A DNA stretch of 64,000 bases from Nitrosopumilus sp. Lineage in GTDB: Archaea; Thermoproteota; Nitrososphaeria; Nitrososphaerales; Nitrosopumilaceae. Of this stretch, positions 1 to 64,000 are shown piece after piece. Position numbers and translations under genes: made by a program. The notes under the pieces are model-generated. The model was not told the origin of the DNA, ran no database searches, and saw only the letters and a program-made list of their open reading frames with translations. Each line of letters opens with the position of its first letter. The first letter of the stretch is position 1. The DNA lies in NCBI GenBank assembly GCA_965223425.1, contig OZ245003.1, positions 2,432,001 through 2,496,000 on the forward strand, read 5' to 3'.

Positions 1-1462
1 CAGAGTCATTTGAACCAATGACTATCATATCATTTTCATGAAAGCTCCAGGTGGAGGCAAACGCGCCAATATCGGCTCCAAAGTTTTCCAGAAATCCAAT
101 GCTGTGTCTGGATGTCCCGTTAATTCTATCAAATGCTGCAACCTTCCAGACATCAGAATCTAAAGAGGCAGGGACATGGCCGTCCTTTGGATGCAGTTCA
201 GCTGATCCGATTTTTGTAATTATCTCAGTCTGCATAAATATTGTATTTGCAAGAACGTCTTTCTTTCTTGATTTAACAAGAAAATCATTTTTTGAGAATT
301 TTTTTAGTTTGACGGTTTTTTTAATCCAGGGCGGTATGGTTTTTTTCTTGAAGGGTACTACAAAACGTCCATTTGAAACCACGAGCTTTCCACCCACAAA
401 GACTTTGCTTGGTTTGAATGATTTCAAGTCATTAAAAACCAGAATGTCTGCTAGTTTTCCAGGTGCTATACTGCCAAGATCTTTTCCCATGTTGTAATAG
501 TCAAAACTGTTCTTAGATGCCATTGTAACTGCGTCTATAGGTTTGAGGCCAAGCTTGATTGATTCCCTGATGCAATGATCAATATGGCCAAATTTTTCAA
601 TATCTAGCGGATCAATGCCATCTGAGCAAAACATCAGGCGGTTAAGATAAGTTCCGTGAGACAAAACACGGGGAATGATTTCCTTCAGGTCGCGCCTTAT
701 CGAGCCTTCCCTAATCATTACCCACATTCCAAGACGCAGTCTTTCTAAGACCTGATCAAAATTAATCGGTTCGTGACAAGAGAGTATGCCTGATGAAACA
801 TAGGCATTGAGTTTTTTTTCACTTATGCCTGCTGTATGCCCATTAATTATACAATCACACTCCAGCATTGCAGAGAGGGATTTCATTGTTTTGGGTTCAC
901 GCAAGGTAACTCTAGTCCACGAAAAAACTTCCCCTAGGCCAAGAACGTGGGGGTGTTTTATTGCGGATTTTTCCTGCGATAGCGAGAGATGCTTGCTGTT
1001 GCTAAATTTTGCATCCACTGGAAGGCCTCCTGGAACTACCTGAAAAAGTCTTGCCGGTAGATCCTCTCCAAGTTTGAGGAATTCTTGAAAGCCCTTGTAA
1101 CCTGAAACGCTAACAATGTCAATCGGATCAGAAAAAAGAGAGGTGACGCCGCAAAGAAGTGCCTTTTTTACAAATTCAGACGGCAATACAAATTGGTCAA
1201 TGTGCAGGTGGGGATCTGCAAAACCGGGGCTTGCATATTTTCCGTTTATATCAATGACTTTGGTTTTTGGACCCATTGTATGCGCAGCATCCGGGCCAAC
1301 ATATGCAATCCTGTCATCAGTTATTGCAATCTGGGTTTTTGGAATAACTTCCTTGGTATATACTGACAACAAGTTACAGTTTTTCAAAACCAGATCAGCT
1401 TTTTTGTCACCCATTGCTACAGAATTCAAGGAAGAGATCGAATGCGCTAGACTCGAAGTCAC
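1..1462 (-). CDS. ade: Adenine deaminase (3' end runs off window start)
   Basis: Not in the ORF track. Manual minus-strand translation from GTG at 1462 gives MTSSLAHSISSLNSVAMGDKKADLVLKNCNLL...PGFADPHLHID (amidohydrolase HxH motif), typical of adenine deaminase. Confidence 0.85.
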   Translation of the reverse strand, partial: MTSSLAHSISSLNSVAMGDKKADLVLKNCNLLSVYTKEVIPKTQIAITDDRIAYVGPDAAHTMGPKTKVIDINGKYASPGFADPHLHIDQFVLPSEFVKKALLCGVTSLFSDPIDIVSVSGYKGFQEFLKLGEDLPARLFQVVPGGLPVDAKFSNSKHLSLSQEKSAIKHPHVLGLGEVFSWTRVTLREPKTMKSLSAMLECDCIINGHTAGISEKKLNAYVSSGILSCHEPINFDQVLERLRLGMWVMIREGSIRRDLKEIIPRVLSHGTYLNRLMFCSDGIDPLDIEKFGHIDHCIRESIKLGLKPIDAVTMASKNSFDYYNMGKDLGSIAPGKLADILVFNDLKSFKPSKVFVGGKLVVSNGRFVVPFKKKTIPPWIKKTVKLKKFSKNDFLVKSRKKDVLANTIFMQTEIITKIGSAELHPKDGHVPASLDSDVWKVAAFDRINGTSRHSIGFLENFGADIGAFASTWSFHENDMIVIGSNDS

Positions 1463-1615
1463 AGTTTTAATTAGATTTTGCGCCTATTATAGATGGTTCT
1501 GTCAAGTTATAGGCACCTGAAAATTTTCAATTCAGGGAAGATCCATATTTTAGCTTTCGAAGATTACATAGAACCGAGGATAGGCGTACATAAATGCTCC
1601 AAAATCATAGAATAT

Positions 1616-2810
1616 TTGTTGAAGGCAACAAAGTCAGTAGCACAAAAATATACACCAAACTCTGACCTAATGGATATGATGGTCACATTCACAGAAATGG
1701 TTAACCGTTGCATCAAGACAGGGTTAAAAGAAGACACACACAATATGAAAGGGTTATCATGTCTATGCTATCACGAATTGAGAGACTGACATTTTATCGT
1801 CATACAAACTAAATGCAATATCAAGGGCTGCTGGCATACTGGCAAACAGAAAACAGTCAATAAAACGTGGCATCAAGGTTAGATACCCAAAGGTAACAAA
1901 GCCGTTTATCACTAATTGTTATGGTATAAAACACAATGGTGCACTACTCACAATCCCATACAAGAGTAGAAATCCAATCAACGTCTTGTTAAACCCACAC
2001 ACCCAAAAAATCCTGTCGAATCCTGCCTTGACAGTACGCTCGTTTTCATTGACTGCCCTCAACATCAGTCTTTGTGTTTCCAAGGAAACTGAAAAGATAG
2101 AATGTACAAAGACAGTAGGAATCGATAGAAATTTGAGGAATGTTACATGTGGCAATGAGGGACAGGTAACATTTTACAAGACAAACAAACTGCTATCCAT
2201 AAAAGAGAACACCATGCACGCCAGAGCCGGATTCTACAGAAATGATCGCAGAAAGAAAGGCCAATTCTGGAAGATAAAACAGCGAAGAATGGCCAATAGA
2301 ACAAAACAATACATACACAGAATATCAAAAGATATTGTGGATAATGCCGTCAAAGAAAAGGCTGTAATCGTTCTAGAAAACCTAAAAGGAATTAGAAAAC
2401 TCTACAAAAAAGGAAATGGCCAAGGCAACAAGTATAGGCGCAGATTAAACGGATGGCAATTCTACGAGCTGCAACGCCAAATAGAATACAAAGCCCAATG
2501 GGTCGGGCTCCCACCAGTCGAATATGTAGACCCAAAAAACACGAGCAAGATGTGTCCAAGATGCGGAAAGAAACTCCAAGAGGACATGCAACACAGTCGT
2601 AAAATGTCGTGTAATAATTGCGGATTGTACATGGACAGAGACATTGTAGCTGCCATGAACATATCACGCAAACTGTCCCCTAGGTTTAGGGATAGTAGAG
2701 ATGACATAGGTGAAGCGCAGTCCGGTGTTTTTGAACCGGCGATGATGGAACCCTGCATACCGGTAATCCAGATAGTCGATATGTCAAAGTCGAGTGATAG
2801 GTGCCTATAA
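1616..2810 (+). pseudogene. tnpB: TnpB/Cas12f-like RNA-guided nuclease, one frameshift at about 1787
   Basis: The N-terminal frame (LLKATKSVAQKY...CYHELRD*) continues in another frame (DILSSYKLNAISRAAGIL...) into ORF 1986-2810. RuvC motifs GIDRN, VLENL and DRDIVAAMNI plus a CPRC..CNNC zinc finger are present. Confidence 0.88.
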
Positions 2811-2822
2811 CTTGACAGAACC
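2670..2822 (+). ncRNA. Putative TnpB omega-RNA scaffold overlapping the tnpB 3' end
   Basis: Stems TGACATA(2702-2708)/TATGTCA(2780-2786) and CCGGT(2722-2726)/ACCGG(2735-2739). Position at the tnpB 3' end and element right end matches the known TnpB arrangement. The 5' boundary is a guess. Confidence 0.55.
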
Positions 2823-2867
2823 TTATAGATTCAATGCTTAAATTACGGTTTGGAAGGTTTTGTTGGT

Positions 2868-3149
2868 ATGAACATTCCCAAGGTGATCAGAAAGTATTGT
2901 GCAAAATGTAAAACACATACCGAACAAAAGGTCTCCATCTACAAGGCTGGAAAAAGACGCGGTTCTGCCAGAGGCGAACGCCGACACGCAGAACGTAAAC
3001 GGGGATATGGCGGACAAAAATTCCCAAAACTGGCAAAACCGGCCAAAGTTACAAAGAAAGTCACTCCCATTATGACATGTACAGTATGTAAAAAGAAATA
3101 CAACAAACCAGGTATCAGAATTAAAAAGTTCGAGTTGGTGGCCGCATGA
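2868..3149 (+). CDS. rpl44e: 50S ribosomal protein L44e
   Basis: MNIPKVIRKYCAKCKTHT...GYGGQKFP...CTVC. Confidence 0.97.
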   Translation: MNIPKVIRKYCAKCKTHTEQKVSIYKAGKRRGSARGERRHAERKRGYGGQKFPKLAKPAKVTKKVTPIMTCTVCKKKYNKPGIRIKKFELVAA

Positions 3150-3343
3150 AAAAGGATCACGTGGAAATTCCAAAACCATCAAGCGAATTTCAAAAAGTTA
3201 ACTGCAATGAATGTGGCGAGCTTCAAGTGGTTTATTCTCATGCAACAACATCGGTTGCATGCAACTCCTGTGGCAACGCCATTACAAAAGCGACAGGCTC
3301 AAAAGCCGAAATAAATGGCAAAGTCTTAAGTAGTGCCGAGTAA
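3146..3343 (+). CDS. rps27e: 30S ribosomal protein S27e
   Basis: PSSEFQKVNCNECG...VYSHA...CNSCG; follows rpl44e. Confidence 0.95.
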   Translation: MKKDHVEIPKPSSEFQKVNCNECGELQVVYSHATTSVACNSCGNAITKATGSKAEINGKVLSSAE

Positions 3344-3913
3344 ATCATAATCCTGCTTTGTGTTTAGATTAAGCGCAATTCTTTTGTCATCAATTACAAT
3401 ATAACTCTCATCTAAATTTTCAAGAGAAGAGATGCTTTTAGAATTTACCAGAGATATTCCGGTATAATGACACTCTTGATTTTCAAAATCAACGGAATAG
3501 TCTGATTTAATTCCAAGCGAAGTTAAAAACTTGTTTGTAACGACGACGCTAGTCCAGATGTTTTGAGGGTTGTATCGGGTGACAATTTTTTGTATGATTT
3601 GTTCATCCAGCAACGGCAGATCACCAGAAGTTACAAAAACATCATCATCATCAATAGTTTGAAGCACTGAACTTAGATCCTCAACATAGCCCATTCCAGA
3701 AGTATCAAAAGTTGCAACATTGTTTTCTTCTAGCAGTTTTTTTGTTTTGGGCGAGCCAGGACTAGTCACTGCTAAAATTTTTGCAAAGCGGTTTGAGCTT
3801 TTCAACGAGTCAATAACATGTAGGATTACTGGTTTTTTGTATTTGAGCAACAGTTTCTCATCATCCAAATTCATGCGAGTGCCTTTGCCGCCTGCCATCA
3901 CAATCCCAATCAT
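3326..3913 (-). CDS. cobY: Adenosylcobinamide-phosphate guanylyltransferase (CobY-like NTP transferase)
   Basis: MAGGKGTRM...EK motif, GDLPL, NLNT; adjacent to cobS. Confidence 0.85.
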   Translation of the reverse strand: MIGIVMAGGKGTRMNLDDEKLLLKYKKPVILHVIDSLKSSNRFAKILAVTSPGSPKTKKLLEENNVATFDTSGMGYVEDLSSVLQTIDDDDVFVTSGDLPLLDEQIIQKIVTRYNPQNIWTSVVVTNKFLTSLGIKSDYSVDFENQECHYTGISLVNSKSISSLENLDESYIVIDDKRIALNLNTKQDYDLLGTT

Positions 3914-4635
3914 ATTGAGACAAACACCATCAAAGAGGCCAATCTTGTAAGTTCGTTGGTTGCGCCAAGGACATCGCCTGTGATTCCGCCAAAACTACGA
4001 GTCGAAATGGCCAATACAAAAATTGTCAGGGTGACAGTAACGCCTAGCATTACAAGTCCGGCAGTCCCGCCAATAACAGCAACGGGAACAAGCATGATGA
4101 CAAAAGCTGCTGCAAGTTTCCTCTTGTCTTTCATAATTGAGACAAAAGGAGTGTTTGAGCCTAGTGAGGCAGAGTTTCCCAAACTAGCCATCAGCACCAT
4201 TGAGAATTTAGCCAAAATTTCACTAATCAAAACTGCCTTGAACAGATCAAACCCGCTTGTAAGGGAGATGGTGATTACCAGACCCATAAGATACAAAACA
4301 ATTCCAACTATTCCAGCAGAGCCGGCAGAAAGGTCTTTCATTACTTTTAGCTTTCTGTCTTTGCTACCCTTGGCCATAAGGCCATCTGCAAAATCAGCTA
4401 ATCCGTCTGCATGGTGAATTCCTGTCACAATTGCAAGGGAAGCCACTACCAACAGACTAACTAGCAAGGGATCCAAAAAGAAGGACAGCCCAAAACCGAA
4501 CGAACCGACTAAAAGTCCGATTGCAATTCCCACAATTGGAAAAACGTACATGTATTTTGCAATGTTTTCTAACGTTGCATTTGATGATGGAAAGATGGTC
4601 AGAAAGGAAAAGACAGAACCGATTTCTTTAAGCAT
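3910..4635 (-). CDS. cobS: Adenosylcobinamide-GDP ribazoletransferase (cobalamin synthase)
   Basis: FLTIFP, TGIHHADGLADFADG, FGGITGDVLGA; multi-pass membrane protein. Confidence 0.95.
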   Translation of the reverse strand: MLKEIGSVFSFLTIFPSSNATLENIAKYMYVFPIVGIAIGLLVGSFGFGLSFFLDPLLVSLLVVASLAIVTGIHHADGLADFADGLMAKGSKDRKLKVMKDLSAGSAGIVGIVLYLMGLVITISLTSGFDLFKAVLISEILAKFSMVLMASLGNSASLGSNTPFVSIMKDKRKLAAAFVIMLVPVAVIGGTAGLVMLGVTVTLTIFVLAISTRSFGGITGDVLGATNELTRLASLMVFVSI

Positions 4636-5599
4636 GAATCCACCATCCAATCACAGATAAAATAGAAATTATTGGAACAGTGATTATCCCAAAGAAAAGA
4701 AAAGAAGTAAGCTTCATCATTGTGATTGCAGAGCAAACATGCTGTTTTGTTAGCGTGGTTTTGCCATCGCCTAACTCGTAATGACTGATCTTTTCAAATT
4801 TTGTTCCAAGTGCGCCTGCCAATGCAGCCATAGGATATCCTGCGTTAGGACTTTCAGTGTTTCTGCCATCTCGTATCATTATTTTGTATGACTCCTTCCA
4901 ATTGTTTTGTAAAATAGCAGCCGAAATGATCATAATTAACCCCGTGATTCTAGAAGGAATGTAGTTTAAAATGGTGTCACATCTTGCGGCAAACCATCCT
5001 ACGTTTTTGAAGATATCAGTCTTGTATCCAATCATCGAATCTGCAGTGTTGACGACTCTGTACACAAATGCCCCAGGCAAGCCAAAAAGAGCGTAATAGA
5101 AAAGAGGTCCGGTGATTCCATCAACGGTATTTTCGCTGATGCTTTCAAGCACGCCTGAAATTACGTGGTTTCTGTCTAGATTTTTGGTGTTTCTCTTTAC
5201 TATCATGGCCAGACTTGCTCGTGCAGAATCCAAATCGTCGTGTTCCAGAGAATCTACTACGGCTAGAGCATAACGCTCCATGCCTCGAATTGCCATAGTG
5301 GTCTTGAGCAGGATTGCCCCAACCACAACTGTGGCAACCAGGATTATCCAATCAACTGCAAGTAATGAAATTCCTAGATTTAAAATCCAAAGCAACGCAA
5401 TAATTATTCCTACAGGCATTACAATTACAAAAACTCCTCCAAGTTTTTCAGCATACGCATTATGATTTTTAGCTAGCGGGGTCAGGTTTGCAATTAACGT
5501 GCCAATCCAAGCAGTAGGATGGTATCTGCTCTTAGGATCTCCAAAAGCAAAGTCCAATCCCAAGGCAAAGGCAACAATTACTGTAGATTCCAGAATCAT
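4628..5599 (-). CDS. cbiB: Cobinamide-phosphate synthase CbiB
   Basis: GDPxxxxHP, ESISENTVDG, YRVVNTADSMIGY, SPNAGYPMAA. Confidence 0.95.
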   Translation of the reverse strand: MILESTVIVAFALGLDFAFGDPKSRYHPTAWIGTLIANLTPLAKNHNAYAEKLGGVFVIVMPVGIIIALLWILNLGISLLAVDWIILVATVVVGAILLKTTMAIRGMERYALAVVDSLEHDDLDSARASLAMIVKRNTKNLDRNHVISGVLESISENTVDGITGPLFYYALFGLPGAFVYRVVNTADSMIGYKTDIFKNVGWFAARCDTILNYIPSRITGLIMIISAAILQNNWKESYKIMIRDGRNTESPNAGYPMAALAGALGTKFEKISHYELGDGKTTLTKQHVCSAITMMKLTSFLFFGIITVPIISILSVIGWWIHA

Positions 5600-6435
5600 T
5601 TTAACATCCTCTCAATTGCCTTGATGTTTAGGTTATTTTTTACAGTTTTTGCTAGTTTGCCTAGCTCCTTGTCAATTTTAGAAATATTGTGTCTAGTCCA
5701 GGCAATCTCTTTTGGTTTTGCATCAAGTGAGTCCTCTTCAGGCAAATCCATTTTCAGCATTGGGATGGTTCCCAAAACTGGAACCCTTGTAATTTGTTTT
5801 ATTTTTGCAAAGCCTGGTTTTAGTACATCTATATCTCCACGAAACTTGTTGAAGACAAATCCCTTGATCAGCTTTTGATATTTTTTTTCTAACAGTGTCA
5901 TGGTTCCCACCAAACTTGCAAAAGAGCCTCCCTTGTCAATATCGGATACCAGCAAAACAGATGCATTTACTTGCTCGGCAATAGACATGTTTGCAATATC
6001 AAATTTTTGCAAATTTATTTCTGCAGGAGAACCTGCGCCCTCTAGAATTACCAGATCATAGTTTTTTTCAAGCCTATCTAAAGAATCAGTCGCGGCTTTG
6101 ATTCCTTTTGATTTTACAAATTTTGCATAGTAGTCTTTTGCATGCATTTTCTTGTAACGCTTACCGTTAAGATAGACTGTACTATAGTAATTTCCCAACG
6201 GCTTGAGCATGATAGGATTGAGGTCCGGTGTGATTTGGCACCTGGCGCCTATTGCCTGGATTGCTTGGGCACGGGATATCTCAAAATCAGGCGTAGCATA
6301 GCCAAAATTTGACATGTTTTGTGATTTGAATGGCGCAACGCTGTAGCCTTTGTCAGCAAAGATTCGACACAATGCCGCAACTAACGTTGTCTTTCCAGCA
6401 CCGGAGGCAGTTCCCTGTATCATTAAAGGATTCAT
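5596..6435 (-). CDS. cobQ: Cobyric acid synthase (short form, synthetase domain only)
   Basis: MIQGTASGAGKT, PFKSQNMS, EGAGSPAEINL, NKFRGD, LPEEDS. Confidence 0.92.
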   Translation of the reverse strand: MNPLMIQGTASGAGKTTLVAALCRIFADKGYSVAPFKSQNMSNFGYATPDFEISRAQAIQAIGARCQITPDLNPIMLKPLGNYYSTVYLNGKRYKKMHAKDYYAKFVKSKGIKAATDSLDRLEKNYDLVILEGAGSPAEINLQKFDIANMSIAEQVNASVLLVSDIDKGGSFASLVGTMTLLEKKYQKLIKGFVFNKFRGDIDVLKPGFAKIKQITRVPVLGTIPMLKMDLPEEDSLDAKPKEIAWTRHNISKIDKELGKLAKTVKNNLNIKAIERMLK

Positions 6436-7511
6436 GCTACTGCCTCCAATGCACGTATCAGTTTTAGGTTATCCTTATGAGATTTTATTGCAATTCTGAT
6501 ATAATGATTGTTCAGACCCCTGAAACTCTTGCAATCGCGTATCAAGATTTTATGTTTTAACAGTCTCTTTTGAAGTTTTGTAGAGTCTTGCTTTGTTTTA
6601 ATCAGAATAAAATTGGTTGATGATGCATGACATTCAAATCCTTGAATATCGGCAATCCTGTTTTTAAGAAAATAAGATTCTTTTTTTATCATAGATTTTG
6701 ATTTTGTGATATGGGCCTTGTTCCTGATTGCAATCAATCCTGCTTCTTGGGCAAGAGCATTAACACTCCAAGGAATTTTCATCTTTTGTAAAATATCTAT
6801 AATTCGTTTGGAAGCTCCAGCATACCCTATTCTAATACCAGCTAAACCAAATGATTTTGTAAGTGATCTTAGCACAAAGAGGTTATCATGTTTTTTTATT
6901 AAATTTAATATTGACTGGTTTGATTCAGGAACCAATTCAATAAAACACTCATCAACAAACACAAAACAGGATTTTCTTTTGGCAGCGGAAATAATTCTAG
7001 TTAGCTGTTTTTTTGACAATACTGTTCCAGTGGGATTGTTTGGATTGCAAACAAAAATACATCCATTGGAAGGAATCTGAGAAATAAACGAATCAATGTG
7101 CTCAGAAAGGTTCATTGTTTTAAAAAAAACAATTTTACAGCCAGCCAGCTTTGCTGCAGCTTCATATTCTCCAAACGTGGGAATAGGAATCAAAACACGT
7201 TTTTTTGACAAAAAGGCACTGCAAAAATTATAGATTATCTCAAGTGCGCCATTTCCAACAATCAGATTTAATTCTGGCAATCCAGTATATTTTCTGAGGC
7301 CAGACATCAAGTCATTTGAATTTGGGTCTGGATAATGTTCTATTTGTCCCAGTCTTTTTTTCAAGAGAGGCTTTACAGATGCCGGCATTCCAGCAGGGCT
7401 TGTGTTTGAGCTAAAATCCACAATTCTGGGATCCCTATTGGCTACAGAATATCTTCCCCCATGAGGCACGGGATTATGTGTCGCAATAGCCGATTTTGTC
7501 CTTATTTTCAC
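6432..7511 (-). CDS. cobD: L-threonine-O-3-phosphate decarboxylase (class I/II aminotransferase fold)
   Basis: HGG, DFSSN, CNPNNPTG, DECFIE, RSLTKSFGLAGIRIGY; lies in the cob cluster. GTG start at 7511 is assumed. Confidence 0.85.
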   Translation of the reverse strand: MKIRTKSAIATHNPVPHGGRYSVANRDPRIVDFSSNTSPAGMPASVKPLLKKRLGQIEHYPDPNSNDLMSGLRKYTGLPELNLIVGNGALEIIYNFCSAFLSKKRVLIPIPTFGEYEAAAKLAGCKIVFFKTMNLSEHIDSFISQIPSNGCIFVCNPNNPTGTVLSKKQLTRIISAAKRKSCFVFVDECFIELVPESNQSILNLIKKHDNLFVLRSLTKSFGLAGIRIGYAGASKRIIDILQKMKIPWSVNALAQEAGLIAIRNKAHITKSKSMIKKESYFLKNRIADIQGFECHASSTNFILIKTKQDSTKLQKRLLKHKILIRDCKSFRGLNNHYIRIAIKSHKDNLKLIRALEAVA

Positions 7512-7596
7512 AGTACCAAATAAGAATGGGCAATATAGTATCTTTTGGTAATTTGAAAAACGATTATTAATTGAAATCAACCAGTCCTAGATCGTC

Positions 7597-8673
7597 GTGG
7601 AAAAGAAAAGAGTAGCAATTATTGGAGTGACAGGTGCCGTAGGACAGGAATTTGTCCAATCCTTAGATGGCCACCCATGGTTTGAGGTAACTCAAATCGC
7701 AGCTTCTGAACGTTCAGCAGATAAGAACTATCTGGATGCAATCAAAGATGCAAGTGGAATTATTGCATGGGATGTCAGTGGAGAAATTCCAGAATACATC
7801 AAATCAATGACTGTCAAGAAAATTGATGATCTTGATGTATCACAATTGGATTTAGTATTTTCAGCAGTAGAATCTGTAGCAGCACGTGATATTGAAACTA
7901 AAATGGCAGCAGACTTGCCAGTGATTTCAACTAGTTCCGCATACAGGTATGAAGAAGATGTTCCAATTCTCATTCCAGGCGTAAACGATGAACAAGCTGA
8001 ACTGCTCGAAATTCAAAAGAAAAATCGCAATTGGAAAGGTTGGGTAGCACCGCTGCCAAACTGCACTACCACCGGTTTGGCAATCACGCTAAAACCGCTA
8101 CTGGAAAAATATGGTGCAAAGAAAGTCATGATGACTTCAATGCAGGCCATCTCAGGTGGTGGAAAATCCGGAGTCTCTGCAATGGGAATCACTGATAACA
8201 TTCTGCCGTATATTCCAAAAGAAGAAGGAAAAGTTAGAACCGAGACAAGAAAGATTTTAGGCAAACTCAAGGACGGTAAAATAGAGGATGCAGATATCAG
8301 AGTTAGCTGTACCTGTACCAGGGTTCCTGTAATTGATGGACACACTGAATCAGTCTTTGTGGAAACTTCAAGAGACATTGATCCTGCAAAAGCTAAAGAG
8401 CTCTACAACTCTTACAATCAAAGCATTTCAGTTGAAGGACTGCCTTCTGCACCAAAAGATTACTATGCATTTCATGAAGATCCAACAAGGCCTCAACCAA
8501 GAATGGAGAGAACCGTCGGGGATGGAATGACGACAACTATCGGAAGAGTGGAAAAAGAAGAGTTGTTTGATAACGGTCTAAAGTACATGTTGTTCTCACA
8601 CAATAAAAAAATGGGTTCGGCAAAAGGTGCAGTGTTGTTAGCAGAAATGCTATACAAAAAAGGCAAGATTTAG
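7597..8673 (+). CDS. asd: Aspartate-semialdehyde dehydrogenase
   Basis: GVTGAVGQ, PNCTT, MQAISGGG, RVPVIDGH. Confidence 0.96.
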   Translation: MEKKRVAIIGVTGAVGQEFVQSLDGHPWFEVTQIAASERSADKNYLDAIKDASGIIAWDVSGEIPEYIKSMTVKKIDDLDVSQLDLVFSAVESVAARDIETKMAADLPVISTSSAYRYEEDVPILIPGVNDEQAELLEIQKKNRNWKGWVAPLPNCTTTGLAITLKPLLEKYGAKKVMMTSMQAISGGGKSGVSAMGITDNILPYIPKEEGKVRTETRKILGKLKDGKIEDADIRVSCTCTRVPVIDGHTESVFVETSRDIDPAKAKELYNSYNQSISVEGLPSAPKDYYAFHEDPTRPQPRMERTVGDGMTTTIGRVEKEELFDNGLKYMLFSHNKKMGSAKGAVLLAEMLYKKGKI

Positions 8674-8762
8674 ATTATTTTTTGCAATTTTTACAATAAT
8701 AACTTTATAAGAACCAGAAATCTAGATCGATTCGGGTGTTTTGAACGGTAAAAGTAGATGAC

Positions 8763-9212
8763 TTGGATTTGCAAATTTTATCAGAATTATCTAACGACGC
8801 GTCAATTTCTGTTCCACGGCTGTCAAAAAAGATCAAAGTTAACTCGTCAGTGATATATTCAAGAATCAAAAGACTGACCAAAAGAAAGCTAATTGAGCGG
8901 TTTACAATCATTGTTAATGATGCTGAACTTGGCTATAGTGTCAAAGCTCTAACTGGAATTAACATGGACACAAAAAAACGCGATCACATAATTGACGAAT
9001 TATTCAAAATTGATGGGGTACGGGAAGTGGCAGAAGTTACAGGCAGGTTTGACATATTGATAACCATGTATTCAAAATCACTAGATCAAATGCACAAAAT
9101 GGTTTCTGAACGAATAGGCAGGATTGAAGGAATCCAGTCCTCAGAGTCGTTTATTGAAATGAAATCACGTGCCAAAGTAATGCCATATATGTCATCAAAG
9201 GATAGTGACTAG
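8763..9212 (+). CDS. Lrp/AsnC family transcriptional regulator
   Basis: N-terminal HTH (DLQILSEL...RIKRL), EVTGRFD RAM domain. Confidence 0.92.
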   Translation: MDLQILSELSNDASISVPRLSKKIKVNSSVIYSRIKRLTKRKLIERFTIIVNDAELGYSVKALTGINMDTKKRDHIIDELFKIDGVREVAEVTGRFDILITMYSKSLDQMHKMVSERIGRIEGIQSSESFIEMKSRAKVMPYMSSKDSD

Positions 9213-10144
9213 TGTTGCAAAAGCAAAAGTCAGAATCCCGTGTTGCTGTATATTATGAATTAACAAAGCCAAAGATCTGGTATTTGCTGGTGTTTACCGC
9301 ATTTGGTGCAGCGTTAACAGCGTCTAATATTTACGGCATTGAAATTTCTCTGGCCACATGGATGCTAATGCTATTTTCAGTTGCGGCAGGTTCGGCTGCT
9401 GCCAACACTTTGACAAACTACCATGATAGAGATATTGATGCAATAATGGAAAGAACTAAGAACAGACCTTTACCATCAAAAAGAATCTATCCGGCAGTAA
9501 AGGCAAGAAATTTTGGATTTGTACTAGCTGGAATATCTCTAGTTTTGGCATTTGGAATTTCATTTACAACAACGTTAGAACAGGGCGTGTGGGCAACCAC
9601 GTTCATCGCATTTGGATTGATAAACAATATTCTTGTTTACTCGTATGCGTTAAAACGAAGTTCAAGAACCAACATAATTTTAGGAGGATTGTGTGGGGGG
9701 TCACCACCTATGATAGGATGGGTGGCTGTGAGCATGTCAGATTTGTGGACAATGGGTCTTGCAATGGCAGGACTGGTGTTTATTTGGATTCCAATGCACA
9801 TTTGGGCATTGACTTTACATTTCAAAGAGGATTATAACAAAGTAAATGTGCCAATGTTGACTGCAGTGCAATCAGAAAAGACGTCAGCAAGGGCAATTGC
9901 AGCTTCAACTGTCGTAATGGTACTATTTTCAATTGCTCCATTCTTTATAACAACTGAAAATGGGGAAGAAATGGTAGGTAGCATATATCTATGGACTGCA
10001 ATTGCATCAGGTGCACTAATGACTGCATTGTCAATTTGGGTCATAGCTAAACCCATGGAAAAAGCCTCCTGGACCTTGTTCAAATTTTCCAGTCCTTACT
10101 TGGCAGTATTGTTTATTGCGTTAATGGTAGATACTGGATTATAA
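9212..10144 (+). CDS. ctaB: Protoheme IX farnesyltransferase (UbiA family)
   Basis: ELTKPKI, DRDIDAIMERTKNRPLPSK, WIPMHIWAL, DYNKVNVPML. Confidence 0.93.
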   Translation: MLQKQKSESRVAVYYELTKPKIWYLLVFTAFGAALTASNIYGIEISLATWMLMLFSVAAGSAAANTLTNYHDRDIDAIMERTKNRPLPSKRIYPAVKARNFGFVLAGISLVLAFGISFTTTLEQGVWATTFIAFGLINNILVYSYALKRSSRTNIILGGLCGGSPPMIGWVAVSMSDLWTMGLAMAGLVFIWIPMHIWALTLHFKEDYNKVNVPMLTAVQSEKTSARAIAASTVVMVLFSIAPFFITTENGEEMVGSIYLWTAIASGALMTALSIWVIAKPMEKASWTLFKFSSPYLAVLFIALMVDTGL

Positions 10145-10348
10145 AATACTGCCATTCTCATCGAGGCTGTTAATCTCTTTAGTAATTTTAGAATGCTTTT
10201 CGACTAGGGTCTCAAGTGCATTTTGTAACTCTGTAGAATTCCATTTGGAATTGATCATAGAAGATAATTTTGAAACAATGCTCCACTGAAGGTTGTTCTG
10301 CTCATCAACCAATTCTAAGAAGCGCTTACCTTTTTCACCGTCATTCAT
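10139..10348 (-). CDS. Small hypothetical protein
   Basis: 69-aa helical ORF with host-like codon usage, convergent with ctaB. Confidence 0.6.
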   Translation of the reverse strand: MNDGEKGKRFLELVDEQNNLQWSIVSKLSSMINSKWNSTELQNALETLVEKHSKITKEINSLDENGSIL

Positions 10349-10672
10349 GATTTTTCGACATGACGCGATGATAAAAAAGTTAGCAGAGGGTAATAATATA
10401 ATTTCAAAGCATTATTAGGAAATACGGAATATCAGATGTGTTGAAATGCAGTATATCAGAGTGTAGGTTAAAAGCGGCAGAAACCGTGAAAATCAGTTTT
10501 AAAGAAACCAGAAACCTATGTGAAAACCATTACAAACTGTTCAAAAATAAGGAGAAAAAATATCTTGCAAATTTTACCAAAGCATCAAAATTTGAGTTAT
10601 GATCCTTTAAAAAAAAATTTCAAACTTCAAAATTATTGAAAGATTTAACACTTACTATTTTTAAACAAAAGT

Positions 10673-11164
10673 ATGGCCGCCAAGAAAAAGACTGTTGAGA
10701 AGAAAAAGAAGGCTGTTAAGAAAAAGTCAACCAAAAAGAAGGCCGTTAAACCAAAAAAACAAGCAAAGTCTTCAACAAAAAGACCTGAATTTGAGAAAGC
10801 ATGGGCAGAATACAATTCGGCACTAAATGGTTGGAAAGAATCTCTTGCGCAATGGCAAAAGGCTACAAATGAAACTCTGATGACATATCATGATGCGTGT
10901 CAAAAAGCATTAGAGTCAGACTCGGAATTATTGAAGAAAGTAAGTTCAAGTTGGGAAAGCACGTGGGAAGAAATTGGCCCCGAATACATTAAACAGCAAA
11001 CCAAGATGATTGAAAACATTTTCAAAGAAACCAATATTGGATCAATAAAAAAATTCAATGAACAGTGGGAAAAGTTTCTTAAAACATCAGGAGGTGATTC
11101 AATAAAGGCATATCAAGAAGCCATTAAAAGATTTAATCAAACGTGGCAATCCGAAAAGATGTAA
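10673..11164 (+). CDS. Hypothetical protein: Lys-rich N-terminus plus Trp/Gln-rich amphipathic helices
   Basis: 163-aa ORF, AAKKKTVEKKKKAVKKK followed by repeated W-containing helices. Confidence 0.75.
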   Translation: MAAKKKTVEKKKKAVKKKSTKKKAVKPKKQAKSSTKRPEFEKAWAEYNSALNGWKESLAQWQKATNETLMTYHDACQKALESDSELLKKVSSSWESTWEEIGPEYIKQQTKMIENIFKETNIGSIKKFNEQWEKFLKTSGGDSIKAYQEAIKRFNQTWQSEKM

Positions 11165-11183
11165 TTCTGCAAATTAAAATTTA

Positions 11184-12014
11184 TTATTTTTTTAATTTTA
11201 CAACTCGGAAAACTTTACAGTCACAAACAGAACAGGTTCCCCTAACCGCAGGTCTGCCGTTTTTCAGTGGTTTCTTCTGGATTTTTAATTTTTCTTTTGG
11301 TTTTACATTTGGCACAGTAAGCTTGTGGGGAATCTGATCCTGAAGTGCCTTTAGCGGTTGTCGAGCGAGTAAGTTTTTTCTCAGCATTATCAAGTTTATC
11401 AGTTTGTTTTTCTAATGTTTGGATAATTTCATGTTCAATATCAATATCCTCGAGTTTTCCAATTTCTTTTTCGAATTTCTCATCCTTTGATAATTGTTCG
11501 GTTGATTCATCTGATGACGGATTTGATTGAGCAGACAACACATCTTCTAATTCATCAATTTCTTTCTGTAAATCATCAAACTGTGCTACTTTTCAGTAGT
11601 AGCTTCTTCTAATTCTGGTGTCGGTTCAAAGCCTTTTGGCAGAGTACCTTGTGTAGTCGAAGAATCTGGTTTTGATTCAAATGTTAATTCCTTAACTGGT
11701 TCAGGTGGCGGTACTGACGTTTCAGGCAAGTCACCAAGATAATCCAGTTTGACTTTGTTTCCATCAATTCGTAGATAGGGATTACCTGCAATTGAAAAAG
11801 TTCGAATTTTGTGCCCCTTTTTCCAAGAATCTTGCCCACTGTAAATTGTAATGTAGCTCAGTCCATTTTGTATATCAGAGCATATAGTCAAGCGATCTAC
11901 CAACTCTCCTTCAGTAATTCCTTGATCAGTATCTTGATGACGTATGACAGCATAGATTAAATGATCAAAATCAAAACTTGCCTCCGAAATTAAATAATCG
12001 GCCCAGTGACTCAT
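11184..12014 (-). pseudogene. DUF3892-like N-terminus / coiled coil / C-terminal Zn-ribbon (DUF5679-like) protein with two frameshifts
   Basis: Three overlapping minus-strand ORFs join into one protein across shifts at about 11590 (GAAAAGTAGCA) and about 11270 (AYCAKCK...|KNGRPAVRGTCSVC). Confidence 0.7.
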
Positions 12015-12452
12015 TATAAAAAATAAGAATTGTTTTCTAGTAAATAAGCAAGATCAATAAAATACACTGGAAGGTTCGCGGATGTTTTCAACAAATTATG
12101 AGTTTTCGAAGAAGTGTAAAGATAGGCGGGTTTTTGGAAAGAACCAAACATAATAGGGAATTCTGATAGATAGAAATTAGACCCCGCACTGTATGTGTGG
12201 ACATTGCCTTGAAAAGTCTCGAGAGCTTAAGTGTAGCGGCTCTCTAACGTAACACTATAACCCTCTAATGTAACGCCATCTCAAAATCGGTGAAAACCCT
12301 CGAAGATGTACCAGTATAGTCTCTAGGACTGCTAAATTTGAATCAATAAAATATTGATGATTGTTTGATCGGGTAAAAATTAACAAACAAAAAATAATAA
12401 CATTATACACCATCTTGATGTAATTATGCAACCAACCCTGAAAAATCACTCC

Positions 12453-12974
12453 ATGAAGACTTTGCCAGATCTTGTAGAACCAAACATGAGCGTGATATTT
12501 GTTGGAACAAATCCAGGAGAAAAATCCGCAAGAATTGGCCATTATTTTGCAGGAGCAAGCAACATGTTTTGGAAGTTATTACATGAATCAAATTTAACAG
12601 GTGAAAGACTGACTACCGAATTAGATAGAAAAATGGTACAGTATGGTTATGGGCTAACAGATGTTGTTAAACGACCTACACGTTCTACTACAGAACTCCG
12701 AAGAAATGATGGAAATGGAGCTAAGAACCGATTATATTGCATTATAGAAAAAAATGAACCTGATGTGGTTGCTTTTGTTGGAAAAACTGGCTATAGGTAT
12801 TATCTAGATGAAAATAATAAAAAGGTAAAATATGGTTCTCAAAAATTTAAAATTGGAAAATCATCTGTGTATCTTCTCCCTTCTACCAGCGGCCAAAGTT
12901 TTGCAGATACAAGCTACAAGGAGAAATTATACTGGTATAAGAGGCTAAGAACATATGTTCATGCATATTCATAA
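12453..12974 (+). CDS. mug: Mismatch-specific uracil-DNA glycosylase (UDG family 2, MUG/TDG)
   Basis: LPDLVEP..VIFVGTNPG..S...GHYFA...NMFWKLL, GLTDVVKRPT, LPSTSG. Confidence 0.92.
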   Translation: MKTLPDLVEPNMSVIFVGTNPGEKSARIGHYFAGASNMFWKLLHESNLTGERLTTELDRKMVQYGYGLTDVVKRPTRSTTELRRNDGNGAKNRLYCIIEKNEPDVVAFVGKTGYRYYLDENNKKVKYGSQKFKIGKSSVYLLPSTSGQSFADTSYKEKLYWYKRLRTYVHAYS

Positions 12975-13071
12975 TTATAAACATTCAGAAAATATCGATC
13001 ATTATTTTTTGAATTGTGATCACAATTCTGTAATAGGCTTTTTATAGGTCATTTTTGTAAAAACGTCCAAG

Positions 13072-13548
13072 TTGACGGCTTCATCTCTTGCAGGTTTTTT
13101 CAACGGAATCAATAAAACTCTTTCAATGGATCAATTTGATGATAAACTAAAAGTTCAAAAAATAACTTACCTTGCCCAAGAATCTGGGATTGATCTAGGG
13201 TATGAATTTGAGTGGTATATACGAGGTCCCTATTGCAAACAAGTTTCTGAAGATGCACATACAGCTATAGATGAAAACTTAACTGAACACCCAGATGATG
13301 TTGGTTTAAATCAAGAACAAGTTAGAGAGTTTGGAGAAATGTTAAGACCTCATCTTAACAAGACAGATTGGTTAGAAATTGCAGCATCAATATTATATCT
13401 AAAAAATGAAAATTATGCAAATGAAGAGTTAGACAATATTATTGGTTACCTATTAGAAGATCTTACTTATGGTTACAAAAATTTTGAAGAAACTTTAATT
13501 CGTAGGGTTTTAGCAGATATGCTAAGATTGAACATACTAACAGCATAA
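13072..13548 (+). CDS. YwgA/Panacea(DUF4065)-like winged-helix protein
   Basis: KLKVQKITYLAQ..GIDLGYEFEWYIRGPYC..V and WLEIAASILYL resemble the QK..Y...Y.F.....GPY and LE..AT pattern of these families. Confidence 0.6.
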   Translation: MTASSLAGFFNGINKTLSMDQFDDKLKVQKITYLAQESGIDLGYEFEWYIRGPYCKQVSEDAHTAIDENLTEHPDDVGLNQEQVREFGEMLRPHLNKTDWLEIAASILYLKNENYANEELDNIIGYLLEDLTYGYKNFEETLIRRVLADMLRLNILTA

Positions 13549-13592
13549 CATAATAGTTAAAACCGTATTCTCGATCATGAGATTGTCTTAAT

Positions 13593-14597
13593 TTGTTTGA
13601 TCAAAAATGGAAAGAAATTCTTCAAGATGTAAAAGATAATGGCATTACCGTTGAGCGAGGTGAAAAAAGAGCATTCCGAGAGAAAATTTCATATCAGTTT
13701 CAAATAGATGACCCAAGAGATAGAATAATTTTTAACAAAAGTTTTGGTTTGAACATATTCCAATGTATAGGACAATTTTTGTGGATTACTCAAGGTAGTT
13801 TCAATGCTGAAACAATCAAATATTATGCCCCATTTTCTTCAAAGTTTTCTTCTGATGGATTCAAGATGATTGGTGCTTACGGACCCAGATTATTTGGAAT
13901 CCATCATTTAGAACAAATCAAACATGTTATCAATGTATTAGATGGAGACCCATCCAGAAGAAGGGCTGTTGCATCAATTTATCTTCCCCAGTTTGATCAG
14001 CACAAAACAGCTGATGAGGTACCTTGTACATTAAATTTACAGTATTTAATACGAGAGCAAAAAGTTCAATCAGTTACATATATGAGAAGTCAAAATGCCT
14101 TTAGACTTCTACCTTATGATGTATTTTTGTTTACAATGGTTCAAGAGTATGTCAATGCAGTTTTGACTACTGCTCATAATACAGAATTAGGAACATACAA
14201 TCATTATAGCGGTAGTTTTCATATTTATATGGACGAGTTAGAATTAATTGAAAATGTCTTAGAGGATGATACCAATGAAACTTTTCAAATGAAATCTATG
14301 CCATCAAAGAATGTTATTCTCAGATTACAAAAATTAAATAGATTTGAATCAATAGTTCGAACTATCATCTCTTCACATGAAAAAAGAAGTAATCCTATTG
14401 ATTTTGATTTTCTATTTGAACTATGTAAAGAATGGTTTGATGATTCTTATTGGAAGCAATTTGCTTTATTATTGATTTGTTATGGTGCAATAATAATGAA
14501 AAATAATGAAAATAAAGATTATGCAATATCATTATTAGATCCAATTTACAAGCATATGGTACAAATGTATATTAACAAACAAGCAAATTCAAGTTAA
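13593..14597 (+). CDS. Thymidylate-synthase superfamily protein, (d)CMP hydroxymethylase/MilA-like
   Basis: GAYGPRL, DPSRRRAVASI, DEVPCT (catalytic Cys), MRSQNAF, LPYDVF (Asp in place of the dUMP-selecting Asn), YNHYSGSFHIY, plus a helical C-terminal extension. Confidence 0.82.
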   Translation: MFDQKWKEILQDVKDNGITVERGEKRAFREKISYQFQIDDPRDRIIFNKSFGLNIFQCIGQFLWITQGSFNAETIKYYAPFSSKFSSDGFKMIGAYGPRLFGIHHLEQIKHVINVLDGDPSRRRAVASIYLPQFDQHKTADEVPCTLNLQYLIREQKVQSVTYMRSQNAFRLLPYDVFLFTMVQEYVNAVLTTAHNTELGTYNHYSGSFHIYMDELELIENVLEDDTNETFQMKSMPSKNVILRLQKLNRFESIVRTIISSHEKRSNPIDFDFLFELCKEWFDDSYWKQFALLLICYGAIIMKNNENKDYAISLLDPIYKHMVQMYINKQANSS

Positions 14598-14599
14598 AA

Positions 14600-15130
14600 T
14601 TAAATTGAATTAGAATATTTACGAAGTGAACGATACCAATCTAATTTTTCATAGTACTTTGTATCTGCATAACTTTGTCCACTTGTTGAAGGTATAAGAT
14701 AAATTCGTATGTCACCGTACTTGTATTGAAATCCATATTCTAAATTAGAATATTGATTTTGTGAATATATTCTAAAACCCATTTTCCCAACAAATGCCAC
14801 TATTTTAGGCTTGAACAAATCCAAGGTTCGATTAAGCCTTCTAGTGCTTTTAATCGTATATTGCTGTTTTATGTCCGAAACGGTTCTAGTAGGTATTTTA
14901 ACAATATCCGTTAAACCATAACCATACTTCAACATTTTTCTGTCATCTTCAGTTTTTAACAACACGTTAGTTAGGTTTGATTCATACATTAGTTTCCAAA
15001 ACACATTAGAATGTCCTGCAAAATAATGGCCAATTTGTGAGGAACGTACACCTGGGCTAGTACCTACAAAAAGAATTTTCAATTTTTTTTTAAGTATGTC
15101 TGGTAATGGCTTTAGTTTTTCACTCAACAA
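14600..15130 (-). CDS. Second MUG/TDG-family glycosylase with variant motif GTSPG
   Basis: LPDIL..ILFVGTSPG..S...GHYFAG..NVFWKL, GLTDIVKIPT, IPSTSGQSYADT; clear paralog of 12453-12974. Confidence 0.88.
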   Translation of the reverse strand: MLSEKLKPLPDILKKKLKILFVGTSPGVRSSQIGHYFAGHSNVFWKLMYESNLTNVLLKTEDDRKMLKYGYGLTDIVKIPTRTVSDIKQQYTIKSTRRLNRTLDLFKPKIVAFVGKMGFRIYSQNQYSNLEYGFQYKYGDIRIYLIPSTSGQSYADTKYYEKLDWYRSLRKYSNSI

Positions 15131-15179
15131 CTATCTGCAAAAGTACTCATAAAAAAAAGATATCATAAAGGTACAGATT

Positions 15180-15401
15180 TTAGAGATCTTCTGCTTTGAA
15201 AGGATCTGTTAATTCCATGTTTGGAAATTCAATCCACCGCATTTTCCATTGACTTTCATCTCTCAAAATGTTGAGTGTTGCATCACATTTCTTACATTTG
15301 TAGATCAGATTACTTCTTCTAGTGAAATTGATCAATTTCTTGATTACATATCTCTGAGGTTTGTTCTTGAATCCACAATCTCCACAGGTAATTGTAATCA
15401 T
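15180..15401 (-). CDS. Small Zn-ribbon hypothetical protein
   Basis: CGDC...CKKC in a 73-aa ORF. Confidence 0.55.
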   Translation of the reverse strand: MITITCGDCGFKNKPQRYVIKKLINFTRRSNLIYKCKKCDATLNILRDESQWKMRWIEFPNMELTDPFKAEDL

Positions 15402-15500
15402 AGGTTATTGTATTATCTTTCTGATCTATAACTTGTATTGATCAACTCTGTTGACCAAAAATCAATTTTTTCATAGTGGTCTTAAAAAATTAGGATCAAT

Positions 15501-16088
15501 TTGTGGGATATGAAAAGTAGTTCATCCCAGTCCTCGCTGTACAGTGCCAGGAGCACCTGTGGGTGCTACAAGCATACAAGATGCAGTCAGGGATCAGACC
15601 GGAATAAATATCCCCACAACACCATTCACAGGATATTGAGGGACGAAGATCTGGCATCAGAAGAGTCAAGGAAGGGCAAAAAGCGAAGATGGATCCGCTA
15701 CGAGCGCACGTATTCAAACTCCCTGTGGCATACTGACTACAAGCTGCTTGATGACGGCAGGTGGTTCCTGTGCTACGAGGATGACGCCTCCAGGTTCGTG
15801 ACAGGGTATGGCATGTTTGATAATGCCACTACAGAAAACGCACTCAGGGTGCTAGATCAGGCCATAAGGAACCATGGCAAGCCTGCGGCAGTCATGATGG
15901 ATCACGGCTCGCAGTTTTATGCAGACGAAAAGGAATCTCAAAAAAAGGATGCAAGCAAGTTTGAAAAAAGGCTAGTCGAGCTTGGAATAAAACAAATTCT
16001 TGCAGTAGGACGCCAACAAACCAATGGAAAGCTGAAGCGCCTGCACGGCGAAATACAGCGCAAGCTTCCGGAGTTGTGGCAATCATGA
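15501..16088 (+). pseudogene. IS481-like (rve integrase core) transposase remnant
   Basis: RYERTYSNSLWHTDYK, DDASRFV, DHGSQF, QTNGKLKR (expected catalytic E reads K); truncated at both ends. Confidence 0.8.
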
Positions 16089-16277
16089 GTATGAAACCAA
16101 GTAGTAGGGGGCGCCTATCTTTACAATTTCTCAAAATCATGAAAATTAATCAAAACATCCTATAACTTTCCAGTGTAAAAATTTTCATTCAAGCCCCCAT
16201 TAACTTCAGAACCCAATAAAATAATCAATTAGGCTCAAAAAATAAGGTTATAATTGGTTTAACAGTGTGATGAACAG

Positions 16278-16658
16278 ATGGAAATCTCGATAGAACCATG
16301 GAAAAAATTGGTTATTCACGAAGTAATTGAATACAAATTTGATGACTGGGTAAAACAAATAGCATTTAGTACAAGAACGTCAGGGGGAGCAATACCCACA
16401 ATGCAGTGGACAAACGGAATTGTTTTTTCACCAGCAAATTTTCCAACAACGAATTCCACTGTCGAAGAGCAACTAAAAGGAACTTTGCATTGGTCATCAG
16501 TATCTTTTGCAATTAAAGAAAAATTTGAAAAACAAATAGTAAAAGAAAACGCAACTATCAATCTAGTTGATGTTAGTGTAAATGAGATTTTTAAAGAATT
16601 GGCAACAAATTTGAAAGCACAGTCAAAATATGCTGCTTTAGAATCCGACAAAGACTAA
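16278..16658 (+). CDS. Conserved-looking hypothetical protein
   Basis: 126-aa ORF with host-like composition, coupled to the next ORF. Confidence 0.75.
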   Translation: MEISIEPWKKLVIHEVIEYKFDDWVKQIAFSTRTSGGAIPTMQWTNGIVFSPANFPTTNSTVEEQLKGTLHWSSVSFAIKEKFEKQIVKENATINLVDVSVNEIFKELATNLKAQSKYAALESDKD

Positions 16659-17341
16659 TGAATATCGAAGAAACGATCAAAAATTGTGAGATGTATCTAA
16701 AACAGATCAGACAGTATGATCCTGATCCTTACTATGTAAATTATTTTTTTAACAAATACATAGATTCGGTAAATGACACAATTAATGGAATTTTTGAAGA
16801 AGGGGACAGGGATTTTGGGTTGTTTATTTCAGAGAAGGCCGTGCAGGAAAAATTTGAAGAAAAAGCAAGAAAGAAAAACGATCAAAACGCCATAAAATTT
16901 TCAAAATGGTATTCAGCACAATATAATCAGGAACATCAGAACCCATATCCAAATTTTATAAAAAAAATCTGCCAATTCAAAAATAAGTTTGAAAAACTGC
17001 CTGAGATCAAAGTTATGATCAGGGCATCAGAACGATACAAAAATGATATTTATCAGCATATTAAAATTAATTCAAGTCAGGGCAAATTACGTTCAAAAGA
17101 AGAGTTAGAAATTGAAATAAAAAGACAGTTGCCAATATTTTTACAAGTAATCAATCATAAAAGAAATGAGAATGACGAGCCCAAAGTAGGCAAAAACCAG
17201 GTAACTGCATCTGCATTTTTAGATATTGAGGAGCATAAAGATGTGGAAATTGTTTATGCAGCAGAAATTTACATTCAAGTTATGAAACGACTAGTTGAAG
17301 AGTCAAGAAGGAAGATAAAAGAATTGACTACACGGAGATAA
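16658..17341 (+). CDS. Hypothetical protein
   Basis: 227-aa ORF with overlapping stop/start (TAATG). Confidence 0.75.
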   Translation: MNIEETIKNCEMYLKQIRQYDPDPYYVNYFFNKYIDSVNDTINGIFEEGDRDFGLFISEKAVQEKFEEKARKKNDQNAIKFSKWYSAQYNQEHQNPYPNFIKKICQFKNKFEKLPEIKVMIRASERYKNDIYQHIKINSSQGKLRSKEELEIEIKRQLPIFLQVINHKRNENDEPKVGKNQVTASAFLDIEEHKDVEIVYAAEIYIQVMKRLVEESRRKIKELTTRR

Positions 17342-17476
17342 TTTTGAAGTTGAATCCAAATAACATGTTTAACTCATGGGCAGATGTTTCATTGATCTAA
17401 CGCAGTAAATGCAATTCCCAGCACCAATAGAAATAACAGATACAGAGGCTGGTTTGTGGTTTCATTTCCATTTGGA

Positions 17477-17893
17477 TTATTGGCTTTTTGGCCACATTGT
17501 AGTCCAAGTTTCGGCAAACTTTTTCATCATTTCACCGTAGGCTTGCATTTGTTCTAATCCAGACGAGCCCAAAGTCTTTTGCCAATTTTCAGCAAATTGC
17601 GTGAAAACAGAGGCGTTAGAATCACTGAGAGCTTTTTGCCAATTTTCACTAAACTCTTTGAGGGATTGAATTCCTGCTTCGTTCATTGCCTTTTGCCAAT
17701 TTTCGCCAAATAATTTCATGGTCTCTGCACTTGATTCGGCAGTAGCCTTGTCCCAGACTTGATTGAATTTGGTTTGCATTTCATTACTTGCATTTTGGAT
17801 TTGTTCAAAAAGGGATTTCCAGTTTTCAAGAGATCTTGCATATTCTTGCCACAAGGAGTCCCATTCGTTTGTTTTTTCTTGTTCAGACATCAA
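17477..17893 (-). CDS. Hypothetical Trp/Gln-rich helical repeat protein
   Basis: Repeats of F.ENWQK; similar in style to 10673-11164. Confidence 0.75.
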   Translation of the reverse strand: MMSEQEKTNEWDSLWQEYARSLENWKSLFEQIQNASNEMQTKFNQVWDKATAESSAETMKLFGENWQKAMNEAGIQSLKEFSENWQKALSDSNASVFTQFAENWQKTLGSSGLEQMQAYGEMMKKFAETWTTMWPKSQ

Positions 17894-17942
17894 TGAAAGA
17901 TAGTCGTCATTATTCTTAAATGGATCTGTGAAAATCGGTTAG

Positions 17943-19274
17943 TTATTTGAAATATTTCTCTAGTTTGATACTGCCAAGTTTTGGAATTTTTGCCAATTCA
18001 AATCCCTCTGGGCGTTTTGAGAGAGAGTGGGTAGCATCAATGCCCATTTTTGCAGTGCGTAGTTTCTTTTGATCACTGGAAGGATCAAGACTGGAACCAC
18101 GCACGTTTTTTATGATTATCAAATCTTTATCTGCTTGAAACCTAGTGGCCATTGCATATTCTACTGACTCTGCATCGTTAGGATCAATATCTTCATCAAC
18201 TACAGTTACTTGCTTTAGAGAGCGATGGGATTCGAATGTTTTTTTGATGATTTGTTTAGGATCAGACTCGTTTTTCTTTTTTATTTGTACAACTGCATGC
18301 AACCAGTTACATCCACCGTTAGTCATTGAGACTTGCTGTGTCTGAGGGTAACTTTTCTTCAGTTCTCCATTTAATTTTGACTCTATGGGCATGCCCATCA
18401 ACAGCCTATGTTCTGAATAACCAGACAGAACATCATGGAAGACAGGATTGTTTCTAAAATACAGGTTTTCAAGCTCAAAGACGGGCTGAGATCTTCTGTG
18501 ATCGTATGTCTGAAGCATCTCAACCATCCATTCGGGATGGGTTTTGTCACGAAGAATTTTTCCCTCCATTACAATTTCAGCATCTGATGGCACATCCAAT
18601 CCTGTAAAGGGGAGTTTTGCCAAAGTTAGCTTTCCATTCAAGAGAGAATTGGCAATATCAATCTCATCTTTCCCCCATTCAGCTTGATATGCACCTGCAA
18701 TGGAAATTGCTGGATGAACTCCGACAGTAAGCGCGATTTTCAAATCATCGCCGTGTTCTTTGGCATCAACAAAACATCGGTGCAGATGACGTCCTTCTAC
18801 CATTCTAATTGAAAAATGAGTTTTATCAATTGGCATCAATCTATGAAAAGACGAATTTTGTTTTCCAGTTTCAGGATTTTTAGCATAGGCAATCGAGGAT
18901 GTGATAAATGGTCCAGATTCCTTTTGAAAGTGGGTCACAATAGGCATGGAGAAGATATTTTTTGACTTGTTTTCCATGAATTTGCCTGATGGGATAATTT
19001 TTGGCTTTTTAGCTTTTTTTATTGCTGAAATAATTTTTTGATGGATGCCATCCTCTGTTCCTCCAACTGCAAGAGCAAATCTCTTTCTAGTTCCCACCAA
19101 ATTAGCAACTAAACTAAAACTGCTTTCCTTGATATTTTCAAATAAAACAGCATGGGAGCCGTCAACTTTTGCGGTAATTCCTGCAATTTCAAATTTTGTA
19201 GAAACTTTTGTTCTTATAATTTTAAGATCCTTACCCTTTTTTATTTGGGAAATATAGTTTCTTAGATCACTCAT
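17943..19274 (-). CDS. ubiD: UbiD-family prFMN-dependent decarboxylase
   Basis: SGPFITS, SFHR, EIVMEG, VVDEDID, SLDPS, KMGIDAT. Confidence 0.92.
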   Translation of the reverse strand: MSDLRNYISQIKKGKDLKIIRTKVSTKFEIAGITAKVDGSHAVLFENIKESSFSLVANLVGTRKRFALAVGGTEDGIHQKIISAIKKAKKPKIIPSGKFMENKSKNIFSMPIVTHFQKESGPFITSSIAYAKNPETGKQNSSFHRLMPIDKTHFSIRMVEGRHLHRCFVDAKEHGDDLKIALTVGVHPAISIAGAYQAEWGKDEIDIANSLLNGKLTLAKLPFTGLDVPSDAEIVMEGKILRDKTHPEWMVEMLQTYDHRRSQPVFELENLYFRNNPVFHDVLSGYSEHRLLMGMPIESKLNGELKKSYPQTQQVSMTNGGCNWLHAVVQIKKKNESDPKQIIKKTFESHRSLKQVTVVDEDIDPNDAESVEYAMATRFQADKDLIIIKNVRGSSLDPSSDQKKLRTAKMGIDATHSLSKRPEGFELAKIPKLGSIKLEKYFK

Positions 19275-19608
19275 TCTCAATCATCTCAATGATCTCAGAC
19301 ATTAAGGCTTTTGCAGTTTTTGGTTCCAATTCCTTTTGAATAAAAGCAGAAACCAAAGCAATCCCCCTCATCCTGGTACTAATCCGTTCAGACACAAGTT
19401 TAAGAAAAAGAGATTCGGTTTTTGATGGGATAACAGTAGTCGTAACCGGGGCAGGGCCAGTTGCTAAAGAAGCAACAACAGAGCCAATCTTGTTAGATCC
19501 CTCCGTTACAGATACAAAATATCCATTTTCAAACTTTTGAATCTGTAAAGAAAAACCGCGACTCTCCAAATTTACCATTTTTTGGAAAAATCCATTTGGA
19601 GATGTCAA
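19267..19608 (-). CDS. Hypothetical protein (possibly proteasome-assembly-chaperone-like)
   Basis: 113-aa ORF in an operon with ubiD; the family call is tentative. Confidence 0.55.
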   Translation of the reverse strand: MTSPNGFFQKMVNLESRGFSLQIQKFENGYFVSVTEGSNKIGSVVASLATGPAPVTTTVIPSKTESLFLKLVSERISTRMRGIALVSAFIQKELEPKTAKALMSEIIEMIENE

Positions 19609-19625
19609 TAAGCTATGAACAAATC

Positions 19626-20087
19626 TTATGCTTTTATTGCTATTGATTCACTTTCTGTGGAGGTTTCGATGTTTGGATTTTTCTTACAATTCTTTTCGTG
19701 TTTGTCTGCATAAACAAACAATTTTTCACAATATTTGCAAGGAGTCTTTTCTTTAGCTGTTGCTTTGGATTTTGTTGTTTTTGCTTTTGCAATTCTAGAT
19801 TTGGATTTTGTTTTTGCTTTTACAACACCAACTTCAATCTCTTCTGTTTGAACATCTACAACTGATTTAGCTTCAATAGAATCAGCCTCAACTCTAGCAC
19901 GTAACTTTGCTTTGTATTTCAAATTACGTGGTTTTGTTCTTAACCTGTATCCACAACATGGACACCAAAGTCCCTCCCATTTGATGAATATTTCACAAAT
20001 TTGGCATCGACGTTGTCCAGAGGCATATCTTCCGGTTCCAACAGGCTTTTGAGCCTTGTATCTAACACAAATTCCTTTACAAGTCAT
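19626..20087 (-). CDS. Zn-finger protein with Lys-rich linker
   Basis: CKGIC, RCQICE, CPCCG and a C-terminal C2HC (CKYC..H...C). Confidence 0.8.
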   Translation of the reverse strand: MTCKGICVRYKAQKPVGTGRYASGQRRCQICEIFIKWEGLWCPCCGYRLRTKPRNLKYKAKLRARVEADSIEAKSVVDVQTEEIEVGVVKAKTKSKSRIAKAKTTKSKATAKEKTPCKYCEKLFVYADKHEKNCKKNPNIETSTESESIAIKA

Positions 20088-20447
20088 CTTGGTAGTTTGT
20101 TATAGAATTCACAACTATATAAGGTTAGATCGATAAGATCTATAAAAAAAATCAAAAAATATGAAAATATTTTGAATAATTTTGCGATCGAACATATTAG
20201 TTTCAAAAAAAACGGACAAATCTTCAATAAATATGTATAGCTGATTTCCAGATCATATTTTTTGCAAAAATGACATGTATCAATATAGGTGTTTAACAAA
20301 AAAGTTCATTTTTTTTTCAAAAAAGACAATAAAATGTAGGATACCCCCACCCCCACCCCCACTTTCATCATTGTGCCAGTAAAGTGTAAGCAAAAAATGG
20401 CAAACTCACGTTATTTTCAAAATTTTACAAGGCAAATTTTTGGTTTG

Positions 20448-21089
20448 TTAACCTGTAATCGACAGAGGCAGAACAGAGTGTCTGTATCCATCTCGCTGTG
20501 AAATGTATTTTGCAGAAAGCATGTCTCGTTTTCCTCTTTGATTGAAATTTTTAATTTTCAGACTGGTTTTCCTTTCATCGACAAATTCTAATTCAAAAGA
20601 GGAACAAAATTTCAAATTAAGCATGGTTAGAATCTGTTTTGCAATTTTCATATTCCCATTACCAATTTTTACGATTTTTCGTTTTGCCCGAAGACCTCCT
20701 AAAACTTGTATAATATGAAAAATTAATTTGTCAGCTGAGGAATAAAAGGAGCTTTCAATCTCTTTACCATAATAAAAAACCGATAGCCCAATTCGTTGTC
20801 CTGGATCAATCCCTAAGATCAGATTATCTTCTTCAAAATCTAAATTGAGTTTTTGCATCATTATACCTCTAATTACAGTATGATGATGCTCAAAAATATC
20901 TTCATGCAGTAATGGTTTTTTACATTTTTTGGGGGATTCTTTCCTAGTAGTAAGAACAAGATGTCCAGAATAATCTAGAATTTCTTCAGGAAGAATAGAA
21001 TCAAATGATAATTTGAGGGCCTTGAGATAGGTTGAAAATCTATAGTACGGCTTACCATAAGTAGTCGCAATTCCAATACGGGCATTCAG
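20448..21089 (-). CDS. RNase H-like (YqgF/RuvC-like) fold hypothetical protein
   Basis: LILGIDPG...VDER...D motif. The frame stays open upstream of the listed ATG (20861) to a CTG at 21089 (LNARIGIATTYGKPYY...). Confidence 0.65.
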   Translation of the reverse strand: MNARIGIATTYGKPYYRFSTYLKALKLSFDSILPEEILDYSGHLVLTTRKESPKKCKKPLLHEDIFEHHHTVIRGIMMQKLNLDFEEDNLILGIDPGQRIGLSVFYYGKEIESSFYSSADKLIFHIIQVLGGLRAKRKIVKIGNGNMKIAKQILTMLNLKFCSSFELEFVDERKTSLKIKNFNQRGKRDMLSAKYISQRDGYRHSVLPLSITG

Positions 21090-21131
21090 TAGGGGATCGA
21101 TATTTGATAAAACAACATATGAGATTTAGAT

Positions 21132-21467
21132 TTATGCCTTCAAAACAGTTGACACGACGTGTTTCACTGCTTCATCAAAATTAGCATCAATTTTTGACTG
21201 TATTTCTGATAATTTAGCCTCACCGTCTTGGGAAATTTTTGCAGATTCTGCAGTTGCCTTTTCTTTTGAGGCAGTAATAATAGTTTCAGCCTCTTTTGTA
21301 GCCATTTCTCTGGTTTTTTCTAACAAGGCGTCAATTTCAGTTTGTGTCTTTACGGCAAGTTGTTTTTTCATATCAGCAACTTTGCCATTTAGAGAATCCA
21401 TATCACCTTCTAAACTGCTCAAAGACTTGATAATTCCGGTAACTTTAGATTCAGATACATTGCTCAT
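21132..21467 (-). CDS. Coiled-coil protein resembling A-ATPase subunit H
   Basis: Helical EA..II..AKE.A pattern, C-terminal NFDEAVKHVV. Confidence 0.55.
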   Translation of the reverse strand: MSNVSESKVTGIIKSLSSLEGDMDSLNGKVADMKKQLAVKTQTEIDALLEKTREMATKEAETIITASKEKATAESAKISQDGEAKLSEIQSKIDANFDEAVKHVVSTVLKA

Positions 21468-21538
21468 ATACCCAAATTCGAATTTTCCATTAATTAAATC
21501 ATTCAGTTTTTACGCAATTTTAGGCACAAAAATGGCAT

Positions 21539-21880
21539 TTATCCAGTAGTTAGAAGTAAAATTGCTCTTGCAAGATCGCCCTTGGCTTCCTCCAAGGCAT
21601 TTTTAGCCTTTTCTTCATCAACTCCGGCTTGTTGACTGACTAGCTGAATATCCTCTTCTGAGAAAATTGGAACCTCCAACTCACTTTCCTCATAACTATC
21701 TGCAGTCACTGTAAAAATAGAATTATCTTTTGCTTTCATTTCAGTAACGGAGGGCTTGGAGATAATAATCTCTTTTTTGTCGGTCTTGATGATCACCTCT
21801 TGAACATTTGGAAGTTCATTCATGTCAAGGCCCATCTTGTCCATCATTCTTCGCATTTCGCGATTTCCTCCTCGCATCAT
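21539..21880 (-). CDS. nac: Nascent polypeptide-associated complex protein
   Basis: MRRMMDKMG...EEDIQLVSQQAGV...ALEEAKGDLARAIL. Confidence 0.95.
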   Translation of the reverse strand: MMRGGNREMRRMMDKMGLDMNELPNVQEVIIKTDKKEIIISKPSVTEMKAKDNSIFTVTADSYEESELEVPIFSEEDIQLVSQQAGVDEEKAKNALEEAKGDLARAILLLTTG

Positions 21881-22350
21881 GATTCTATTTCCCCCTTGCG
21901 ACTTTTTAAACTATCTCTAACCTTAATTGCCACGCCCCTATCAAAATCTGAGATCATCTCGCTGGATAAAACTGCCTTGCCAACTGCAATTATTTTATCT
22001 TTGAACAATACTGGGGTGTCAGCAGAAATTCGTACTTTTTTTCCACACCATACGACGTGTTTACAAAATACAGATCTGCCCTCCTTGACAAATGGAGCAG
22101 CATCTTTGTTTATCTCAACACAATTTTCACGGAATGTTTTACTCTTCAATAAAATTTGAGCAAAATAAGGACTAATTGCCAAACCGCCATCAATTCTCAA
22201 AGTGCACAGCAACTTTCCTTTATGTGAAACAGTTCTTATTCTTCCTGTTTTTCGTGAAAAGGCCATCTCAATGTCTTTGGGCAAATGTTTGGATACGCCA
22301 TTTCCAAATAATGCATCAATTGAACACCGAAGCTTGAGAGTTTGGTCCAT
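21877..22350 (-). CDS. PUA-domain protein (archaeosine TGT C-terminal-like)
   Basis: SRKTGRIR, GRSVFCKHV, AVGKA, GVAIKVR. Confidence 0.85.
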   Translation of the reverse strand: MDQTLKLRCSIDALFGNGVSKHLPKDIEMAFSRKTGRIRTVSHKGKLLCTLRIDGGLAISPYFAQILLKSKTFRENCVEINKDAAPFVKEGRSVFCKHVVWCGKKVRISADTPVLFKDKIIAVGKAVLSSEMISDFDRGVAIKVRDSLKSRKGEIES

Positions 22351-22441
22351 GTGTATAGGCGATCTTTTCTAAATATTAGTTCAATGCAAAACTATATCAG
22401 AAATGCTAAACTATATAGACTGAGATTTTCCTCTTTAGATT

Positions 22442-23488
22442 GTGGAAGAAACAGGTGAAACAAGAAAAATCCAATTTACAGGAAAATCATCATACATAAT
22501 TTCATTGCCAAAACAATGGATAACAGAATTGGGTCTAAAACAAGGAGACCAAATTAGAATGGTCAGAAAAGGATCATCGACATTAGAGCTTTATCCACCA
22601 AAATTTGAATCTCGTACACAAAAGAAAGAGGATGCAGTAATAGAGATTGAGATTGAAGAGGAAGCATCTTCAATTGTTAGAAAATTAATTTCTCTGTATT
22701 TTTTGGGATTCAAAACCATTTACGTTAAACCAAAAAATGGCAGACTAAGTCCAAGTCAAAGAAACACTGTGAAGGGTGCCGTTAAACGAATGCTGATGGG
22801 TTCTGAAATTATTTCTGACTCGAGTGGAGGAATCACAGTACAGGTTCTTGTCAATTTGCTAGAACTGTCAGTTGACGGGGCATTCAAAAGAATGATTCAC
22901 CTGGCAAAATCAATGTCCAGTGATGCAATTTTATCAGTAAAAGAAAATAACCTAGATCTAGCTCAAGAGGTAATCAACACTGATGATGAAGTAGATAGAT
23001 TTGGATTTTATATTATTCGTCAACTGAAAATAGCCATACAAAATGAGCACATGCTAAAAGAAATGGGTTTTAGAAACGCTAGGAACTGTTTAGGATACAG
23101 ATTGGTTGTAAAAAATATAGAAAGAGCAGGAGATCATGCAGCGTTTATTGCAAAGGATCTTCTCGAGTTCAAAAAATCAGTCAAAAAAGAGATTTTAGAA
23201 AAATTGCAAGATATGAATGAATTTTGTTTGTCAGTGCTAGATGAATCATGTTTGGCATTATTCAAAGAAGACTATGCACAGGCAGAAAAGACCATTAAAA
23301 AGACAAGTGAGATTTCCAAATATGAGAAGAAAGTCAGAGACGCCTCAAAATCACTAAAAGATGATGAGGAGATTTGGAGGGTCAGAAGAATGACTGAGAA
23401 TATTCGAAGGGTGTCTGAATATGCCAGCGACATTGCAGAAATTGTCTTGAATATGAATATAGAAAAAGCACTAAAAAAATCAGGATAA
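22442..23488 (+). CDS. phoU: AbrB-PhoU phosphate uptake regulator
   Basis: RKIQFTGKSSYIISLPKQW, DDEVDR, IERAGDHA. Confidence 0.92.
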   Translation: MEETGETRKIQFTGKSSYIISLPKQWITELGLKQGDQIRMVRKGSSTLELYPPKFESRTQKKEDAVIEIEIEEEASSIVRKLISLYFLGFKTIYVKPKNGRLSPSQRNTVKGAVKRMLMGSEIISDSSGGITVQVLVNLLELSVDGAFKRMIHLAKSMSSDAILSVKENNLDLAQEVINTDDEVDRFGFYIIRQLKIAIQNEHMLKEMGFRNARNCLGYRLVVKNIERAGDHAAFIAKDLLEFKKSVKKEILEKLQDMNEFCLSVLDESCLALFKEDYAQAEKTIKKTSEISKYEKKVRDASKSLKDDEEIWRVRRMTENIRRVSEYASDIAEIVLNMNIEKALKKSG

Positions 23489-23545
23489 TTTATCAAAAAC
23501 AGGTAGAATCTTTAACTCGAATTATGCTGAGAATACTGAATAAAA

Positions 23546-24664
23546 ATGAATTCGGCAATTTTAATCACGTATGATAAAGATGACGCAATTAATGAGGCAA
23601 AGGGGTTGTGCGACGCGGCAGGATACCAAGTGGTTCACATAATCAAACAAAAATTTCTAAAAAAACCAAAGTATGGAATTAGCGGTGGAATTTTAGAAAG
23701 ACTAGAAGAGATATCAGAAAAACTCAGACCAGACGTGATCGTCTTTGATGAAATTTTAAAGCCAAGCCAAAACTACAATCTTGCATCTGTTTTACATAGA
23801 GAAATTTTAGACAGAGAGGCATTAATTCTTGAAATTTTTGAAAGCAGGGCATCAAGTGCAGAATCAAAATTGCAAGTAAAATTAGCACAGTTAAGATATG
23901 AGATAGCAAGAGCAAAAGAAAAAGTTCGTCTTTCAAGTATGGGGGAACAGCCAGGATTTATGGGGATAGGAAAATTCGAGGTTGATGTGTATTATAATGA
24001 CATCAAGCATAGAATGCAGACAATAAAATCCAAACTGGAAAAAGCTGGAAAACAAAGAGAACTTCACAGGCAGGGGAGAAAGAGAATGGGATTCAAAACA
24101 ATCTCACTAGCAGGGTATACATCTGCAGGAAAGACCACATTATTTAATAAAATGACAGGGGAAACTCGAGCACAAAGTAAAGAACTGTTCACAACTCTTT
24201 CAACAACTACAAGGAGAGTTACAATTAATCAAGAACCATTCCTAATTTCAGATACAGTAGGCTTTATCAGCAAATTGCCTGCATACATGATAGATGCATT
24301 CAAGTCCACATTAGAAGAGTTAGGACATGCAGACATCATTATTGTTGTAATAGATATTAGTGACTCGTTGTTTGAATTAAAAAAGAAATTTGCCAGCTGC
24401 ATGAGAACATTAAGCGAGTTAAGAGTTGAAAAAGACAGGATGGCATATGCATTAAACAAAGCAGATTTGTTAGAATTCGGAGAGCTAGAGCAGAAAATCA
24501 ACATGCTGAATTTAGCTGAAAACAAAAAATGGATCTCAGTATCTGCAAAAACAGGCAAGAACATTAAGGAGCTTGAGGAGCTAATCAGAGATATCATGGA
24601 GAGTCATGATTCGTACAAATCCAGGAAGAGTTCTTTGGGGGTTGAGGAGACACTTGGCAATTGA
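23546..24664 (+). CDS. hflX: GTPase HflX
   Basis: [37 protein letters not shown]. Confidence 0.95.
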
Positions 24665-25187
24665 AGTAGTCAGAATCGGGCAGCGCCTTGTAAGGGATGA
24701 TAGGGTTACAACTCATGTAGCATTAGTTGCAAGGGCATTTGGAGCTGAAAAAATTTTCATGACTGAAGTAAATCCCGAAATCAAGGAGACTTTGGAGAAG
24801 ATCAATGATGCCTGGGGAGGAAGTTTTGAAGTTGAGTTTATTGATAAATGGAAGTCCGTTGTAAAAAAGAAAAAAGAAGACAACTTTAGAGTTGTACATC
24901 TTTCAATGTATGGAGAAAAAATTAATGATGTGCAGGAAAAACTTGCAAGAGAAGAAAACTTGCTAGTTGTTGTGGGTGCTGAGAAAGTCCCAAGAGAAAT
25001 TTATGAAATATCAGACTATAATGTGGGAGTGGGAAGTCAGCCACATTCGGAAGTTAGCGCATTGGCAATACTATTAGACCGTATTCAAAATGGAAAACAG
25101 TTTGAGAATGAATTCCCAAATGCAAAAAAGAGGATCATACCCACAAAAACGGGTAAAAACGTCAAAGTAAAAGAAACAAGGGATTAA
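24654..25187 (+). CDS. trm56: tRNA (cytidine56-2'-O)-methyltransferase
   Basis: [42 protein letters not shown]; TTG start at 24654 assumed. Confidence 0.95.
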
Positions 25188-25213
25188 TAATAGAAAATTG
25201 GGAATGATTAGAG

Positions 25214-25729
25214 TTGGTAGACAAATACGAGGATCCTTTTGTTAGAATTGCCTCCATGATTGGAGGAGATGAATATCTCAAAGTAGCAAGATCCCTGCTA
25301 AAAGCCGAAGATGCGACAGATGAAGAAATTGCAAGCTCTACAGGCCTTAGAATCAACATGGTAAGAAAAGTATTGTACGATCTGTTTGGAAAATCGCTCA
25401 TTACTGGAATCAGAGTAAAAGATGAGAGAAAAGGCTGGTTTGTCTACAGATGGAGAACCAGGAGAGAAGAAGTCGAGCATTTTATTGAAAACCAAAAAAA
25501 GAAAATTTCAGAGAGGTTACAGCAAAGGCTGGATTATGAAAACGCCTCTGACTTTTATCATTGCGGTAATGAAGATTGTCCAAGAGTGACCTTTGAAGAA
25601 TCGCTTGAAGGCATGTTCAAGTGCCCATCATGCGGAAATGTTCTAAATCTAAAAAAGAATGACAAATCTAAAAAAGCATATTCAAAAAAGATTGATGAGA
25701 TCAACAAGGACATGCAGCAAACATTCTGA
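25214..25729 (+). CDS. tfe: Transcription factor E
   Basis: TDEEIA...VRKVLYDL, GWFVYRW, Zn ribbon FKCPSCG. Confidence 0.95.
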   Translation: MVDKYEDPFVRIASMIGGDEYLKVARSLLKAEDATDEEIASSTGLRINMVRKVLYDLFGKSLITGIRVKDERKGWFVYRWRTRREEVEHFIENQKKKISERLQQRLDYENASDFYHCGNEDCPRVTFEESLEGMFKCPSCGNVLNLKKNDKSKKAYSKKIDEINKDMQQTF

Positions 25730-25844
25730 TCGCATAATAAAGCAATCAGAATTTCATAATAATTTCAAACATTATAGAACGTAAAATGCGTTCGTAAAGT
25801 GAAAAGATGGGTATTCCTTAAGTATTATTTACGCGTACTATATG

Positions 25845-25957
25845 TGACGAGGACACTTGATGACATCAGTCTGTTAAGTGAAGATCAATGAGATCTTAGG
25901 AACGCCTTGGGCTTTGAAGTACGTTCGGAGTTCATGATTCCTGTGAGGTCCTCGTCA
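25845..25957 (+). ncRNA. Putative structured sRNA (C/D-box or K-turn-like)
   Basis: Perfect 10-bp terminal stem TGACGAGGAC/GTCCTCGTCA, TGATGA box at 25858-25863, GTGA next to the 3' stem, two internal hairpins. Confidence 0.5.
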
Positions 25958-26083
25958 ACTTCTTCTTCATCATCATCACCTGAATCATCACATTCTTCCA
26001 TCTCCACAGGTACAGGATTTTCATCTTAGGACAAATAATTAAAAGATGGAAATTAGTTAACGATTTTATGTTAACAAATTGGT

Positions 26084-26350
26084 TTAATGATTAGAAAGGC
26101 CTTTTGACTTTACAAAAGCCCAAATCTTTTTAGTCATTTCACTTGGTGCAATTGCTTTGCTTCCAAAGACTTGCTCTACAGTTTCTTTGCGACCTGCAAA
26201 ACTTATTGCGTAACCGCCAAATGCTGGTTTTTTAGATTTAGACTTGGACTTTATTTTTGTTGCAGCCTTCTTTTTTGTTGCAACTTTTCTTTTTGTTGCA
26301 GTTTTCTTTTTTGTAGTTTTTCTTTGTGTAGATTTCTTTTTTACTGCCAA
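26084..26350 (-). CDS. SWIB/MDM2-like domain protein with Lys-rich histone-H1-like N-terminus
   Basis: KKKTATKRKVATKKK followed by VFG...SEMTKKIWAFVKSKGL. Confidence 0.7.
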   Translation of the reverse strand: MAVKKKSTQRKTTKKKTATKRKVATKKKAATKIKSKSKSKKPAFGGYAISFAGRKETVEQVFGSKAIAPSEMTKKIWAFVKSKGLSNH

Positions 26351-26385
26351 TTTCTTGTAATTTTATTTTAAATTAGGTATATAAC

Positions 26386-27042
26386 TTACACCTTAGCGTA
26401 ATTCAAAACAAGGTGATTTTTGAGCCTCTTAACTGACTTGAGGTTCAGAGTGGGAGAATTTGAAATTTTTTCAAAACCCTTTCCGCCTGCAAAAGAAACA
26501 GCATCGTTTCCACCAATTAAAAATGGAGACAGTGTAACGATTAATTCATCAAAAATATTATGTTTAATAAATTCCCAATTAACAGTTCCACCGCCTTCAA
26601 CAAGAATTGTTTTAATTTTTTTATCTGAAAGTTTTTTTAATAATAGTTTAAGGTTGACAGATTCCTCACCGGCAATAATTATGTCTACAGGAAATTTGCG
26701 CAGTTTATCAAGATTTGATTTGCTAATTTTTTTGGATACAGCTATAATAGTTGGAGTTTTATGACTTGATTGCAGGATTTTTGATTTTCCAGATATGCTA
26801 CCATTAGAATCCAGAATTATTCTAGTCGGGTTTTTTCCTCTGGTATGTCGTACGGTTAGCAAAGGGTTGTCTCTTAAAACAGTATTTTTGCCAACAAGAA
26901 TTGCGTCTACCTTGGATCTTAACTTGTGAAGTCTAGCTTTATCTTGTTTTGAAGACATTTTTGAATCATTTGTTCTAGTAGCAATCTTTCCATCAATTGA
27001 CAGTGCTGCACTTAGAATTACATAAGGTCTAGATTTTGCCAT
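26386..27042 (-). CDS. arfC: 2,5-diamino-6-ribosylamino-4(3H)-pyrimidinone 5'-phosphate reductase (RibD C-terminal type)
   Basis: SAALSIDGKIA, DAILVGKNTV..DNPLLT, LVEGGG. Confidence 0.9.
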   Translation of the reverse strand: MAKSRPYVILSAALSIDGKIATRTNDSKMSSKQDKARLHKLRSKVDAILVGKNTVLRDNPLLTVRHTRGKNPTRIILDSNGSISGKSKILQSSHKTPTIIAVSKKISKSNLDKLRKFPVDIIIAGEESVNLKLLLKKLSDKKIKTILVEGGGTVNWEFIKHNIFDELIVTLSPFLIGGNDAVSFAGGKGFEKISNSPTLNLKSVKRLKNHLVLNYAKV

Positions 27043-28222
27043 GAACTATTTTACCTCCAATCATTACTGCCTTGACTGCAGACTCTGTTGCCCTATGAAC
27101 AATTGATGCATGTGGATTATGCATTGGTTCCAAATCCAATGCGTGCTTGTCAAGAAAAATACAATCGGCAGTTTTTCCAGTTTCAATGACTCCAATATTT
27201 TTTTGCAAAATTTTCCCCCCGTTCACTGTAGCCATTTTAAGAATTTCTTTAGGATCGACTCTTTTTTTATGAATTCCCATGGTTGCTTTCCAAAGAAAAT
27301 CCATTTCTCTGAACATATCTGGAGAATTTATCATAACGTTATCTGTGCCCAAGGCGACAGTACAGCCTGCCTTTTTCATTAGTTCTATATCCGGAATGCC
27401 CTCAGCTAGGGAGGAATTGGCTCTTGGACATATTACAATGCCTCGAGTTTTTTTTGCCGCCGCATGAAGATCATGTTTTGAGGCATGGGTCATATGAACC
27501 AAAAAATGCGGTTTCAGGGATAATGCTCGAATTGCCTCAGATTTTCCTGTAATTTTCTTGGATTTAGAAACACTTTGTTTAGTTTCAGAGGAGTGTATGG
27601 CCCGGAGTTTTGTTGTTTTTGAATAATAACTTAGAACAGACGGGCTGTTCTCATTTGCACCGCTAATGCCAATTCCGTCACAGTTTTTGATCAGCCTGTT
27701 GAGATCCTTAATTTTTTCTCTAGGATAGGGCAAGTTCTTTCTGATTTCAGCAGATTTTTGATAAAATTCCATCCTGCCTAGAACAACTGCACGTAAAGGA
27801 ATGTCAGACAATATTTTTTGGAGTAAGATAACGCCATCTAACCCACCTTCCCTAAAGTCTACAAATGTGGTGATCCCCTTCCGGACCATGGAGCGGCACG
27901 AATTTTTCATAAAAACTGATAAATTTTCTTGGGATGTATTTTTTAGAATTTTTGATTTGGTGCCAAATACGGGATGAATTCTTTTGTCAGCAGAACTATT
28001 TAGTGTGACATCTTTTCCAATTGAGTCGCCTATGTGTGTGTGGGCATTGATGAATCCAGGAATTAATAGGAGGCCCTCGCAATCTACAGAGTCTTCTTCT
28101 TTGTTGTTTGAGGTAATTTTTGGTTGAATTTTTTTGAATGTATTGTTTTGAATTCTGATGTCAGTATTTGGAATAAAGTCTAATTCCGTGCCAGATAGTA
28201 CGCTTGTGTTTTTTATTAACAT
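27029..28222 (-). CDS. Amidohydrolase-family metalloenzyme in the riboflavin cluster
   Basis: PGFINAHTHIGD, HSSE, VHMTH, CPRAN, LGTDN. Confidence 0.88.
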   Translation of the reverse strand: MLIKNTSVLSGTELDFIPNTDIRIQNNTFKKIQPKITSNNKEEDSVDCEGLLLIPGFINAHTHIGDSIGKDVTLNSSADKRIHPVFGTKSKILKNTSQENLSVFMKNSCRSMVRKGITTFVDFREGGLDGVILLQKILSDIPLRAVVLGRMEFYQKSAEIRKNLPYPREKIKDLNRLIKNCDGIGISGANENSPSVLSYYSKTTKLRAIHSSETKQSVSKSKKITGKSEAIRALSLKPHFLVHMTHASKHDLHAAAKKTRGIVICPRANSSLAEGIPDIELMKKAGCTVALGTDNVMINSPDMFREMDFLWKATMGIHKKRVDPKEILKMATVNGGKILQKNIGVIETGKTADCIFLDKHALDLEPMHNPHASIVHRATESAVKAVMIGGKIVHGKI

Positions 28223-28968
28223 GATAATTCATAAACTTCAGGTTTTTCTTTTCCTGAATCTCGAATTTCTCGTATAGTGTCAAGGGATTTTGTGGCCAGT
28301 CTTACTGCTTCTCTAGCAGAGTGTCCATTACCAATTCCGCAATTCAAGGAAATTTTGTCATCATTCTTAATCATGTTAATAAAATTCTGCACGGAGTTTT
28401 TTGCATCATCACTTGCAATCACCATAAAATTATCACCGCCCATAAAAAATGTAAGAGAGTTTTTTTCCAAGAAAAATTTTGACATTTTCGAATACAACTG
28501 GAAAATTATTGATGAAATCTCATAGGGAGAGCTAGTTTGGCTTCTTGAAGTAAGATTATCTACATCTAGATGCATTATTGAAACATTTGAATCAGATTTT
28601 CCATTGACAAAACCAAAAATATTATGTTCTTTATCTAAGATGGTTTCATTTTTTTTCCCTTCATATGCCTTCAAGTTTGCCTCAAACGGGGAATTGCCAT
28701 AGCCAATGGAAACAGTTAGACGTACATCAAATGACTTTTCAAGTGATTTTTGAATTTGAACGTGATCATCTAACTCAAGTCCATTTGATACAACAAAAAA
28801 CTCATCTGCTCGATTCAGAAAAACCAGACAGTTTTTTTCTGAGAACAGCTTCTGTATTTCTTTGTAAAGAGATGCTTGAAGCATTTGAAGTTCATGTTCC
28901 CTATCGCTTCCCAATGTCAATGTCCAAGGACCATATCCAGTAATTTTCAAGATGCTAAGTTGAATCAT
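28216..28968 (-). CDS. gch3: GTP cyclohydrolase III
   Basis: GYGPWTLTLGSDREHELQMLQA, FFMGGDNF. Confidence 0.92.
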   Translation of the reverse strand: MIQLSILKITGYGPWTLTLGSDREHELQMLQASLYKEIQKLFSEKNCLVFLNRADEFFVVSNGLELDDHVQIQKSLEKSFDVRLTVSIGYGNSPFEANLKAYEGKKNETILDKEHNIFGFVNGKSDSNVSIMHLDVDNLTSRSQTSSPYEISSIIFQLYSKMSKFFLEKNSLTFFMGGDNFMVIASDDAKNSVQNFINMIKNDDKISLNCGIGNGHSAREAVRLATKSLDTIREIRDSGKEKPEVYELSC

Positions 28969-29381
28969 TTTTGAACCCTCTGTAGCTCTTGGGAGATCTT
29001 CACTACTGCCTCGACTGCACGTTCTGCAACAGGTCTTATCCTAGCATAGGCGTGTCTTTCTTGCATGCCAGGACCGGATATTCCTAAAGAAACAGGCTTT
29101 TGATATTTTATTGACAGGTCAGTAAGGGACTTTGCTGCTGCATGGGAAATTACCTCATCGTGTTTTGTTTGCCCCTTGATTATTGCGCCCAAGGTGACCA
29201 CACCGTCAACATTGTTTTTCCTCAATAACGTGTCAACAATAATGGGCATGTCAAACGCGCCAGGAACCTTGCACGTATATACTATTTTTAATTTCATCGA
29301 GTTTGCTTTTTCTTGGGCTACAGAAAACATCCTAGATGTCACTTTTTCATTGAATTCTGAAACTACTACTGCAATATTCAC
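28965..29381 (-). CDS. ribH: 6,7-dimethyl-8-ribityllumazine synthase
   Basis: VVSEFN, VPGAFDMP, LGAIIKGQTKHD. Confidence 0.95.
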   Translation of the reverse strand: MNIAVVVSEFNEKVTSRMFSVAQEKANSMKLKIVYTCKVPGAFDMPIIVDTLLRKNNVDGVVTLGAIIKGQTKHDEVISHAAAKSLTDLSIKYQKPVSLGISGPGMQERHAYARIRPVAERAVEAVVKISQELQRVQK

Positions 29382-29383
29382 AA

Positions 29384-30055
29384 CTAGTGCACCTTAGCGT
29401 ATTCTAAAAGTTCTTTTCCATCAATTAATGGAATTCCGTTTTGTTTGGCAAATTTTTCTGCCTTGTCTACAGATAATGCGGTATATGTTTGAGCATCCAT
29501 CATCTCACAGATTGCAGTAATTGGAGTCAGTTCAGCAATTTGAGCTAGATAGACAGACATTTCAGTATGCCCTTGACGGGCAGCTAACAAGCCTTTGGAT
29601 GCTATCAACAAGGGAACATGGCCCGGAGTTTTAAAAGATGATGCGAATTTTTTTTGTTTGTTTTCAACATTATAGATATTTGCCATTTCTCTAATTGTCA
29701 ATGCCCGATCGTTGTCCGTAATTCCAGTGTAAGTTTGGTAGTGATTTATGGATAATGAGAAAGTTGGATGGTCACCATAAGGTGCTAGACCCATTATCAT
29801 CTCTTTATTTGAGATTGGAGAGTCTGAAAGAATCTCATGCATGTATCTTAGTTCAAGGGATGTCGCAAAGTTATGATCTATTGCCATGCATAATAATCCA
29901 CCAGCATGTTGACGCATTCTTGCTATATGTTCAGGGGTAACAAATTCTGCAGCTACTACCATATCAATTTCATTTTCCCTACCGGCTGAATCAAACAGCA
30001 AAACAAATTCTCCACGTTTTAGAGATTGCAATGAGGATTCAAGGGACATGTACAA
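29384..30055 (-). CDS. ribB: 3,4-dihydroxy-2-butanone 4-phosphate synthase
   Basis: DSAGRENEIDM, TGITDNDR, PGHV, RQGHTE, ICEMM. Confidence 0.95.
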   Translation of the reverse strand: MYMSLESSLQSLKRGEFVLLFDSAGRENEIDMVVAAEFVTPEHIARMRQHAGGLLCMAIDHNFATSLELRYMHEILSDSPISNKEMIMGLAPYGDHPTFSLSINHYQTYTGITDNDRALTIREMANIYNVENKQKKFASSFKTPGHVPLLIASKGLLAARQGHTEMSVYLAQIAELTPITAICEMMDAQTYTALSVDKAEKFAKQNGIPLIDGKELLEYAKVH

Positions 30056-30128
30056 AAATTCTTTCTAATCTAATTATAAAGTTTACTAAAAAATTGGTAA
30101 TTACCACTAAAATTGTAGATAGTTGGCC

Positions 30129-30713
30129 TTATTTTAGAATGTATTTTCCAAGAATATCAGTTTCAATATTAACTTTATCGCCTATCTTTTTGGTTTGAAA
30201 GTTTGTCACTTTGATAGTGTGAGGGATTAGTGAAACAGCCGCAAGAGTGCTTTTGATGCCAACAACTGTTAGGCTGATTCCGTCTACGGCAATAGAGCCT
30301 TTTTTCACTACGTACTTTGACAGTCTTTTAGGAACTTCAAACCAAACCTGAACTTCTTTGGGTTTTTTTTGAATTTTTTTGATAATTCCGACTCCATCTA
30401 CATGACCTAAAACAAAATGTCCTTCTAGTCTGTCACCAGCTTTTAGACTTCGTTCAATATTTACAATTCCGCCAACTTTCAGGTTTCCAAGATCTGTTTT
30501 TTTAGTGGTTTCCTCAATCATTTCAAAGATACAATTAGACTTGGATAGCTTTGTGGCAGTAAGACAAACACCATTGAGTGCAACGCTTTGACCAATCTTC
30601 AGTCCTTTTGCATGTTTGCCTAGATTTACGGTCATTTGGATGGCACTTCTGGTTTTGGTATTTTTAGAAATTTTTTGCACTTTACCAATACCTTCAACGA
30701 TTCCTGTAAACAT
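30129..30713 (-). CDS. ribE: Riboflavin synthase (bacterial alpha-chain type)
   Basis: MFTGIVE, NGVCLT, GHFVLGHVDG, DGISLT, VNIETD. Confidence 0.95.
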   Translation of the reverse strand: MFTGIVEGIGKVQKISKNTKTRSAIQMTVNLGKHAKGLKIGQSVALNGVCLTATKLSKSNCIFEMIEETTKKTDLGNLKVGGIVNIERSLKAGDRLEGHFVLGHVDGVGIIKKIQKKPKEVQVWFEVPKRLSKYVVKKGSIAVDGISLTVVGIKSTLAAVSLIPHTIKVTNFQTKKIGDKVNIETDILGKYILK

Positions 30714-30842
30714 TAAAAATCAGTACTAATTCTTTGTATAAAATTATTTAGATGTATGGTTCGTATGAGTTTAGGCGGTTAATCAGATAGACAAATTATT
30801 CTGATCATTGGATCTAAAATCCGCAAATCGTGACCTTCTTCA

Positions 30843-31556
30843 TTGAACTCTGAAGTCAAGGCCCTTCGTGATGAAATAGCAAGACTGATTGCAAATGACA
30901 AAAAAAGACAAAAGGGCAACGACGAACTAGCTCAGACAATTGACAAACAGCATCTAGAAATTTCAGATTTGAGAAAAAGGCTGACATACTATGAAAATCC
31001 GCATACTCCGCCATCCATGCGCTCTCTGGAATACAAGAGACAAAAAAAGGAACAAAGGGAGATGAAAAAGAACAATAATAATATGATGGCCCCGCAGGAG
31101 GCCAAAAGCGCGGACGGAAGCAGGGACATGTCGGCGCATCACACAGCAGAAAAGCAGATCACAGTGTGGAAAAAAAGATCACAAAGTGCAAGTGCGGTTC
31201 TACAAACCTAAAATTTGAAAAGATGCACCAAAAACTAGTAACTGACTCGCAGCCAGCACAGATCATCACAGAAAATCAGACCTACTTTAGATCCCGCTGC
31301 AGTGACTGCAGTCATGTCACGATGCCAGACCCATCAAAGATACAGAGCTTGGCCCGCACCTGCTCTCAGAGATTGCAATTCTATGGAACGCAAAGGTGAG
31401 CATTAATGGAATTACAAACATAATCAACACCAGATACGGTACGCAGTTTTGTCCTGCAACCATCCAGCACGGACTGGATGCAATATCTTCCAAGCTGGAT
31501 TCCCAGTACAGTGAGATACAGGCAAGCGTGCAGGACAACGACGTTGCAAAGAACAT
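30843..31556 (+). pseudogene. IS66-family transposase N-terminal remnant (frameshifted, truncated)
   Basis: Coiled coil followed by ENPHTPPS, then CKCG and CSDC Zn-finger pieces in shifted frames; cut off by the next IS. Confidence 0.65.
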
Positions 31557-32779
31557 TGTAGCTTGTTGCATAACACGCCTAAAATCCACCACGCAGTTTA
31601 AGCTGACCAACAAATACACATGTTTCTGACCGAAAAAGCTTTAGATCATGACAGCATGCTCCAAGTGTTGACCGATAATGCAAAGTACGTACGGCGTGGT
31701 GCAGAGCTGGTAGTGCAGTACAACCCTGACTGGAGCTGCGAGGTAGGGCAGGCCAACTGCGGCAAGGAGGGGGCCCCGTTCCAGTATGCAGACACCATGA
31801 TCACATGACAGCCGCACTGAGAGCCGCCCTCGGCGTTCCATTCAGGCAGCTGTCCGGGATGGCAGACAAGATGCTTGAGGGACACGACTCGCCGCACCAT
31901 ACCACGCTGTGCAGAAGAATGGAGAAATTTGACATTAACATTCACGGCAACACCATATACGTTCATGATACATCCCGGCACGTAACCCTGGTGGCCGATG
32001 CCACCGGACTCAAACAGTGGAACCGCGGAGAATGGATACGCGACAAGTGGAAGGCGGTGGTGCGCAGGGGATACATCAAGATGCACCTGCTGGCAGATGC
32101 GGACACCGGCATGATGCTGGCTGCCGTAGTCACAGACGGCAGAACCGGCGACTCGCCGGTACTGCGGGATCTGCCGGATCAGGCAGCAGCCGAACCGTTT
32201 GCCAAGGCCGGGAAGGACAATACGAGAAGGAGGCCAAACATGCTTGCAGACGGAGTCTCTCCGCTTGCCGGTTCGGCAGGCGGCAAAGAAGAAGAAGAAG
32301 AAGAAGAAGAAGTGCCAAGTGCCAGCCTGCTTGCAGACTGCGCGTACGCCTCCAAGGAAAACATGAATGCGTGCAGGAGGAAGGGCATCGAGCCGCTTGT
32401 GCCCCTCAAGCCATGCCTTGCTGAGAGCGGCAGGGGCGATGACGGCAAGGCGTGGAACCGGGCCGTGAAAGAGCAGCTGGGAGGCAGCGCAGGCATGCAC
32501 GTCAAGGGACGGACGGCGGAACAGAAAAAGGAGAACAGAAGATACTGGAAGTCGACTGTAGGGTACGGCAAAAGGTGGAGAATAGGGGCAATCATCTCCG
32601 CATTCAAGCGGATGTTCGGAGAGCATCTGCTCTCACGCAAATGGGAGAGCATGGTAAGAGAGGTAAGGGTGAGGATTGCCATGTACAACAGGTGGGTGGC
32701 AGCAGCAATGTAGGGGAGCAGGTGCATGGATCCTAGGACGAACGGAATGTGGTCATGCCGAGTTATGCAACACACTACA
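31557..32779 (+). mobile_element. IS5-family insertion sequence (inactive)
   Basis: Imperfect IRs TGTAGCTTGTTGCATAAC (31557-31574) and GTTATGCAACACACTACA (32762-32779), 16/18 match; no matching TSD; GC-rich. Confidence 0.8.
31656..32713 (+). pseudogene. IS5-family DDE transposase, frameshift at about 31805
   Basis: GAPFQY|..PHHTTLCRR, DATGLK, YIKMHL, ADCAY, RWRIGAIISAFKR (catalytic E position reads G). Confidence 0.8.
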
Positions 32780-33143
32780 GGGCACCACTGAAATAGTTGT
32801 AATTGACAACATGGAGGTCATAGACGGCCACAGTTCGTCTTGGGCATCTGACTTTGTAACAAGAAAGATTGGCAGGTTTGCCCATCTAGACGTAAAGTGC
32901 ATGTATCAAAACAAGGACTTGTGCAAGAAATACTCCAAGATTCTGGCAGAGAACATCATATCTGAGGTGTGCGAGATGTCCGAAGGGTATAACGACGCGT
33001 ATCCAATAGCGATATTAGGCGGTGGTCTTTTGATTCCGGGTGCAAGTGACGAGCTGCTGTCAGGCCTGAAAAAATTCAAGGTGCTGATTCCAGATGATCC
33101 CGTAATGAGCAACGCAAAAGGCCTCTACAAACTCGTAAGGTAA
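32780..33143 (+). pseudogene. C-terminal fragment of a ParM/StbA-like actin-fold protein
   Basis: ILGGGLLIPG...IPDDPVMSNAKGLYK; N-terminus removed at the IS5 end. Confidence 0.6.
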
Positions 33144-34235
33144 TTATCTCTTCCTTGGAAAGTTTTCCAACACCGCATAGCCGTATTCATTGGCATTAGA
33201 ATAGTGCCTGTATATGTCACGATCATCATATTTTAGATCATCAAGGGATTTTTCCAGTTTTGGGATTTTTTTCTTGTGTGCGGCATTGCGGGTGATCAGC
33301 TTGTCTATGTAGATCTTTGGAGGTAGGCTTCCCAATTTTTCACAGTTGCATCCCTGACATGCAAGCACGAGGTTCCACAGGTTTGTGTCTGCTATGTAAT
33401 CAAACGGTATCACATGATCAACATGGGTCTTTCTTCCGGGTTTCAGATCTAGGCCACAATAAAAACAGTTTATCTCAAACGGCGTTAGACACTTTTTGAA
33501 TTTGTTTTGATCCCGCGGGCCTTTGTCCATTCCTTCTATCTTTTTTACCAAATTGGGAATTCCAGAGTTGCGGCGTTCAAGAAAGCGTATCCATTCGAGT
33601 ATCACCGACAGGTATAGGGCGGAAAAATTGTTTCTAAAAAAGCGCAGGGCATCCTTGTTTAGCAATATCCCTCCCTTGGGATCGGTTTTTGCGTTTCCCG
33701 ATGCATCGTTATAACGAATGGCAAAATAATCATAAAATAACTTTTTTTCAGAGCCGCCAATCTGTTGAAATCTGTGAATTACATCCTTTCTGCATATCTT
33801 TGTGATCTCTTCTATGCAGTTTTTGATCTTGTCCGGATTTTTTTTGCACATATCATCAAATTTTACAGGATAGGCGTCGTCTGGGAATTCCTTGCGAATT
33901 TTTGATATTATTCTTGGTGGTTGGTTTCTGGGACCTTGTCGTAATCGTGATTTGCATTCTTGCAGCCAGTAATACTTGAAAAAACACTTTGCAATGTCAG
34001 GATATGGGACTTGATTTGACTCATAATCTGATATGCTGTATTCCAAAAGAAATCTGGCCAGTGCGAATTTGTAGGTGTTGTTTTTGCCCTTTTTGTCTTT
34101 TAGGATTGCGATAAATGTCTTGAGAAATTCAGAATGAGAATATTTTCTAAACTGCATCCGGTGTTTTTTGTGGGCGTGAGAAATTATGTCTTTCTGCCGT
34201 GTTTGGTGCCTTTTATTGAAAAAAATCCTTTCCAT
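33144..34235 (-). CDS. HNH endonuclease (McrA-like C-terminal HNH)
   Basis: NTYKFALARFLLE N-terminal domain; CFYCG...HVDHVIPF...NLWNLVLACQGCNCEK. Confidence 0.85.
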   Translation of the reverse strand: MERIFFNKRHQTRQKDIISHAHKKHRMQFRKYSHSEFLKTFIAILKDKKGKNNTYKFALARFLLEYSISDYESNQVPYPDIAKCFFKYYWLQECKSRLRQGPRNQPPRIISKIRKEFPDDAYPVKFDDMCKKNPDKIKNCIEEITKICRKDVIHRFQQIGGSEKKLFYDYFAIRYNDASGNAKTDPKGGILLNKDALRFFRNNFSALYLSVILEWIRFLERRNSGIPNLVKKIEGMDKGPRDQNKFKKCLTPFEINCFYCGLDLKPGRKTHVDHVIPFDYIADTNLWNLVLACQGCNCEKLGSLPPKIYIDKLITRNAAHKKKIPKLEKSLDDLKYDDRDIYRHYSNANEYGYAVLENFPRKR

Positions 34236-34467
34236 ACATTGGGTTCAAAACGATGGCGGCTTGCAAAACGAAAAAGCAAAAAGGCCAGCTGGACAAGGCA
34301 AAAAAATTCCTTCCGGCAGCAGAGCAGCTGTCGGCCTGCTCTGTAATAGTCCTGATTACCATGGACAAAAAAGAGGCAATAGCCTCGGCAGGAGGTCTGG
34401 TCAGCGCCGGAATACGAAGCTTTGAGATATGGTGGGACAGTGCAGAAAAAAGCCTCCAGTTTGTTCT

Positions 34468-34635
34468 GTAGTTAGCACATTAAATAATTGAACATTTTCA
34501 CAGGCAGGATCTTCTTTCTGGCAAACAGCGTGCATACTGACTGCTCCATCTCATCTAGCGTGCCAAACACCTTTGCAGACAGTACCCGTTTTATCACCCT
34601 CCACTGCATCTCAATGGGATTAAGCTCCGGCGTGT
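34468..34635 (-). mobile_element. IS630 right-end fragment (near-identical to 40107-40274)
   Basis: TPELNPIEMQWRVIKRVLSAKVFGTLDEMEQSV...NYLMC and terminus TGTGCTAACTAC; cut by the ISH3 element at 34636. Confidence 0.88.
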
Positions 34636-34834
34636 CAGTAGTTCCCAGATGTAGATTTACCGCAACCGCAACTGGCATCGGTTCTACTTGCCTCGATCAT
34701 TGACAAACAACTCGTTTCTGCTTGTAATGTACACGATAAACAACGCCATGGTGAGTTTTTTTCCCGCAGAAGACACTCTTCCATGCCTCTTTCCCGCATC
34801 AAGGCAGAACCTGGCAATCCTCCACAGGTTGTAC

Positions 34835-34946
34835 AGCAGCAGCGGCAGGTAAAACATCAGCAGCCTCACAGAACGATGATGTAAAAGCAGCTTATGAAGA
34901 AAGAGGAGAGCAGCAGCGGCAGGTAAAACATCAGCAGCCTCACAGA
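34835..34946. repeat. 38-bp exact direct repeat flanking a 36-bp foreign insert
   Basis: AGCAGCAGCGGCAGGTAAAACATCAGCAGCCTCACAGA at 34835-34872 and 34909-34946; insert ACGATGATGTAAAAGCAGCTTATGAAGAAAGAGGAG. Confidence 0.92.
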
Positions 34947-35671
34947 CAGGGAGTTGCTGCATGTCCTGCCCATGATCTCCTTTATGACGCGAAACCCCGT
35001 CTCGATGCCCCATCTTGCGGTACTGCTCCGGTATGATGCCTGTCATGGCTCTGGCGCTCCTGATGGGAATGTTTGTTGCAAACGCAATGTATTGCTCCTC
35101 CTCCTCTTCCCCCTCCCCCTTTTTCTTCTTCTTCCTGTCTCTTTTGACAATTACAAGGTTGTAGGTCACAGTTACGCCGTCTTTGTTGGTCATTGACTGC
35201 TGCGATACCTGGCTTGCCTTTCCGTCCTTGTACATCTTGACTATCCTCTTGATCTTGGAGTTCATGATGACAGGCATAATGTAGCGGCACCCGCCCTTTC
35301 CTGCCTCTGTCATGCAGTCAGCGCTGTAAAAGGCGCGGTCGTACAGGAACACAGTCTTTGAGTGTGCGCCCCCCCCTCTGAGGATTTTCGTGCGTGTTTT
35401 GGCTATAAAATCGGCCAGTTTTTCCTTTGCCGGCAGCAGCTGCGATTCCAGGACAATCTGCGAGGAGTCCCTGCCGACTCCGTGCACTGCGACATACGAG
35501 AGAAACGTGGATGTTCCTGCCCTTGGACGCGACTTTCTTGTATGCTCCTGCAGCTGCTCCCCATGGTATGGTATGTCCGTAACGTCTATTGCAATGGCGT
35601 CGATGTCCTGCAGCATTCCTGTATGGCGGGCGTGCCGCACCGTGCGTGCTAATGTCTTTGCACACCAGGCC

Positions 35672-36746
35672 GGGGTTGTTGCCAAATTCACCCCCATGAT
35701 CTAATTTTGTGATTTTGTACACATATTGATCAGAGAGGATGTGAGTTCTCTAATGAGTGATCATAAGAGACGTGATCAGTACTGGAAGTACTATCACGAG
35801 GCCCACACCCAAGAACTGGATTTTCTCACGTCCCATATAGTTTCTTTGATTGTGAAAAATCCGTGTCCTGTCCGGGACAGACAGTCCGGTCCTGGACGCA
35901 ACCGGGTTCACAGCAGGAACAAGCTGGCATGCATCTGCATACTCATGGTATGTCTAAACTACACATACCGGGATATGGAGAACCTTGTATCCAAGCTTAA
36001 GCTGCCGTGGGACGAACCCGTACCTGATCACACTACTGTCTCCAAGTTCATGCAAAAGATTCCTGTTGCATGGCTTGAAGATATCATTGCCTGCACGGCA
36101 GCATCGTGCCTTGCAGGATTTGATGCCTCTGATCTCACGCTGGCATCAGACAGCAGCGGCGTTGCCACTGACAGGTATGAAAGAGTGCAAAAAAAAGGCC
36201 AGAAACAGGCACAACAGGAGGCAAAGCGTCAAAAGAAATACCTGAAATGGCACGTGGCCTCGGTACTGGGCCTGCAGGTCATACTCTCCTGCCGCATCAC
36301 ATCCAACAAGATGGCAGATACTACCGTCTTTGCCTCGCTGCTAAAGAAGATCAAAAAGACAGGCATTGCCTTTGCAGGCAGGTTCAATGCAGACAGGGGG
36401 TATGATTCTGATAGGAACTGCAAGCTTGTCTTTGGTGCCGGCATGACCCCGAACATAAAGCAGAGGGGCAATGCCGTGAACAGATCAAAAAAGTTCAGGA
36501 AAAAGGCCGCAGGACTGTTTGACGTGGAGATCTACAAGAAACGAGGCATGATAGAGGGAATATTTGGAGCAGAGGAGACAGAAGGTCACCGGTTGCTGTG
36601 CAGGTTCAGAAAGACATCCACAAGAAGGCGGTTTGGACTGTGCAAGACAATAGGATGGAACCTTGAGGTGTTAAACCGTTTGGAGTGTGCAGCAAGGCAG
36701 AATATTGTGGTGGTGGCAGCTTAGATGTGAATTTGGCAACAACCCC
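35672..36746 (+). mobile_element. Intact IS5-family insertion sequence nested in the ISH3 element
   Basis: Perfect 20-bp TIR GGGGTTGTTGCCAAATTCAC (35672-35691) and its reverse complement (36727-36746); 9-bp TSD CACCAGGCC at 35663-35671 and 36747-36755. Confidence 0.93.
35726..36724 (+). CDS. IS5-family DDE transposase
   Basis: PDHTTVSK, SDSSG (D), YLKWH, NADRGYDS (D), KRGMIEGIFG (E); uninterrupted. Confidence 0.88.
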   Translation: MIREDVSSLMSDHKRRDQYWKYYHEAHTQELDFLTSHIVSLIVKNPCPVRDRQSGPGRNRVHSRNKLACICILMVCLNYTYRDMENLVSKLKLPWDEPVPDHTTVSKFMQKIPVAWLEDIIACTAASCLAGFDASDLTLASDSSGVATDRYERVQKKGQKQAQQEAKRQKKYLKWHVASVLGLQVILSCRITSNKMADTTVFASLLKKIKKTGIAFAGRFNADRGYDSDRNCKLVFGAGMTPNIKQRGNAVNRSKKFRKKAAGLFDVEIYKKRGMIEGIFGAEETEGHRLLCRFRKTSTRRRFGLCKTIGWNLEVLNRLECAARQNIVVVAA

Positions 36747-37108
36747 CACCAGGCCTGCACGTCTGCCGGTTTGACGCCACGGACTGCAGACATGACCAGG
36801 TCTGCATCAGGCGTACGTGCACCCGTGTCTTGAAGCCTGTTGTGCCGTACGGGGGATTCTACAAACGTGTTTCTCTCAGACGCCCTGATTGGCACGTCCA
36901 GTATGTCGCCGCATCCGTATACGGCGTTGTGCCTCTCAGACATTGGCATGCCAAGCTTTTGAAACGACGAGCGCAAGATTTTAAACCGGTTTGATGTCAT
37001 GTCGTACTGGCGTGCGATCAGTTCGTCTTGTAATTCGACTTTCATGACATATTGCACGCCGTAGCCTAATCTGGATCTTTGCATTGCAGTTATGCGGTAA
37101 CGCACCGG

Positions 37109-37160
37109 CATCTGGGCATAAACCTACATCTAGGCACAAATCTACATCTGGGAACTACTG
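37109..37160 (+). repeat. Three subterminal 18-bp-period repeats at one ISH3 end
   Basis: CATCTGGGCATAAACCTA CATCTAGGCACAAATCTA CATCTGGGAACTACTG. Confidence 0.8.
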
Positions 37161-37615
37161 ATGTAGCTGATGAAGATTATGAAGGCTTGCAAGCATTTAG
37201 AGAATCCGTCAAAGAAGGTAAGCAGGGAAGTGAAGATGTGGCAGAATTGTTAGGAGTTCAGTTTGCATCGGCAGAAGATGTTTGTGGAGGTTCGGGTTCA
37301 AACCCACATCCTCAACCACCTAACACCACATCTGGTACCTGGTCAACTAAAACGGCTGCAATAAATGCACTTCCAAGCAGTTACCATCTGGGTCCTTTCT
37401 ATGCATCACACAATTATGGAGACGACTATCATGATCCAAGAACTCTCTATAATTGTACAACCGACTCATTCCGTTACCAGTCAATAGTGTATGAAGAAGA
37501 AGAAGTCTGGAAACACAGTGAGCATCACTCTCCCGGTGAACCTAATCCGGAAGTTCTGGCATACACTTGGCCTGTTTGGTGGTGGGGTGGATATGTTTAT
37601 GATTGGCACTTCTAG
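37161..37615 (+). pseudogene. C-terminal part of a hypothetical gene truncated by the ISH3 element
   Basis: ORF 37079-37615 begins inside the IS terminus; only the part after 37160 is non-IS sequence. Confidence 0.5.
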
Positions 37616-37784
37616 TCATCATAATCCAAAAATGATTTTTTATATGCTATTATCCACCGTGGTTTTTTTAACCGTCGGATTCGTTCTTTTTGGAGGTTAT
37701 CATGCGATTATGGACCCTATAAGGGGGCTTTCCCTCAATATTGTAATTACAGGTTTGATTTTTTTGTATCTTAGTTTACTGGCA

Positions 37785-38324
37785 CTACTTCCTTTTTCTT
37801 GGAAAAGAATGAAGGATGGTATGAATGACAAAACCCGTGAGCAGGATAGTCAAAGGAACGGTCAATGAGTTCATTTCAGATGTTCTAATGCTTAAAAATT
37901 CATAATAAAATGACGCGAAACTGATGGAGGCTATTATGGCACTGAATCTAACTGTGCCTCTAAAAATTCTTCTTAGATGATTTTGTTTGGTCTGCTCATT
38001 TGGTTTGTTAAGAGTTATAAACACATTTGGAATCATTTTAAAATATTTATGATCATTACCTTTCCTTACAATTTTTTTATTTGTTATTTGCAACAAGCCT
38101 AACGCCCTTAGTTTCTTGAGATGATGTATCACCAAACTAACCCTCATGTCAAGTCTGTTGGCAATTTCATTTATGTACATCTCATCATAGACTAGCAGTT
38201 TTATAATGTCGCGGCTGGATTGGTTACTTAGTAATTCCCCAAGCATCTTTAATTTTTCGTCTTCTGAAGAGAATACTTTGATGGTGTCAAAATCATCTAG
38301 ATCATTTTCTTTATCTTCTCCCAT
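37785..38324 (-). CDS. ArsR-like winged-helix regulator with C-terminal membrane anchor
   Basis: LKMLGELLSNQSSRDIIKLL..EMYINEIA..L.MRVSLVIHHLKKL, followed by two hydrophobic helices. Confidence 0.8.
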   Translation of the reverse strand: MGEDKENDLDDFDTIKVFSSEDEKLKMLGELLSNQSSRDIIKLLVYDEMYINEIANRLDMRVSLVIHHLKKLRALGLLQITNKKIVRKGNDHKYFKMIPNVFITLNKPNEQTKQNHLRRIFRGTVRFSAIIASISFASFYYEFLSIRTSEMNSLTVPLTILLTGFVIHTILHSFPRKRK

Positions 38325-38371
38325 CGCGACGACAAGTGAATTTGAAAGCTAATTAAATTTTTTGTAAAACG

Positions 38372-38850
38372 GGTTCTGTGAAGTTGTCGGTACATGACCA
38401 AAATCACTACTGGTATTGGCTTAATGAGGCGTTTTGAATCAAAGTCTTCCATTTGTTATTTCCATCAATGAGAATGTCTGCCTTTTCTGCTGGTGTCTTT
38501 TTGTCAATTCCACCATGTTTCTTTGAAAAATTATAGTATGCCTGAAAGCCATCAAAGAGTGGACTGTCCATTTTTTTAATTCCTCTATATGCCACTTCCC
38601 TATCCCTGATTGTACCGTTCAGCCTTTCCATTCTGTTGTTGTTCTTGTCGCCTTTCATGTGGATGTGTCTAATGTGTTCGGTTTCTTTCCAAAGCGGATT
38701 CTTTGCCTTGTAATTATCCTTCCAAGCTTGATGAAAGTTAGCTGCACCATCAGAAATTAGAGTAGCTGGTATCTTGTCTGTAATCATCATGGCTTCCCTG
38801 AACATCGGATTGACATTTTCCGTACCTTTTGTCTTTGCCACAAAAAACCA
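38372..38850 (-). mobile_element. IS6-family transposase C-terminal remnant with its terminal IR
   Basis: LISDGAANF (D), NNNRMERLNGTIRDRE (E), YYNF..KHGG..KTPAE; terminus GGTTCTGTGAAGTT at 38372-38385. Confidence 0.78.
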
Positions 38851-39079
38851 GTTTGTACTGGAAGCACAAATCAAGGAGCTTCAGAGTCAGTTATCTGCAC
38901 TAGCTGAAAAATTTGAAAAGGCCACAGGCAGAAAGGCAAGAACGTCAAAACGTGTCAGCATCCCCGTAACTGATGAGGAATTTGCAATGATTGACGAAAT
39001 GGCGTTTAGAACCAAAAAATCAAAGGCTCAATTCCTAAGAAAAGTATTGGTTGAAAAAGGGCTTCCTGCATTAACGTGA
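38851..39079 (+). pseudogene. Ribbon-helix-helix (CopG-like) protein, N-terminus disrupted
   Basis: RTSKRVSIPVTDEEFAMIDEMAFRTKKSKAQFLRKVL. Confidence 0.55.
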
Positions 39080-39130
39080 TATGATATTTCGAAATACCGA
39101 AATACTTTTTTCTTTTTTTGTGGACCTGCC

Positions 39131-40274
39131 GTAGTATGCACATAAAAAACCTGAACCATTTTGACAATTATTTTTGGCCAAAAGATCCAAGACAGGCCAT
39201 ACCGCACACACTGCATGTACAAACAAAAAAAGAGACAGGTTGCAAGGGGGGCAAAATTTCTGCCAAACACCGGCGTTGCAGACCTCAAAAGGGCATACAA
39301 AAAAGAGACCGATCCCAGAAGGCGCGACAGGCTGCTTGCGTACATGCAGCGCAAGGACGGCGTGCCGCTATACAGGATTGGAAGGATGCTGGGAAGGCCC
39401 AAATCCACCATATCTGCATGGCTCAACCGCGCACAGGACGAGGGAATGCGCGCAAGATTCGAGCGCAGCGGCAGGGGACGAAAGCACCTGCTAGGCGGGC
39501 CGCAGGCAGGACAGCTTGCAGCAGACCTGGATGCGGGGCCGGAGTCATGCGGCTTTGAGAGCAGCCTGTGGGACTCCAACCTGGTAAGGCTGCACATCAA
39601 GCGAAAGTTCGGCGTGCAGTACAGCAAGGCAGGCGTGCTGCAGCTGATCAGGGAGATGGGCTTTTCGTGGAGCAAGGCGCGTCCAAAAAACCCCAAGTCA
39701 GCCTCAAAAAGAAAGCAAAAAGAGTTTCAGGAGCGGGCAAAAAAACTCGTTGCAGAAAAGTCGGCGCAGGGATACACCGTACTGGCCGGCGATGCATCCT
39801 CGATTCAAAAGGCATCAAACAGGCCCGGCTACGGGTGGAGAAGGCGCGGCAAGCGCGCCACATCCCCCTCTGTTTTGTCACGCAAGAGAAGATACATCTT
39901 TGGAGTCCTGTCAGCAAGCGCATTTTACTTTATGTTTTATGAAAAGTCAAACAGCGACAGCTTTTGCAGCTTTTTGGAACGGGTTCACAAAAGATTCGGC
40001 AGGGTGCTGCTGTTTGTAGACAATGCGTCATATCACAAATCCAAAAAGGTAAAGGAGTTTCTGGAAAGATACAACGGCGAGATAGTTCTGGAGTACCTGC
40101 TGCCGTACACGCCGGAGCTTAATCCCATTGAGATGCAGTGGAGGGTGATAAAGCGGGTACTGTCTGCAAAGGTGTTTGGCACGCTAGATGAGATGGAGCA
40201 GTCAGTACGCAAGCTGTTTGCCAGAAAGGAGATCCTGCCTGTGAAAATATTCAATTATTTAATGTGCTAACTAC
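39131..40274 (+). mobile_element. IS630-family insertion sequence
   Basis: Imperfect IRs GTAGTATGCACATAAAAA and TATTTAATGTGCTAACTAC; full transposase inside. Confidence 0.88.
39161..40270 (+). CDS. IS630-family transposase
   Basis: HTH, W......I...FGVQYS, GDAS (D), VDNASYH (D), LPYTPELNPIEMQW (E); uninterrupted; true start may be ATG at 39215. Confidence 0.92.
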   Translation: MTIIFGQKIQDRPYRTHCMYKQKKRQVARGAKFLPNTGVADLKRAYKKETDPRRRDRLLAYMQRKDGVPLYRIGRMLGRPKSTISAWLNRAQDEGMRARFERSGRGRKHLLGGPQAGQLAADLDAGPESCGFESSLWDSNLVRLHIKRKFGVQYSKAGVLQLIREMGFSWSKARPKNPKSASKRKQKEFQERAKKLVAEKSAQGYTVLAGDASSIQKASNRPGYGWRRRGKRATSPSVLSRKRRYIFGVLSASAFYFMFYEKSNSDSFCSFLERVHKRFGRVLLFVDNASYHKSKKVKEFLERYNGEIVLEYLLPYTPELNPIEMQWRVIKRVLSAKVFGTLDEMEQSVRKLFARKEILPVKIFNYLMC

Positions 40275-40487
40275 GGGGATTGAACCCGAACCTATGAGGT
40301 TTCGATTCATCGTGCTACCATTACACCACAGGCCCACAATCCTTTTAATATGGCATAGTGATAATAATATTGAGGTTTCGGTTCGTGCTAGTTTTACACT
40401 GGCCTTTTTTCTTTTTTCAGTAAATCACACTTTATTAATACGTGTTTTTAGAAATACAGCTAAGCGAAATGTGTCCCAAGCCTGAGA

Positions 40488-41698
40488 TCATGTAGGCGGT
40501 TTGGACTGGCGTATGGGAAGCGATTCCAGCTGCACCCTAAACGTCAGCATGGTCATGGCACTCTGCCTTTCAGTGCCATCAGAAAGCATTGCCCTGACAA
40601 TCACCCATTCATTGTACAATACCAGAGAATAGTAAAAGCACAGCATCCGCGATTCCATGTCTGTGATTCGTGTCTTGGCCCTGCACTCCTCGATTTTGCC
40701 GTACTCATCTTTATCCCCCATCTTTTGGCATAGACCTCGGTCCTGACTGCGGGATGGTTTGTTGCAAACCCGATGTACCTCCTTCTGGGCCATCAGAGTC
40801 TTTGGCCTTTTTCCTGTCAGTTATTATCATGGAATATTCAGCAGCAGAACCCAGGTTGTTTTCAATTACGTTCCCTGAGATTTTCCTTCTCTTCCCCTGT
40901 GCAAACTCTTGCAGGCGGCCACCACGTTGTACGTGTTCCTGCACGGCATCAGAAACTTTACGTTGTTTTCCTGCAGCCTGCTTATCGCATCAACTGAGAA
41001 GAACTCACGGTCAAGCAACACCAGGTGTGTCCTGATGCCCCCATCCCTGCCATGGTTTTGAGGACGGCATCCACGTAATCAGGCACGGATTCGAGCATCT
41101 TCAGGTATGATGCGGCAAGAACGATACGCATCTTGTCATTTACGCACTGGACTCATGTAACGCTCAAGTATTTGGTTCCGTTCTTGTATTTGGAACGTGT
41201 CAGCTCCGCCCCCGGTACCCTGTCATAGCGCGGTATGAGGTGCATATCGATTGCTATGTCCAGTCCTTTTTTTGGAAACCTGCCCAGTCTTTTGAGGGTT
41301 TCAAGATGCCTTGCTATCTGGCCCTCAAGCGTGTGCTGGATTGCATCCTGCTCAATTCCCTTGATTGCCGATGCAATCCACCTGTCAGACGGGGTATCGC
41401 AGCCTTTGCGCCTTTGCGCCTTTGCGCATCCGCCCACAGAGGAATCCATGGTGGCAGCCTTTAGCATGCCGCAGTTCAGATCATCTGGCCCAAACGTTGC
41501 GTTGTACCTGTCTGATGTGTTGGCGCATGCAAGCATGTTTTTGGCGCCGTCTGCAACGTCTTCATATATGCGTGGATTGTTTAACAGTTCGCGGCCCTGT
41601 CTGGTTTTTTGTCTCAACAACAGAAATCATGGGGTCGTACCCTCATTGATCTGTTTGCATTTTGTAGCCGATTTGGCCCGAATTAGAGCAGATTTCGC
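40488..41698 (-). pseudogene. Second ISH3-like transposase, heavily frameshifted
   Basis: IAIDMHLIPRYD, RSKYKNGT, LDREFFS, CRAKTR...RMLCFYYSLVLYNEW in different frames. Confidence 0.72.
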
Positions 41699-42400
41699 TT
41701 AGCTGTCATACATTTCAAATTCATCTTCACAAAATTGATGAAATACTGTGCATTTGTTTTTTTTAGCATCCATCTTAATTTTTTCCATTTCTTTGTTAAG
41801 CACGCCCTGCGCTGCCAAAAAGGCATCATCTTCCCTGTCTAATTTTTTTAATAATTGTGATTTTGCAAGAGAAGCTTCTTTTAAGCTAGAATCAATCATT
41901 TGGACTTTATCATAATACTCTATAGCATCTTTGTAATTACCCAAATGACTAAGAGAAATGGCCTTGTTCATCAATGCAGTGACATCACTTGAATCCATTT
42001 GAAGAGATTTGTTGTAATACTCAAGAGCCTCTTGATGTCGATCTAACTCGTTCAAAGATAATCCCATGCTGTTTAAAATCCAAACGTCCTTAGAGTTCTT
42101 AGATAGAATCTCTTCACATAATTTCAAAACTTGTTCATGTTGTTTCAAACTTTCAAGAGCATAGATCTTGTTTTTTAATGCATAAGTGTCAGAGTTTTTT
42201 ATTTTAAGAACTTTATCACAATAAACAATTGCTTCCTCATATTTTTGTAGATAAATTAAAGACAATGAAATGTTTTGAAGTGCAACCATATCATTAGGTA
42301 TTTTTTTGAGCAAGTTTTTACAATAATTGTACATATCGTCGTATTTTCCAGAATTAAACATTCTAGTGATTATATTTGTAGGATCAAGAAGGTTAACCAT
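41699..42400 (-). CDS. Tetratricopeptide repeat protein
   Basis: Several TPR units (YEEAIVYCDKVL, HQEALEYYNKSL, YKDAIEYYDKV). Confidence 0.9.
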   Translation of the reverse strand: MVNLLDPTNIITRMFNSGKYDDMYNYCKNLLKKIPNDMVALQNISLSLIYLQKYEEAIVYCDKVLKIKNSDTYALKNKIYALESLKQHEQVLKLCEEILSKNSKDVWILNSMGLSLNELDRHQEALEYYNKSLQMDSSDVTALMNKAISLSHLGNYKDAIEYYDKVQMIDSSLKEASLAKSQLLKKLDREDDAFLAAQGVLNKEMEKIKMDAKKNKCTVFHQFCEDEFEMYDS

Positions 42401-42470
42401 TTTATTGTAATTTTATAAGAACTAGTCATCTTTAACACATTCTAATCCTATTAAAGAAACGCTGGAATTA

Positions 42471-42614
42471 TTATTTTAGCGATTTACGAAGTGCCTCGTT
42501 TAATACTTTAGAATAACTGTAGGAAGATTGCTCCTGTTGAATCAATTTTGCTTGACGAAGCCTAAGTTTTTTATCAAGATCCTCATCAATCATGATCGTA
42601 ACCCGTTTGCCCAT
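42471..42614 (-). CDS. Small RHH-like DNA-binding protein
   Basis: MGKRVTIMIDEDLDKKLR...SYSKVLNEALRK. Confidence 0.7.
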   Translation of the reverse strand: MGKRVTIMIDEDLDKKLRLRQAKLIQQEQSSYSYSKVLNEALRKSLK

Positions 42615-42874
42615 TATTACCACTATAATGTTATGAAATTTAGAATATAACACTTTATGACAAGTTCCGGAAATTGAAACGATTACTCGTGGATTTTAGA
42701 GACTATTTGATATTTTGAATGATTTATGGAGTAAAGGAATATGGAGTTTTTCCAGTTTTTTCCACAGTATAACTCCCATCTGGGTGTTTAGTACGGCATG
42801 CCGTGATTGGGATCATGCTGTGAATAAACTCTGAAAAAATGATCAAATTGTGTTAATTGTGCCTAGAACTATTG

Positions 42875-42967
42875 TATATTTTATGTAACTGATCTCTCTT
42901 TAGAGGAGAGAATGTATACATAAATTATATATATTTTATGTAACTGATCTCTCTTTAGAGGAGAGAA
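42875..42967. promoter_or_regulatory. Two identical 38-bp repeats upstream of abiEi, probably operator sites
   Basis: TATATTTTATGTAACTGATCTCTCTTTAGAGGAGAGAA at 42875-42912 and 42930-42967; each contains the inverted repeat TCTCTC-N7-GAGAGA; 17-bp gap. Confidence 0.7.
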
Positions 42968-42969
42968 AG

Positions 42970-43794
42970 GTGACACAAAATATACGACTAGGTCCACAAG
43001 AAAGCAAATTATTGTTTAGTTTAGAGATGAAGAAAATAAGCATCTTTACCTTCAATGATGCCAAAAATATCCTCGAAGGAACGGATTCTGCTGCCTGGAA
43101 TGTAATAGAAGGACTGAAAAAGAAGAAGAGATTGCAAGAAATCGAAAATGGAAAATATCTTCTTGTCCCTGCAAGAGCGGATCCTGAAGGATATTGGTCT
43201 GAGGATCCTTGGTTAATTGTACCTCAATTGATTGATGAGTACTATGTTGGGTTTTGGACTGCAATGAATTTTTGGGACATGACAGAGCAAATACCCTACA
43301 CGGTCTTTGTTGCTACTCCAAAACGAAAGAAAAACCGTATTTTAAAATTTGGAAATCAAAAATTCCAATTTGTTACCATCTCAAAAAAGAAATTTTTTGG
43401 ATACATTAAATGCAAAATAGGAAAAAATAATAATTTTAACATCTCTTCAAAAGAAAAAACAATTGTTGATGGATTAACTCATCCGGAATACTGTGGTGGA
43501 ATAGTAGAAGTAACAAAAGCCATGTGGAATATACGAAAAGAAGTTGACTGGAATGAGGTTTACCAATTAGCAAAAAAAATTGAAATTAATGTAGTGTTAC
43601 GCCGATTGGGATATCTGTTAACTGTTCTTGATATGGAACAAAGCCTATCTGAGAAAATCAAAAAAGAAATAGTTTGTTATCCTTACAGTTTTCTTGATCC
43701 TACTACTGCAAAAGCAAGAATTGCATATTCAAAAGAATATGGGTTAATACTTAACAGAACAAAAGGTGAATTAGTTAATTGGATGGAGTATTAG
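42970..43794 (+). CDS. AbiEi-family (type IV TA) antitoxin/regulator
   Basis: N-terminal wHTH (GKYLLVP), YYVGFWTAMNFWDMTEQIP.TVFVAT, SSKEKTIVD...P.YCGG..EV, RRLGYLL. Confidence 0.85.
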   Translation: MTQNIRLGPQESKLLFSLEMKKISIFTFNDAKNILEGTDSAAWNVIEGLKKKKRLQEIENGKYLLVPARADPEGYWSEDPWLIVPQLIDEYYVGFWTAMNFWDMTEQIPYTVFVATPKRKKNRILKFGNQKFQFVTISKKKFFGYIKCKIGKNNNFNISSKEKTIVDGLTHPEYCGGIVEVTKAMWNIRKEVDWNEVYQLAKKIEINVVLRRLGYLLTVLDMEQSLSEKIKKEIVCYPYSFLDPTTAKARIAYSKEYGLILNRTKGELVNWMEY

Positions 43795-43836
43795 AAATGA
43801 ATGAGTATGAAATCAATCATTGAAGCATAAATTAGA

Positions 43837-44700
43837 TTAAAACTGTTTTTTTACAAGTTTAAGCAGTGCTTTGGCTTGCTTGAAATGTACTTCATCTATC
43901 ATTTTTCCATCAACTGTTGTAGCGCCCTTTCCTTTCCTTGTTGATTCAAGATAGGCCTTGCAGACTTTTTCGGCCCACAAAACTTCACTTTTGTTTGGAT
44001 GAAATAATTTGTGTACGGTAGATAGTTGATCTGGATGTATGACACTTTTTCCAGAATATCCCATACTTTTACCAAATTTGCAGTCTTTTTCTAATCCTTT
44101 GCCGTCTTTTAGGTCCTGCCAAATTGCATCTATAGCAGCTACCCCAGCTGCATGTGCATCTACTGGGATCTTTGTTCTTGAATAATTGGATCCTTCTGAC
44201 TTTTTCGTATATTCGACTCCCAGATCATTTAACAGATCAAAAACTCCAAAAACTACCGCAGTGACTCTTTTTCCAAAAGATGCAATACCAAACGTGTTAA
44301 CTACCCCCTCTGCAGATTCAATAGAGGGAATTATTTGAATAGGTTCTAATTTTCTAGTCTTTTCTAACCCAGACAGGGTTTTTTCAATTTTTTTCATGTC
44401 CTGGATATTGTTTACTTTGGGAATAACAACTCCATCAATTCCCTTTTGAAGCACTTCTTTGAGATCAGATGGAATTTTGCCAGATGATGGGGAGTTAGTA
44501 CGCACAAAAATTGATGATGCGTAAGATTTGCGGGATTTCAATGCTAATTTGATCAGTTTTCGTGCGTTTGTCTTTTCACTATCTGGAACAGAGTCTTCTA
44601 GATCAAAGCAAACAATGTCTGCTTGAAGTTTTTTTGCTTTTTCAAGAAATCTTGAATTGTTCCCAGGTACAAATATGATACTGCGAAAAAGATGCGTCAT
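43837..44700 (-). CDS. CitE-like CoA ester lyase (HpcH/HpaI aldolase/citrate lyase family)
   Basis: RSIIFVPG, DLEDSV, IPKV, IESAEG, GKSVIHPDQ, GKMID. Confidence 0.9.
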   Translation of the reverse strand: MTHLFRSIIFVPGNNSRFLEKAKKLQADIVCFDLEDSVPDSEKTNARKLIKLALKSRKSYASSIFVRTNSPSSGKIPSDLKEVLQKGIDGVVIPKVNNIQDMKKIEKTLSGLEKTRKLEPIQIIPSIESAEGVVNTFGIASFGKRVTAVVFGVFDLLNDLGVEYTKKSEGSNYSRTKIPVDAHAAGVAAIDAIWQDLKDGKGLEKDCKFGKSMGYSGKSVIHPDQLSTVHKLFHPNKSEVLWAEKVCKAYLESTRKGKGATTVDGKMIDEVHFKQAKALLKLVKKQF

Positions 44701-44707
44701 TAAATGA

Positions 44708-45787
44708 CTATGCGCCCTCTGGCTTCATTAAGATTTTGCCAAAGAGGCCTCTTCCCGTTAGCATCTTTGTGTGGGCCTCTGCTGCCTGTTCAAATGTGTA
44801 TGTTGAGTCGATTGCCGCTTTGATTTTTCCTTGACCCATCCAGTATAGGGCTTGATCAAGTTCGGCTTTGGTTCCTTGTGTTGAACCTAAGATGTTCGTA
44901 CCTTTGAAGAATACATGTCTTAGATCAGTTTTTGCATCATATCCAGTTGTTGCACCACATGAAACTAAAGTTGCACCATACTTGAGTAAGGTTAGTTGCT
45001 TGTTCCAGTGTGTTTCACCGATATGATCAAATGATACGTCAATTCCCGGCACCTCACCTTTCTTTTTGGCAAGTTCTTTTGTTATACCTCTAACTTCTTT
45101 GTGCCAGTCCTCTTTTCTGTGATCTACTGCATAATCTGCTCCAAGTTCCAGACATTTGTCTAGTTTATCTGGACTTGCAGTGGCAATGACATCGCAGTTG
45201 TAGAGTTTTGCAATTTGAATACCGAAACTTCCTACCCCTGAGCCACCGCCCATAATCAAGACAGTCTGTCCTGGAACAATCTTGGCTCTGCCAACTAGCA
45301 TATGCCAAGAAGTAAGTATGGTCATTGATGCAGCTGCTGCTTCATCATATGAAACACCCTCTGGGATTTTTGAGACATTAACTTCTGGCAAGTGGGTCAC
45401 TTCAGAGAAGGCTCCCCATGCTGGACCAGTTTGAAAACCCCAAATGGTTCTGTTAACACAATCAAATTCCCTACCATCGGTGCATGCTTTGCAAACCCTG
45501 CATGACATGTTAGAGTGGGATACAACTCTGTCTCCAACTTTGATGTTTTTTACATCCTCGCCTACTGCAACTACATCTCCGGCAGCATCAGAACCTGATA
45601 CATGTGGAAGTGGAACTGCAACCGGTTGGCCTCTCATTCCCCAGATATCATTATAATTCAGAGCAGAGGCTTTTACTTTGAAAACTACCTCATCTGCTTT
45701 TGGTTTTGGTTCATCTATATCCTGGACTTTGAGGATTTTAGCATAATCATCATCTGGTGCATATTCATTGTATACAACGGCTTTCAT
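44708..45787 (-). CDS. Zn-binding medium-chain dehydrogenase/reductase
   Basis: ALNYND, GSDAAG, C..C..C......C, GGGSGVG, GKIL. Confidence 0.9.
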   Translation of the reverse strand: MKAVVYNEYAPDDDYAKILKVQDIDEPKPKADEVVFKVKASALNYNDIWGMRGQPVAVPLPHVSGSDAAGDVVAVGEDVKNIKVGDRVVSHSNMSCRVCKACTDGREFDCVNRTIWGFQTGPAWGAFSEVTHLPEVNVSKIPEGVSYDEAAAASMTILTSWHMLVGRAKIVPGQTVLIMGGGSGVGSFGIQIAKLYNCDVIATASPDKLDKCLELGADYAVDHRKEDWHKEVRGITKELAKKKGEVPGIDVSFDHIGETHWNKQLTLLKYGATLVSCGATTGYDAKTDLRHVFFKGTNILGSTQGTKAELDQALYWMGQGKIKAAIDSTYTFEQAAEAHTKMLTGRGLFGKILMKPEGA

Positions 45788-45827
45788 GAATAAATCGGCT
45801 ATTTACCCATAATTATATTTTATCTGA

Positions 45828-46109
45828 TCAGACACGATTTATCTTAAAATCGCGTTTTGGTTGCTGAATAGACAGGAGTATCTGCTTTAGTTGATCATCA
45901 GACAGCTGACCAGAAATTTTTCCTTGGGTGGCCATTCCAATCAGATATTGCTCCACCAGATCAGACAATTCTGGTTTCACCATTTTGATATTGTTTAGCC
46001 TTGCTCTTGCCTCAGATGTAAGAATTTGTTTTAGAATCTGTTCTTTTTGTGCAGCTAGTTCATTGGCTGTGTTATCTTGAGGTTGATCGTTGGATTCTGG
46101 AAAACTCAT
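45828..46109 (-). CDS. PDCD5-like DNA-binding protein
   Basis: ILKQILTSEARARLNNIKMVKPE...LKQIL. Confidence 0.9.
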   Translation of the reverse strand: MSFPESNDQPQDNTANELAAQKEQILKQILTSEARARLNNIKMVKPELSDLVEQYLIGMATQGKISGQLSDDQLKQILLSIQQPKRDFKINRV

Positions 46110-46116
46110 TTTGAAT

Positions 46117-46569
46117 CTAAGTGTATACTTTCAATTGAGGGTTCTCAGCAATTAATTCGTTAAGAATTTCTGTTGCGAGTTTGTCGAGTTTTTGCATTCC
46201 TTGTTTGGAGATAACACGGCCTTTTTTCTCAACTTTTTCCACATAGCCAAGTTTTTCTAAACCGTGAATGGCATTACGAATAATTGCGCCGCCGGCATCC
46301 CTGTGATGGGCTGCACCGTATCCAGATGGTTTACCGCCACCATAATCTTTTCTTAACTCGCTAATTCCGATAGGACCATTAAGGTAAATTTTTCTCATTA
46401 GTGATGCACATCTTGTATGCCACCATTCCCTGTCTTGTGGCGGTTTATCAGCATGAGCTCCTGTCTTGACAAATGGAATCCATGAGGGTGCGGGAATATC
46501 TTCATTCTTTAGAATAGCTGCAAGCCTTCCTATCAATACATCTGATGGTACATCGTATACCTTTGCCAT
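46117..46569 (-). CDS. rps19e: 30S ribosomal protein S19e
   Basis: VYDVP, WIPFVKTG, WWHTRCASLMRKIY, YGG. Confidence 0.97.
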   Translation of the reverse strand: MAKVYDVPSDVLIGRLAAILKNEDIPAPSWIPFVKTGAHADKPPQDREWWHTRCASLMRKIYLNGPIGISELRKDYGGGKPSGYGAAHHRDAGGAIIRNAIHGLEKLGYVEKVEKKGRVISKQGMQKLDKLATEILNELIAENPQLKVYT

Positions 46570-46600
46570 GAAGTGAAAAAATTGAGAATCGCCTTATAAA

Positions 46601-46903
46601 TCATTGAGATATTATTTTGCGATAAGTATGCCCACACAAGTTACAAGATATTCTGATCGACTTGACAGATGCCCTTCCCAGACGAATTCGAGAATTAATT
46701 CCAGGCGCAATAAATGATTTACATTTTTTACAAAAAACCATCTTAAGATCATAGGGCATCCGAATTTTATGTCTAGTACTAATCCTACGAGCAAGTAAAG
46801 CCTGACGCTGAGAGAGTTGAGGATTTGTTTTTGCATTACCAATTGCATTTTCAATAAGAATTTGCATTCTTTCCATTGCAATTTTTTTAACCGCAGGTCT
46901 CAT
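46601..46903 (-). CDS. rnp4: RNase P protein component 4 (Rpp21)
   Basis: IAMERM, FCKKC..FIAPG...RIR, CNLCG..R. Confidence 0.92.
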   Translation of the reverse strand: MRPAVKKIAMERMQILIENAIGNAKTNPQLSQRQALLARRISTRHKIRMPYDLKMVFCKKCKSFIAPGINSRIRLGRASVKSIRISCNLCGHTYRKIISQ

Positions 46904-46953
46904 AATTATTTCTAAAAACACGCCTAAAAATTGGTTCCCATTATTATGAAAAA

Positions 46954-47027
46954 TGCAGTCAGCGGGACTTGAACCCGCGTCGCAGGGTTGGAAACCCCGA
47001 ATACTAACCAGGCTATACTATGACTGC
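46954..47027 (-). tRNA. tRNA-Gly (TCC)
   Basis: GCAGTCA TA GTATAGCCTGGTTAGTAT T CGGGG TTTCCAA CCCTG CGAC GCGGG TTCAAGT CCCGC TGACTGC A; full cloverleaf. Confidence 0.95.
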
Positions 47028-47049
47028 AACAGAATGAAAATTTTATGTC

Positions 47050-47718
47050 CTACATAAAAATGGTTTTTTCATATTCATAGAGCATTCTAGAAACTACAAC
47101 ATGGCCTTCAAACGGTTCACTACCAACAGAATACAAAGAACTTATTTTGTTTTTAACTGAATCAGAAAAGTTTCCCTTTTGAAACCCTCCAAGCACAAGG
47201 CATGTACCATCTGAAATCTCTTGGGCAATATTTTCATATGAATTTGACGTACCTTGTGTTGATAATCCAATCACTTTGGAGGGATGAATTTCATCCAATA
47301 GCGCCGGAAAGGTTTTTTCCTTGATCTCAAGTAATGTTTCATCATTTGTTGAAATTTTTTTTTCTTGATACAGTTTTTCAATCAACCCTTCAAATCGGCG
47401 GTATGACTTGGGCACATGAACATTTTGACCAAAATAAATTACCTTATCATCAATTGTATGAACAAAGAGTTTCATTTTGTTTCGGAGGTATAACGGGATT
47501 GTGGTAGCTTCAAGTATTGAAAAGTGCACTAGATCCGGTCGCCCTCTTTTAATTTCATTTTTTATTCCTTTCATAGCTGCAAAATGCCAAGAGTTATCTA
47601 GTAAAATTTCTGATGTGTGTTTTCCAAGCTTTCTTGCATGGGAAATAACTGACGGATGGTGTTTTAGTTCAGAGGGGACAAGCTCTAAGGCAGATTCAGA
47701 TAAAATTAAAGAAATCAT
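47050..47718 (-). CDS. nep1: 16S rRNA pseudouridine methyltransferase Nep1/EMG1
   Basis: ESALELVP, LLDNSWH, RGRPDLVH, PKSYRRFEGL, GGFQKG. Confidence 0.93.
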   Translation of the reverse strand: MISLILSESALELVPSELKHHPSVISHARKLGKHTSEILLDNSWHFAAMKGIKNEIKRGRPDLVHFSILEATTIPLYLRNKMKLFVHTIDDKVIYFGQNVHVPKSYRRFEGLIEKLYQEKKISTNDETLLEIKEKTFPALLDEIHPSKVIGLSTQGTSNSYENIAQEISDGTCLVLGGFQKGNFSDSVKNKISSLYSVGSEPFEGHVVVSRMLYEYEKTIFM

Positions 47719-47719
47719 T

Positions 47720-48841
47720 TTAGTTGATCATTTCAATTTGTTTTTTAAATTCATTCCAGCCTGGTTTAGGATTACCGTTGACATCTACAAGACCGGCGTT
47801 GCAAATATAGTGGTTTAGTCTTTCAATAACATAATCACTACTGCCCAAACCAGAGCCTCCTCCAACACTAACGCTTTTATCGCCAATATCCTGTTGCGCT
47901 GCAACACAGGTACCTTCTGGCCTATCATACTGCCTGTACCACGTCAAAAATTCGATTTCAGGTTCATTTTCTGAATAAAATTTGAATAATTTGCCCAAGA
48001 AATCCTTTTGAGGGCCAGTACTCCCGCCTACAAAATCCGATGTACTCCAACTAATCTCAAAGAATCCAATTTTTTTGTTTGGCACAATTTCAAATGCCTT
48101 TTCCAAGTCCTCTTTGGCCTCTTGTGGGGTTTTTACGATATCATTTAGAGTATCAACAGGAAAATATGAAAATGCAACAAAATCACCAATCGCTAAATCA
48201 TCAACAATATGTGCCAACTCTTTATTTATCACATGATGTAATGCAAATGAATTTCCAAATTTTACATCAGGATGTTTCTCTTTTATTTTTTCATAAACTC
48301 CAGAAAACAGCTCTTTGTATACAGGAATGTTTTGTTCATGATAGCGAAATTGAGATTCTGTTTCACCGCCAACAATTACAGTATCTATGATAGAATACCG
48401 TGAAAGAATTGAATCTAGAACATTTACCAGTTTTTCTTCTCCAATAGAGTTAAGGGATGGTTTTCCTATCCAATCAGGAAATGGTCCTAATGTTTGCCCA
48501 TTAATTATTGAAAAGAAGAGTGTTACCTTGAGATCATTTTTTTGGTTTAATCCCATCACTACATCTGACTGGCTCCAGTCAAATTCTCCTCGTTGAGGCT
48601 CGACAAGATTCCAAAACAGGTATACATTACTTCGACCGATTCCAGTTGTTGATGCGTCTGAAAAGACCTCATCAACTTGCTGCAATGATACTGATTGGTT
48701 TGGGGAATTAATTACAAGGCCAATCTTTTCATTGGCTCTTTGAGCATTGTTGGTTTCTGAACTTGGTAAGGCCAAAACCCCAACTGCCATGGCAATAATC
48801 ACGGCTATGCCTACGATCACGCCTAGGATCTTTTTGTCCAT
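47720..48841 (-). CDS. Membrane-anchored protein with glycoside-hydrolase-like TIM barrel
   Basis: N-terminal TM helix, WNLVEPQRGEFDWS, GL.....PKPGW; function uncertain. Confidence 0.65.
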   Translation of the reverse strand: MDKKILGVIVGIAVIIAMAVGVLALPSSETNNAQRANEKIGLVINSPNQSVSLQQVDEVFSDASTTGIGRSNVYLFWNLVEPQRGEFDWSQSDVVMGLNQKNDLKVTLFFSIINGQTLGPFPDWIGKPSLNSIGEEKLVNVLDSILSRYSIIDTVIVGGETESQFRYHEQNIPVYKELFSGVYEKIKEKHPDVKFGNSFALHHVINKELAHIVDDLAIGDFVAFSYFPVDTLNDIVKTPQEAKEDLEKAFEIVPNKKIGFFEISWSTSDFVGGSTGPQKDFLGKLFKFYSENEPEIEFLTWYRQYDRPEGTCVAAQQDIGDKSVSVGGGSGLGSSDYVIERLNHYICNAGLVDVNGNPKPGWNEFKKQIEMIN

Positions 48842-48887
48842 ACAAATTGAAAAAGAGAAGAAAGTAAAAAAGTTGTGATCCTGTCAT

Positions 48888-51539
48888 CTATCCAGAAGTA
48901 CAGCCGCTGTATCCACACTCAAGGCACATACTGCAGCCTTCTGCAAAGATAAGAGTATTTTTGCATGTCGGACACAAACGATCTTCTGAGACATCTTCTT
49001 GTTTTTGAGGTTCAGATTTAATTTCTTCGTCGTGCACTTTTAGTGCAAGCGCAGCGTTGACTTGAGACTTGATATACGGATTTGTGATATGTGTAGTCAC
49101 ATAATCCGTAATATGCTCACTTGGCAAAACCTCAAACGTCTTTTCTGCGTTTTCACTTGTCATGTGAAGTACCTGCTTGTGTCTGGAACCATCACGGTAA
49201 ACGGTAATTCCTTTCAGTCCTAGCTCATGTGCTAACAGATATGCAGATTTTACATCTTCTGCTGTTACATCATATGGCATGTTGATTGTTTTTGCAATTG
49301 CGTTTCCAATCCAATCCTGCCATACTCCTTGAGCCATAAGATGATCGGCCCAGTGGATATCCATTGCCGTAACGAAGATATCTTGCATCCATTGTGGAAT
49401 TTCAGGGATTCCTTTCAATGATCCATAGTTGTCGGCAATCTTTTCAAGGATTTCATCGTTGTAAAGATCATTTTCTTTTAGGACTTCTTCAACTATCTTG
49501 TTTGTGTAGAAGAATCTTCCAACAGTGACTCTCTTTTCAAATACAAGAGCAAATGCAGGCTCCATTCCATTTGAACAGTCTGCAATCATAGACAAGGTAC
49601 CAGTCGGGGCAACTGTGGTGGCCAGGACATTTCTAATGCCATGTTTTTTGATTTTCTCAATTAGTGCATCCCATTCATAGGAATGAGACTCTTTTGGTTT
49701 CTCATAGTATCCTGCCACTGGGATCTTTCCTTCAGGGTATTCTGTCTTTGAACAAAGTGGGAATTCACCACGAGATTTAGCAAGTGCAACACTTTCTTCC
49801 ATGGAGTAATACGTCAGAGCTTCGGCTAGTTTTGATTGTAGCTCATATCCTTCTTTGGAGTTGTATGGAATTCTTAGCTTATACAGGAGATCGGCTACCC
49901 CCATAACCCCAAGCCCGATTCTTCTGGATTCTTTTGACGCCACGTTGATTTCTGGAACCGGGTAGTTGTTTACATCAATGATGTTATCTAGGAATCTTGT
50001 TGTTTTTCTAATTGTTTCCTCATATCTTTGCCAGTCAAATTCATAGGTTCCGTCTGCTTGTCTCTTGACAAGATTTACCAAGTTGATAGAACCCAAGTTG
50101 CATGATTCGTATGGATAGAGGCTTTGTTCGCCACATGGATTTGTTGCCCTTAGTGGCGCTTGCCTGGCTTTGGCAAATACATTGTACTTGTTAATTTGAT
50201 CAAAGAAGATCAGTCCAGGTTCTGCACTTTTCCATGCAGATAACGCAATCAGATCAATTAACTGGTGTGCATTAATTTCTTTAACCGGTTTTTTGTCACG
50301 CGGACTGCGTAAGACATAGTTACCATCTGCAGTGTTAACAAGTGAATGCCAAAAGTCTTCCCAGATACCAACACTAACGTTAAAGTTTTCTAAAATACCT
50401 GGCTCTGTTTTGTTTGTGATGAATTTTTCAACATCAGGATGCCACGATTCAATGATTCCCATGTTTGCGCCGCGTCTTTTTCCTCCCTGTTTGACAACTT
50501 CAGTTACAGTATTGATAATATTCATGAAGGACACGGGACCGGATGCAACACCGGATGTTGATGCTACAATATCACCTTCCTCACGAAGATCAGAGTAGTT
50601 GATTCCCACCCCACCGCCGGACTTGAAGATTAGTGCCGCATCAGAGGTTGATTTCATGATTTGTTCCATATCATCTTCCATTCCAAGTACAAAACACGCT
50701 GAGAGCTGTCCTAACCTTCCACCTGCATTCATCATTGTTGGCGAATTGGGGAGAAAGTCTTGTGATGTCATCAGTTCAAAGTATTCTGTTATTTTGTCTG
50801 CATAACTGTCAAGCTTCTTTGCCACTAGTAATGTCAAAAGATCTTTGAAGCTGACTTTCATTTGATTTTTGTTTGCAAGTGTTACGTAGTGGTTGATTAA
50901 GGATCGAAAATGCCACTTGTTGAGGTAATAATACCCTACTTTGAATTTATAATCAAAGGCATCTAGTTTTTCAAGATAAGATTGTGCTTCATCTATATCC
51001 TGTGTGGTGTTTCCTGTTTTGTCAAACACTTGCGAGTCATACAGAACATCGCCTAGTCCGACCAGAATTGCAACTCTTTCAAACATCTGGGTTGGGGATT
51101 CGATAATCTCATTTTTACCGTTTTTGAAAAGATATCTTGAGGCCAAGACTCGGAGACAGTTCAAATCAAACTTTTTAGAGACAGGATCAAGAGACTTTAG
51201 ATTCAAGACCTTCATTTTTTCGTCTCTTAACTTTCTTCGCTCGTGCCTGTAAACGATGTATGCTTTTGCTATATCGCTATTACCGCTATCGATTAAAGTT
51301 GACTCTACAATATCCTGAATATCTTCAACAGTTGGCGTTCGAGAACTGGTAAATCCCTGTTCCACTAGTTTGTCAACTACATTCTCTGCGAGCTGATCGG
51401 CTAGGCCACGATCGGCTTTAGATGTGGCCACCAATGCCCTAAAGATGGCATTTGAAATTTTATCTTTGTTGAAAGCCGTTACTGCGCCACTGCGCTTACG
51501 GATCTCATTGATAGTGTTTTCTATTTGTGAATTATCCAA
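48888..51539 (-). CDS. nrdJ: Class II (B12-dependent) ribonucleotide reductase with N-terminal ATP cone
   Basis: IRKRSG ATP cone, PNSPTMMNAG, SACFV, GGKRRGANM, TNPCGEQ, CNLGSINL, APTGT, C-terminal Cys cluster. Confidence 0.96.
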   Translation of the reverse strand: MDNSQIENTINEIRKRSGAVTAFNKDKISNAIFRALVATSKADRGLADQLAENVVDKLVEQGFTSSRTPTVEDIQDIVESTLIDSGNSDIAKAYIVYRHERRKLRDEKMKVLNLKSLDPVSKKFDLNCLRVLASRYLFKNGKNEIIESPTQMFERVAILVGLGDVLYDSQVFDKTGNTTQDIDEAQSYLEKLDAFDYKFKVGYYYLNKWHFRSLINHYVTLANKNQMKVSFKDLLTLLVAKKLDSYADKITEYFELMTSQDFLPNSPTMMNAGGRLGQLSACFVLGMEDDMEQIMKSTSDAALIFKSGGGVGINYSDLREEGDIVASTSGVASGPVSFMNIINTVTEVVKQGGKRRGANMGIIESWHPDVEKFITNKTEPGILENFNVSVGIWEDFWHSLVNTADGNYVLRSPRDKKPVKEINAHQLIDLIALSAWKSAEPGLIFFDQINKYNVFAKARQAPLRATNPCGEQSLYPYESCNLGSINLVNLVKRQADGTYEFDWQRYEETIRKTTRFLDNIIDVNNYPVPEINVASKESRRIGLGVMGVADLLYKLRIPYNSKEGYELQSKLAEALTYYSMEESVALAKSRGEFPLCSKTEYPEGKIPVAGYYEKPKESHSYEWDALIEKIKKHGIRNVLATTVAPTGTLSMIADCSNGMEPAFALVFEKRVTVGRFFYTNKIVEEVLKENDLYNDEILEKIADNYGSLKGIPEIPQWMQDIFVTAMDIHWADHLMAQGVWQDWIGNAIAKTINMPYDVTAEDVKSAYLLAHELGLKGITVYRDGSRHKQVLHMTSENAEKTFEVLPSEHITDYVTTHITNPYIKSQVNAALALKVHDEEIKSEPQKQEDVSEDRLCPTCKNTLIFAEGCSMCLECGYSGCTSG

Positions 51540-51743
51540 TTATAATCTCCCCGCAAGGGTTAGAATGAATGTGGTTATAACTGATTCCACAATTTTTTCT
51601 TCAAGCTCGGTTCAAAAATATTGACACCGCTACTATGAACTTCATACTGGCATAACTTTGCAATGGGCTACGATGATCGCTAGATCTGAAACTAATCAAA
51701 TAATTTTAAAAAATGATCGCAACTAGTTTTTAATTTACGAAAT

Positions 51744-53837
51744 TCAGACGACATATGGGGACTTGCACCTTGGACATTTGCCTTCAAATGGTTCATCTTT
51801 GAAGCCACATTCACCACATATTGTAACTTTCTTTACAGGTTTGAAGGAAGAAACAAGCGTGGAGGCCTTTTCAATTGATTTTTTGATTACACCGACCTTT
51901 GTGTCTTTGTCAATTTTCAGGGTTACAAGCAATCCTCCACTGAGTGATTTTGATATCTTGTTACATTCAGAGATATGTTCACTTTTGTTGGTATAGTTGG
52001 CAACTTCAGATGCGTCAATCACGACACCCTCAGAATAAGAGTCACTTTCCATCGAATTGAGAGCAGAATTCTTGCCATATTTCTCACCATCCAGACTGGC
52101 AAAACGGCGGGAGCCTTCAGTTTCGGTCATGGAGATAGTCACGGGATCTCCTAGTTCCTTGCCCTTTTTGGCTGCAACATCAACTGCAGTTTCGATGACT
52201 TTGTAAAGAATACCGCGTCCCTCTTTGTTGTCTTGGAATCCAAGTATGTTAAAGACTGCTTCTTTGAGTCCCACCAAGTTTATGACAAGAGAGACAGAAC
52301 TTCTTTGCATGTATTGTGTATTTTTTGCAAGAATCGGGTTTAATCCCCTTCTAGTAAGATCAGAGACGTCTTTTTTTCTTAACGCCATTGAAGACAGTGC
52401 AGGCTTCATCAGTAACGCAAGTCTTGCTCTAAAGTAAGTCTCATCTTTGTTTGATTCAAAAGCAAGTCGTGGAAGGTTTATGGAAACAGATTGCAGTGCT
52501 ATCGAAAGCGAACCGGCATTCCTTGTAGATCCGTTTGTTACACCATAGCTTGATGTTTGGCCTTTGGCAAACATTACTTTTCCACCAAGTGAGATTATTT
52601 CAGCAGCCGACTCTGAAACATCAGTGATCTTTCCCTTCTCACGATCTATGATCAAGCCGATTTTTGGAATTGGTGTTATCTTTGTGTAATTTTTGTATGC
52701 GTTAATAATTGCATTGATTGTTTTTGTATCAGAGCCCAACTGTAATCTAATTGAGATGTTGGTGCTTGCTTTGTTGTATTTGGAGGTTGTAGATGCGGTT
52801 GCAAATGCATCGGTTAGCCTTTGTTCAAGTTCTGTACGGGATTTTGAATGTTTGGCAAACAATGGAGCTAATCCATCAAGTACGATTTCTTGTGAGGCCT
52901 CTTTTGAAAGAAGAGAAATTATAATGGATAATGCGCCTGTAATTTCATCAAGTTGTTTTGATGCAGGAATCCGCGATACGTTAAGATGTTTTCCGCCAAG
53001 ATCAATTCCATTTTCAACCAATTCCTTAACGTTAACAAACACTGTGTCAGGAATCATAGACCAGACTCCAGGATTTGTAATATGCAAGTCTCCAGACAGA
53101 TGGGAATCTGCAACGTCTTTTGGTAAAATGTTAGTAAGCAAATGTTCGGCAAATACGCGCTGTCCAGTGCTAAACAGGAGGCCTTCAGCGCCGTTATCTA
53201 CGTCATCCAGGTTTGAAATCATCTCTTTTACGTCATTAACAGGCAGGCCTAGGCGTGCAAGTTTGTTCCTGTATTCCTCATGACCGTGCTCTAGGAGAAC
53301 AGAGTTCACCATTTCTCGAATAAGCGAGCCTGTTAGATATGTAGTCTGATATTTGTAAATTCTGTTCTCAACTTCTTCGGTAATTTTTTGTGCAAGTTCT
53401 AATGGAAGACTGCCCTCACGAACTAGTGATTGAATAATTTTATGAGAATTAAACTCTTCAATGGATTCATGTGATGTTCTGACATACATTTTTCCACTTT
53501 CAATGATTGATCTCTCTTCAATTTGTCTTGCCAAGCTCAAAACTAACTTTCCCAGATTAGTGATGGTGTAACGTCTTTCAGATTTGTTGAGTGCAACAAG
53601 GGACTGTCTTAGCAGTTTCCGCAAATGGTATGCAAATTTTCCACTTTCCTTTTTTGATTTGAAGCCGGCCAGTGACTTTAGCTCAGAATAAGTCAAAGGG
53701 CCTTTAGAATTCAGGATTCTGAGGATGTCAATTCTGTTTGGACTTGCCATGACAGAAAAGATCATTCTGACACGCTTTGACGTAGATTGCAATATGCCAC
53801 TTCTCTTTAATTCTGAGACCCCTTCGCTCAACTCCAT
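51744..53837 (-). CDS. wHTH + ATP-cone + NrdD-like barrel fusion lacking the glycyl-radical loop
   Basis: ArsR-like HTH (AYHLRKL), ATP cone (EEFNSHKI...IREMV), HLSGDLHI, SINLPRLA; ends CGEC..CPRCKSPYVV. Confidence 0.8.
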   Translation of the reverse strand: MELSEGVSELKRSGILQSTSKRVRMIFSVMASPNRIDILRILNSKGPLTYSELKSLAGFKSKKESGKFAYHLRKLLRQSLVALNKSERRYTITNLGKLVLSLARQIEERSIIESGKMYVRTSHESIEEFNSHKIIQSLVREGSLPLELAQKITEEVENRIYKYQTTYLTGSLIREMVNSVLLEHGHEEYRNKLARLGLPVNDVKEMISNLDDVDNGAEGLLFSTGQRVFAEHLLTNILPKDVADSHLSGDLHITNPGVWSMIPDTVFVNVKELVENGIDLGGKHLNVSRIPASKQLDEITGALSIIISLLSKEASQEIVLDGLAPLFAKHSKSRTELEQRLTDAFATASTTSKYNKASTNISIRLQLGSDTKTINAIINAYKNYTKITPIPKIGLIIDREKGKITDVSESAAEIISLGGKVMFAKGQTSSYGVTNGSTRNAGSLSIALQSVSINLPRLAFESNKDETYFRARLALLMKPALSSMALRKKDVSDLTRRGLNPILAKNTQYMQRSSVSLVINLVGLKEAVFNILGFQDNKEGRGILYKVIETAVDVAAKKGKELGDPVTISMTETEGSRRFASLDGEKYGKNSALNSMESDSYSEGVVIDASEVANYTNKSEHISECNKISKSLSGGLLVTLKIDKDTKVGVIKKSIEKASTLVSSFKPVKKVTICGECGFKDEPFEGKCPRCKSPYVV

Positions 53838-53989
53838 GCATTTTTCTAAATTAAGGACTAAATAAGACTTGTGACTAGATTATTTGAGACGGTTTTTGAT
53901 CAGATCGTTGTTAAGAAACAACAATTTGTAACATCAACGATCTAATTTTTTTAAAAACGTAAAAATGATCTTGGTGAGATCATCTGGGA

Positions 53990-54151
53990 TCAGTTTTCAT
54001 GGACATCAAGTGAAAACTCTGATGTAGAAAGTTTTTGTCCGCAAGAAGGACACTTGCCATCATAGGAATTCATTACGTCTTTTAGTGGTTTTAACATCTT
54101 CATGTTTGTGATCTTTTCACCACATTTACCACATGTAATTTCTACAGACAT
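53990..54151 (-). CDS. 53-aa Zn-ribbon protein
   Basis: Below the ORF-track cutoff; MSVEITCGKCGE...GKCPSCGQKL. Confidence 0.7.
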   Translation of the reverse strand: MSVEITCGKCGEKITNMKMLKPLKDVMNSYDGKCPSCGQKLSTSEFSLDVHEN

Positions 54152-54221
54152 GAAGATGATCAGCCATACAAAATAATTAAGAATCGGTTCTGATTTTTTT
54201 TAATAATTCAGGCAAATTATT

Positions 54222-54587
54222 TTACTGTTTTTCGATGATAATCCCACGTTCATCAAAGCCAGTAATTTTGGCGGGGGTTCCGACTGGCAGGTCTGCAGGG
54301 GCAGCAACCCCTCCCATAAATCCAGAAATTCTCAAATCTGAGGCATCTAGCTGAAGTATGACAAAGGCATATGGGGTGTACTTTTCAAAGCCTGCAGGGG
54401 CGACTGTAATTATGGTGTAGGTGGCAATCGTGCCTGTGCCCTCCAAAAGAACATCTTCAAACCCCTTACTTCCACATTTTAGGCAATAATAAGCAGTGGA
54501 CAGGTGAAGATGGCCACAGCTAGTACATTTGTGAGTTAGGAGCTTGCCCTGTTTGGCATTTTCAATAACTTGTTCCTCAACAGACAT
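54222..54587 (-). CDS. DUF35 Zn-ribbon/OB-fold thiolase partner
   Basis: CTSCG....CLKCGS, GTIATYT, PY; directly downstream of the thiolase. Confidence 0.9.
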   Translation of the reverse strand: MSVEEQVIENAKQGKLLTHKCTSCGHLHLSTAYYCLKCGSKGFEDVLLEGTGTIATYTIITVAPAGFEKYTPYAFVILQLDASDLRISGFMGGVAAPADLPVGTPAKITGFDERGIIIEKQ

Positions 54588-54588
54588 G

Positions 54589-55752
54589 TTACACACTCTG
54601 GAATATATGAACAGCACAACTTGCGCCTGTTGCGCCAAAGTTATGAGTTAAACCAACTTTTGCATCTTTAACAGCTCTTTCACCGGCATTTCCAGTTAAT
54701 TGATCATATACTTCTACTACTTGTCCAATACCGGTGGCTCCAATTGGGTGTCCTTTGGATTTAAGGCCACCTGAAGGGTTAATTGAAATATCAGAATTTA
54801 GTTTTGTCCTATCTTCACGGACAGCTTCAACACCTTTTCCTTTTTCAAAGAATCCCAAATCTTCAGTATCAACTACTTCTGCAACTGTAAAACAGTCATG
54901 CACTTCAGCAAAGTCGATATCTTTTGCAGTAACACCTGCCATCTCGTATGCTGCTTCAGATGCAATCTTTGTACTAGGGATTGTTGTCATATGTTCACGC
55001 CCTTGCAATGCAGCAGGTGATCCGCCTCTGCCTGATCCAATTACCTCAATGTAGTCACCACCGTGTTCTTTTGCAAACTTTTCAGAACAAAGAATAACGG
55101 AGCTTGCACCATCAGAGAACGGACAGCAATCATAAAGTTTCAGAGGGCTTGCAACTACTGCAGAGTTCATTACATCATCAATTGTAATTTTCTTCTGCAT
55201 GTGAGCCTTTGGGTTCAATGCACCGTTATCATGGTTCTTTACTGCAACTTTTGCAAAATCTTCTTCAGTTGCATCAAACTCTGTCAAATAGGCTCTAGCC
55301 ATCGATGCAAACAATCCTGGGAACGATGCGCCTGCTTGACCTTCGTAGAAAAAGTCCGAACAATACGCAAAGTAAGTTGTTGTCCATTCAGTTCCCGTGT
55401 GAGTTACTTTTTCAACACCGGTTGCAATAAGGCAATCATAAAATCCTGCGGCAATGTTTGCATAGGCTTCTCTAAAAGATACAGAGCCACTTCCACATGC
55501 AGACTCTATTGTTAATGACGGCTTGTCCGGAATTCCCAATCTACTCATCAAGACGGGTCCAATGTGTACCTGCTTGTCTGCAACCCCGAAAACATTTGAA
55601 ATATAGGATGCCTTGATGTCTTTTGGATCAATTCCTGCACTTTCTATGGCTGAAACTGACGCTTGAGTGGCAATATCGGCAATACTGCCTGATAATTTTC
55701 CATATTTGGTGCTACCTGCACCAAGAACACAAACCTTCTCCACAAATGTCAC
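54589..55752 (-). CDS. Acetyl-CoA acetyltransferase (thiolase)
   Basis: ESACGSG, DCCPFSDGA, EVHDCF, NPSGGLKSKGHPIGATG. Confidence 0.95.
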   Translation of the reverse strand: MTFVEKVCVLGAGSTKYGKLSGSIADIATQASVSAIESAGIDPKDIKASYISNVFGVADKQVHIGPVLMSRLGIPDKPSLTIESACGSGSVSFREAYANIAAGFYDCLIATGVEKVTHTGTEWTTTYFAYCSDFFYEGQAGASFPGLFASMARAYLTEFDATEEDFAKVAVKNHDNGALNPKAHMQKKITIDDVMNSAVVASPLKLYDCCPFSDGASSVILCSEKFAKEHGGDYIEVIGSGRGGSPAALQGREHMTTIPSTKIASEAAYEMAGVTAKDIDFAEVHDCFTVAEVVDTEDLGFFEKGKGVEAVREDRTKLNSDISINPSGGLKSKGHPIGATGIGQVVEVYDQLTGNAGERAVKDAKVGLTHNFGATGASCAVHIFQSV

Positions 55753-55799
55753 TGACCAAAGTCCCTATAAAAATCGTTTTAGTAAATTCATCATAGAAA

Positions 55800-56264
55800 A
55801 TGCCACCAAAGAAAAAAATTCTTCAAGCTGTTCAAATTAAAAAGGCTGCAAGACATGTAGCAAAAACTACAAAGTCAAAAACCGATGCCTTCAAAAAAGA
55901 GGTTATTCAATATTTGGATGGCAATGGATACCTCTCTTGGTCCTCAAAAGAGAGGAAATACGTGATTCTTGGTACCAATTCTCCAAAAAAGGGACTTGTG
56001 CAGTGTCCCCAATGTAAGCTTGGAGAACTAATGGTGATTAGATCACGAACAACAAGAAAACGATTCATTGGTTGTTCAAACTTTTATGGCGGATGCAAAG
56101 CCTCATCGCCACTATTGCAAAAAGCAAAACTTAGAGCAACAAAAAGTCCTTGTGATGTATGTAAATGGCCAATTATAATTTTTCGCTATTCACGAAAACA
56201 AAAATGGACAAAACAGTGCTCAAATTTTAATTGTAAAAGCAGAAAGCCTAAGCCTTCAAAGTAG
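55800..56264 (+). CDS. Topoisomerase-type C4 Zn-finger protein
   Basis: CPQC..GELM...RFIGCSNF..C, CDVC...CSNFNC. Confidence 0.85.
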   Translation: MPPKKKILQAVQIKKAARHVAKTTKSKTDAFKKEVIQYLDGNGYLSWSSKERKYVILGTNSPKKGLVQCPQCKLGELMVIRSRTTRKRFIGCSNFYGGCKASSPLLQKAKLRATKSPCDVCKWPIIIFRYSRKQKWTKQCSNFNCKSRKPKPSK

Positions 56265-57054
56265 GATAGACATCTGTTCTTCTGTTTTTAAGTAACGGTA
56301 AAACTTTTCGTGTTTGCTTTACCCTGTTTAAATCAATGGTAGCAAAACCCATTCCCTGCTTCTTTTTCATGTCAAGTAAGATTTTTCCATATGGATCAAC
56401 TATCAAGCTTCTTCCACAGTAAATATTCCCAACCTGATCGGGTGCAATTACATAGCACCCATTTTCAATTGCTCGCGTTTTGTTAATCGTAATCCAATGC
56501 TCTTCCTTCATGCTACCCTTAACCCAAGCAGACGGCACAACTAAGACTTCAGAACCGGCAGCTGCAAGAGAGCGTGACATCTCTGGAAATCTTAGGTCAT
56601 AACAGATCATCATGCCAACTTTTCCTAGTGAGGTATTTACAGGCTTTGCAATCTTTGATCCTGAGACCATTTTGTCTGATTCTCGGAATCCTAATGCATC
56701 ATAGAGGTGAATTTTTCTATATGTAGAAATTACTTTGCCTGACTTGTCAACGACAAAAGAAGTGTCATATACGCGATCTTTTTTTCTGCTCTTTTCATAA
56801 AATGAGCCTATAACTTGGATATGGTTTTCTTTTGCCGCTTTTGCAATTGTTGTGACAAAATTTCCTTTAACTGTTTCGGCCAAGTTTGCTAGCTGCTTTG
56901 GAGTTTGAGCGGAATTTGTATAAAACATCATAAATTCTGGAAACGCACACAATGTTGCATCTTTTGAAGCTGCTTTTGAGATATATGAAATAATTTTTTT
57001 TAGATTAGTTTCTTTGTTAGTTGATGCTTTGAATTGGACTACTCCGACTTTCAT
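56248..57054 (-). CDS. Carbon-nitrogen hydrolase (nitrilase family)
   Basis: FPE, YRKIHLYD, ICYDLRFPE catalytic triad. Confidence 0.93.
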   Translation of the reverse strand: MKVGVVQFKASTNKETNLKKIISYISKAASKDATLCAFPEFMMFYTNSAQTPKQLANLAETVKGNFVTTIAKAAKENHIQVIGSFYEKSRKKDRVYDTSFVVDKSGKVISTYRKIHLYDALGFRESDKMVSGSKIAKPVNTSLGKVGMMICYDLRFPEMSRSLAAAGSEVLVVPSAWVKGSMKEEHWITINKTRAIENGCYVIAPDQVGNIYCGRSLIVDPYGKILLDMKKKQGMGFATIDLNRVKQTRKVLPLLKNRRTDVYPTLKA

Positions 57055-57226
57055 GTGATTGATTAATCAAATGGCAATAAAAGGATAAACCGTTGGCAAA
57101 CCACCAAATGTACCATTTTGTTATTATGCAAGCTTGTTCTAAAAATGGCATACTGACCATAGTTAGTGTGTGTATGTGCACACCGTGGCCGGAGGTTTAG
57201 TCCAGTCGATTCTTTTTTAAAAATAA

Positions 57227-57403
57227 TTAAAGTTGGTTTCCTGCCAAAAACCAGTTTTCTTTAGGATTGTCTTCAAAAACAACAATTACGTGACTCTCTT
57301 TTGTTTTTAGAATCTCAACTGCTGACTTTGTGATTGCTTTTGCATATTCATCTTTTTGTTCCTGTGATCTTCCAGGATACATTGACACTGTAATCAAAGG
57401 CAT
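57227..57403 (-). CDS. 4-oxalocrotonate tautomerase family protein
   Basis: Below the ORF-track cutoff; MPLITVSMYPGRSQEQK...VVFED...NWFLAG (Pro-1 catalytic residue). Confidence 0.88.
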   Translation of the reverse strand: MPLITVSMYPGRSQEQKDEYAKAITKSAVEILKTKESHVIVVFEDNPKENWFLAGNQL

Positions 57404-57436
57404 AAGAAATTCAAACAGATTCGGTGATTTATTCTT

Positions 57437-58213
57437 TCAATAGTCTGGTCTGTAACCATATCTTGTTCCGTACATAAAATCAGAGCTGTGTGTTTTTTTG
57501 TAAAGATAGCCTGTGGCTAAACCTATTACAAATCCTCCAATGTGGGCAAGATATGCAACACCTCCACCTGCAACACCGAATCCGCCAATGAAAAACGGTA
57601 GCAGGTTTTGGAAGACTAGCCAGAATGGCAGGAACCATCGAGCCTGAATGTGCATCATTCTCCAAAAGAATCCCATCATCAAGAAAGTTTGGATTCTAGC
57701 TTTTGGAAAAATAACAAGATAGGCCCCCAGCACTCCAGAGATTGCCCCTGATGCACCTACTGCAGGAATTACGCTGCTGGTATCACCATAAATGTGAACT
57801 AGGCCTGCACCAACTCCCCACATGAGATAAATTCCAAGGTACTTTGCCTTTCCAAATTTTTGTTCAATGTTATCACCGAAGATCCACAAAAACAGCATGT
57901 TTCCTCCAAGATGCATCAAACCGCCATGCATGAATGTTGAAGTAATCAAAGAGAGGTATGGAGTGGTAGGACATGAAAATCTATCAGGTCCTGCACCAAA
58001 ATCAATTGTAGAAAAAGTTGCACCTGTTATACAATTTGGAACTGCACCCCAATTGTAAAACATTGCAAATGCATTTTGGTTCGTAAAGTCAAAAAATTGC
58101 CCGGTATACGCAACCTCCATAAAAAATACAGCCACATTGATTATGATCAAGGCATAAGTTACCTTTGGTTTGAAACCTGGAGGATGTGGGTTTTCATCTC
58201 TTAGTGGAAGCAT
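57437..58213 (-). CDS. Rhomboid intramembrane serine protease
   Basis: FMHGG..HL.GNM, GASGA, AHIGG. Confidence 0.95.
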   Translation of the reverse strand: MLPLRDENPHPPGFKPKVTYALIIINVAVFFMEVAYTGQFFDFTNQNAFAMFYNWGAVPNCITGATFSTIDFGAGPDRFSCPTTPYLSLITSTFMHGGLMHLGGNMLFLWIFGDNIEQKFGKAKYLGIYLMWGVGAGLVHIYGDTSSVIPAVGASGAISGVLGAYLVIFPKARIQTFLMMGFFWRMMHIQARWFLPFWLVFQNLLPFFIGGFGVAGGGVAYLAHIGGFVIGLATGYLYKKTHSSDFMYGTRYGYRPDY

Positions 58214-58790
58214 TGGCTGTTTAGGTTCATTGAAATTTGTATAATAAGATTATTCAGGATATGGAAAAAGATGAGAGGCAGGCAAAAAGATGACTCTTCT
58301 GTTTCTCGCCCAACTATGGCCTGTATGGTAATTTTATTCCATAATAGGTAAAAAAAACAAAATCGGATTCTGATTCTGGAGTAGATATCATAGGATGTCT
58401 TGATGGGAAAGAATCTGCAGTTGGAGAAGTAAAATCTACCATTCCTGTTGGAGGAAACAGGTTAGGCGGTGCTCAAGCAAAAAGCATAAAACACGATCTT
58501 GATAAAATGAAAAAATATCCTGACGCTTACATTATTCAGTCTTCCCAGAAGACCAAGTTTTCCTCTGAACTGTAACCAGTAATTCGTGATTCTGCCGATT
58601 CTGGATGCGTGTGATTCTTTGTAGTAGAAAGTTTCTCCTTTTGGTAATCTCTACGAAGTACTTCTAGGAAGACTGATACCAGGCCCTGGCCGCAATTGCA
58701 GGATCCGGATACGTTGAAGATTCTCCAATCTCACCTGGCAGTTAGCCGTACTGTCCTTGATTGGGCGGGGTGTCGTTATTATTGGCGTCC

Positions 58791-61700
58791 CTAGTTTAGC
58801 AGCCCGCGCTGCCCGAGGTACGACAGCGCTGCGACAAACTCCTGCGCAGTCAGGCCGTCACCGCCGTCATCTGCATCAAGGAACCACTTTGCTGTCTGCT
58901 TAAAGTATGGGGGGATGCTGGTGCCCTCTATTCCGAACTGGGCTAAAAGCTGCGAGTCAGATGCGGACTGGGACGCAAATCCGCCCCACTGCTTTAGGGT
59001 GTCAAGCTGTTCTGCGGTGAAGCCCTGTCGGGGTTGTTGTTGTTGTGGTTGCTGTTTGTCTGCAGTGTCAGCTGCGGTGCCGTTGCTGCTGCCGGTGGTT
59101 GTTGTGGTTGTGCCGTTGCCGCTGCCGGTGGCTGGGGTGGCGGTACTGCTGCTGCTACTGCTGCCGCCGCCTCCACCTCCGCCGCCGCCTCCGCTGCTGC
59201 TGCCGCCTCCGCTGCTGCTGCCGCCACTGCTGCTGCTGCCGCCTTTCCTTCCCTCAGACACCACAAGGGCGTCCTCAAGGTGGATGTAAAGCGCGTTTCT
59301 GCTGGTGTCCCACAGGCGGTACAGCACGTCAGAGAGCGGAACCTTCTTGGCAAAGGTTATAACAAACTCAAACTGCGCCTTTGTGGCGTCGATGGCAGAC
59401 GCATCCACGGTGGCGCTGGCAATCAGGCCGTGCGGATCAGTTATCCGGATGTTGCCTGAATCGTAGGTCACGTGGGTTTCCGTGCCGTCGTTGTGTATTG
59501 TCCTGCCGTCGTGTGCGACAAACATGTCGACGTGCCGCACGTTTTGCGCCCCGCCGTTCTCGTATACTGTGAGGGTGCTGAGAAGCCTCTCGCCGCTGCC
59601 TGCGCGTATCGTGGCAGTGTGGGGAGAGTCAATCGTGTCAGGGCCGTACTTTACCCCGTCGTATACCAGGGGGTACTGGCCCGCATCAAAGCCCGTGCGG
59701 ATTGAGGGGGCAGAGACGTCTCCGCTGCTGCCACCGCCGCCACCAGAGGAGACAAGGCTCCCAAGGGTGCCTGATGAGTGATAATACCTGAATTCCGGCT
59801 CAAAGGAGGTTCCGCTGCCTGCATCAAGGGAGAGGACAAAGTAGTCAGCCTGCAGCAGGTCGCCGTACTCGTTGAGCGTGGTGTTGCCCATGGCAGGGTC
59901 TGTGTAGTGCCCGTTTGCGTTGTCTGCTACCTGCGCGATGTTGCCAATCAGGCCCTCGTTGACTGTATTACCTGCAGGGCCGCCGTTGAGGTGTATGGCA
60001 GTGCCGAGTATGTATACTGCGTCATATGCCGCATAAGAGTATACGTCAGCGTTGTCCACGGAGCGGTCTATCCTTTTGTTTGCCTCGTTTTGGTCTATTG
60101 CAAGGGTGAGCACGTTATAGTCGGTGCGCTCAAGGAATGTCTTGCGCTTCTCGTCCCGTGGGGCATCACCCTCAAGCAGCTTTGATGGCGCCACGGCGTC
60201 GCTGCCGTACCACTTTGCTGCAGGCAGGTTTGCAGTGGCTGCAGCCTCGTCGAGTATGTCAAGGGTCTCGTTAAATCCGAACACCACCACTGCGGGGGTC
60301 TTTTCACTGACGGAATCATGGCTTAGCGTGTCATTCAGCAAGGCAAGCGTGTCAGCAAATGACTCTGTGCCGGTGCCGTATGGTATTCCGCCGTGTACGG
60401 TTATTTCGCTGTTGGTATTGTTATGAAGAGTCTGGTTCAGTGCTACCCCCCACGCGTCGTTGCGGAACACCGGAATCACGTAATCGATGGAGTCTGCCTC
60501 AAAGAGGCTGACGTACGCCCTGACGGTGTTGGAATCGTCAGGGACGGTCCTAAAGATGCGGTCGTCCTTCTGTTTGAGATCCTCTGTGGGCGCAGTGGAT
60601 GCGTAGCTTATGGCAAGCCTTGGCGGATTGTCAAACAGGGTGTTGTTCTTGACTTCAGACAGCGCCTCACTTGTGAGGGGGCCCACAATGGAGGTTATGT
60701 TGCTGCCTGCAAGCAGTTCCAGTGCTGCAATTGCGCCCTCAGAAGTAGACCCGTCATCATGTGCAGATACTGCAAGCCTCCATGCGGCCTCGTTTGGCGC
60801 AAGGTATCTGTCGTTAAAGTCATTTACTGCCAGGTGTATGGTGTCATTTGCAGGTATGCCAAGTGACGAGATGGAGCCCGTAGTCGAGACGATTGCGCCT
60901 ATGGTTACCGTGGCAGGTGCGCGCACGGTGAGTGTCTCTGTGATTGTGTGGGTGTTGGGCGGAACGGCCGAGTCAGAGACTGTATACTGTATGGTGTAGC
61001 TTCCGATGGCAGGCATGGTATTGTTAATGGAGTTGATCTTGTTTTCGTCAGTGGTGACAGCAGCATCGCCGGCGCCGCTGTAATACCTTATCTCTATGCT
61101 GGTCGGAGGGCTGCCAGTCTCTGTGATGTTTTCTATCTTGCCGTTCCTGTAGGTCTGGCCTTCTGTTAGGGACGTCTCAAAGTCGCCTGTGTGGACGTCT
61201 ACCCTAAAGGTTGGAGGCGTGGTGTCAGGTGCAGAAAGGTGCAGGACAACATGGAGTTCTGCAGAAAGGCCGCGTGAATCGGTGCAAGTGTAGAAGATGG
61301 AGTACCTGCCTTCTGTGTCTTTATCATACGCCGGACTTGCCTCATGCGTGAGTTGGACGGTGTCACCGTCCGGGTCAGAGCATGTTACGCCCAGCTCATC
61401 AAGCTCAAATCCGGTATTGCGGTCCAGCGTGATTCTGGTAGTAGAGATTTGGTCGGTGTCCACCGTATGCGAGATGACAGGAGGGTTGTTGGCCGGTGGT
61501 GATGTGGTGTCACCCGGTGGCCGGCTTACGTTGGTTATGGTCATGGTGTGTTGTGCAGAATCTGTGCCGTCGTCGTTGTCAGTTACCTTCAGCGTGATGA
61601 CCAGAGAAGTGTCTTTTTCGACCGAGGGGGCCGTAAATGATGCCGTTGCCTGAGAGGGGTTTGTTATTGTGATGGACGTGTCGTTGGTGGTCCATGCGTA

Positions 61701-64000
61701 TGATGATATGGTGCCGTCAGTGTCTGTCGAGCCGGTCCCGTCAAGGGTTACTGTTGCTCCCTCGTCTGCGGTGTCAGGCGCTCTGATTATCGCAGTCGGG
61801 GTGACGTTGTCATCCGGCGGTGCAGTAGCCACGGTTATGGTTTCCTCGATTTCAAAGTTGATCGGATTTGACACGTCGTCGCGGCCAGAGACGGCATACG
61901 TCACGCTCCAGGTTCCCGCCTGGAGCGTTGTTCCGTTAAAGGGAACAGCAGTCTCTTGCCCTGTTGTATCGCGATACTTTGTGCTGTTGACTGGATTCTT
62001 GATATTCGTAATGTCTAGGATTGCGTATGGCTCGTAGACATCAGAGGTGGTGATGTCAGTTGCAAAGTCGGCGATGTTCCCGTTTACGGTGAATCCGTAC
62101 ACGCTGACTGGCCTTGATATGGTGTCAGACCGGAGGCCGCCAGAATCCGTGCAGGAGTACGTCACCGTGTGGTTGCCAAGAACGGCCGTGTCAAGTGCGG
62201 TGGCATCCACGTCGATTCCCTCGTCTGTGCGTCCGTCCTGGCCATCAATGCAGAAGGCGCCGGGATCGGCATCTGCAAAGGCGGCTCCGGCCGGAACAAA
62301 CAGTGTCAGGGGCGGCGACTTTAGCACTATGGTAGGCGGCGTGTTGTCAGTTGTGGCAGCCCGGATTGTGACTGTCACGTTGTGCTCTACTGTGTTGCCG
62401 TCAGAGTCTGAGCAGGAGTACGTTATATCGTAGGTGCCTGCAGAGGAGGTGTCTATTGTATCGACTGGCTGGCCTCCAGACGAGATGGCCCTTTCAATCC
62501 CGGTGTTGGTGATGTCGCCGTCTTTGTGGTCTGTGCAGGATGCTGCGGGGATGCTGTATGATGCGTTGATTGCAAGCGTGACTGCGGTGTCTGCGGGCGT
62601 TACTGCAAGCACGGGGGCTGCAGGACCGAAATCCCAGGTGACTGTGACGGTATCAGCTTGTTTGCCGGCAGCATCCGTGCAGGAGTACGTTATGGTATGG
62701 GTGCCAGCAGACGAGGTGTCCACCGTGGCAGGATCCAGCGTGATTGAGGGGGTATCGTCCCTGTTGTCCGTGCAGGATACTGCGGACTGCAGGCCGCCGT
62801 CACCTGCTGCTGCAAAGCCGACATCCTGCCGTACGACATGCGTGCCGTTTGCCAGGGTGGTCACTATGCCGGGGTTGACTGCAAGCACGGGTGGCGTGTT
62901 GTCAGGCGTGCCTACATGAAGCGTCCTGCTGGTTTCTGCGTCGTTGTTACTAGAGTCCGAACATTTGTAGGTTATCGTGTGTTCCCCTGTAGCGTCCTGG
63001 TATCCGTCAGGGAGGGAAGAGTTTGTAAATTCAAGATAAAAGGGAAGGTCTCGGTCATCAGTCTGATGTTTGATATTGTCAGTGCACGTGGCAGTCTCAT
63101 TAAATAGTTCTCCTATATCCAGATCTATGTTGCCATCTCCGTGCAGGTCAATTACAGGCGGGGTGTCATCAACCAGGTATACAGATCTGCCCTCCCCCAC
63201 AGAGTTTCCTTCAGAGTCAGTACACACATAGGTTACAGACTGTATGTCAAAAGGGGAATACGTGAAGAGTTGTGTTCCAAGAACGACACTGAAATCGCTA
63301 AAATCAGGATCCTGTTCAGAGTGATAGTAGACATTCAGAAACACCGTCTGATTCAGGTGTGGCGGGTTTTCATAGTCGCCGGTGTCAGCTATGTCGTTTC
63401 CGTCTGCGTCATGGCACAGGACGCCCTTGTCGGTGTACGGTTCCCCGTACGGGTGCGATATAAAGTCATCGCCGATCAGGTGGATGTGAAGACCTGCAGG
63501 ATGTCCCGCAACAGCGGTGACAGTTGCAGTTGCCAGCGGGTTGCCTGCCGCATCTGAGACGCTCCCCGCAGCGGCATCGTATGTTACGTCAGGCGTTGCG
63601 TCACTGGGCATGACCGGTTTTTGCAGCGTCAGGGTTGCAGTGCTGCCGGTACCGTCAAGGCCGGTGACTGTAATGACTGTGTTGTAGTTGTCATTGTTGT
63701 CTCCCAGCGATACACTCCAGCCGACAAAGTCATCAGAGGCGCCGCTGCGGACAGCCTCGGAGAAGGTGACGTCTATCTGGTTTGAGGCAGGACCCGTCCT
63801 GGCAGAGACCAGCGTAGGGGCAACGCCGTCAGACAGCGTTTGGCCGACAACTGGAACCAGCGAGATGTCAGGCACGTGGGCATCGGTAATTCCCGCGCCG
63901 ATATCCACGGTGCCTGTCGCATCAGTCGCTGTTGTTGTTGCCGTTGTATCAGAGGGGGAATATGAGACAGTATGGGTTGCAGTCCCGGTGCCGGCCACCA
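58791..64000 (-). CDS. Giant multi-domain surface protein (5' end beyond window)
   Basis: At least 1735 aa: repeated Ig-like units (C.D..D...Y.ITY.C.D..G, DUF5011-like), a PKD-like domain (VTLDGTGSTD.DG....Y.W), a type I periplasmic-binding-protein-like domain (IVGP.TS, FRTVPDD, YAAYDAV), Gly/Ser linkers and a C-terminal IPPYFK..AKW motif. Confidence 0.85.
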   Translation of the reverse strand, partial: VAGTGTATHTVSYSPSDTTATTTATDATGTVDIGAGITDAHVPDISLVPVVGQTLSDGVAPTLVSARTGPASNQIDVTFSEAVRSGASDDFVGWSVSLGDNNDNYNTVITVTGLDGTGSTATLTLQKPVMPSDATPDVTYDAAAGSVSDAAGNPLATATVTAVAGHPAGLHIHLIGDDFISHPYGEPYTDKGVLCHDADGNDIADTGDYENPPHLNQTVFLNVYYHSEQDPDFSDFSVVLGTQLFTYSPFDIQSVTYVCTDSEGNSVGEGRSVYLVDDTPPVIDLHGDGNIDLDIGELFNETATCTDNIKHQTDDRDLPFYLEFTNSSLPDGYQDATGEHTITYKCSDSSNNDAETSRTLHVGTPDNTPPVLAVNPGIVTTLANGTHVVRQDVGFAAAGDGGLQSAVSCTDNRDDTPSITLDPATVDTSSAGTHTITYSCTDAAGKQADTVTVTWDFGPAAPVLAVTPADTAVTLAINASYSIPAASCTDHKDGDITNTGIERAISSGGQPVDTIDTSSAGTYDITYSCSDSDGNTVEHNVTVTIRAATTDNTPPTIVLKSPPLTLFVPAGAAFADADPGAFCIDGQDGRTDEGIDVDATALDTAVLGNHTVTYSCTDSGGLRSDTISRPVSVYGFTVNGNIADFATDITTSDVYEPYAILDITNIKNPVNSTKYRDTTGQETAVPFNGTTLQAGTWSVTYAVSGRDDVSNPINFEIEETITVATAPPDDNVTPTAIIRAPDTADEGATVTLDGTGSTDTDGTISSYAWTTNDTSITITNPSQATASFTAPSVEKDTSLVITLKVTDNDDGTDSAQHTMTITNVSRPPGDTTSPPANNPPVISHTVDTDQISTTRITLDRNTGFELDELGVTCSDPDGDTVQLTHEASPAYDKDTEGRYSIFYTCTDSRGLSAELHVVLHLSAPDTTPPTFRVDVHTGDFETSLTEGQTYRNGKIENITETGSPPTSIEIRYYSGAGDAAVTTDENKINSINNTMPAIGSYTIQYTVSDSAVPPNTHTITETLTVRAPATVTIGAIVSTTGSISSLGIPANDTIHLAVNDFNDRYLAPNEAAWRLAVSAHDDGSTSEGAIAALELLAGSNITSIVGPLTSEALSEVKNNTLFDNPPRLAISYASTAPTEDLKQKDDRIFRTVPDDSNTVRAYVSLFEADSIDYVIPVFRNDAWGVALNQTLHNNTNSEITVHGGIPYGTGTESFADTLALLNDTLSHDSVSEKTPAVVVFGFNETLDILDEAAATANLPAAKWYGSDAVAPSKLLEGDAPRDEKRKTFLERTDYNVLTLAIDQNEANKRIDRSVDNADVYSYAAYDAVYILGTAIHLNGGPAGNTVNEGLIGNIAQVADNANGHYTDPAMGNTTLNEYGDLLQADYFVLSLDAGSGTSFEPEFRYYHSSGTLGSLVSSGGGGGSSGDVSAPSIRTGFDAGQYPLVYDGVKYGPDTIDSPHTATIRAGSGERLLSTLTVYENGGAQNVRHVDMFVAHDGRTIHNDGTETHVTYDSGNIRITDPHGLIASATVDASAIDATKAQFEFVITFAKKVPLSDVLYRLWDTSRNALYIHLEDALVVSEGRKGGSSSSGGSSSGGGSSSGGGGGGGGGGSSSSSSTATPATGSGNGTTTTTTGSSNGTAADTADKQQPQQQQPRQGFTAEQLDTLKQWGGFASQSASDSQLLAQFGIEGTSIPPYFKQTAKWFLDADDGGDGLTAQEFVAALSYLGQRGLLN
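59030..59245. repeat. Low-complexity trinucleotide tracts encoding Gly/Ser/Thr/Gln linkers
   Basis: (GCT)n, (GCC)n and (GTT)n runs encoding GGSSSSGGSSSGGG...QQPQQQQP. Confidence 0.85.

Follow-up and report, generated by a model that had tools for sequence, protein, structure and literature searches.

Guide RNAs overlapping the tnpB gene have been described for ISDra2 and the IS1341-group. According to the available text of PMC10097598, the omegaRNA covers the tnpB 3′ end and the right end of the element, the last scaffold bases form a pseudoknot with an upstream loop (in ISDra2 marking the scaffold end), the guide is taken from the right flank with about 12 bp of pairing needed, and the TAM lies upstream of the target. 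ISDra2 itself has hairpin ends and a Y1 mover. TnpB proteins located within inverted terminal repeats are represented by the branches DDE-1 to DDE-6 of Altae-Tran et al. 2023 (PMC10691335), in which the tnpB 3′ end is placed near the transposon end and solo copies are moved in trans; the text accessible to us names only IS630 (DDE-6) as a partner family. The partners listed in the available part of PMC13565253 are ISL2, IS630 and IS1031, IS6 not being among them, and the same source describes Fanzors on eukaryotic DDE transposons, with the 5′ TSD within the TAM and the 3′ TSD within the scaffold. IS6/IS26 elements with their archaeal relatives and MITEs are characterized by a GG tip, CTGT, G at position 7, an 8-bp duplication and transposase-less derivatives (PMC7986276, PMC6807381, both in part). 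The word TnpB does not occur in the accessible portion of the IS6 review (PMC7986276), and the portion of PMC6563490 that counts thaumarchaeal IS families does not describe such a pairing. A literature search covering few subscription journals gave no paper that names TnpB together with IS6 ends or Nitrosopumilus.

The locus described here combines traits of these systems. The window, a stretch of 64,000 nucleotides from Nitrosopumilus sp., belongs to a genome (G000) that is 99.99% complete. As in the DDE branches and Fanzors, the gene of an RNA-guided nuclease is enclosed by terminal inverted repeats (TIRs) and, as in Fanzors, by a target site duplication (TSD); the ends and the 8-bp duplication are those of the IS6/IS26 group; and the RNA, guide and TAM arrangement of ISDra2 is predicted. 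In contrast to ISDra2, the element has TIRs, a TSD and presumably a DDE mover, and its guide would open with the 8-mer of the duplication, a copy of which also borders the left end. Unlike in Fanzors, the motif lies outside a variable TSD, which would itself be the guide seed. The features of the locus, with positions counted within the window, are as follows:

1484..1486, + strand: CTA, whose T-purine pair (1485-1486) adjoins the left TSD on its outer side; by inferred function a candidate TAM
1487..1494, no strand: left 8-bp TSD, TTATAGAT, a single copy in 13/13 orthologous loci
1495..1518, + strand: left TIR, IS6-like (GG tip, CTGT), from a repeat search of the sequence
1519..1575, - strand: IS6-like right-end remnant nested in the left end, absent from the nearest sibling
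1616..2810, + strand: tnpB pseudogene, probable start TTG at 1616 or 1619 (judged from the alignment), frameshift near 1786-1790
2124-2126, 2376-2378 and 2640-2642, + strand: codons of the RuvC residues D, E and D, kept in this copy together with the C4 zinc finger
2672..2822, + strand: predicted omegaRNA scaffold, overlapping the tnpB 3′ end and the right TIR
2672-2696, + strand: hairpin with loop GGTTT at 2683-2687, part of the predicted omegaRNA
2702-2708 with 2780-2786, + strand: helix, part of the predicted omegaRNA
2683-2687 with 2818-2822, + strand: predicted pseudoknot between the hairpin loop and the terminal five bases of the right TIR
2799..2822, - strand: right TIR, its final five bases (GAACC on the + strand) forming the 3′ strand in the predicted pseudoknot
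2823..2838, + strand: right TSD (2823-2830) and flank, the predicted guide, with a boundary suggested by pseudoknot and motif position

The two TIR arms are perfect over 24 bp, as a preliminary description of this DNA had claimed; the runner-up inverted repeat within 1000-3400 has 21 nt and 71%. The ends, GGTTCTGT, match the IS6/IS26 description (TIR of 15-20 bp) in the GG tip and cTGTt and partly in the caaa motif, and the first 14 bases of the left TIR are equal to the end downstream of an intact IS6-like transposase at G000:C1:918405. Positions 1495-1575 form an 81-bp MITE-like unit, the joint of which (1538-1587) is present in runs X3 and X4. The exact 8-bp duplication reported earlier was found again, and the empty allele with one TTATAGAT that had been proposed as its check was found as well: in run X4, a contig with a depth of 17.6 runs from 1466 straight to 2823 through a single copy, and all 13 orthologous loci from the genus lack the element and hold one copy each. 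The TTATAGAT pair is a true target site duplication. The 16 nt following the element are identical to the empty site in 10/13 of the relatives' loci, the other three running into a different neighbour. The insertion site is a divergent promoter, in which the left TSD appears to overlap a conserved TATA-like box of the leftward host gene. We take the flanking genes to be ade and rpl44e. A sigma-70 promoter scan, based on a model ill-suited to archaea, returned chance numbers only.

The enclosed open reading frame is a TnpB (NF040570, 130.9 bits with a cut-off of 100; PF07282, 78.8 bits), with the RuvC I/II/III residues D-E-D, a C4 zinc finger and about 400 aa, although the window copy is frameshifted. 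The gene changes frame near 1786-1790, where its siblings and contigs from runs X3 and X11 are two bases longer. No second gene was detected among the ORFs examined between the TIRs; tnpB is thus the sole gene, as described earlier, but the frameshift of this copy had been overlooked, the siblings being intact. The catalytic D, E and D are present in 25/25 intact copies, and a full tnpB frame was identified in 80/97 two-ended elements, with 17/97 lacking one. For intact frames, dN/dS takes values of 0.35, 0.21 and 0.12 as dS rises, and 0.34-0.35 inside two genomes; at the level of sequence comparison, tnpB of this clade is under purifying selection. The one RNA run, metatranscriptome X11 (share of words 0.06), yielded assembled contigs of related copies; these cover parts of the element and are not taken as evidence of expression.

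At E <=1e-30, protein matches were found in 60/301 genomes of the order and 20/301 of the phylum, the named records including Nitrosopumilus, Nitrosotalea, Nitrososphaera, Bathyarchaeia and Methanomethylicota; record OZ240211.1 has at least 20 copies. In a midpoint-rooted FastTree phylogeny of 189 reduced rows these proteins group in one archaeal clade with a support of 0.96, separate from viral TnpBs and from those of other Thermoproteota. The IS6-type right end accompanies 173/214 proteins scoring at least 300 bits on the clade profile and 3/41 proteins below 120 bits, one of these three being a mis-picked frame. The end type therefore maps to one clade in the tree that the preliminary description had called for, and close homologues in ordinary IS605/IS607 ends, which it had named as evidence to the contrary, do not occur among the loci examined. 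Viral contigs hold distant TnpBs only, with 22-42% identity on short segments, and plasmids no close relative, the best rows having 24-28% identity. In genome G021, two loci (L017, L019) carry a distant second TnpB subfamily with 31% identity, in 18-bp ends that are almost those of the window copy; ATAT stands upstream of both TSDs. Three outgroup loci from other Thermoproteota (L172, L174, L176) have an HTH-like ORF of 60-75 aa about 220 bp upstream of tnpB, which we presume to resemble the N-terminus of IS607 TnpA without the catalytic part.

The hairpin ends, missing TIRs and TSD and Y1 TnpA of IS200/IS605 or IS1341 are not found in this element, nor are the serine-recombinase TnpA and the lack of TIRs and TSD typical of IS607; neither Y1 TnpA (PF01797) nor IS607 TnpA (NF033518) gave a match in G000. 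Twelve copies with both TIRs and differing flanks were identified in this genome. The TSDs are exact in seven and near-exact in one (all eight different), swapped in two and unmatched in two; further copies comprise two without a left end and three 3′ fragments. Eight of the copies are mutually 96-99% identical. The swapped TSDs belong to an inverted pair (G000:C1:1325308-1326598 and 1451399-1452689) and fit recombination or replicative inversion, being compatible with a putative inversion of about 125 kb mediated by the element. The swapped and unmatched TSDs would also agree with replicative cointegrate formation. The many copies with TIRs of the same type and different 8-bp TSDs agree with the earlier prediction, the duplication being 8 bp in 60/64 TSD-verified elements, 7 bp in three and 9 bp in one.

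Several copies in G000 have been remodelled. Two (G000:C1:594860-596170 and 2292730-2293870) have taken up other insertion sequences, 1.1-1.3 kb long and presumably IS630-like by their motifs. Another two (G000:C1:654560-654800 and 785141-786534) have the same substituted left end, about 100 bp long; in one of this pair the right TSD recurs 2.6 kb off, before a different GGTTCT end, and the ORF between the two TSD copies is assumed to be IS110-like. Elsewhere in the window, an IS6-like end with a truncated transposase (38372-38880) is followed by an HTH fragment of an IS630-like element (39028-39500). Three 1.23-kb elements at G000:C1:1052642, 1204488 and 2031900 belong to a different family; they have GGTGCTGTCC ends, TSDs of 9 bp and a transposase-like frame of 329 aa.

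Transposases of IS6-like type with D-D-E motifs are present in G000, where they have matching ends; IS6-like transposases are also present in 4/4 other tested TnpB-bearing genomes. These candidate partners in trans score above the cut-off for PF13610, and at 111 and 122 bits just below the NF033587 cut-off of 125. Compared with IS6/IS26 they are long (about 345-400 aa), possess an N-terminal zinc-binding region and reside in cargo-bearing elements of 2-7 kb (L608-L646, L495, L498, L502, L514). Because of the NF033587 scores and the view in the accessible part of PMC6807381 that archaeal elements should be split off from IS6 proper, the partner is called IS6-like here and not IS6/IS26. Many of the autonomous IS6-like elements insert about 6 bp from a TATA-like box, which hints at promoter- or TBP-linked target choice. 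Such elements also often stand at a distance of exactly 8 bp from another copy's end (L615:10437-12950, L622:6355, L635, L638, L644, L005:1935); the end / 8-mer / end spacing forms tandem arrays and suggests self-targeting beside existing ends.

No tnpA was found inside 51/51 full elements, nor among 136 ORFs upstream of copies without a clean left end (143 loci examined), in agreement with the earlier expectation and in contrast to the DDE branches. A search for an autonomous element with both tnpA and tnpB, taking ORFs of at least 100 aa, was likewise empty for these two sets and for the IS6 loci L131-L162, which gave two weak TnpB matches at locus edges only. The TnpB clade co-occurs with IS6 matches (37/60 versus 101/241 genomes, p 0.009), a statistic that is weak because related genomes are not independent. 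Taken at this level, the earlier proposal of a non-autonomous element moved in trans by an IS6-type DDE transposase is supported with the change that the partner is IS6-like; mobilisation in trans by such an enzyme is very highly probable.

The tnpB 3′ end and the right TIR would together encode the omegaRNA. A GGTTY loop, at a fixed place after RuvC-III and complementary to the terminal GAACC, occurs in 136/145 tails (mean of 10 in shuffles), and a stem encloses it in 144/152. The arginine codon supplying the GG is AGG or CGG far more commonly than elsewhere in the gene (36%). The two helices covary over 27 aligned tails, with 12 two-sided pairs, 96% paired and 0/500 shuffles reaching this, a control inflated by kinship. 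The five pseudoknot pairs are nearly invariant, with two-sided change in 0/5 (alignment A3). The left TIR deviates from GGTTC with the right one kept in 16/62 elements, the reverse never being seen; L110 and L111 show a compensatory GGCTC:GAGCC between loop and end. Against the pseudoknot, a relaxed search gave eight loops with C opposite an unchanged A. No Rfam match with E up to 1 was returned over 1400-2950. A hairpin spanning the inner right TIR was rejected as a general feature (median z -0.56), some copies forming one. From these patterns, a predicted omegaRNA pseudoknot can be closed by the terminal five bases of the right TIR. In ISDra2 such a pseudoknot marks the scaffold end; here the guide would therefore begin at the TSD, which we regard as highly likely from the sequence pattern.

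The outgroup loci pair CGTTC:GAACG and CGTTG:CAACG, and three of them GGTTC:GAACC; these three suggest that the ancestral RNA may already have ended in the complement of an IS6-like tip. Several derivatives (L444, L478, L481 and L486 of genome G677, and G000:C1:1199933-1200276) keep only the tnpB 3′ end and the RNA scaffold. They are MITEs of 208-497 bp, plus one element of 1454 bp, and the scaffold-only MITEs are possible guide-RNA-only parasites of TnpB.

Immediately outside the left TSD, T at -2 and a purine at -1 were found at 12/12 left ends in G000, compared with 4/17 right ends and 6/39 other IS6-type ends. The 64 TSD-verified elements were sorted into subclades by best reference protein, the window copy falling into subclade A. 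In this subclade T-purine occurs at 30/30 left ends versus 6/30 mirrored positions; 23 of the 30 copies come from two genomes, each a separate insertion. The other subclades have it less regularly (F 8/10, E 4/9, D 1/3, B 1/5, C 1/7), B and C having near-identical ends with TAT or TTT instead (T-purine 2/12). Two-ended elements without a TSD show it in 25/33 cases. The motif is retained in 6/6 tnpB-deleted derivatives that keep the 3′ RNA end, one of them without the first hairpin, and it tracks the TSD edge in 3/4 elements with 7- or 9-bp duplications.

As a control, TnpB-free IS6-like elements with TIRs and TSD carry T-purine at either end in 13/42 cases; per end this is 14/84, equal to the genome background of 13% (p 0.33). 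The tnpA-bearing ones have it in 9/35. Fisher tests of subclade A against these controls gave 4e-10 (42 TnpB-free) and 8e-11 (35 tnpA-bearing). Eight control rows adjoin another IS6-like end, and leaving these out gives 13/34 (p 2e-8); the three GGTGCTGTCC-ended elements, as another family, are omitted from the control. A first IS6 control with 1.5-kb flanks was too short, only 2/32 loci being paired. T-purine followed by a 12-nt guide match was not detected in G000 for 17/17 predicted guides. Guide-directed insertion was considered and finds no support: flanks of siblings are no more alike than column shuffles (p 0.30 and 0.62 in G000, 0.08 and 0.86 in G677). The one-sided motif suggests that the nuclease may influence which insertions arise or survive. 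By its geometry, T-purine is probably the TAM of a predicted TnpB cleavage activity.

The reading that we favour, with a probability of about 0.58, is movement in trans by an IS6-like transposase followed by TnpB cleavage of empty alleles, by which TAM-adjacent insertions are kept. An IS6-like DDE transposase encoded elsewhere would recognise the TIRs and insert the cassette with an 8-bp duplication, landing in AT-rich intergenic, often TATA-adjacent DNA with no need of the motif. The tnpB 3′ end and right TIR would fold into the omegaRNA, whose scaffold is expected to stop at the terminal CC of the element, with the right TSD and flank as the guide. An empty site reads T-purine, TSD, flank, and would thereby offer a TAM and a full protospacer, cleavage being assumed by analogy with ISDra2. 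At a filled site, the match at the left junction covers 8 nt only and the motif is missing from the right junction, and occupied sites would therefore be spared. TnpB would cut empty alleles, and repair from the filled allele (homing or restoration) would keep and spread only TAM-adjacent insertions. The window copy has no reading frame but keeps ends, scaffold and motif, and a sibling TnpB could therefore serve in trans. Both cleavage by TnpB and expression of the RNA are predictions in this family. That the filter acts after insertion rather than during it is slightly favoured. Such a filter must be very strong, with 0/30 exceptions, though motif-less IS6-like insertions get fixed. The restorative role known for IS605 would be without an obvious substrate here, because bacterial IS6 transposition is replicative and involves no excision (PMC7986276, accessible portion). 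The near-invariance of the pseudoknot pairs, the origin of most subclade-A copies in two genomes and the loose subclades D and E also count against this reading.

A different use of the same components would be that TnpB-omegaRNA, tethered to the right end of the donor, binds TAM DNA without guide pairing and hands the target to the IS6-like transpososome, fixing both position and orientation. The lack of exceptions in subclade A and the strict orientation agree with it, as do the motif in every derivative keeping only the RNA end and its shift with the TnpB subclade; autonomous IS6-like elements of the same genomes are without it (0/2 with TSD in G677), as expected if the RNA is needed in cis. 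All of these observations are, however, also predicted by post-insertion selection, the targets are not guide-like, no transposase gene travels with tnpB, and the literature examined offers no precedent. On this view, capture would have been possible because the ancestral omegaRNA terminus, CAGAACC, was already the reverse complement of the IS6-like tip, one sequence thus acting as transposon end and pseudoknot strand. Direction of an unrelated IS6-like DDE insertion by TAM binding seems doubtful to us; if true, a Cas12 ancestor would be coupled to integration in a minimal way, by two genes in trans. Fixed genomes cannot separate a post-insertion filter from TnpB-steered insertion.

The motif could also stem from the transposase or the host promoter, the element landing beside TATA/BRE with the T-rich bases being BRE on the other strand and TnpB adapted to them or irrelevant. 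A TATA-like hexamer lies 6-14 bp from the TSD at 14/70 ends of tnpA-bearing elements versus 4/62 tnpB right ends (p 0.04) and at 5/7 subclade-C left ends, and the IS6-like transposase therefore has a TATA-adjacent, T-rich bias; the window TSD sits in a divergent promoter as well, and a transposase sub-lineage dedicated to tnpB-element ends may be a source of the motif. This bias can account for the motifs of subclades B and C but, on the sequences compared, not for that of A, where only 4/30 copies have the hexamer. Moreover, T-purine occupies BRE-anchored positions in only 17-22% of 172 G000 promoters (crude gene call) versus 39/43 (p 1e-21) and one-sided IS6 right ends in only 12/59, and several G000 copies follow a stop codon at 19-64 bp instead of lying at a promoter; such an origin is improbable. 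That tnpB is an inert passenger, like the cargo that IS6-like elements routinely carry here, would fit the window copy and the two-ended elements without a full frame, but it is hardly credible given purifying selection, intact catalytic triads, the conserved covarying scaffold, the extra constraint on the right TIR, the one-sided motif and the old clade-wide association.

The geometry of the motif has a counterpart among the DDE branches: for DDE-5, the legend of Additional file 11 of PMC10691335 places a TA motif upstream of the end, at 8 bp, as T-purine is placed here. The available text of PMC10691335 counts DDE-5 among plasmid-borne branches, which have rearranged catalytic sites, whereas this clade is chromosomal and archaeal with a canonical D-E-D. 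One DDE branch of that study, compared by description only, may already cover this clade. TnpB in DDE/TIR elements moved in trans is already in print (PMC10691335, available text), and the IS6-like, archaeal pairing is a variant; the prokaryotic parallel to Fanzors on TIR transposons drawn in the preliminary description holds, having been catalogued there for other DDE families.

The pairing bears on why transposons without clean excision or sequence-specific targeting keep TnpB. Here a TAM-like motif is obligatory only for elements carrying the RNA end, and the right TIR is in double use, as transposon end and as predicted RNA pseudoknot strand. Since TnpB-free elements with the same ends are a natural control, homing and steered insertion can be directly distinguished by experiment. 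The clade is also a source of nucleases of about 400 aa from mesophilic archaea; their predicted TAMs are short and T-rich, the predicted scaffold measures about 150 nt, and derivatives reduced to the scaffold occur naturally.

Follow-up and report, generated by a model that had tools for sequence, protein, structure and literature searches.

A mobile cassette built around a predicted dCMP-modifying thymidylate synthase homolog appears to be a previously unreported toxin–antitoxin or antiviral system in ammonia-oxidising archaea

We identified a cassette of four intact ORFs in a 64,000-nt stretch of a Nitrosopumilus sp. genome (GCA_965223425.1 OZ245003.1:2432001-2496000; hereafter the window), at the coordinates given by the earlier note and, as it had claimed, with a second glycosylase gene convergent on the third gene. 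The first gene, MUG1 (12426-12974, forward strand, 182 aa), encodes a MUG/TDG-like DNA glycosylase with the motif GTNPG; its true start is probably 12453, an internal methionine of this ORF at which most orthologs begin. It is followed by gene 2 (13072-13548, forward strand, 158 aa), by the gene of a thymidylate synthase (TS)-like enzyme (13593-14597, forward strand, 334 aa), and by MUG2 (14600-15130, reverse strand, 176 aa), a MUG/TDG-like gene with the motif GTSPG whose stop codon lies 2 nt from that of the TS-like gene. Gene 2 and the TS-like gene form an operon with gene 2 first (the gap is 44 nt in the window, and the two genes overlap in locus L017); a small antitoxin-first operon with a short gap is the layout of Type II toxin–antitoxin systems. 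The perfect 18-bp palindrome GAATTGTGATCACAATTC (13011-13028), 44 bp 5′ of gene 2, is a candidate operator: it has one perfect match in the window, where 0.14 matches with up to three mismatches are expected by chance; a version with one mismatch is present in the closest relative (L102), and the palindrome was not found in loci more distant than L102.

The cassette occupies a variable interval between UbiA and UbiD (10145-17942), together with small ORFs of unknown identity and a transposase fragment of the rve type (15501-16088, 195 aa; rve integrase core, 1.8e-11), which the earlier note had called an IS481 remnant. In five genomes of the same genus this interval measures 3.4-8.0 kb and lacks the cassette. 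The region had been described as an AT-rich island, which it is (GC of 0.25-0.365 over 12400-15199 versus about 0.33-0.48 nearby, with a minimum of 0.25 at 14200-14799), but the dip is modest.

The gene set recurs in unrelated surroundings. Of 300 other family genomes, five share the cassette genes alone, with every flank different, and only five of the 300 carry the TS-like gene itself. Among 105 further TS-like loci (22 from a close clade and 83 more distant), the TS-like gene has a convergent MUG downstream in 19 of the 20 close-clade loci that could be assessed for it, and gene 2 upstream in 18 of 18; the 83 distant loci include none with gene 2 and one with a MUG. The reverse search of 301 genomes found cassette-type MUGs (at least 170 bits) only in six genomes with the TS-like gene and in one decayed remnant. 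The co-occurrence of TS-like gene, MUG and gene 2, proposed earlier as a check, holds in both search directions, and in the set of 105 loci it is this TS-like clade alone that the glycosylase and gene 2 travel with. Recurrence of the set with unrelated flanks, in 5 of 300 genomes and 22 close-clade loci, is more than chance, and the cassette is a conserved mobile unit. Of the four-gene unit first claimed, the unit is real, but its invariant core is three genes, gene 2 → TS-like ← convergent MUG2, with MUG1 as an accessory gene that varies in orientation among loci and is missing from the available upstream sequence of three of them (L102, L103, and L025). The distribution is patchy and decayed copies are frequent: for example, the TS gene is split in genome G287 and MUG2 in G219, the cassette is rearranged in G259, and G080 retains a remnant.

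The TS-like enzyme matches PF00303 in Pfam (54 bits), and its closest solved structure by sequence is MilA (106.6 bits, versus at most 41 bits for true TS). Foldseek matches it to MilA (5b6e, 5jp9, and 5jnh) with TM of 0.82-0.87 over 331 columns (E about 3e-23), the best ThyA reaching TM 0.58-0.60, and the full-length MilA-type fold is present, including the C-terminal helical extension. Its active site, in E. coli numbering, contains Cys146, Tyr94, Arg126/127, Arg166, Ser167, Asn169, Asp177, Glu143, His207, and Tyr209; across 94 family rows Cys146, Thr147, Asp177, His207, and Tyr209 are invariant, and Ser167, Arg126, and Glu143 are found in 93, 91, and 88 rows, respectively. The uracil-selecting Asn177 of ThyA is absent, with Asp at this uracil/cytosine-determining position in 94 of 94 rows, and the earlier designation "cytosine-type TS homolog" is therefore right. 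This Asp has been reported to go with cytosine substrates and the Ser/Arg pair with deoxyribose substrates, the preference of MilA for ribose (CMP) being assigned to Ala176 and Lys133 (PMC5175136). Neither MilA residue is kept in the TS-like enzyme, which has Ser and Arg at the aligned positions. These residues point to an active site specific for cytosine and deoxyribose, i.e., for dCMP, and to a predicted C5 modifier.

The Pfam names would fit a housekeeping role, with a dTMP-making thymidylate synthase and glycosylases for mismatch or uracil repair, but we give this reading virtually no credence. It is contradicted by Asp177 in every row, by scores below all ThyA and Mug equivalog cut-offs (for the TS-like enzyme, 68.2 versus 174.55 bits for TIGR03283, and at most 47 versus 108-405 bits for the others), by the presence in the host of ThyX and of another UDG besides the cassette MUGs, and by the rarity of the TS-like gene, carried by just 5 of 300 relatives. 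ThyX was what the earlier note expected the host to use, and the TS-like gene is an accessory gene of the island.

D169N has been reported as predictive of 5-hydroxy-dCMP synthases, with homologs reported as active hydroxylases, and such a synthase expressed alone gave trace 5hodC in E. coli DNA (PMC13326640). The window copy combines Asp177 and Glu143 (N177D and L143E, the signature shared by the dCMP hydroxymethylase T4 gp42 and the 5-hydroxy-dCMP synthases RB69 gp48 and DLP3 gp80) with the diagnostic Asn169, in an RSQN motif identical to that of RB69 gp48. Its predicted product is 5-hydroxy-dCMP, so that the modified base would be 5-hydroxycytosine and not the 5mC or 5hmC suggested before. 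Kinship to the RB69-type enzymes is weak: the solved enzyme of this type, 9iqu (near-identical to RB69 gp48), scores 33.8 bits, and MilA scores 106.6 bits. The D169N rule is therefore used here outside its founding clade, on an enzyme of MilA-like descent. The cassette also differs from the phage systems in being cellular and not viral (0 of 80 IMG/VR loci have the partner genes) and in lacking glycosyltransferases, and it contains no dNMP kinase, dCTPase, or other gene that would push modified dCMP to the triphosphate. Asn169 occurs in 21 of the 94 rows and Asp169 is kept in 71; most other cassettes have Asp169. Residues 169 and 173 change together in each independent switcher, and they do so in 22 of 22 loci as well, which suggests two functional chemotypes, Asn169/Leu173 (that of the window) and the commoner Asp169/Val173; residue 173 is Leu or Val/Ile in cassettes and Gly in distant relatives. 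A single MAG carries two cassettes, of different chemotypes.

At the position of the catalytically important Glu (ThyA E58, MilA E68) the window copy has Gln, and the family has Gln in 55 rows, His in 25, Glu in 6, Thr in 1, and gaps in 7 (n = 94). With the Glu replaced by Gln or His in 80 rows, ordinary folate-dependent turnover is doubtful, and the enzyme could be slow or a binder. It is quite improbable, in our view, that the TS-like protein, whose Glu58 is altered, works as a sensor or trap and not as a writer, in a cassette directed against viruses with modified cytosine, where the MUGs and a DNPH1-like enzyme (see below) would erase the viral base from DNA and pool. Such a role would agree with the Glu58 replacements, with the title of PDB entry 1bjg, according to which TS D169N "does not promote opening of the cofactor imidazolidine ring", and with Brig1, a UDG-superfamily glycosylase reported as antiviral against modified cytosine (glucosyl-hmC) and encoded beside defence genes (PMC11078745). 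However, strict retention of the nucleophile Cys, Tyr94, the two Arg pairs, His207, and Tyr209 fits catalysis better than binding alone; D169N homologs are reported as active hydroxylases (PMC13326640); and the only relatives in IMG/VR share 37% identity or less. Brig1 works alone on a phage-made base and is closest to family-4 UDGs, unlike the MUG/TDG-like cassette glycosylases, which travel with their own putative writer.

Genes 1 and 4 were correctly called as family-2 (MUG/TDG) members: both exceed the PF03167 UDG cut-off of 24.3 bits (MUG1, 64.9 bits, 1.1e-17; MUG2, 59.1 bits, 6.6e-16), and their best curated matches are Mug and TDG. They share 49% identity, and both miss the cut-offs of the Mug equivalog NF007570 (106 and 87 versus 144 bits for MUG1 and MUG2, respectively) and of TIGR00584 (98 and 97 versus 402.6 bits); judged by these scores, the cassette MUGs are a distinct subfamily. 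MUG1 aligns with E. coli Mug at 78 bits and with human TDG at 72 bits, its GTNPG facing the catalytic GINPG; the motif is found in six of six MUG1 orthologs (alignment A1), and the catalytic Asn is kept in every upstream MUG1 copy examined. The two MUGs are not equivalent. MUG2 lacks the catalytic Asn: its motif 1 in the window is GTSPG, and among 21 loci the downstream MUG has Ser in 18, Arg in one (L106), and Asn only in L025 and L036. MUG2 has 45 invariant columns (alignment A5), including GLTD and PS.SGQSY, and no column tracks the TS chemotype (6 versus 11 sequences). TDG is reported to excise 5-hydroxycytosine, and Mug to do so weakly (PMC3553953). MUG2 lacks the catalytic Asn, and the available sequence of L102 and L103 contains no MUG1, so that some cassettes may have no active eraser.

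Gene 2 has no Pfam match, PF13274 (DUF4065/Panacea) included, so that the label "YwgA/Panacea-like" was not confirmed: HMMER found DUF4065 in none of five orthologs, even at E up to 10, and in none of 51 distant relatives, although the kinship may be too remote for HMMER. Its predicted fold is that of the DarG C-terminal domain. The AF2 model of gene 2 (pLDDT 95.5, pTM 0.91) matches 7yk3_D in VIA-align with Z 10.4 (rmsd 3.5, 136 residues aligned; the next match has Z 5.2) and 7yk3_B in Foldseek (E 0.039, probability 1.0). A weak sequence signal agrees, with the gene 2 profile matching 7yk3_B (E 0.0086), DarG models matching gene 2 (PADLOC, 1.1e-5; NCBIfam, 8.5e-5), and the NCBIfam DarG antitoxin model NF048014 matching 43 of the 51 distant relatives. 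The C-terminal-like domain fills all 158 aa and the N-terminal macrodomain of DarG is absent; the protein, with pI 4.5 and net charge -14, is a standalone, acidic DarG-C-terminal-like protein and a putative antitoxin or regulator. In addition, paralogs of gene 2 stand first in tight operons that end with ParE or PIN toxin genes, and the operon ending with ParE recurs in seven loci, one of them in this host. Complex prediction gave a weak signal for binding of gene 2 to the TS-like enzyme, with a score of 0.34, the best control scoring 0.00 (0.00 also with the TS-like chain replaced), with at least 58% of contacts agreeing between runs and partner pLDDT of at least 83. Among 80 solved complexes 58 attained this mark, as did 2 of 110 mismatched pairs; of these, just 7 of the 80 complexes and both passing mismatches did so at 0.60 or less. 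The counts hold only roughly for this three-chain job with custom alignments.

DarTG is among the closest known systems: it pairs a DNA-modifying writer toxin with an enzymatic eraser and with a domain of the DarG C-terminal type that restrains the writer, an arrangement that we propose here too. The differences are that neither DarT nor a macrodomain was found among the ORFs scanned (for DarT, the eight around the cassette scanned with PADLOC), that the cassette writer has a TS fold and would act on the nucleotide whereas DarT acts on ssDNA, and that the eraser roles would lie on separate glycosylase and hydrolase genes, leaving gene 2 to stand alone.

The hydrolase is an optional fifth gene, a DNPH1/MilB-like dNMP N-hydrolase lying directly 5′ of gene 2 in seven loci; it is absent from the window (no PF05014 match at E up to 1e-3) and from most of the loci whose upstream sequence is long enough. 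It matches PF05014 at up to 7e-13 (39.7-49.2 bits in L026, L028, and L106; cut-off 28.8), DNPH1/Rcl make up 12 of its 13 PDB matches, and its catalytic-Glu motif PSIGVGMEI aligns with PSLGVGYEL of DNPH1, which the PDB names "5-hydroxymethyl-dUMP N-hydrolase". In the mammalian DNPH1-SMUG1 axis this NDT-family hydrolase sanitises 5-hydroxymethyl-dUMP, and glycosylase excision of the incorporated base harms DNA. The cassette likewise would bring together a modified dNMP in the pool, an NDT-family hydrolase, and a UDG-superfamily glycosylase, but that axis handles accidental damage or salvage products, and the cassette encodes a predicted maker of the modified nucleotide as well.

A dCMP-specific active site next to a dNMP hydrolase, with defence genes as neighbours, could also mean that the TS-like enzyme, with the hydrolase where present, diverts or destroys dCMP (e.g., from virus-degraded host DNA), so that viral replication starves and the MUGs do no more than guard the host chromosome against incorporation as a side effect. 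Some known defences do work by depleting the nucleotide pool, but dCMP lies off the main route to dCTP, the hydrolase is missing from the window and most loci, and MUG2 belongs to the core; we hold this to be unlikely. A smaller chance still, and a shade below that of the sensor or trap, goes to small-molecule biosynthesis in the style of MilA/MilB (mildiomycin) or BcmA/BcmB (bacimethrin), releasing a free modified pyrimidine against which the MUGs would confer self-resistance. MilA is the closest solved relative over its full length, and MilB is reported to be an NDT-family member (PMC4081090), like the N-glycosidase adjoining in seven loci. But the Ser/Arg pocket indicates dCMP and not CMP, and the N-glycosidase is optional and far closer to DNPH1 (2e-6) than to the CMP N-glycosidase entry (0.042). 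Nor do tailoring or export genes accompany the cassette when flanks are compared across loci, because the flanks are unrelated; instead of an antibiotic gene cluster, there are DNA glycosylases, an antitoxin-like gene, and defence genes as neighbours.

These neighbours, immediately adjacent at other loci, include HsdM (233 bits), Mrr_N (98 bits), HEPN_Swt1 (40 bits), a ResIII helicase, and transposases, and AbiJ with Abi_C adjoins an outlier TS+MUG pair. No recognised defence gene is among the neighbours of the window cassette itself, and the flanks that were sampled hold housekeeping genes, transposases, or unknowns. PADLOC returned no system match for the eight ORFs, as the earlier note predicted, and we found no published description of such a cassette in the literature. 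A TS domain does occur in an experimentally validated bacterial defence system from DefensePredictor (PMC13092281); that system is drawn with dNMP kinase, 5-hmdU DNA kinase, and NMAD domains, and the part of the report cited here mentions no MUG or DarG-like gene.

The antitoxin-first layout with its 44-nt gap, the TA-associated superfamily of gene 2, and the mobility and patchy distribution would all suit a purely selfish addiction module, in which the TS-like toxin, with gene 2 and the erasers as antidotes, acts by post-segregational killing and has no antiviral role. But copies are often decayed, which strong addiction should prevent, and repeated siting beside restriction and Abi genes suggests defence islands, so that we rate this as having a low probability, on a par with the sensor or trap. 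Such a module shares all molecular steps with our best explanation.

The explanation we favour, at about an even chance, is a self-contained, mobile conflict module of the DarTG-like, writer/eraser type that operates via the dNTP pool. Gene identities, active-site residues, conservation, co-occurrence, mobility, and genomic context are established by the analysis; from them we infer a TA-like and probably antiviral role, the biochemistry, toxicity, neutralisation, and antiviral effect included. The original proposal of a writer/eraser, TA, or antiviral system gains from the fold of gene 2, its paralogs, and the defence neighbours elsewhere, and loses from the window neighbours, which include no recognised defence gene. 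In the proposed mechanism, the TS-like enzyme would turn dCMP into C5-modified dCMP, predicted to be 5-hydroxy-dCMP for the Asn169/Leu173 chemotype and probably 5-hydroxymethyl-dCMP for Asp169/Val173. Host kinases and DNA polymerase would place the modified nucleotide in replicating DNA, where the MUG/TDG-like proteins would recognise and excise the modified base; heavily substituted, fast-replicating (viral) DNA would end in lethal abasic sites, and rare incorporation in the host would be repaired. Without infection, the gene 2 protein would hold the TS-like enzyme in check by direct binding and perhaps also repress the operon at the upstream palindrome, and in some cassettes the DNPH1-like hydrolase would destroy the modified dNMP as an extra safeguard.

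More tentatively, and with a chance well short of even, the cassette may be an archaeal immune or abortive-infection system with a new mechanism, in which self-made 5-hydroxy- or 5-hydroxymethyl-dCTP marks the fastest-replicating DNA and MUG/TDG-derived proteins shred it. If so, a trigger would be needed, gene 2 would keep the writer silent in healthy cells, and residues 169 and 173 would determine which of the two interchangeable chemotypes a system has.

We found four intact ORFs in the cassette, at the positions proposed in the earlier note: MUG1 (12426-12974, forward strand; most orthologs start at an internal methionine, at 12453), gene 2 (13072-13548, forward strand), the TS-like gene (13593-14597, forward strand), and MUG2 (14600-15130, reverse strand), which is convergent with the TS-like gene. 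The family names given in that note (two glycosylases and a thymidylate synthase homolog) are borne out by Pfam, which places a UDG domain in both MUG1 and MUG2 and a thymidylate-synthase domain in the TS-like gene; the AT-rich island it described is seen as a dip in GC content (0.25-0.365 over the cassette, versus about 0.33-0.48 nearby); and its statement that such archaea generally use ThyX for dTMP agrees with the host genome (2.64 Mb), which encodes ThyX as well as a separate UDG, and in which the TS-like gene and both MUG genes are found in this island only. The host ThyX (L002/L003, G000:C1:1538141-1539484) has two Thy1 domains in one 545-aa frame, a tandem-fused form. MUG2 is closely preceded on its own strand by a 73-aa ORF (15180-15401, reverse strand) with two CxxC pairs (zinc-ribbon-like), which has no counterpart in the five loci compared; a 195-aa rve transposase fragment (Pfam) follows at 15501-16088, with a GC content of 0.44-0.48, clearly above its surroundings. 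A perfect 18-bp (9+9) palindrome, GAATTGTGATCACAATTC, lies at 13011-13028, 44 bp upstream of gene 2, and is unique in the window (chance expectation 0.14 matches at up to three mismatches); it is a candidate operator for an operon of gene 2 and the TS-like gene. A one-mismatch copy is present in the near-identical locus L102, and none in six other cassette loci examined, so an operator conserved across cassettes was rejected.

TS-like homologs (52-61% identity) are present in 5 of the 300 other genomes of the family, accompanied by MUG1 and gene 2 in all five and by MUG2 in four; no flanking ORF is common to the six TS-like genomes. Scans with the family alignment yielded 80 metagenome and 25 genome loci (some repeat the genomes just mentioned), and the named records are Nitrosopumilus, Nitrosarchaeum, and Nitrosopumilaceae MAGs. 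At the 22 loci whose TS-like gene falls in the clade of the window copy, a MUG gene ends convergently against the TS-like gene at 19 of the 20 loci where this can be judged, the remaining one being rearranged, and gene 2 is directly upstream at 18 of 18; at 83 more distant TS-like loci, gene 2 was never found (0/83) and a MUG once (L036). The reverse search agrees: among the 301 genomes, cassette-type MUG genes (at least 170 bits) occur in the six TS-like genomes and in G080 only, and 12 other genomes (four of them unpublished records, used for no other result) gave only weak matches to a different UDG gene. The co-occurrence of MUG and gene 2 with the TS-like gene, for which the earlier note had proposed a neighbourhood search, thus recurs. 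MUG1 varies in orientation, and is absent from the available upstream sequence in L102, L103, and L025; the 90% DNA identity to the closest relative extends over 2,221 bp, which take in the intergenic region upstream, gene 2, the TS-like gene, and MUG2, and nothing else. This span, together with the variability of MUG1, indicates that the core of the cassette is gene 2 and the TS-like gene facing MUG2. Decay is frequent: G287 has a split TS-like gene and G219 a split MUG2, and in G259 the cassette is rearranged with an IS66 insertion. G080 has a frameshifted MUG1, an intact gene 2, and no TS-like gene; a partner swap was considered there, but the ORF after gene 2 belongs to no Pfam family and is followed by housekeeping genes, and we read the locus as a decayed remnant.

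The window cassette lies between UbiA and UbiD, an interval that measures 3.4-8.0 kb and contains no cassette in five same-genus genomes. Its neighbors are unknown ORFs and the transposase fragment, and other loci have HsdM (233 bits), Mrr_N (98 bits), HEPN_Swt1 (40 bits; also in L102, at 23 bits, below the cut-off), a ResIII helicase, or a DDE transposase as immediate neighbors, the remaining flanks being housekeeping genes or unknowns. L036 (3474-4709, 4684-5400, 5676-6569) is a distant variant, with a TS-like protein (35% identity) that has Asp169 and His58, a convergent MUG only, in which Asn is kept (GVNPG), and an AbiJ-type gene (AbiJ_NTD4 and Abi_C) and a weak integrase match directly beside it. 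Further out in the window, we observed a 142-aa ORF (11586-12014, reverse strand) matching viral family phrog_32719 (2.7e-13), a 227-aa ORF (16658-17341, forward strand) without a Pfam domain and with a weak PADLOC match to Drt1b (4.9e-4), and a 348-aa protein (22442-23488, forward strand) with a MazE/AbrB-type domain and PhoU domains. A viral origin of the cassette was rejected: a single-protein scan of IMG/VR found nothing, and the 209 relatives retrieved with the alignment have no more than 37% identity; none of the 80 IMG/VR loci kept from the TS-like scan has a MUG, gene 2, or NDT gene, and the IMG/VR scan with the MUG alignment found no relative.

The TS-like protein belongs to the phage TS-like family phrog_5131 in PHROGs (143 bits, residues 4-321). 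Its nearest solved protein by sequence is MilA, a CMP 5-hydroxymethylase (106.6 bits, versus at most 41 for any true TS), which is also the nearest full-length fold to its AF2 model (pLDDT 89.6), including the C-terminal helical extension (Foldseek; TM 0.82-0.87, 331 columns). In MilA, Cys155 is reported as the nucleophile, Asp186 selects cytosine, Glu68 is important in catalysis, and a preference for deoxyribose arises from Ser and Arg replacing Ala176 and Lys133 (PMC5175136). We aligned 94 family rows (a few duplicate genomic loci) with E. coli ThyA, T4 gp42, and RB69 gp48. In ThyA numbering, Cys146, Thr147, Asp177, His207, and Tyr209 are present in 94/94 rows, Ser167 in 93, Arg126 in 91, and Glu143 in 88; the Glu58 position is mostly Gln (55) or His (25), and the Trp80 position Ala (40) or Ser (34). 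From this residue pattern, the enzyme should act on dCMP with an active site that is not of the methylase type; the invariant Asp177 upholds the label of a cytosine-type homolog, and the residues indicate that the enzyme departs from the canonical folate enzymes.

Positions 169 and 173 suggest two chemotypes in the family; position 169 is Asp in 71, Asn in 21, and Ser in 2 of the 94 rows. RB69 gp48 and DLP3 gp80 are described as flavin-associated 5-hydroxy-dCMP synthases, with D169N as the diagnostic (nine further D169N homologs all make 5hoC), and such a synthase by itself is enough to give 5hodC at trace level in the DNA of E. coli (Lee et al., 2026; PMC13326640). The motif of the window copy, RSQN, is identical to that of RB69 gp48. 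In a quick tree, a single supported clade of 17 rows, which includes the window copy, is marked by Asn169 (16 rows have it and one has reverted); outside it Asn169 occurs in P0094, P0139, and P0140, the latter two on long branches. The Asn clade differs from the Asp clades at just five columns. Wherever position 169 switched independently, position 173 switched with it, Asn being paired with Leu and Asp with Val; across the loci, Asn169 copies have Leu173 in 8/8 cases and Asp169 copies have Val or Ile in 14/14. Both positions are listed among 12 residues within 6 Å of C5 (Lee et al., PMC13326640). More distant relatives are Asp169/Gly173 (77 of 80 viral, 69 of 82 bacterial). The window enzyme matches the solved RB69-type enzyme 9iqu at 34 bits only and is MilA-like by descent, so the prediction that it makes 5-hydroxy-dCMP rests on a convergent RSQN/D169N signature. 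The idea that Asn169 disables folate chemistry is in keeping with PDB entry 1bjg, titled 'D221(169)N mutant does not promote opening of the cofactor imidazolidine ring'.

MUG1 matches E. coli Mug at 78 bits and human TDG at 72 bits, with its GTNPG aligned to their catalytic GINPG. Both MUG proteins miss the Mug equivalog cut-off of 144 bits (106 and 87 bits), and therefore form their own subfamily. They share 49% identity, and both are strongly basic (pI 9.7 and 9.9); their active sites indicate that they are not equivalent. The catalytic Asn is kept in every upstream MUG1 examined; MUG2 has Ser at this position in the window and at almost every other locus, and Arg at L106; Asn is retained by L025 and L036 alone, two loci whose available sequence shows no upstream MUG1. 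MUG2 is well conserved otherwise (45 invariant columns among 17 sequences), and co-variation with the TS chemotype was dropped, since no column in the 17 sequences separates the chemotypes. TDG is reported to excise 5-hydroxycytosine, and Mug to do so weakly (PMC3553953).

An optional fifth gene was found between MUG1 and gene 2, on the gene 2 strand, in L026 (4013-4411), L028 (4010-4468), and L106 (5023-5370); this small gene falls in the nucleoside 2-deoxyribosyltransferase family (PF05014, up to 7e-13). Searching with a profile of the three sequences located the gene in seven distinct loci, adding L014 (2572-2979), L024 (2871-3329), L035 (1275-1730), and L032 (2-217), with a 52-aa remnant in L018 (7853-8008), and none in the window. 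Twelve of 13 PDB matches are DNPH1/Rcl, the 2'-deoxynucleoside 5'-phosphate N-hydrolase ('5-hydroxymethyl-dUMP N-hydrolase'), with the catalytic-Glu motif aligned, and a CMP N-glycosidase entry is far weaker; MilB is described as a member of the same family (PMC4081090). In L024, the hydrolase gene is separated from gene 2 by an extra 366-aa ORF without a Pfam family (3319-4419). One Nitrosopumilus MAG has two cassettes, one of each chemotype: L102 (Asn169) has neither MUG1 nor the hydrolase, and L106 (Asp169, with the Arg-type MUG2) has both.

The Panacea label for gene 2 did not hold: Pfam has no match in the window protein, 5 orthologs, or 51 distant relatives, and we replaced it with DarG-C-terminal-like. 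Sixty-two close homologs also lack any Pfam domain (0/62), two of them with source names (Nitrosopumilus/Thaumarchaeota). For the AF2 model of gene 2 (pLDDT 95.5), structure searches give one clear match, to the C-terminal domain of DarG as solved in the DarTG complex of M. tuberculosis (7yk3_D: Z 10.4, rmsd 3.5, 136 residues aligned; runner-up Z 5.2; Foldseek probability 1.0, E 0.039), accompanied by weak sequence matches to DarG in PADLOC (1.1e-5) and NCBIfam (8.5e-5), and to 7yk3_B by profile (0.0086). An exhaustive profile search gave a superfamily of 2,153 representative clusters, mostly about 160 aa; no Pfam family recurs among 51 distant relatives, and 43 of them match the NCBIfam DarG model (C-terminal part). 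The family is present in 66 of 301 genomes of this archaeal class (up to 12 copies per genome; five matches in the host), and paralogs typically head tight operons. For example, an operon of 161-, 114-, and 110-aa genes occurs in seven loci including the host and ends in a ParE toxin (3.4e-11), and another has a PIN partner; the host copy of the former is L127 (G000:C1:656353-659811), and six other genomes share it.

Three-chain complex prediction joined gene 2 to the other chains with a score of 0.34, versus 0.00 for the best control (including one with the TS-like chain replaced); 58 of 80 solved complexes pass the score mark, as do 2 of 110 mismatched pairs, with 7 of the 80 and both mismatches at 0.60 or below, and for a three-chain prediction these counts apply only approximately. 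Between runs at least 58% of contacts are shared, with partner pLDDT of at least 83, and this lends weak support to gene 2 contacting other cassette chains. The charges (gene 2 is acidic, pI 4.5 and net charge -14; MUG2 has pI 9.9) and the title of Deep et al. (2023) had prompted the idea of gene 2 as a DNA-mimic inhibitor of MUG2, which was set aside: a control in which MUG2 stayed and the TS-like chain was exchanged scored 0.00, which gives no support for this pairing, yet is not evidence against binding.

We put at about even chances the reading of the cassette as a DarTG-like writer/eraser conflict module acting through the nucleotide pool. The TS-like enzyme would make a C5-modified dCMP, which would enter replicating DNA; the MUG-type proteins would recognize and excise the modified base, gene 2 would restrain the writer, and the optional DNPH1-like enzyme would clean the nucleotide pool. 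Against this reading stand the loss of Glu58, the MUG2 without Asn that does not co-vary with chemotype, the frequent decay, and the lack of a kinase or dCTPase gene within the cassette. Less likely rival readings are sabotage of nucleotide salvage, defence against viruses with modified cytosine in which the TS-like protein would be a sensor, biosynthesis of a free base, and a pure addiction module. As anticipated, PADLOC returned no system for the cassette, only sub-threshold single-protein matches, and full-text literature searches combining its components (main texts) found no paper obviously describing it. Of related work, DefensePredictor (PMC13092281) reports a validated TS-domain defence system with kinases and NMAD, the Panacea paper (PMC8832971) mentions DarG to illustrate dual antitoxins, and a haloarchaeal-virus preprint lists TS, NDT, and glycosylase genes separately. 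On this reading the cassette would be akin to known toxin-antitoxin or defence systems that write and erase DNA modification; it would resemble DarTG in having a writer, erasers, and an antitoxin-like restraint, and differ in working through the nucleotide pool.

If the module reading is true, this would be the first cellular system to tie a TS-fold writer of modified cytosine directly to erasers of its own and an antitoxin-like restraint, with the logic of DarTG carried out via the nucleotide pool, and enzymes so far of phage DNA modification and antibiotic synthesis would reach the defensive side of the arms race, and the archaea. The glycosylases, including the Asn-less MUG2, would be candidate readers or excisers of 5-hydroxy- or 5-hydroxymethyl-cytosine, and a large unnamed superfamily of standalone DarG-C-terminal-like proteins would gain a role as a general neutralizer domain. 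The two chemotypes would offer a natural experiment showing how the active site of a folate-type TS may change its chemistry.
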